NCBI GenBank assembly: GCA_002269645.1
Contig: NIVC01003441.1
Location: 1 to 30,902 of the forward strand
Origin: Macrostomum lignano
Taxonomy: Eukaryota
Length of the DNA: 30,902 nucleotides
Reading direction: 5' to 3'
In this document: positions 1-30,902 of the stretch, one piece after another
How the letters are laid out: each line of letters starts with the position of its first letter
How positions within the stretch are numbered: the stretch's first letter is position 1
Made by a program: the position numbers and the translations under genes
Notes under the pieces: model-generated
What the model was told of the DNA's origin: nothing
Seen by the model: only the letters and a program-made list of their open reading frames with translations
The model's database searches: none

Positions 1-612
1 CAAAGCGGCACTCAGGCCGCCGTGTCTGCCTTCAGTTTTTCATCCATCAGGAATATTAATAGAGACTTTTATTGTCAGGCAAAGGGAAAATTCTGCTCAT
101 GCTCTGTATATATTTTCCATTAATAATAATAACAAGCACACTTGAGTGAGCAGCGGTGATGAGGCACCGCAGCCACACGATGATGGGAGCTGGGGGGGAA
201 TACAGATATGAATCGCCTACAATTAATAGCAAAAACTAGCGAAAGCAGATCAGAAAAAACAACCGATGCACTGCAGAATGAACCGATGCCACTTTTCGGC
301 AGGTAATTTTTGATACTCTGTGCCTACAGCACAGCATGAGCAGCTTATTAGTTGAGGTTGACTCGTGAGAATTAAATTTCTGTTATTCTTAACCAGATTT
401 TGGAAAGATTGCAGTCAGATTGAGCTTGTTCAAGCTTGCGGCTTGCATAGAGAATAAATATTCTGCCTTAAGTAACTGTCAAATCAACGTTGGAAAGAAA
501 GACCAACTTGCACAGCTGACCTAAAAAAGCTGAAAAATGAAAAAAATGGTTAAGACAGTTTGGATCAGAAATCGGCTGCGACAAAAACTGCATGGATTTC
601 CGGTGTGGCACC

Positions 613-987
613 CTACTTGAGCCCGTCAGCTCGATCAGTAGAGGCTGTCGGCTGCATGGAGGACGTCAGCGCCGCCGTCAGCAGCGGGTCGAACAGCAGG
701 TACCCGGAGCTCGGTCGCAGCTTCTCGTGCTGCCAATGGGCTGGAAGTTGCTGCTGGAGCGCCGGACGAGCCGATGGACAGCATCTGCAGCCGGCTGCGG
801 CTCCTCGGGCTCCGCGTTCCACGGCTGGCGCCCACCACGAGCGGCACCGCAGGTTGAGGTCCTTGCGCAGCCCTCGACCTCGGCGCGGAACAGCAGCGAG
901 TAGCTGACGCTGGCCAGGCGGCAGTGCGGCAGCCCTGACGGCGGGACCGGCCGAGGATCCGCAGGCGGACGTTGAGCCAGCGCCGGG
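613..987 (-). CDS. Last coding exon of alpha-arrestin (ARRDC-like) gene, arrestin-C domain end; apparent frameshifts
   Basis: Acceptor CCCTCCCCAG| ends at 988. A phase-1 join with the upstream exon gives HLE-A-RRWLNVRLRI. Three -1 shifts (~951, ~865, ~848) restore PVPPSGLPHCRLASVSYSLLFRAEVEGC-KDLNL-VPLVVG, the typical arrestin-C end. The stop is uncertain (613 or 635 depending on frame). Confidence 0.7.
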   Translation of the reverse strand, partial: PGAGSTSACGSSAGPAVRAAALPPGQRQLLAAVPRRGRGLRKDLNLRCRSWWAPAVERGARGAAAGCRCCPSARPALQQQLPAHWQHEKLRPSSGYLLFDPLLTAALTSSMQPTASTDRADGLK

Positions 988-1100
988 CTGGGGAGGGAGG
1001 GCAGGGGAGATCCGGGTCTGGCTTGCTAAAATTATTCAATTGTTTCTCTGCCATTCGAATATTCTCTATTCGATAGTCGCTTCCCCAAAATCAGCACAAT

Positions 1101-1338
1101 TGTAGCCTAGCGTCAGAGCGTTGGACTCATGACTGAAAGGTCGGGGTTCGATTCTCGATCCACTCCGAACAACTTGTGTTCTTGAGTAAGGCACTCAACT
1201 CTGCGTTGCTCAGTTCAGTTCACCCAGCTGTAAAATGGGTGCCAGCATTAGCTGGGGAAATTGAGGGTGTGTGTGGTGACCCCCCCCCAGTCCCGCAATC
1301 GCTGCGGCTAAGCTGCCGGTTGCACATCTGCCCATTAG
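1101..1338 (+). mobile_element. tRNA-derived SINE with CORE/MIR-like central domain, copy 1 (in ARRDC intron)
   Basis: A-box-like TAGCCTAGCGTCAG and B-box GGTTCGATTCT (1145-1155). Central block TGTGTTCTTGAGTAAGGCACTCAACT...CAGCTGTAAAATGGG (1174-1240). Aligns by eye with the reverse complement of 7898-8196; the 3' tail is replaced by a minisatellite. Confidence 0.75.
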
Positions 1339-1342
1339 GAAT

Positions 1343-1623
1343 CCCGTGTGTTCCTGTGGGGATGCCAGACACTGTCCCGTGTGTTCCTGTGGGAATGCCA
1401 GACACTGTCCCGTGTGTTTCTGTGGGAATGCCAGACACTGTCCCGTGTGTTCCTGTGGGAATGCCAGACACTGTCCCGTGTGTTTCTGTGGGAATGCCAG
1501 ACACTGTCCCGTGTGTTCCTGTGGGAATGCCAGACACTGTCCCGTGTGTTCCTGTGGAATGCCAGACACTGTCCCTTGTGTTTTTGTGGGGATTCCAGAC
1601 ACTGTCCGCGTGTTCCTGTGGGG
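1343..1623. repeat. 33-bp minisatellite (CCAGACACTGTCCCGTGTGTTCCTGTGGGAATG), ~8.5 copies
   Basis: Direct tandem periodicity of 33 nt. Confidence 0.95.
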
Positions 1624-2282
1624 TTGGCAAACAGAACTGAATATGGAATTCGGTAAGCCACGAGTTATCTGAGACGCTGGCATTAATCCAGCAGTTGAGA
1701 GGCGAGCTCCGGCCTGTCAGCTGTGGTGCAAGTGGGTCTCAATCAAGGACGACCTAGCTGAGTAGGACTCAGTAAACTAAGACTAAAAAGGCTGTGCAAA
1801 AGTCAATTAATCAATAAAACGGGTAGGTCATCATAAAAGATGAGCCTCTAAAACCTGCCTCCAATAAAACGCCTGCCTTGAAAGATTTTCAAAGAAACGA
1901 ACATTTTCCAGCCCTACGGACATGCAAGTCTACGGCCTCAATACTGCTTAAAGTACGGGACGGGCAGAGTTAGCAGTGGGGTAGCAGAGAGGGATAGAGG
2001 TTAAGGACCTCGCACTGGATGAAGAACACTGGAGAGAGGCAGGCGGACTGGATTACAGGCCAAGAGTGTGCGGGCAACCATGTGGTTCCGTCCTCCTACA
2101 GGCCAGAAGTCCAAGGTCACTAATTAGTGTCCGGGAGGTGCTTTGAATCTCAAAAATGCGGTCGAAAATGGGCTTAGAGCAGGGCTCGGCAAACTTATTT
2201 ACCTCAAGGCCAGATAAAGAAACCAGCTCATGGCAGCGGCCAGGTGAGAGCAGAAGGAGAGGGAATGCGAGCTTGTAGAAAA

Positions 2283-2610
2283 TGAGAGAGGAGAGAAGAG
2301 AGGAGAAGCGAGAGATTAGATGAGAGAAAATGCAGCAGATACGAGTAGAGGAGAGGGGAGAGAAGAGAGAGAAAAGAGGAGAGAGAGCAAGAGAGGAGAG
2401 GAGAGGGGGAGAAGAGAGAGAAGATGGAAGAGAGAGGGAGAGAAAAGAGGAGAGGGGAAAGAGAAGAGAGGAGAGAGGAGAGAAGAGAGTGGAGAGAGAG
2501 AGAGGGAGAGAAAAGAGGAGAGGGAAAAGAGGAGAGAGGAGAGAAGAGAGTGGAGAGAGAAGAGAGGGAGAGAAAAGAGGAGAGGGAAAAGAGGAGAGAG
2601 GAGAGAAGAG
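2283..2610. repeat. GA-rich microsatellite / low-complexity tract inside the MITE
   Basis: Almost pure purine (GGAGA/GAGAG) sequence. Confidence 0.95.
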
Positions 2611-2625
2611 ACATAAACCTTGAGC

Positions 2626-2893
2626 GGCCGGATTGCTATTTTAAAGTCTCAAAGGACCCGAGGGCCGGATTGCCATTTTAAAGTCTCAAAGGACCCAAGG
2701 GCCGGATTGCTATTTTAAAGTCTCAAAGGACCCGAGGGCCGGATTGCTATTTTAAAGTCTCAAAGGACCCGAGGGCCGGATTGCTATTTTAAAGTCTCAA
2801 AGGACCCGAGGGCTGGATTGCTATTTTAAAGTCTCAAAGGACCCGAGGGCCGGATTGCTATTTTAAAGTCTCAAAGGACCCGAGGGCCGGATT
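2626..2893. repeat. 37-bp minisatellite (GGCCGGATTGCTATTTTAAAGTCTCAAAGGACCCGAG), 7+ copies, inside the MITE
   Basis: Units start at 2626, 2663, 2700, 2737, 2774, 2811 and 2848, with a partial unit at 2885. Confidence 0.95.
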
Positions 2894-3980
2894 GAGAGGC
2901 TTCGCGGGCCGGAGTTTGCCGACCCCTGACTTGAAGTCTTTTCTTGGAGCAGTTCCTACAGCTGTTGCTATATGATGAAGGAATCTGTTTTCAAGGGATC
3001 GCGAATCGCCTGCAATCCCACAAAGTTCAGGTGGAGGCCTTGCTGCCTGAGAACTGACTCCAAGAAACTCGGGCTGCTTTTGACTTGAGAGAACGCGCGA
3101 TTAAGTCTCAGATTTAGCTACCCGAATCTCATCCGGGACGGGAGTCTCCATTCATATCGATTCATTCATTCCCTGCCAATCTCTTGAGAACTTCTGCGCC
3201 ACGAGTGGCTCTCGATGAGACAAGGCCTGCCGGGATGCATAGACTGACAATTCCCATCATGTCAGACGGAAGTAAACATCTTTCCTGGACTAAAAGGGGG
3301 GTGGGGAGAATTTCTGCCTCGACACAAGCGCTGACAATTTTTAGCAGGCCCTGGCAACACCGCGCTCAGGCCTAAGCCAGGATCCCAGCTGCTGCTGCTT
3401 TCGCTACAGGAAGGAGGGGAGCCGCTTTCCCTGGACTCCCTGTGTGCGCTTAGGGACAAAAAGTCGTCACCTCTGGGAAGAGGCGCGCTGCAATTAGCAA
3501 GCAGCAGCAGCTCACGGTGCTGGCGAAGTCCCCAGACAGCGGGAAAACCGAACAGCAGCCAGCAGAATTCGGGCTTTTCACAGCGGGGGGCGGCGCCCAA
3601 ACATCACGGGGGGGGGCAGCTTCACAGCGCCAACAGCCTCATCGCCAGACTAGGGATAACAATTACTGGCGATGCTTATTAAGTGTATGAGGGAGGCTGA
3701 TTCGCTCGGCTGCATCTTGTTGCTGCGTGGAAAACGTGGGCGGGATCTGCTAGCTGGTCCAAATACACGCGACAAGCAATTACTCAACTGAGGCATCAGA
3801 GCGAAAAAAGAAAGCTGCGCTGAATCGGCATGCAAATCGCCAATCTCCTAACGTGACTTTTTCCCTCAGCTGCCAGCTTCTGAACCAATCACTCTCTGAC
3901 AGGCTACCAGATCTCTGGCGGTTGATTGTAAAGTAGTTACAGAATTTTTGATAGAATCAAACAGACTCGTCCGATCCCAA

Positions 3981-4364
3981 ACCAGCTCTGCCAGTCACTC
4001 CCCTACCAGCTCAGCCAGTCACTCCCCTACCAGCTCAGCCAGTCACTCCCCTACCAGCTCAGCCAGTCACTCCCCTACCAGCTCAGCCAGTCACTCCCCT
4101 ACCAGCTCAGCCCTCAGCCAGTCACTCCCCTACCAGCTCAGCCAGTCACTCCCTACCAGCTCAGCCAATCACTCCCCTACCAGCTCAGCCAATCACTCCC
4201 CTACCAGCTCAGCCAGTCACTCCCTACCAGCTCAGCCAGTCACTCCCCTACCAGCTCAGCCAGTCACTCCCCTACCAGCTCAGCCAGTCACTCCCCTACC
4301 AGCTCAGCCAGTCACTCCCCTACCAGCTCAACCAGTCACTCCCCTACCAGCTCATCCAGTCACT
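3981..4364. repeat. 24-bp minisatellite (CCAGCTCAGCCAGTCACTCCCCTA), ~16 copies
   Basis: Tandem periodicity; ends a few bp from the ARRDC splice donor at 4371. Confidence 0.95.
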
Positions 4365-4371
4365 CGATTAC

Positions 4372-5167
4372 CCTCCAAGTGGCCGATGCGGTATTCGTCG
4401 GTCCTGTCGGTGACCAGCAGGGTCTCCCGGTGCTGCTGCTGCCCCCCAGCTTGGTACAGACACTCCATCATCAGCCCGACGCACAGCCGGCTGATGGCCT
4501 TCCGCGACCGGTTGTTCACGGTGGCGTCAATCTTGATGTACTCGCTTGGAGCGTACACCCGCCGCGGCAGCGACAGGGAGGCCTTCACGCACCTGCTGCC
4601 GCCAACCGCCATTCGGGCGTCAACAATACAGGGCTGCATCAACTCGGAGTGATCTTCTAGCTCCAGAAGGCTCTCGACGCTGAACGCCTCAACGGCGCTC
4701 CAAGGACCGTCTGTGTCGCCATCGGCCTGCATGACGGCCTTGGCTGAGTAGGCCACGCTGCCGCAGCTGCCGGTGAAAGTCGATGGCAGGTGGTGCGGCA
4801 GGCGGCTGGAGAAGGGGAACTCGTGCTCTCCGGCCTGCAGCGTCACGACCTCGCCAGGCCCCGTGGCCACCAGCTCGGCTATGTCGTTGATGTACACCTC
4901 ATCGTCTTGAACGAAATGGCCGCCGCCGAGGCCCCAGCCGACATGGCCGCAGCCGCGCACCACCAGGTCGAGATTGCGCACCTTCAGCGGACGCAGCAGC
5001 CGCAGGCGGACTCGGCCGGTGAGCTGCTGGCCGGGCCGGAAGACGAGTACAGCTGCGGCAGCGGCTGCCGGCTCAGTTGAGTCCAAGTGCAGCGAGAACT
5101 CGCTGACGGCCGAGTCGCCGTGAAAATAATCGTTGCCCGGCTGTCTGGAAGAGTGGCCATTGAGCAT
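4372..5167 (-). CDS. Alpha-arrestin / arrestin-domain-containing protein (ARRDC-like), main coding exon
   Basis: Arrestin-N motifs VFRPGQQLTGRV, VRGCGHVGW, GEHEFPFSSRLPHHLPSTFTGSCGSVAYSAKA. Arrestin-C start VKASLSLPRRVYAPSEYIKIDATVNNRS. Donor G|GTAATC at 4371. Orthologue not assignable. Confidence 0.9.
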
Positions 5168-5700
5168 CTTGGGGCAAAGTTGGCTGGGCAGGCGGTTTGA
5201 AGGGCTGTTTTGCTGTGAGTGGAGGCTTAGTGGCTCAGTTTATCTTGTCTCAATCTCTCTGCTGTTCCCCTCAGGCGAAGTAGTGTTATTTTAGTAATGA
5301 GGTCATCAGAGTGTGTTCTCTGAGTTGTACAGCCCAGCCCTGCTTATTATTGCAGTTTCCCAATGGGCTGGCCCGGCGCACAATGAGGGGGTGGCAGCGG
5401 GTGAATGCGGGCACACACTGCACTGCAGGCGTGTGTAGCGCACTGCCTTACTTGCTTTTCCTTTTATTTTTAGACTTGAAATTTACAGGTAAGAGCTGCC
5501 GTTGCTTGCGATAGAAAAGAGCCTCCACGCCTTTTGTTTTCTTGGCTTAGTAATTTCAGACAGTTGAGGTTGTTTTCATCAGCTGAGTGAGTTTAGCCAG
5601 AATAGAGTGCTCTTGAATCCAAGTACGCCCGTACTTACAAAAGCCTTTTTGAGCGAGCTGAACCTGGCCGATTGTGTCACCTAGTATACAGGTGTAGCCT

Positions 5701-6695
5701 GAGCCTTGAGTCACCTGCGCTGAATGCACAGCATGAGCCTTGAGTCACCTGCGCTGAATGCACAGCATGAGCCTTGAGTCACCTGCGCTGAATGCACAGC
5801 ATGAGCCTTGAGTCCCGTGCGCTGAATGCACAGCATGAGCCTTGAGTCACCTGCGCTGAATGCACAGCATGAGCCTTGAGTCACCTGCGCTGAATGCACA
5901 GCATGAGCCTTGAGTCCCGTGCGCTGAATGCACAGCATGAGCCTTGAGTCACCTGCGCTGAATGCACAGCATGAGCCTTGAGTCACCTGCGCTGAATGCA
6001 CAGCATGAGCCTTGAGTCACCTGCGCTGAATGCACAGCATGAGCCTTGAGTCACCTGCGCTGAATGCACAGCATGAGCCTTGAGTCACCTGCGCTGAATG
6101 CACAGCATGAGCCTTGAGTCACCTGCGCTGAATGCACAGCATGAGCCTTGAGTCACCTGCGCTGAATGCACAGCATGAGCCTTGAGTCACCTGCGCTGAA
6201 TGCACAGCATGAGCCTTGAGTCACCTGCGCTGAATGCACAGCATGAGCCTTGAGTCACATGATCTGCACACACAGTCTGAGCCTTGAGTCACATGATCTG
6301 CACACACAGTCTGAGCCTTGAGTCACATGATCTGCACGCACAGTCTTAATCACATGATCTGCACGCACAGTCTGAGTCTTGAGTCACATGCTCTGCACAC
6401 ACAGTCTGAGTCTTGAGCCACATGATCTGCACGCACAGTCTTAATCACATGATCTGCACGCACAGTCTGAGTCTTGAGTCACATGCTCTGCACACACAGT
6501 CTGAGTCTTGAGCCACATGATCTGCACACACAGCTGAGCCTTGAGTCACATGATCTGCACACACAGCTGAGCCTTGAGTCACATGATCTGCACACACAGT
6601 CTGAGTCTTGAGCCACATGATCTGCACACACAGTCTGAGTCTTGAGCCACATGATCTGCACGCACAGTCTGAGCCTTGAGCCACATGATCTGCAC
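5701..6695. repeat. Two-phase 34-bp minisatellite: ~16 x GAGCCTTGAGTCACCTGCGCTGAATGCACAGCAT, then variant GAGCCTTGAGTCACATGATCTGCACACACAGTCT
   Basis: Period 34 from 5701 to ~6245, then a more divergent related unit to ~6695 sharing the first 14 nt. Confidence 0.95.
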
Positions 6696-7193
6696 TCTTC
6701 ACTGATCACTGTGCGAATATCAACAAAGCATCCCAGGTGCATCAAACAAGGCGAGTTTGTGCGATCAGGCCATCTCTCGCTCAGATCCAGGATGAATTCA
6801 CTCAAAAGCGATCAGCCTCAAGGATGTTAGTCGTAAATCAACTGAACACAAATTTAGACTCGGATGCGCATCTGGGACGGCAGCTGAGGCGCCCCATCGA
6901 GGACTGCTTGAGTTCGAATGTAGCGTCTGAACTCATTTTTTACGATGGGGCAGCTCGCTGCTAAAGTGGTTTTGCTTGAGCAAACATTACCGATGAGCCT
7001 GTAGAGATCTCAGCCTCACCTGGCGGCGCAAATACCCGATCTCATAAATTATTCGCCAGAGCTCTCCTACTCAGCATCCGCTCTGATAACTTGAGAACTT
7101 GGCTCCCTCACGGGGGGGGGGGAGCGCGATGTGCCTACCCGGAATACTCGGTGCAGTGGAAGACGGATCACGCGAGAAGGTTAAAAGTCCACT

Positions 7194-7885
7194 ATACTGT
7201 CTGTCATAGCTATCAGTACTGTCTGTTATTACTGTCAGTACTGTCTGTCGTTGCTGTCAGTACTGTCTGTCATAGCTATCAGTACTGTCTGTCAATACTG
7301 TCAGTACTGTCTGTTATTACTGTCAGTACTGTCTGTCGTTGCTGTCAGTACTGTCTGTCGTTGCTGTCAGTACTGTCTGTCGTTGCTGTCAGTACTGTCT
7401 GTCATTACTGTCGGTACTGTCTGTCATTACTGTCAGTACTGTCTGTCATAGCTATCAGTACTGTCTGTCATAGCTATCAGTACTGTCTGTCGTTGCTATC
7501 AGTACTGTCTGTCATAGCTATCAGTACTGTCTGTCATTGCTTTCAGTACTGTCTGTCATAGCTATCAGTACTGTCTGTCATAGCTATCAGTACTGTCTGT
7601 CATAGCTGTCAGTATTGTCTGTCATTGCTGTCAGTACTGTCTGTCATTGCTGTCAGTACTGTCTGTCATAGCTATCAGTACTGTCTGTCATAGCTATCAG
7701 TACTGTCTGTCATTGCTATCAGTACTGTCTGTCATAGCTATCAGTACTGTCTGTCATTGCTATCAGTACTGTCTGTCATAGCTATCAGTACTGTCTGTCA
7801 TTGCTATCAGTACTGTCTGTCATAGCTATCAGTACTGTCTGTCAATGCTGTCATTGCTGTCAGTACTGACTGTATTACTGTCTGT
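7194..7885. repeat. 22-bp minisatellite (CAGTACTGTCTGTCATAGCTAT and variants), ~31 copies
   Basis: Period 22 (e.g. CTGTCTGTCA at 7681 and 7703). Confidence 0.95.
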
Positions 7886-7897
7886 CTGTACAGCTGA

Positions 7898-8196
7898 TAT
7901 AATAATAATAATTGATTTCACCTGCCCCAATGGGACCAGATGCGCAACCGACAGCTCAGCCGCGCGGCGCATCTGAAAGCTGAGTACGGCTGTTCAGTCC
8001 ATGGACTGAGGGGTCGCTACACACCCTCAATTACCCCAGCTAATGCTGGCACCCATTTTACAGCTGGGGGAACTGACAATGCAGAATTTAGCGTCTTACT
8101 CAAAGACACAAATTGTTCCAATGGAATCGGGAATCGAACCCTCGACCTTCAAGTCGTGACTCCGACGCTCTAACCACTCGGCTACGACCCGCTTTA
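7898..8196 (-). mobile_element. Full-length tRNA-derived CORE-like SINE, copy 2
   Basis: 12-bp TSD CTGTACAGCTGA at 7886-7897 and 8197-8208. Minus strand reads GGGTCGTAGCCGAGTGGTTAG (A box)...GGGTTCGATTCCC (B box), then central TGTGTCTTTGAGTAAGACGCTAAAT...CAGCTGTAAAATGGG and a (TTA)n tail at 7899-7911. Confidence 0.85.
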
Positions 8197-8218
8197 CTGT
8201 ACAGCTGAATAAAAAAGT

Positions 8219-9044
8219 TGTGATGATGGGGCTCGGTCCTTTCGTGCCCCTTTCCCAGACCCGGGTTCGTGTACTGACCCTGGCTGCGGTCCTCCACTGA
8301 CACGCGTACGACGCGGTGTCCGTCGGGACTAGGCTGCTCGAGCGTACGACGCACGACAGCCTACAGACTCGCGTACGACGCAGAGCTGCTTGGGGTGGGA
8401 CCGGCGTACGACGCACTTAATCCCTCTAAGGTGCCTAGTACAGATGCAGACCCAAATGACGTACGAATTGGAAGGCTTACCAGCCGCGATTTCAGTCGTA
8501 CAAGAACCAGCGCCGTCAGAGCAGTGGTGATCTCGATATTCTTTATTTATATATTTGTCTAGCAATTCTGCGAGGAATAGCAATTCAGCAACCAACGCTG
8601 GCACAATCGCCGAGGAGCCACGAAGACGACGAGAATGGGGTCTCAAGGGGCCGAATAAATAGGCAGCAAACTGGGGGTTGAGGGCGCGGGATAAAGGCAG
8701 AAAAGGGGGCTTAGACATCAGCCAAGGCAACGCATGAGCTGTACCAGCCAATCGCCGGGGCGCAGCACGGCAGACTGGGACTGGCAGCCAATCACAAACA
8801 GGGGCGGGGCAGCAAAGCTAACAAAATAATGGGGCGGGGTCGCACAGGGGGGGGGGTCGCACGCAGAGCATGGGGGGGTTGACTCAACAGAAAAGGTCTA
8901 GGCAGGGAGGGGAGGGGTACGCACGCGCAGAAGTGCAGGTGAGTGAGTCAGAAAATATCTAAGGAGGGGGGAGGGGAGAGGACGGCCCACTGGCCCGGTG
9001 CAGCAACTAAGCAAAGAGCACACTGTCATAACACATTCATGACA
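8219..9044 (-). repeat. 3' LTR (826 bp)
   Basis: Direct repeat of 15847-16675; minus-strand termini TGTCATGA...TCATCACA. Confidence 0.98.
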
Positions 9045-9056
9045 CTCCCTCCCCCT
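9045..9056 (-). promoter_or_regulatory. Polypurine tract (AGGGGGAGGGAG)
   Basis: Pure purine run directly abutting the 3' LTR. Confidence 0.92.
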
Positions 9057-9459
9057 AGACAAAAGTTCGAGTTCGAAAAGTCGAATATTGAAATGATGCT
9101 ACTATAACAAAAAAATTGAACAGAGGAACAAACCGCATTTGAAAATATTTTGGACTCGCATGGCAACTAGTTCGAACAAAAAACAAAAAAATGAAACCGT
9201 CAAACATTTACCCTCACAAGTAATACTAGCACTGCTTCCCTGCATCCCGCCGAGTACGGCCGTCGCTCTGGTGCCTCGTCTCCCTGTCGCTACTGTCGCC
9301 GGTTGCTCTGGTCGCTCTGCGCTGGTCGTCGAGTCCTGCGGTTGCTGCACAGCCGTGTCGCTCCGTCAGCACCCGTTAAGGCCGGTCCACCTCCGCTCCG
9401 CTGTCCCTGGGTCTGCACTGCAAAGTCCCTAGCCCCAAAGTCCCTAGGAAGACATAGCC

Positions 9460-10446
9460 TCAGTCAGAGCACGAATCCCACAGCCTACGGAGGGCACCCA
9501 GGACCAAACCCTGGCGTCGCAGGTCAAACAGCGGGAACATCACCATCACCGACATGTAGACAGCTTGACACGCTTGGCGACTCCACCGACGAACTCCGTG
9601 CCCCGGATACTTGCGACCGTCTCGCTCCAAGTAGCCCAGGATCTGCAGCATCAACTCCGGACCGAATTCCTTGAAATCCACCGAGGCAGTGGCGCACTTC
9701 CCCTTCAGGGCTAGCAGCACCTCAAAGATGCCCCACGGGTCGCCCTTCCGCATTGCCTGGTGCAGTTTCTTCCGACTGGGTCCTACGTTCTCCAGTTCCG
9801 CGACGGTCACTGGTCGGCACGGTCTTGTCTGAAGCCGGTACGCTCTCTGCAGATATTCTTCAATCAGGTTTCTACATCCGGCACAATCTTCCTCCGCTTC
9901 CCATGACGTCTCAAGCTCCTCTACACCGGCCCACTGCAGCAGATACTCCGCTCCTCGCTCCGTGACTCGTACTCCTAAGACCTTCTCGACCTCGTACTCC
10001 TCCGGCAGTGTCTCACTCGCCTCGTTCATCTCTTCGTCCTGCTCATCGTCTGAGGCCTCCTCACTTGCCTCCATCTTGACGTGCTCCTCATCCCTCCTCG
10101 CCTGTTCTCTCTCGTACGCCTCCTCAGCTAATCGGTTGCTCTCTTGTAGTCTTTCTATCTCTTCTCGGAGATCGTCGGGCATGTCTTCATCCTCTAACAT
10201 CCCTTCTGCGAGCCGAAGCATCTCATCCCGGTCACGAACAGCATTTCCAAAGATATCGTACAGCTTTCTAAGGAACGGACACGACAGTATTCGGTACGCC
10301 TCTTCGCACTCCTGGAATCTCTTTCGCGTCTCCTCTGTTGCGCTCTTGTCAGGGTGCAGTTCGCGTGCTCGACCGTAGAACGCTTTCCGAATCTGTGCCG
10401 CAGACGCCCACAGCTGCACTCCAAGACACTCGTAGAGGTCCGCCAT
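9460..10446 (-). CDS. Retrotransposon ORF3: DnaJ J-domain + acidic linker + chromodomain + unassigned C-terminal domain (328 aa)
   Basis: aa 3-67 DLYECLGV...ASAAQIRKAF...LHPDK...RFQECEEAYRILSCPFLRKLYDIFG is a J-domain with intact HPD (nt 10356-10348). aa 149-198 EEYEVEKVLGVR...EYLLQWAGV...SWEAEEDC..CRNLIEEY is a chromodomain (nt ~9996-9853). The ORF is uninterrupted and lies between the pol stop and the PPT. Confidence 0.92.
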   Translation of the reverse strand: MADLYECLGVQLWASAAQIRKAFYGRARELHPDKSATEETRKRFQECEEAYRILSCPFLRKLYDIFGNAVRDRDEMLRLAEGMLEDEDMPDDLREEIERLQESNRLAEEAYEREQARRDEEHVKMEASEEASDDEQDEEMNEASETLPEEYEVEKVLGVRVTERGAEYLLQWAGVEELETSWEAEEDCAGCRNLIEEYLQRAYRLQTRPCRPVTVAELENVGPSRKKLHQAMRKGDPWGIFEVLLALKGKCATASVDFKEFGPELMLQILGYLERDGRKYPGHGVRRWSRQACQAVYMSVMVMFPLFDLRRQGLVLGALRRLWDSCSD

Positions 10447-10545
10447 CTGTAACAGTCCGGCCTAACTCCGATGAGCAATGAGACACGCACGACATGTACC
10501 TCCCTTCCCCTTTGGCTATCCAAGCGCCGTACACCGGACCCTTCT

Positions 10546-13500
10546 TCAGTAGTAGTACACCGGGACCCCAAACCGATCTGGCGGTCGCCGCAGACGTCTT
10601 GGTCGCCCTGCTTCCTCCTGTGCCGTCCTCACTTCCTGCTCGGGTACGTTGGCGTCGTTCGGCTCTGCCTCATCCTCTTCGTCCTGCTCCTCGTCGTACC
10701 GCGACTCATCGTCGTGCTCTTCTTCGTCATCGTCTGCTTCTCGACGCTCAGGTCCGGGCTCACAGTCTTCGGCCAGATTTCGGGTGTCCGGTGGAGCGTG
10801 ATCTCTTGGATCTTGAAACCGCAGCTGAAGATCTTCAAACTCTTCATCTTCCTGCTCGGATTCCTGGTCCTGCGGCCCTCGCGCTGCGGTCCACCTCTGG
10901 GTCTCGCCCCGTTGCACTCTCTGCCTTCGGCTTCGTCCAGCAGCGGAATTATCACGTCGCGGCCTGGTTTTTCCCGAACTGGCCCTCCCAATTTCCTCTC
11001 TAGTCTCTTGACCGTCTGCCGCCTCCGTCTGGCCCTGAACCGGCCGGAGATTGTTGAAGTGCACCACCTTGGTCTTCTGCGGCTGTGTCGGATCCTGCAC
11101 TCGGTACAACGCATCTGACAGCTTCTCCAGGACCTTCACTGGGCCGCGCCAGTTGATATGGAACTTGCTTTTCTCTCCCATCTCAAGCACGGATAGTACA
11201 GCAAGACAGAGTCGCCCTTCTGAATCGCTTTGCCCTTTACTTTCCGATCGTAATTCATTTTCTGCCGTCGCTGAACCGTCTCGCGTCCTTCTCGAATGCG
11301 TTCATGGGCATGAAGCAGGTTCTGCTGATCTCTTGCACAAACAAGGGATAGCTGTCCGTCTTTCGCCTAAGGTCCTCTGGTTCGAATCCCAGCGGCATCT
11401 CCTGACCATGCAGCATGTAGTAGGGCGTGTAACCGGTGGACGCCTGGACCGTCGATCGATAAGCCATCAAGGCACTTGGCAGGTACTCCTCCCAGGCGTT
11501 CTGACCCTTCTGTACCAGATACGTGCGCAAACTGTTCTTCAGGAACCCGTTAAATCGTTCCACCTGTCCGTTGCCACTCGGGTGGTAGGCGCTCGTCCTG
11601 GTCTTCTTCACACCCAACAGCTCGCACAGCTTCCTGACGATCCCCGACTCAAAGTTCCTTCCTTGGTCTGAGTGAAGTACCCGGGGGCACCCGTGATTGG
11701 CAATCCAGCGTTCGAATAGCACCCTTGCGATCGTTGCCGACTTCTGGTTCCGGATGGCATAAGCGTCAGGCCACTTTGAGAACGCATCTTGCACCGTGAG
11801 GATGTAGAAGTTTCCTTTCTTGCTCCGTGGCAGCGGCCCGATGACGTCCGTCATCACGATATCGAATGGGCTTGAACTCGGAATCGGCTCCATCGGTGCA
11901 ATTGGTTTCTTGCCAGCTTTGGCCTTGGTGCAGTCCAAACAGGCTTTTACGTGCTCTTCGACCTCGCGGCCAAGTCCCGGCCACCAAAACGATTGCCGCA
12001 CCTTCTCCTTGGTCTTGAAAATCCCAACGTGCCCTCCACTCCGTCCACCATGAGCTTCTTCCAGCACTGCTCTCAGCATATTCCGTGGCAACACCACTTG
12101 CGGCTGACGTCTACTGGCCGTATGACACAGCAACACCTCACTGTCCGACACCTCAAGGTCACGACGTCTTTCGATAATCCTCCTTGCCGTCGGTGATATG
12201 CGCCGCAAATGCTCTTCGGTTATCTCTCCGTCGCTGTGAGCCAGCAGCTCCATCGCCTGACGAATGTCGCTGTCCATCTTCTGGCTCTCTCTGATCTCCT
12301 CCGAGGTCCACTTCTGCAATCCCAACGCGTTCACGCCGATCTGCTCTTGTGCACATCCAGGACAACTCTCGCTTCCTTGATGGCGCCGACGTGGCTTCCT
12401 GGAGAGAGCGTCCGCGTGTTGATGTTTCACTCCCGGACGATGTTCGATGCGATACCTGTACGGAGCCAAGAGTTCCAGCCATCTGGCCAGTTGTCCTTCT
12501 ACGTCCCGCAGCGAATGCAGCCACTTCAAGCTGCTGTGATCGGTGCGCACTAGAAACTCTCGCCCCATCAGGTAATAACGAAACTTCTGTACGAAAAACA
12601 CCACGGCCAGCAACTCGACTCGTGTCGTGCAGTAATTCCGTTCTTCTCGCGACAACGTCCTGCTTCCGTAAGCTATTACCTTCTCACTCCCATCTTTCTG
12701 CACCTGCGAAAGCACAGCGCCAATTCTTCTTTTGTGCTACCGTCTGTGTCTAAAACGAATTCTCCAGCGTCCTCCGCAAAGTTTGGAAACGCCATGACCT
12801 CAGATCCCTGCAACCTTTCCTTCAGGGCCTCGAATGCGGCTTGACACTCCTCATCCCAGCTCCACGGGCAATCATGTCGGGTCCGTCGCAGCATCGGCTC
12901 AGCAATGCGGGAAAAATCTGCGATGAATTGCCGGTAATACCCGCACAGTCCCAGGAATGACCTTACTTCCTTCACATTCCTCGGAGTTGGCCAGTCACGA
13001 ATTTCGGCAATCTTTTCTGGACTCGTGGCGATCCCATCAGCTGACACTACGTGTCCCAGGAAGGTCACTGACTTCAGCAGGAATGCGCACTTCTTTGGCT
13101 TCAGTTTGATGTTCGCTGCTCGCAACCGTCGAAAAACCGTTTGCAACCGTTCCAGGTGCTCTTCTACCGTTCGTGACCACACTAGCAGGTCGTCCAGATA
13201 CACCAAACACGTCTTCCAGCACAACTTCCCCAACACCACATTCATTAGCCGGCTGAATGAAGTCGGTGCATTTGTCAATCCAAATGGCATAACGTTCCAG
13301 GCGTACTGCTGTACCCGGTGTGAAACGCCAAAGGCCGTCTTCAGTCTGTCGCTGGGTTCCACCGCCATCTGCCAGTATCCCGACTGCATGTCCATGGTCG
13401 AAAAAATCTTGGCACCGCCTAGGCTCTCCAACAGGTCATCTGTCCTGGGCAACGGCACTGCATCCTTCTTGGTCACTTCATTCAGTTTCCGGTAGTCACA

Positions 13501-14738
13501 ACAGAACCTCAGGGAACCGTCCTTCTTTTTCACGCACACCACCGGAGAGCACCATGGGGACTGAACCTCGCTGATTCTCCCAGCTTCCAGCAAGTCATCC
13601 AACTCCTTGTCCACTTCCTGCCGCAGGTACGGGGAATCCGCCTCGCCGCTTCTTTCACAGGCCTGGCATCTCCAGTGTCGATCTCGTGCTTCATCACCGT
13701 CGTACAGCCGAGATCCTTGGAGTCCTTAGCAAAGACAGCCCGATGTTGGGAAATCAGCTCCCTGAAGTCGGCTTCCTCCTCCTCCGACAGGCCACATGAA
13801 CCCCACTCGCGGAATTCTTCGATCGGGTCCCATGCCTCCGCTTCATTCTTGGCCTCTACGTCGTCGTCCAAGCGCACCACGTTGATACCTCCGTTCGGTT
13901 CCAAAGGAATAAACCAGCCAATCGTCTCTCCTTTCTTGACCCTCTTCCTACAACTGGACGTATTCAGCAATCTCATCGGCAGCCGTCCATCCACACCGGG
14001 CGCTACCAGAGCTCGAGCCATCGCCAAATCCTTCTCAGCGGCCTTCACCGGCTTTTCTTCCGTTATGCCGACCGATCCGCAGTTTCTTGCGCCCTTTTTC
14101 TCTACCCTGGCTGGCATGACCACTTCTTGCGCCGGTTCCAGAAATACCGTTGTCTCGGCTTTGATTCGACACACCACGGGCAGCTCGCCTTTCTGCCGTA
14201 TCGGAACTCTAACATCGCCCACTCGAAAGACAAACTCCGAATAGTTGATGACGCAACGATGCTGTTTGAAAAATTCGGACCCGAGAATGACATCATAACG
14301 CAATCCGTCCACTACGAAGAAATTCGCTGACCACCGCTCGCCGCCAATCTCCACGTCCAGCACAATGCAGCCTCTCATCCTCATCGCACCTCCATTGGCC
14401 GTTGAAAGGGAACCGTCCATTGCAGTCAGTCTCTCCCTCACCTCTTGCGGCAGCCTCAGGAAAACATCACAGCTCAGCACTGACACACTCGCACCACTGT
14501 CTAACAGCAGAGCCACTGGCTTGCCGGAAACCGCACCGGAAATAAAAACTGTCAGAGGCTCCGTTGATACCGACGAACACGCCTCATGAACCAGGTTGCT
14601 CTTTGAATTCCCATCACCAGAGACGCACTTGGATTTATTTACAGAGTTAGTGAGCAACACCGGTTCCTCGCCCCTGGGAGACTTCACTTCCTGGCAGGGT
14701 CCCGACTCTCCCCGGTCGGTCCCCTCGGCCCGTTTCCC
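10546..14738 (-). CDS. pol: pol polyprotein (aspartic protease, RT, RNase H, integrase), with four apparent single-base frameshifts
   Basis: Protease LLDSGASVS (14501-14493); RT MPFGL and YLDD (13200-13189); RNase H LDTDGS..GIGAVLSQ...ELLAVV...TDH; integrase H..H..C..C zinc finger, DVIGP / SDQG / VERFN core, GPY/F-like WRGPVKV; ends RPRRLRRPPDRFG. One base is missing at each of ~13632, ~12726, ~11318 and ~11191. Confidence 0.95.
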
Positions 14739-15738
14739 GACTTCGGACACTTGAAGGATAGGTGGCCTTCACCGTTGCACTTGTGACATCGTACTGGCGA
14801 TTTCCCGTTTCCACTTGTCTGGCTGGTTTTCTTGGGACACTTTGATGAGATATGGCCCCACTCTCGACACGAAAAACACTGCACAGCCTTCCGACTCACC
14901 GGGGTCGGCTCTTCCGCTTCTCCAGACCTCCGCTCCTCCATCTCTTTCATTCGCATCTCCATGGCCGCAAGCTGTTTTCGAAGCATCTCGACCTCACTGC
15001 TTTCGGAAGCCTCATTTCTAGTCTCAGCTGTGACAGCACAGACGGTAGCTCTTTTTGATCCCTGACCTAGTGGACCGTGACTTGCCCTAACCGCCGCTTC
15101 CAGCTGATGCACTAGACGCATCGCGTCTGCTAAGGTCTCCGGCTGGCTCATGTACAATCGCTCCCGCACAGCCACCCCCGCACGGACGCCTCGCATAAAT
15201 CGCTCTTTCGCAAGATCATCGCGCACATCGGCAGGCGCATCAGGAAAGGCGTTTGCGACCAACTCAATCACAGCTTCAGAGAAATCTTCTACCGACTCCT
15301 TCTCGCTCTGCTCTCTATTGCTCAGTTCTGTGCGGTAGTCGACGACGGTACGGTGCATAGTGAACCTATCCCTCAAGGCCTGGGTAAATTCTTCGAACTG
15401 CAAGTCGTCCCAAGGTTCATGTTGTCGACAACTTGGAATGTGCTGAAGTCTAGATTGCTGAGCAACTGAGCGCGCCGATTCTGCATCGGAATCTGCATGG
15501 CATCGCAATAAGCTACGAAGAGCCTCAACCACTTCACGAAATTCATTCCTGGAGCATACTTCACCGGCCTCTGAATCCTGAGGGCACCCGCTTGCTGCAT
15601 GTTCTGCTGAATCTGGGCAGTCAAGGCGGCGACCAGATCATTAACACCAAAGGCTCCAGCAGCACCTCCAGCAGCACCTCCAGCCGCACCCCCAGCCGCA
15701 CCTCCAGCAGCACCTCCAGCAGCACCTCCAGCATCCAT
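14684..15738 (-). CDS. gag: gag (capsid + nucleocapsid with two CCHC zinc knuckles), one apparent frameshift
   Basis: ATG at 15738. One G missing at ~15410 joins VVDNMNLG to DDLQFEEFTQALRDRF. Knuckles CFSCREWGHISSKC and CHKCNGEGHLSFKC. Confidence 0.93.
14697..14738 (-). promoter_or_regulatory. Putative programmed -1 ribosomal frameshift site (G GGA AAC + 7-nt spacer + hairpin)
   Basis: Heptamer at 14738-14732 in the gag frame; pol is in the -1 frame; stem GGG-GA-CCGAC / GTCGG-GA-CCC at 14724-14697. Confidence 0.8.
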
Positions 15739-15825
15739 ACCACGGCGTCACAGTTTCTAACCTTAATTTCTCACAATATTCCGCGCCTCGAGCTTTCTTC
15801 CTTGCTTAGTCTTCCACAGCGCAGG

Positions 15826-15843
15826 GTCCCACCAAGGATGCCA
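15826..15843 (-). promoter_or_regulatory. Primer binding site TGGCATCCTTGGTGGGAC
   Basis: 18 nt starting with TGG, 3 nt inside the 5' LTR. Complement GUCCCACCAAGGAUGCCA looks like a tRNA 3' end; closest from recall is tRNA-Arg, not verified. Confidence 0.88.
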
Positions 15844-15846
15844 ATT

Positions 15847-16675
15847 TGTGATGATGGGGCTCGGTCCTTTCGTGCCCCTTTCCCAGACCCGGGTTCGTGT
15901 ACTGACCCTGGCTGCGGTCCTCCACTGACACGCGTACGACGCGGTGTCCGTCGGACTAGGCTGCTCGAGCGTACGACGCACGACAGCCTACAGACTCGCG
16001 TACGACGCAGAGCTGCTTGGGGTGGGACCGGCGTACGACGCACTTAATCCCTCTAAGGTGCCTAGTACAGATGCAGACCCAAATGACGTACGAATTGGAA
16101 GGCTTACCAGCCGCGATTTCAGTCGTACAAGAACCAGCGCCGTCAGAGCAGTGGTGATCTCGATATTCTTTATTTATATATTTGTCTAGCAATTCTGCGA
16201 GGAATAGCAATTCAGCAACCAACGCTGGCACAATCGCCGAGGAGCCACGAAGACGACGAGAATGGGGTCTCAAGGGGGCCGAATAAATAGGCAGCAAACT
16301 GGGGGTTGAGGGCGCGGGATAAAGGCAGAAAAGGGGGCTTAGACATCAGCCAAGGCAACGCATGAGCTGTACCAGCCAATCGCCGGGGCGCAGCACGGCA
16401 GACTGGGACTGGCAGCCAATCACAAACAGGGGCGGGGCAGCAAAGCTAACAAAATAATGGGGCGGGGTCGCACAGGGGGGGGGTCGCACGCAGAGCATGG
16501 GGGGAGGGTTGACTCAACAGAAAAGGTCTAGGCAGGGAGGGGAGGGGTACGCACGCGCAGAAGTGCAGGTGAGTGAGTCAGAAAATATCTAAGGAGGGGG
16601 GAGGGGGAGAGGACGGCCCACTGGCCCGGTGCAGCAACTAAGCAAAGAGCACACTGTCATAACACATTCATGACA
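15847..16675 (-). repeat. 5' LTR (829 bp)
   Basis: Differs from the 3' LTR only at five G-run sites. Minus-strand TATA-like TATTTAT at 16289-16283 and AATAAA at 16174-16169; CCAAT and GGGGCGGGG boxes in the presumed U3. Confidence 0.98.
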
Positions 16676-16786
16676 AAGTTTCTAAGAAAAAAGATTTCAA
16701 AAACTAATTTTTCTTTGTGCTTCAACGCACAAGGAATGATTTAGCAACAGACTATAGGGAAAATCGGCGGCATTATTTATGGTTTT

Positions 16787-16792
16787 TTTATT
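16787..16792 (-). terminator. Candidate poly(A) signal of the gelsolin-like gene
   Basis: AATAAA on the minus strand ~240 nt after the stop, followed by T-rich sequence. Confidence 0.5.
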
Positions 16793-17031
16793 ACGCTCGT
16801 AGAAGCCACTTAGCTCAGAAAGGTATAACAGCTCAAAACTCAGAACGTGGGTCTTAATCAGTAAGAACGGGTAATCTTGAATAAAATAAATTCAGTGCGA
16901 CAATTGCACTTTAAGGGGCTACAGAGAAACTGTTACTGAGGAACTTTTTAGGCGGATAAAATCTTGTCAGTGGATCAATTAGCTGGGGAGAAAAATCATT
17001 TTGTTCTGAGACAGAGACTGGCGAGGCCGCG

Positions 17032-17133
17032 CTAGTCAAAGACGGACTCGAAGGCTCTGCGGGTGCGGGCGGGCGCCTTGCTGTTCACGACAGTCAGCGG
17101 CAGCAGTGGGTTGGACAGCTCGTTGGCGTATTT
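17032..17133 (-). CDS. Gelsolin-like exon 8 (KYANELSNPLLPLTVV...SVFD*)
   Basis: Acceptor GCAG| ending at 17134; TAG at 17034-17032. Confidence 0.88.
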   Translation of the reverse strand, partial: KYANELSNPLLPLTVVNSKAPARTRRAFESVFD

Positions 17134-20100
17134 CTGCGAATTCGGTTTCGGACGGCAAATTTTGTTGTTAAATGTTTTGCTCGCTACTGACAGTAGTGTA
17201 GTTAGTCATCGCAAATAAAATGTTTCTATTTTTAGAAACAGCAATAGAATTGACTGATTCACTCACATGAGCGTAGGTGAGCGCGTTGTGAATCTCGTCG
17301 GGAGACGCGTTCTCGCCGACGTAGACGTAGATCTCATGACCGTTGTCGATTATGAACACGTCCTGAGAGGGAAGTAAAACAAGGGGATGCTGCACCAATG
17401 ACCAGACTAGCTGCACCAATGACCAGACTAGCTGCACCAATGACCAGACTAGCTGCACCAATGACCAGACTATAGCTGCACCGATGACCAGACTAGCTGC
17501 ACCAATGACCAGACTAGCTGCACCAATGACCAGACTAGCTGCACCAATGACCAGACTATAGCTACACCAATGACCAGACTATAGCTGAACCAATGACCAG
17601 ACTAGCTGCACCAATGACCAGACTAGCTACACCAATGACCAGACTAGCTGCACCAATGACCAGACTAAAGCTACACCAATGACCAGACTAGCAGCACCAA
17701 TGACCAGACTAGCTGCACCAATGACCAGACTATAGCTACACCAATGACCAGACTAGCTGCACCAATGACCAGACTAGCTACACCAATGACCAGACTAGCT
17801 GCACCAATGACCAGACTATAGCTACACCAATGACCAGACTAGCTGCACCAATGACCAGACTAGCTGCACCAATGACCAGACTATAGCTGCACCAATGACC
17901 AGACTAGCTGCACCAATGACCAGACTAGCTGCACCAATGACCAGACTAGCTGCACCAATGACCAGACTATAGCTACACCAATGACCAGACTATAGCTGAA
18001 CCAATGACCAGACTAGCTGCACCAATGACCAGACTATAGCTACACCAATGACCAGACTATAGCTGCACCAATGACCAGACTATAGCTGCACCAATGACCA
18101 GACTAGCTACACCAATGACCAGACTAGCTACACCAATGACCAGACTAGCCTCACTAATTACCTCCTCAGTGACGGCGCCGCGCGAGGCTGCGGGTCCGCG
18201 AGACACTTCGGAGAACTCCAGCGAGCCGCTCTCGCCCGAGAGCCTGCATGGCGATGTCAGAAATTAAAAGTGCAAATGACCGACTGACTCGATTATTTGA
18301 AGTCCTAAACAGCAATCTCACCTGTAGACGCTCTTGTCTGGCTGGGAGAAGGCCATGGAGAAGGAGGCCTGCTCGAGGTCGCTGATCGGCTCCAGCTCTT
18401 CGTCCGTCAGGCTGTTGTAGAACTCGTGCTGCAGTTTTTATGGGGATGTCTGCTGTGAGCTCAGTCTGGGGTCTTCACGTACATGTATGCATGCATGCGT
18501 TTAATATTTTTAGAATTCAGGTCGACTTCGCGTTGAAGGGATAAGGTTGAAGAGGTGGGGTTGAAGAGGTGGGATTGAATGGATGGGGTTGAAGGGATGG
18601 GGTTGAAGGGATGGGGTTGAAGGGGTGGGGTGGGTTGAAGGGATGGGGTTGAAGGGGTGGGGTTAATTGAAGGGGTGGGATTGAATGAATGGGGTTGAAG
18701 GAATGGGGTTGAAGGGATGGGGTTGAAGGGATGGGGTTGAAGGGGTGGGGTTGAAGGGGTGGAATTGAAGGGATAGGGTTGAAAGGATGGGGTTGAAGGG
18801 ATGGGATTGAATGGATGGGGTTGAAGGGATGGGGTTGAAGGGGTGGGGTTGAAGGGGTGGGATTGAAGGGGTGGGGTTGAAGGGATAGGGTTGAAGGGGT
18901 GGGGTTGAAGGGGTGGGATTGAAGGGGTGCGGTTGAAGGGGTGCGGTTGAAGGGGTGGGGTTGAAGGGATAGGGTTGAAGGGATGGGGTTGAAAGGATAG
19001 GGTTGAAGGGATGGGGTTGCAAGGCTGGGGTTGAAGGAATAGGGTTGAAGGGGTGAGGTTGAAGGGGTACGGTTGAAGGGGTGGGGTTGAAGGGTTAGAT
19101 TGAAGGGATGGGTTGAAGGGTGGGTTTAAGGGATGGGGTGAAGGGATGGGTCAAAGAGGTTCAAAATAAACGCATTGGCAGTGCAGCAGGAATCAGAGGC
19201 GCAGGATTAGCAGCAGATTCAGCCACCGACCTCCTCTTCAGCGTCGTCCTGGTCCAGCACCTCGGTGTCCAGTCGGCCGTTCCTCTCCTCGCAGAGCTTG
19301 CGCAGGTACTGGGCGGCTTTGAATCGCTCGTCCTTGTTGCAGCCGCGGCTGTTCCATTGGTAGGCGCGGTCTCCGAGATCCAAGATGTACACGTCGGTCT
19401 CGTCAAGGGCTTTGCGGGACATTGTGACCTATGAGAGGGTGTGGAGGTTTTAGAACAGTTTAAGATGTAATGTTTAAGATAGAAATAATTGCAAATTGAA
19501 GATGCACCTGTGAACAAGGGAATGCACGAGTAGGTGACGGTGCACCTGTGAACAGGTGAATGCACGAGTAGGTGACGGTGCACCTGTGAACAGGTGAATG
19601 CACGAGTAGGTGACGGTGCACCTGTGAACAGGTGAATGCACGAGTAGGTGACGGTGCACCTGTGAACAGGTGAATGCACGAGTAGGTGACGGTGCACCTG
19701 TGAACAGGTGAATACACGAGTAGGTGACGGTGCACCTGTGAACAGGTGAATGCACAGCAAAGTGACGGATTAATCTTTCCGTAGGAAGGAATAAAATTGG
19801 TTGCATTGATTGGGGTGCAGGAGGCACAGACTGATGGGACTGAAAGACGGGAAGAAGGAATGGGGAATAGGGTATGGAAAGAAAAGGATAATGACAAAGG
19901 GTATGGGGAAAAGGATATGGGAACAAGGGATGGGTAAGAGGGGGCGGGGCGGACAGAAGGCGGAGCAAAAGAACTGAGAAAGAAAAAAGATTGAGGCTGT
20001 TAAGAGATTGAGAAGAGAATGCCGAGAGCCGAGGCTGACAAGAAAATGACAAGAATCGAAGGCTGGCCTCAGAGAACTCACCTCCTTGACGATGATGTTA

Positions 20101-21245
20101 CGCCGCTCGCCTTTAAAGTGGAACAGCCGCGGCGTGTACTCCCTCGTGTGCACTTTGTTGAAGCCGCTGGGGCATCCGCCAGACATGTAGGTGATCTCCG
20201 GGAAGTAGCTCTTGAACAGGTCGCTCTCGTGGCCCTGCACCTCCCGGTGCTGGACTGGCCGGTCGTCCAGCAGGGTGTCCAGCTCCACAGTCTTGTAGGC
20301 CGCCGTGCCGTACTCGTCGGCGGTGCTGTGCACGCCAATCCAGAAGTGAATGTCGTAGCACAGCTTGTCCTCGTCCTCCTCCTGGTACACGTTCAGAACG
20401 ATGTAGGAGTCGCCATCGAAGAACTTGCCGTAGAGGTCGCTTTCCCACTTGGCCACCTTGAATTGCTGGAGAGTGAGTAGGCGCAGGTGACAATGGCGGA
20501 TCGAACGCTACTCAACAGAGCTGCCAATCATCGATACTTGCCTCAATTCGCCACACGAACAGCTTTGGCTCCGAGCACTCCAGCACCTCCGCCCAGGCCG
20601 GTTCCAGCTCGGCGGCCTCCTCTGCAGGAGATTCAAAGGCGATGGGAATTTTACTGGAGAAATTTTACCTGCTAGGACACTTTTACCTGGAACACTTTTA
20701 CCTGGAACACTTTTACCTGGGACACTTTTATCTGGGACACTTTTACCTGGAACACTTTTACCTGGAACACTTTTACCTGGAACACTTTTACCTGGAACAC
20801 TTTTACCTGGAACACTTTTACCTGGAACACTTTTACCTGGGACACTTTTATCTGGGACACTTTTTCCTGGGACACTTTTACCTGGGACACTTTTACCTGG
20901 GACACTTTTATCTGGGACACTTTTATCTGGGACACTTTTACCTGGAATACCTTTACCTGGGACACTTTTACCTGGAACAATTTTACCCGGAACACTTTTA
21001 CCTGGAGCACTTTTACCTGGAACAATTTTACCTGCGAAACATTTACCTTGAAACACTCTTACCTTGGGACACTCTTACCCAAGAGTGTCCCAAGAAATTT
21101 TACCTGGAAAACTTTTATTTTGGGACAAGATTCATTTAACACAATTTTCCTCAGCTCCCTACTTACTCTTGACCTTTCGCTCTTCATCGGAGCCGAACAG
21201 GGCCAAATTGGTGTCCTTCCAGCTGTACTGCTGCGGCTTCTGCAT
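17032..21245 (-). CDS. Gelsolin-like protein, three-domain severin/fragmin/EWAM type, 8 exons, 375 aa
   Basis: Exons 21245-21167, 20621-20542, 20465-20082, 19428-19231, 18428-18322, 18243-18162, 17362-17267 and 17133-17032 total 1128 nt and splice in frame. Motifs YSWKDTNLALFGSDEE, LEPAW, VWRIEQFKV, YGKFFDGDSYIVL, IHFWIG, AAYKTVELD, QHREVQGHES, PRLFHFKG, DVYILD, DVFIIDNG. Confidence 0.95.
17267..17362 (-). CDS. Gelsolin-like exon 7 (DVFIIDNGHEIYVYVG...)
   Basis: CTCTCAG| acceptor, |GTGAGT donor, 96 nt. Confidence 0.92.
17389..18149. repeat. 21/23-bp minisatellite (CCAATGACCAGACT[AT]AGCTGCA), ~35 copies, filling gelsolin intron 6
   Basis: Tandem periodicity with two interleaved length variants. 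Confidence 0.95.
18162..18243 (-). CDS. Gelsolin-like exon 6 (RLSGESGSLEFSEV...)
   Basis: GCAG| acceptor, |GTAATT donor, 82 nt. Confidence 0.9.
18322..18428 (-). CDS. Gelsolin-like exon 5 (HEFYNSLTDEE...KSVY)
   Basis: CTGCAG| acceptor, |GTGAGA donor, 107 nt. Confidence 0.88.
18532..19150. repeat. G-rich 14-bp minisatellite (GGGGTTGAAGGGAT / GGGGTTGAAGGGGT), ~40 copies, gelsolin intron 4
   Basis: Tandem periodicity of 14 nt with G3/G4 runs. Confidence 0.95.
19231..19428 (-). CDS. Gelsolin-like exon 4 (VTMSRKALDETDVYILDLG...)
   Basis: CTCATAG| acceptor, |GTCGGT donor, 198 nt. Confidence 0.9.
19504..19755. repeat. 38-bp minisatellite (GCACCTGTGAACAGGTGAATGCACGAGTAGGTGACGGT), ~6.6 copies, gelsolin intron 3
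   Basis: Units start at 19504, 19542, 19580, 19618, 19656, 19694 and 19732. Confidence 0.95.
20082..20465 (-). CDS. Gelsolin-like exon 3 (domain 1 and start of domain 2)
   Basis: CTCTCCAG| acceptor, |GTGAGT donor, 384 nt. Confidence 0.96.
20542..20621 (-). CDS. Gelsolin-like exon 2 (EAAELEPAW...VWRIE), ends at a GC donor
   Basis: CTCCTGCAG| acceptor; donor GAG|GCAAGT; 80 nt. Confidence 0.9.
20675..21120. repeat. 15-bp minisatellite (CACTTTTACCTGGAA), ~25-28 copies, gelsolin intron 1
   Basis: Tandem periodicity, degenerating after ~21045. Confidence 0.95.
21167..21245 (-). CDS. Gelsolin-like exon 1 (MQKPQQYSWKDTNLALFGSDEERKVK)
   Basis: ATG at 21245, donor A|GTAAGT; matches the N-terminus of invertebrate gelsolin-like proteins. 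Confidence 0.92.
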
Positions 21246-21939
21246 TTTCTCTTGGTTGAATTGATTGAAGCACTGAGCGAGTGACGAGTTAGCAATGCAG
21301 GTGAAGTCAATTTAGCGAGGGACGCAATGCTATATGGAGGCCTGTGAATCGGCCGAGACTTCACAAAAATGGAACGCACGAGCCATGACGAGAATAGCCA
21401 ATTGATAAGCCGGTAGGCTGCGCACGTTCTGTCGGATTTTTGGTCGAATAGTTTTTTTGAGAAACCGGCTACAAACCAGTGTGGCTTGTTTGCACTTGTT
21501 TGCAGTGTTGGGAGTTTGAGTCACTCTGGCCGGCAGAGTTAGGCAGAGATAAGGTCAGGTGGCTGTACATTCATCCAACCACTTTGTACATAAGTTCTTG
21601 ACTTTGGGGCGGGTACGAGTAATGTACACAGAGTTGCTAAGGTATGACAAATTGGAAAGGTGAATTGGGCACACACTGAATTTGGCTACACGGTAAAAGC
21701 TATTTTGACAGCTCTTACAGTGCCTACTCAATTACCAAACAGTGGCAAGCCGCGTCTAGCAACGAGAACTACACTAAGCAACAGCTAAACCACCTACACT
21801 CCGCTGCCACATGGCCGAAAAGTTTTGCATGCCATCGGTAATTCGAATAAGTTCGAAGGCAGTTGCTGCGAGGGTTGTGCAAAGCACCTCCCACATCAAA
21901 TAGGACGCCAAAGTCTATCTACGTAGACATGAACCTCAT

Positions 21940-22075
21940 CGAGCCCTGCAGAATGCTGAAAAGATGAGAAAGACAGTTCAGAATGCTTGGCAGCAGCTGC
22001 CCTAAGAGTTCAATAACCGGCTGGTGATCACGTGATCAGGATTCCACAACGAGTGACCGAACTTTTTGCTTGCTC
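21940..22075 (+). pseudogene. Possible decayed Tc1/mariner transposase C-terminus
   Basis: Reads AEKMRKTVQNAWQQLP*EFNNRLVI, resembling the helical C-terminal stretch of Tc1-type transposases. Short and interrupted. Confidence 0.3.
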
Positions 22076-22320
22076 ATTAGTTTCTACTCACGATACTGAA
22101 ACAAGCATTAAATACATTGCTTGGGGGAGGGTTAGCTGTTGCGGAGCATATTGCCACTTGCAAAGTTTCATTAATTGTTTTACTAGGTTTCGGTACAGAT
22201 TCCATAAGTAAAGCAATGGTCCATAGTAAGTAAACCCAGCAACAGTCAAGGTTCATATCTTGGACCCTGGGAGTTTGCAGATGGCGATTAGGTGTGGCTG
22301 CAGGTTGAGCCACACACATC

Positions 22321-22452
22321 AAGGCGTCTTGCGGGACTTTTCAGCAGCTTTCGAATTGCTGTGCGAGTTCTACCAAATCTTCGAACAGTTTCACTGATTG
22401 GCGCACCGAGTTTCAGCATCCTAACAGCTCGCCATCGTTCAGAATCCGTCAT
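22321..22452 (-). pseudogene. Decayed Tc1-type transposase N-terminal HTH fragment
   Basis: MTDSERWRAVRMLKLGAPISETVRRFGRTRTAIRKLL resembles the Tc1 paired-like HTH (ERWRAxGML...xARRFG). Confidence 0.5.
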
Positions 22453-22801
22453 TCAGACTGAATTTCAGCCAATTTGTACCTTGGCACACACAAACCCCGC
22501 CCTAACCTACCAGTGCAGCGTGCTTGCGTAGAGGGTGCTGCTTCCCGTCAATTGTCCAACCATTGTTCAACAAAGCTACCTCGTACTAAACAGGTGCATC
22601 ATTTTATGCACTTTGCACAGCACAGATGCCATGATTCCACACTTACTTCAAGCTAATGCAAAGATAACGAAGGAAAAGTGAATAATAAATGTGGGAAAGT
22701 GCTGTGGCTATAAACCAAGCCGAGGATCACCCATAAACAAAATAATTTGCTTCCCAGTGCACCGTACGTTTTAGCGAGCTACTTGAAAAGAGAGCAAGCG
22801 A

Positions 22802-22958
22802 TGCATGCATGGATGAAGGAAAACACTGGATTGCTCATCTGAAATAGTCTATGGTCGAGTTATTTCCTCCACACTTGAAATTTACCCCCCAGGAATCTGT
22901 TGGCTGATGAAAGTTAAAAATAATCCCCCGTAGGACTTGACTGGCTGCTGAATCAGTC
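22802..22958 (+). repeat. ~160-bp repeat, inverted copy at 26906-27071
   Basis: Aligns to the reverse complement of 26906-27071 with scattered substitutions and small indels. Confidence 0.92.
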
Positions 22959-23335
22959 AGGGGGGAATTCGAAGATCGGGGTGTGAGTTTGACTTTGAGT
23001 GTTTTCATAGAATATTGTAGCAGTATGTATCAAAGCAGACGAGCTGCAGAGAGAAGGGTGCATATAAGAAGGTTTCCTTTTCAATGAGAGCTGTGTGTCA
23101 TTAATTTATTCTATTCTGCCTTTGTCGTTTTGTTCCGTCAGCGTTCACTGGTAATGGCAAAGCGCAACTGCGCTGCCTTGGACTGCAAATCCAAGACCGG
23201 ACGACAAAAATGAGGACGGCAGCCCGATAAGTTTTTTTGCTTTTCCTGTTAAATTCATCGATCAGCTCCCTGAATGGCTGGTGAGTATAAAAACATCGCC
23301 AAAGTTCAAGCCAACCAGAAACACATTTCTTTGCG

Positions 23336-24031
23336 GCCTGGTGGTCAACACGCAGAAGACCGTTGTGCTCTGCGTGCCGGACGACATCGAGGCTGCAATA
23401 TTCTGCCGAGGCGCTGACGGGCAGACGACCGAACTCCCACGATGTCAGCAGTTCGTCTACCTCGGCGGTCTGGTTCCAGACGCTCGCGAGGACCTGCGAC
23501 GCCGCCGCGGGCTTGCCTGGGCTACCTTTCGTTCTGTGAGGGCAGTCCTGCAGTCCGAGGCCCTACCGGACCGCCAGAGGGCGGCGCTGTTCCAGGCGGT
23601 AATCGAGACCGTCCTGCTGTACAACGCCGAGATCTGGACGCTGACGGACTCACTCGAACAGCAAGTCGATGCGGCGCACGCTGGCCTGCTGCGCGCCGCC
23701 TTCAACATCGGCGTCGAGCGAGTCAACAACGTGGCACTCTATCGCCGCGCTGGCCTGCCACGTCCAGGCGATCTACTGCGCAGTCGGCGACTCCAGCTCG
23801 CAGGCAATCTCATCCGCGCCGAGTCGTACTGCCCACAGCTGGTGCAGGAGGTGCTGCTGCTCACGGTCAAGCGCGAACTCGGCGTTATGTCGACTGTCTG
23901 CTGGCTGAGGCCGGCGCCCGGACACTGCCGGTGGCGTGGCCTTTGTTCGCGCCCAAGCCATGAAGCGCGCCCTGTGACGCTGACTTTTGCCATCTTGACA
24001 GCGTATTTTGTTGTTGTTGTTATTGTTGTTG
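23336..24031 (+). mobile_element. 5'-truncated RTE-clade non-LTR retrotransposon (RT thumb and C-terminus)
   Basis: GLVVNTQKT, FVYLG, LFQAVIETVLLYNAEIWTLT, RRLQLAG; (TTG)n tail at 24008-24034; TTGCG duplicated at 23331-23335 and 24032-24036. Confidence 0.88.
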
Positions 24032-24209
24032 TTGCGACAAGCACTTCGCCGCCGACTCCTTCACCACAGTTCCACAGAGAAAACTGGCTTGCGATTATAG
24101 AAGGTTATTAAAGCCAAGTGCTGTGCCAACCAGTCAGTTGCGCGCACTTGGTGCTCTGCCTTTTAATGCCTCTCTTGAAATGATCGTCTCTGCCTCATCA
24201 AGTATCTAT

Positions 24210-24646
24210 GCACCGAGTGTCTCTGTTGTACCGAGGGTCTCTGTTGCACCGAGTGTCTCTGTTGCACCGAGTGTCTCTGTTGCACCGAGTGTCTCTGTTG
24301 CACCGACTGTCTCTGCTACACCGACTGTCTCTGCTGCACCGACTGTCTCTGCTGCACCGACTGTCTCTGCTGCACCGACTGTCTCTGCTGCACCGACTGT
24401 CTCTGCTGCACCGACTGTCTCTGCTGCACCGACTGTCTCTGCTGCACCGACTGTCTCTGCTGCACCGACTGTCTCTGCTGCACCGACTGTCTCTGCTGCA
24501 CCGACTGTCTCTGCTACACCGACTGTCTCTGCTGCACCGACTGTCTCTGCTACACCGACTGTCTCTGCTACACCGACTGTCTCTGCTGCACCGACTGTCT
24601 CTGCTACACCGACTGTCTCTGCTGCACCGACTGTCTCTGCTACACC
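24210..24646. repeat. 18-bp minisatellite (CACCGACTGTCTCTGCTG), ~24 copies
   Basis: Tandem periodicity; reads (PTVSAA)n in the THAP frame. Confidence 0.95.
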
Positions 24647-24814
24647 AGGGACAATAAAACTACCGGGACGCAAAACAAGCCAAATCATGGTGAAAAAAGT
24701 TAAGGGGTCGTCGTTTGAAAGCAGTGTTCTGTGGCCGTTCCAACTACAATTCTTCAGTCTAAAGAGGTGTGAGGCCAAATAAAAAGCCCTCAACTCATGT
24801 GCGACAGCAAAAAA

Positions 24815-25540
24815 ATGTTGAGAAAGTGCAACGTCTTTAACTACAGATCAAACTATAACTCAGAAGAAAGCCGAACAACGATATTTGCTCTTCCTTGAGA
24901 TGCACGAGAACGGGAGCGTTGGAGACAAAGCCTACCAAATACTTTTGAGGTAAGAAGGATGTTAATTCTAAGCGATTATACGCTGGTATGCGTGGATGAA
25001 TTTATTACAAACTAATTGTAAAAAATAATCACAGCGATAAAATTTACCATTCTAGAAAGTGACTGAGCACATGGACATGTGCCAAAGACACTGGCCAAGT
25101 GACACCCCATGTTAAAGAATGGTCGACATGAAAGACCGAAAGATCCGCCTTCTGTCTTCTCTGGCTTTCCCCCTTCGTTCTTGATACAGACGGACAGACA
25201 CAGTTTTTATTGCACTAAACTTCTCCGTTCGCGCATTCATTATGCATACGCCAGTTTTGATTCGAGCCTTGCAACAATTGGCAAACTGAATCCAATGGAA
25301 CTTTAACTATTCAACCGCCAGGTGCAGACAGTTAATTTATCGGCCGAATGGATGGACGTGATTCGACTGTACAAATCAGAAGAATATCACGTTGTCAAAC
25401 GAATGGAATCAACCCACGAAGCTTGCTATCCTTCAGTTCAAGCATACAGAAAAACGAAGGTAACACTCGCTCTCCAAGTCTTCAATGAAAAGGTTGTTGC
25501 AGCACTGAAGTGCGACGGCTCCATAGACACGGCAGTATAA
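24815..25540 (+). pseudogene. Decayed THAP-containing P-superfamily transposase (second THAP, intron, transposase fragment)
   Basis: MLRKCNVFNYRSNY...IFALP*D..ERERWRQSLP, a GT-AG intron at 24950-25055, then MCQRHWP...RPKDPPSVF. 25322-25540 reads AEWMDVIRLYKSE...KVTLALQVFNEKVVAAL, like the P-element/THAP9 KVxLAxQVFS segment. Stops and large deletions are present. Confidence 0.68.
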
Positions 25541-26905
25541 GTCGTCGGCTTACGAAGGTTGCACCTGCGCCGACTACATCGCACGACAGAAAGCTACGCA
25601 AACTGGGAGGCCAATGAATTTGCGGTACAGTTTTTAGTATTCTGTCTTTGGAGTTTCAATTTTCCAATCCGAAATCTTTCATATCTAGCTGCTCCTCATC
25701 TGGGTTCCTCTTGAAATTCGTTCTGTTTAGTCCTGATTTTACATCAGGACTAACTTAAACTTAAACAAACTTAAGTTGTTTTTACAGTACTCGTAAGGAG
25801 ATTTTATAGGGCTAGACTAGGATACTATAAGTCATAATGCTGCGGACGACATCCAGTCTCGCCAAATGTTGTTGCTCGCGTATTATCGTTAGCCCGTATA
25901 TAAAGTTTCCGGTTTACATGTATACACTGTTCAAATCTTGTCACTTTAGCTTCGTTGACCCTTTGGCCCATGTTCTTCTGCTATTTCTTCCATTGTAAGA
26001 CTATTCCTCTTATAAGACATTTTCAAAATGAGGGCTAGTTAGTAAAGCTTGGAAGTTTTCCTGCCAACTCCATACTGGTTTCCGACCGCGGTAAGTCCGG
26101 ACCGCGGGACTTAGAAACATTTCGAAAAGCGTCTCTCAGAAATTTTCTAAGGTAAATTCCAGTTCTAAGGTGCCAAGCCACGACTGAATTCCCTACTATG
26201 ACTAAGGCTTCCCAGCATAACAATAAAAGTTTGCCAGGTGACGGATATTGGGGAAATCTATGCTGGCACATAAATCATATGTAAAAGCACCAAGCTTACA
26301 TTGATTACCCATCGTTAATTTATAATTAGGCGCCAGGCCAATACAATGCTGCACTAACTTTTTAATCTGTGTGCGCGTGCTGGTGTGCTGTTTAACTACT
26401 CAATAATTACGTCGCATTAATATCGCAGTACATTTTGTCTCTGTGTTACCTGTTAACTCTATATTTACATCTTAATAGTAGGAACATTGGACTGGAGGCA
26501 GGGACCATAATTATTAATTCATAATTTAGGAATTTTATGCACCTAGAGCTAGCTATATTATTAATCGGCATCTTAATAATTATGTACTGCTCCGATAACG
26601 AACAGTGGTCGTTTAAAGTCGGTAACATTCGTTATCACTTCAACCTTAGTGTTAAGGAGGAAGATCCTTGCCCCAAGAGGATTATCCCAGACAGCAAAGG
26701 AGACGTAATTTCAACCCTCGCTACTAAATCAAAAACAAAACCGGTTAAGGCTCAGACCGGTCGCCCATTCCAGTCTCTTTGTGATTAATGATCAGGGCCG
26801 GTGAGACGTCCGCAAGCAACGGCGTGATGCTTTATTTAGACTTTTCTACCTACAAGCATGTCTAGCTGCTGAAAATTTGAGGGAAATCCAAAGATGTATT
26901 TGATA

Positions 26906-27071
26906 GACTGATTCAGCATCCAATCAAGTCCTACGGGGGATTATTTTTAACTTTCATCAGCCAATAGATTCCTAGGGGGGGGGGTAAATTTCAAGTTTGG
27001 AGGAAAGAACTCGACCATAGACTATTTCAGATGAGCAATCCAGTGTATTTTTTCATCCATGGATGCATGCA
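26906..27071 (-). repeat. Inverted copy of the 22802-22958 repeat
   Basis: See the partner copy. Confidence 0.92.
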
Positions 27072-27740
27072 AAAATAAATAAAATAAACAAGAGTCGAAG
27101 ATCGGCTGGTTTTAATTTATTACCCAGTTAGGCCTGGTCATAGACTAAGGAAAGCATTTATTTGATGCGAAATAAACTTATTTGGCCGGGTCAATAAATT
27201 TATTGGCCTAATAAAGTACGTTGCATTTGCGACCAATGGCCAAGAATGAGCTTCCTCTAATCTCTAATCTCTGGCCAATCAGAGCAATTTTCTCATGAGC
27301 GCCGACACTGCAAAACAGCTTCTGCCCATATCCTGGACTAGAAGTCCAGACTTTCAGTTTTTGAGGTTTTAGAAGGTTACAGTCATTCAAAAATACATTT
27401 ATCTGGTAGACTTAAAAACCCCCAGTTGCCAAACCATCAGAATTCAAACGTCCAACCGCTGCTGCTCTTATCCAAGCCAGCGGTGATTGAGCAGTAGGCC
27501 TGTTGTTCTGTATGTGTCAAAGATTCTCACGAAGGCAGTGTTGTAGTTGAGACTGCGAGCGTAATATGTTTACGGTCCCACTCAGCCATCTAATAACGCC
27601 CTAAAGTATTTTCCTTTCTCTTCGTTATGGAAAATAAAATGCAAGTTTGGCTAAGCAGCAGTCGGCTACAAGCCCGAACTCAACTATTATAAAATATTTC
27701 TTACGAGTCACAACGGACAGAGCGGAATTCGCTCAAATTT

Positions 27741-27947
27741 ACAACAACAACAACAACAACAAAATACACTGTCAGGATGGCAAAAGTCAGCGTCACAGGG
27801 CGCGCTTCATGCTTGGGCGCGAACAAAGGCCACGCCACCGGCAGTGTCCGGGGCGCCGGCGTCAGCCACCAGACAGTCGACGTAACGCCGAGTTCACGCT
27901 TGACCTCGCCGGTAGGGTGCTTGCAGCGTGAGCAGCAGTACCTCCTG
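27741..27947 (-). mobile_element. Second RTE copy, 3' end only
   Basis: Reverse complement closely matches 23845-24031. Reads QEVLLLTLQAPYRRGQARTRRYVDCL...AQA*, (TTG)n tail; keeps 22 nt that copy 1 has lost. Confidence 0.9.
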
Positions 27948-30902
27948 CCGATGAAGACGCCAGAGGCGTCGCCCTCGAGATGTGGGCCGCCTCCAACAAC
28001 CTCCAGCTGGCCAACAGACTGGGCACCGCCACCCGCCTGAATCCTAGCACCGGCGGGAAATCTGCTCCTGACTCCACGTAGTGCCGGGGTGCCGTCGACA
28101 GAACGACGCGCGAGAGCTGGACTACCATCGAAGATTTGGGCTCCGATCACCTGCCTATCACTTTCGCCATCCAGACCGGAAAGCGTCCGAAGAGACCAAC
28201 GGGCCCCCCGATGGGCCTTCAAAAAAGCGGACTGGACCAGGTTTCGCGCTGAACTCTCTCGCTGAACTCTCTCGCGTTCAGCGCTCTCTCTCTCGCGCTG
28301 AACGCGCTGAGCTTCAACAGCCCCGTCCATAAAACCGACCAGGCCAACAACAACCTCTGCAAGGACATTCTGCGCTCCGCGTCTCACGCTATTCCGCGGG
28401 GTTGCCGCCACGGCGCCTCTAAGTCCTTCTGGAACAGCGACTGCGACGCCGCCCAGAGGGCCTGCCAATCCGCCCGCAGCAGTGTCGAACTCGACGCCAC
28501 GGAACAGAACGTCGTCGCCCTCCAACAGGCCCGGGCCCACCTTCGCAGTACCATCGCCCTGGCAAAGCGTCTGCATTGGGAGGACACCTGCTCCAACCTA
28601 GACGTCAACTCCGACATCTTCCGACTAGTGCGCAACACCCGCGGTGATGCCCCGTTGGCCCGCTCCGATGCGTCCATCAGCCACACCCCGGCCTCCGGCC
28701 GAGCTCTTTGTCAGCTGTTACGCCTCTGAGTCCAAGCTCGAGCCCGGCCCACACGACCGCAACACGCGCGGCGAAGCCAACGCATTCCTCAGAGCTTGCC
28801 GCTCCGCTGAAGGACGTCTCGACATCGAAAAGGACTCAGCCACACCCCGGCCTCTCGGCATCTCCGGTCGCTCCTCCTCGACTTCAAAAGGGCGTACAAC
28901 CGCGTCTGGATCAGAGCCTTGTGCATCAAAATGAGGGACCTGGGGGTTCCCCCACGTTTCGTGCTCTGGATCCACCGCTTCCTGAGCGACCGCCGCGCCG
29001 AGGTCAAATGGGCCAACAGAACTAGCCGCGAACGGGTTTTCGAGGACGGCCTCCCGCAGGGCAGTGTCCTGGCCCCCCTCCTCTGGCTCATCTTCGCTAA
29101 CGACCTCCCGGCTGCCATCAGGGCCGTTAGCCCAGAATGCGGCATCAATCTGTATGCAGACGACAGCAGCCTCCTCGCCACCAACCGCCGCCTAACCGAG
29201 TGCGCTCGCAGCATCCAACCAGCCCTCGATGCCACAGCGGCCTGGTGCGCCCTCTGGAAAGTCCTCCTCAGTTACGACAAATGCGAGTATTCGACCTTCA
29301 CCCTTTGCCCGTCCGAAACGAACGGCAAGGTCCGCCTCCGGCTCGACATCAACGGCCACGATATCGCCTAAAACCAATACCCCGCCTGCGTCACCCTTGA
29401 CGGCCAGCTCAACTTCGCCAAGCAGGGCTCGGAGGTCCGCCGGAGGATGGCTCGACGCCGTAGCGCCCTCAACGCCCTTGCCCATCGCAGCACGGGCGCC
29501 GACGCCAGAGTCCTGCGCACTGCCTACATTGCCACCATCCGGGCCTGTGCCGACTACGGCAGTGCTATTTGGGTTAACGGGGCTGCGCCGAGCACCCGTC
29601 GCGGTATTGAGAGTCAGCAGGCAATCTGTGTGCGGCTGATCACTGGTTGCTGCAGCACGACGCGAATCTCCCCCCGATAGCTTCTGTCGCCGTGGAACGC
29701 GCCGCCAACCTCTTCGAGCGCATCGCCAGGCTCCCCCTGAATGCCCGCTCACGGCATTGCTATGCGCACGACCCGTGCCCGCCTCAAAAACCGGAGTTTC
29801 GAAGAGGCCCCTGCGCCCGACGACACCCGCCTCGAGCTCGACCGAGCAAGGCCCTTCCGAGGCTGCTGGCGCCGCGCCGCTTCGGAGCTCCCGGTCTGCG
29901 CCTCCACGCTAAGAGAATCTGACCGCGAGACCCCGCCTCGCCTCGCTCCCTGGCTCGACTTCTGCCAGGCCCGCGTCAGCTTCGACATCCAGGCCTGCAG
30001 TGCCCGCAGGGACGCCCCCGCCGAGGTCCGGGCAGCCGCCGCCTAGGCCGGCATCGCGCGAGCCCGCGAGTGCTCCGTCATCGCCTGGACGGACGGCTCC
30101 ACTGAGGAGGGTACCAGCAACGGGGGCAGCGCCGCCGTCATCGAGTTCAGGGACGGTCGCCCCGCGGTCACCGTCCGCGCCGCGGCCGGTGCCCTGTGCA
30201 GCAGCTTCCAGGCCGAACTCGTCGCGATCCAGACCGCCCTGTCCTACTGCCTCCGCGAGGGCCCGGCCTGACCCCCAGCATGGCGGTTCTAACTGACAGC
30301 CTCAGCGCTCTGACCGCCCTGGAGCAGGGGCCCGCCCGCCAGTCCACCGCTCTACCGGTGCGACCTGCTGGCAGCTCATCGGCGGCTCCTCCGGCCGCAC
30401 AGATTTCCGTTTCTGCTGGGTCCCGGACACGCCGGCATCGACGGCAACACCGCTGTGGACCTTGCGGCCGCCGAAGCCGCCACTCTCGCGCAAGCGCACG
30501 GGCCTATCAGTATCACCTCGGCCCGCGCCGCCATCCGCCACGATCGCCGCGTCCTCGATGCCCGCATTCTCGGCCCTCCTATTCACCATACCCATTCCTT
30601 CCGCAATTGCCGGGAGTTTGTCACTTTCAACCAACTCCGGGCCGGCGTCAGCACCCTGTGCGGTTCCACCAGACACCGCCTCGGTATGCAAGACGACGAG
30701 GCCTGCCCGGACTGTGGCGCCCCGGACACGGTGGACCACGTCCTCCGCCGCTGCCCCCGCGAAGATGCGCCGCGGCTCTGCATCTTCAGCGGGACGACCC
30801 CCTGGACGGCCCCGCGGAAGGTTATTCGCGTTGCTCCGCGGGATGGGGCGATGGCCCCGCCTATATTAGCGCGCAGCGCTAATGGTGCGCTGGAAAAAGA
30901 AA
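27948..30902 (+). mobile_element. 5'-truncated, decayed non-LTR retrotransposon with APE end, RT, RNase H and C-terminal CCHC (I-group-like)
   Basis: SDHLPI (28142); LLDFKRAYNRVW; GLPQGSVLAPLL; YADD (29153-29164); RNase H WTDGS (30086), FQAELVAI, VLTDSLSAL, WVPGHAGIDGN; CPDC..DTVDHVLRRC (30704-30757). A-rich run at the window end; several stops and frameshifts. Confidence 0.9.

What the first reader, a model, noticed from the sequence alone, without database searches (positions are those of the whole stretch)
9460..10446. Gypsy retrotransposon carries a stand-alone DnaJ J-domain + chromodomain gene in the env position
Seen: an intact 328-aa ORF between the pol stop and the PPT. It has a canonical J-domain with the HPD motif (aa 31-33), an ~80-aa acidic helical linker, a chromodomain (aa 149-198) and an unassigned ~130-aa C-terminal domain. 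The integrase itself has no chromodomain. Established: HPD J-domains stimulate Hsp70 ATPase; polyomavirus T antigens use one to remodel host complexes; chromovirus chromodomains are fused to the integrase C-terminus, not encoded separately. I do not recall a J-domain gene in an LTR retrotransposon, or a cellular J+chromo fusion, but I cannot search. Inference: the protein may bring Hsp70 to methylated chromatin. It could act as an element-encoded anti-silencing factor, a trans-acting integration-targeting factor, or a chaperone for particle or intasome assembly. Two of the three aromatic cage positions are kept (Y151, W172); the third is V175 (WAGV versus WKGY), so methyl-lysine binding may be altered.
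Basis: partly seen in the sequence, partly recalled or inferred. Interest (0 to 1): 0.92.

Follow-up and report, generated by a model that had tools for sequence, protein, structure and literature searches.

The report
Flatworm retrotransposons encode a modular co-chaperone
A group of jumping genes in a flatworm carries an extra, conserved gene for an Hsp70 helper protein with interchangeable add-on parts, which may let the element turn the host's chaperone against the machinery that silences it.

Summary
A young Gypsy element (LTRs 8219-9044 and 15847-16675, minus strand) has an intact 328-aa third ORF: HPD J-domain, acidic linker, HP1-like chromodomain and a new five-helix basic domain. It is no one-off capture: 17 of 29 family loci are intact, with dN/dS about 0.1. 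Related ORFs occur in 11 further lineages of this genome (reverse transcriptases 52-60% identical, one sister about 90%) and in unnamed assemblies. The fixed core is J-domain plus helical domain, not J plus chromodomain. The chromodomain is confined to this lineage and its sister. Most others have a SUMO-interacting-like motif in the linker, and two branches add a TatD-like domain. A splice-acceptor motif precedes the ORF in 9 of 12 lineages, so it may be freed by the host's spliced-leader trans-splicing; no junction was seen. Best reading (inferred, 0.45): an adaptor that brings Hsp70 to silenced chromatin to dismantle repressors, as polyomavirus T antigen does to Rb-E2F. One young nested family lacks the gene, so it is not essential. 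Ten literature searches found no description.

The parts
15847..16675 (-). 5' LTR (TG...CA); no canonical heat-shock element
15827..15843 (-). Primer-binding site complementary to the 3' end of host tRNA-Arg(TCT)
14684..15738 (-). gag with two CCHC zinc knuckles (frameshifted in this copy)
10546..14768 (-). pol: protease, RT, RNase H, integrase with acidic tail and no chromodomain (frameshifted in this copy)
10447..10452 (-). TTACAG directly before the ORF3 ATG; fits the [T/C]TNCAG splice-acceptor motif, shared by 9 of 12 lineages
   Evidence: junction not seen
9460..10446 (-). ORF3, 328 aa, stand-alone accessory gene
10255..10440 (-). J-domain (aa 3-64) with HPD, followed by a conserved helical extension
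9844..9996 (-). HP1/Swi6-like chromodomain (aa 151-201), cage Y151/W172/V175; present only in this lineage and its sister
9466..9783 (-). Five-helix basic C-terminal domain (aa 222-327) with a conserved Gly/Arg loop and Trp; no Pfam family, no clear fold match; present in all ORF3 lineages
9045..9056 (-). Polypurine tract
8219..9044 (-). 3' LTR; target duplication AAGT at 8215-8218 and 16676-16679

Best explanation
ORF3 is a conserved accessory gene of a flatworm Gypsy clade. It encodes a modular Hsp70 co-chaperone. Shown: one fixed core (J-domain with extension, acidic linker, basic five-helix domain) under purifying selection, with add-ons that differ by lineage: an HP1-like chromodomain (lineages A, G), a SUMO-interacting-like motif (most others), a probably inactive TatD-like domain (H, K). 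Inferred step 1: the ORF is translated from its own RNA, cut out of the element transcript at the acceptor before the ATG, by spliced-leader trans-splicing or by cis-splicing. Inferred step 2: the protein is nuclear, and chromodomain or SIM-like motif brings it to silenced, methylated or SUMO-coated chromatin. Inferred step 3: the basic domain grips nucleic acid or a repressor, and the J-domain makes host Hsp70 pull the repressive complex apart, which keeps element copies transcribed. That would be the logic of polyomavirus T antigen (J-domain plus docking motif; recalled) applied to transposon silencing. Confidence: real selected gene 0.95; acts on chromatin 0.7; anti-silencing in particular 0.45.
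For: 17 of 29 family-A loci have an intact ORF, with 26 synonymous against 9 non-synonymous distinct changes, ratio about 0.10; 28 of 29 follow the integrase end. Sister-lineage dN/dS 0.08-0.32 in 10 of 11 comparisons, one saturated. J plus C-terminal domain in 12 lineages and in five full-length J-domain proteins from unnamed assemblies. The 16 element J-domains form one side of a branch against 24 host J-domains, support 94/97. HPD is kept in A, G, B, B2, C, D, I, E, H, H2. Closest solved chromodomains are Swi6, CBX5, CBX1; the sister lineage keeps a full cage and the domain has dN/dS 0.16. SIM-like motif in 11 of 14 rows without a chromodomain and in 0 of 2 family-A-type rows; shuffles expect 1.7 of 17; it fits the definition in PMC12751080 (passages). 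C-terminal domain net charge +5 to +16 in 14 of 15 rows. No transmembrane helix. Acceptor motif in 9 of 12 lineages against 4.7% background.
Against: No function was measured. Family M (L096, L098, L099) sits inside the clade (100/99), has LTRs 98.7-99.6% identical and shows no ORF3 remnant, so the gene can be lost. Family K (16 RT matches; 3 of 3 fetched copies have an open 571-575-aa frame) has lost HPD, so there the protein is kept without a canonical Hsp70 trigger. Family A has lost the third cage aromatic. The SIM pattern was set after seeing the alignment, the rows are related, and E, K and P0009 lack it. The C-terminal domain has no known relative, so its ligand is a guess. No splice joint appeared in four contig runs, whose contigs run through position 10446. 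The same parts also fit integration targeting.
Confidence: 0.45

Rival explanations
1. Trans-acting integration factor: ORF3 tethers the integration complex to chromatin through chromodomain or SIM-like motif, and uses Hsp70 to open the target nucleosome or to take the complex apart after strand transfer.
For: The integrase lacks a chromodomain; chromodomains are thought to give chromoviruses their targeting (PMC6317226, passages); ORF3 sits directly behind pol in 28 of 29 loci.
Against: The C-terminal domain does not resemble the host LEDGF-type integrase-binding domain (profile probability 0.3%). Sister lineage G keeps ORF3 under selection although its two copies examined lack RNase H and integrase. 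Family M transposed recently without ORF3.
Confidence: 0.25
2. Cytoplasmic chaperone for the element's own proteins: it helps Gag assemble or RT fold, as Hsp40/Hsp70 do for polyomavirus capsids and hepadnavirus polymerase (recalled).
For: The fixed core is J plus a basic domain that could bind element RNA; many viruses carry J-domain proteins.
Against: Does not explain a chromodomain under purifying selection, the SIM-like motif, or retention of the HPD-less protein in family K.
Confidence: 0.13
3. Decoy against small-RNA defence: it diverts Hsp70 from loading PIWI/Argonaute proteins or competes with HP1 and SUMO readers, while the TatD-like domain shields element nucleic acid. No targeted dismantling is needed.
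For: Tolerates HPD loss in K and cage erosion in A; metal-ligand positions of the TatD-like domain appear replaced. The need for Hsp70/Hsp90 in small-RNA loading is recalled.
Against: HPD is kept in 10 of the 11 own-genome J-domains aligned, and the C-terminal domain is kept in all lineages, which suggests a specific job.
Confidence: 0.12
4. Neutral passenger: captured host fragments that look intact only because the copies are young.
For: Family A copies are 94-100% identical; family M lacks the gene.
Against: dN/dS about 0.1 within the family and 0.08-0.32 between lineages whose synonymous sites are near saturation; one architecture across RTs only 52-60% identical.
Confidence: 0.02

Closest known systems
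Chromoviruses (Ty3/Gypsy with integrase chromodomain; PMC6317226, passages read)
   Same: LTR retrotransposon with an HP1/Swi6-like chromodomain; cage residues can erode.
   Different: Here the chromodomain is in a separate gene, joined to a J-domain, and present in only 2 of 12 lineages; the integrase has none.
Non-envelope ORF3s of bdelloid rotifer LTR elements (GDSL esterase, DEDDy exonuclease; PMC5408684, abstract and section 3.3 read)
   Same: A captured, family-specific third ORF in the env position of an animal LTR element, including a nuclease-like domain.
   Different: Those are enzymes with intact active sites; this is a co-chaperone adaptor with exchangeable modules and a probably inactive TatD-like domain.
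Polyomavirus T antigens (recalled; paper not held)
   Same: N-terminal HPD J-domain followed by docking motifs and a unique domain; a mobile element that recruits host Hsp70.
   Different: No sequence or fold link beyond the J-domain; no helicase; retroelement rather than DNA virus.
Gmr1/Osvaldo cluster of Macrostomum lignano LTR elements (PMC12801592; parts 1-3 of 6, supplements 1, 2 and 5 in part)
   Same: Family Mlig-id38 of that cluster matches locus L104 by its LTR and is a near neighbour (RT 52%).
   Different: Mlig-id38 has a heat-shock element and no ORF3; the window's LTR has no such element. The paper's main text has no mention of DnaJ, chromodomain or TatD.
Errantivirus env (Drosophila gypsy; recalled)
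   Same: Third ORF behind pol with a splice acceptor at its start.
   Different: No hydrophobic segment long enough for a signal peptide or membrane anchor.
HSV-1 ICP0 (PMC3174244, search listing and start of abstract only)
   Same: Mobile-element protein that counters repression by way of SUMO-conjugated targets.
   Different: ICP0 is a ubiquitin ligase; ORF3 would use Hsp70, and its SUMO binding is not established.

Membership tests
Ty3/Gypsy LTR retrotransposon | LTRs, PBS, PPT, target duplication, order PR-RT-RH-IN | tested here: met
Chromovirus | Chromodomain fused to the integrase C-terminus | tested here: not met
   Chromodomain is in ORF3, 99 nt after the pol stop
Chromovirus | RT groups with chromoviruses | not tested
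   No chromovirus reference RTs were in the trees
Gmr1/Osvaldo cluster | RT groups with Gmr1/Osvaldo references | tested here: inconclusive
   Only one named member (Mlig-id38 = L104) and one other outgroup were available; deep nodes open
Errantivirus / env-bearing Gypsy | ORF3 is a membrane fusion glycoprotein | tested here: not met
   Best 19-aa hydropathy 1.23; domains are J, chromo, helical
J-domain protein (class C) | J fold with HPD | tested here: met
   Pfam E 4.4e-16; Z 11.9, rmsd 1.6 over 72 residues to the ERdj5 J-domain. Not met in family K
J-domain protein (class C) | Stimulates Hsp70 ATPase | not testable with these tools
   Needs an assay
HP1-type methyl-lysine reader | Three-residue aromatic cage | tested here: not met
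   Y151, W172, V175 in family A; L in P0002; all three aromatic in sister lineage G
HP1-type methyl-lysine reader | Chromoshadow domain | tested here: not met
   Absent from ORF3; present in host L110
SUMO-interacting motif (lineages without chromodomain) | Four-residue hydrophobic core next to acidic/Ser stretch | tested here: met
   11 of 14 rows; I-S-D-D invariant in 8 of 8 chosen rows; absent from the window's own protein
SUMO-interacting motif (lineages without chromodomain) | Binds SUMO | not testable with these tools
   Needs a binding assay
TatD nuclease (families H, K) | Sequence match to TatD | tested here: met
   Pfam E 1e-8 (L069) and 1e-6 (L093) above cut-off; K 9e-5 below cut-off
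TatD nuclease (families H, K) | Metal-binding His/Glu/Asp residues | tested here: inconclusive
   In a weak alignment of K (E 0.04) one Glu is kept and the His, His, Glu, Asp positions are replaced; their roles are recalled
LEDGF-type integrase-binding domain | Profile or fold match of the C-terminal domain | tested here: inconclusive
   Probability 0.3% against one host sequence; not among the top 50 fold rows
Heat-activated LTR families of PMC12801592 | Canonical heat-shock element in the LTR | tested here: not met
   None in the window; found in L104 LTRs and before a host DnaJ gene

The most novel reading that the evidence does not exclude
An old Gypsy clade evolved an anti-silencing platform: a J-domain that aims host Hsp70 at repressive chromatin, whose address label has been swapped in evolution (SUMO-binding motif, HP1-derived chromodomain, dead TatD nuclease). 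The gene is arranged like the second gene of a host operon and is released from the genomic RNA by spliced-leader trans-splicing. Neither a chaperone-recruiting accessory gene nor use of trans-splicing to express a third ORF turned up for a retrotransposon in the searches made here.
Probability: 0.3. Interest if true: 0.93.

Novelty: new variant of a known kind. Interest (0 to 1): 0.82.

Why it matters
Anti-silencing proteins of animal retrotransposons are rarely known. This gives a candidate family with a natural swap series (chromodomain, SIM-like motif, TatD-like, HPD-less, none) in a model flatworm that has transgenesis and RNA-seq, so the question of how an element resists chromatin silencing becomes directly testable. 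It also yields a new well-folded domain with no known relative, and a possible case of a transposon using host trans-splicing to express an extra gene.

Tried and rejected
LEDGF/TFIIS-N-like fold for the C-terminal domain (idea recalled): profile probability 0.3%, not in the top 50 fold rows. Fold searches of that domain: no Foldseek match at E<=0.001 in PDB or viral models; best wide-search Z 7.9 to generic helical bundles; PDB sequence searches hit only designed helical proteins and ankyrin or channel helices; no Pfam family in 18 members. ESM Atlas: no usable hit. Complex prediction of host SUMO with the family-D motif peptide: no verdict, neither support nor evidence against. Expression: no RNA holder listed on record; 18 of 22 runs hold the element, kind guessed; four contig runs cover it evenly, with no splice joint and no listed loose end at the ORF3 start (5 loose ends not shown); contigs cannot show transcript starts. 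The family-A acceptor has a weak pyrimidine tract (rank 122 of 203). Heat-shock link: no element in the LTR; the gene id was not found in the heat RNA-seq table, which uses other ids. J-domain donor: a quick tree put host L059 (DNAJC9-like, recalled) beside lineages A, G, E at SH-aLRT 81, the careful tree did not; donor unresolved. Context of the unnamed relatives: two metagenome scans and one viral scan found nothing, so their link to pol is unknown. P0010 was dropped as an unrelated repeat protein. L066's pol belongs to another element; L052, L066, L090 and L105 were left out of the tree. The insertion in lineage G's ORF3 is not a GT-AG intron. Earlier findings: three look-ups, nothing. Literature: searches; none described such an ORF. 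Not seen: Biryukov, Berezikov and Ustyantsev 2020 (classification of M. lignano LTR elements, known only from a reference list), Repbase, GyDB, and supplements 3 and 4 of PMC12801592; any of these could mention it.

Full report
Observation. The window holds one full-length Gypsy element on the minus strand. Its LTRs (8219-9044, 15847-16675) align with 1 mismatch and 7 gap positions, flanked by a 4-bp duplication; the primer site matches host tRNA-Arg(TCT). Gag and pol are frameshifted in this copy, but run contigs differ there by single bases and other copies have long open frames. A 99% identical protein is named as a Macrostomum lignano hypothetical or 'J domain-containing' protein.

Not a one-off. 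The genome search gave 138 matches. Of the 29 best loci, 17 have an intact 326-328-aa ORF (14 distinct sequences), with 26 synonymous and 9 non-synonymous distinct changes, a ratio near 0.10; 28 of 29 follow the integrase end. The assembly is described as redundant (PMC12801592), so loci are not independent insertions. Weaker matches led to 11 more lineages, here G, B, B2, C, C2, D, I, E, H, H2, K. Their RTs are 52-60% identical to the window's, except G at about 90%. Lineage I was seen only as ORF3 remnants without pol, and G lacks RNase H and integrase. B has about 20 and C about 15 full-length ORF3 matches. Between sister lineages dN/dS is 0.08-0.32 in 10 of 11 comparisons, one being saturated; dS is mostly above 1, so values are rough. 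A profile of the C-terminal domain found 9 proteins among 1.84 billion; 8 are true relatives (2 named M. lignano, 6 from unnamed assemblies). Their genomic context could not be fetched.

What is conserved. The core is J-domain, a helical extension, an acidic linker and a C-terminal domain. That domain folds confidently as five helices (pLDDT 86.8), is basic with a conserved Gly/Arg loop and Trp, and has no Pfam family or clear fold match. The 16 element J-domains fall on one side of a branch against 24 host J-domains (94/97), which fits one capture; the donor is unresolved. The chromodomain is an add-on: among 75 loci scanned it occurs only in three lineage-G loci, besides family A and P0002. 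Its nearest solved relatives are Swi6, CBX5 and CBX1 and its nearest host matches include HP1-type genes. G keeps three cage aromatics; A has Val and P0002 Leu at the third. Lineages without it mostly carry a hydrophobic core followed by Ser-Asp-Asp-Glu in the linker: 11 of 14 rows, 0 of 2 A-type rows, one hit inside G's chromodomain strand, against 1.7 of 17 by shuffling. This fits the published description of a SUMO-interacting motif (PMC12751080, passages), but the pattern was set after the fact. Branches H and K append a TatD-like domain (37% identical between them) whose metal ligands seem replaced. K has also lost HPD. Family M nests within H+K (100/99), is young and has no ORF3. Monophyly of the whole group against two outgroups has only 70/71 support.

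Expression. [T/C]TNCAG lies within 22 nt of the ORF3 start in 9 of 12 lineages, against 4.7% of windows in the elements; AG directly precedes the ATG in 6 of 9 lineages that have one, against 9.9%. In M. lignano this motif is the top one at spliced-leader acceptors, about 30% of genes are trans-spliced, and operon spacing peaks near 100 bp (PMC8629364, passages). Pol-to-ORF3 spacing is 99, 101 and 120 nt in A, E and D but 232, 421 and 423 nt in H, C and B. The leader ends in AUG, which would be in frame for A, G, B, B2, D, I and out of frame for C, E, H, K. Four contig runs showed no joint, which is weak evidence either way. A spliced ORF3 RNA is likely; trans- against cis-splicing is open.

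Mechanism. The two linker modules that replace one another, an HP1-type chromodomain and a SIM-like motif, both point to silent chromatin (established for HP1; the link of SUMO to silencing is recalled). A J-domain held next to a docking module is how polyomavirus T antigen makes Hsp70 dismantle Rb-E2F (recalled). I therefore rank anti-silencing first (0.45), trans-acting integration factor second (0.25), then particle or RT chaperone (0.13) and decoy (0.12). All functional steps are inferred. Loss in M and HPD loss in K show that the gene is helpful rather than essential and that its action may differ by lineage.

Known or new. Extra ORF3s are known in animal and plant LTR elements (PMC5408684; PMC6317226), and J-domains in DNA viruses. 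Locus L104, a near neighbour without ORF3, matches Mlig-id38 of the Gmr1/Osvaldo cluster, which suggests but does not prove the clade's placement. It is not a chromovirus-type fusion and not env. Ten searches found no J-domain ORF in an LTR element, and the recent M. lignano LTR paper does not mention one in its main text. The 2020 classification paper, Repbase and GyDB were not seen. Verdict: a new variant of a known kind, interest 0.82.

Noticed in passing
L102:6160-7872, L103:6181-7893, L101:2015-3739: Family K: intact 571-575-aa frame with HPD-less J-domain, helical domain and TatD-like domain; 16 RT matches suggest a large young family.
   Followed up: partly
L092-L095 (downstream of pol): Young copies (LTRs over 99% identical) related to H2 that lack J and helical domain and keep only part of the TatD-like domain; L088 and L091 look like similar deletion forms of C2.
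   Followed up: partly
L051:2836-7438, L052: Lineage G: gag, protease and part of RT about 90% identical to family A, no RNase H or integrase, ORF3 only 57% identical except its last 42 codons (near identical); looks recombinant and non-autonomous, with an AT-rich insertion in ORF3.
   Followed up: partly
L035, L038, L062, L075, L039, L074, L083, L093, L098, L103 (after the 5' LTR): Primer sites differ across the clade: Arg in A; Lys-like in B, C, D; His-like in H, K, M (the last two assignments recalled).
   Followed up: partly
L056:2664-5960: Family E deletion copy in which RNase H is fused in frame to ORF3 (annotated as P0004).
   Followed up: no
L080:2226-6572, L081: 1449-aa single-frame protein with an N-terminal J-domain and no other Pfam match, at five places in the genome; not beside a Gypsy pol.
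   Followed up: partly
L086:2500-4700: AT-rich insertion in a family-B-like copy, with short ORFs that resemble capsid or packaging genes of a DNA-virus-like mobile element (impression only; no Pfam match for one ORF tested).
   Followed up: no
window 10546-10700 and equivalents in B, C, D, E: Integrases end in a long acidic tail with a conserved basic-Pro-x-Arg-aromatic-Gly terminal motif.
   Followed up: no
window 4352-5167 (-): Arrestin-domain gene fragment (Pfam Arrestin_N, Arrestin_C).
   Followed up: partly
window about 28600-30200 (+): Degraded non-LTR retrotransposon with RT and an RNase H-like end.
   Followed up: partly
window 22801-27905: Several inverted repeat arms of 42-90 nt about 3.7-4.1 kb apart, and many minisatellites across the window.
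   Followed up: no
L129-L135: Seven identical SUMO matches on four contigs, three of them in inverted pairs.
   Followed up: no
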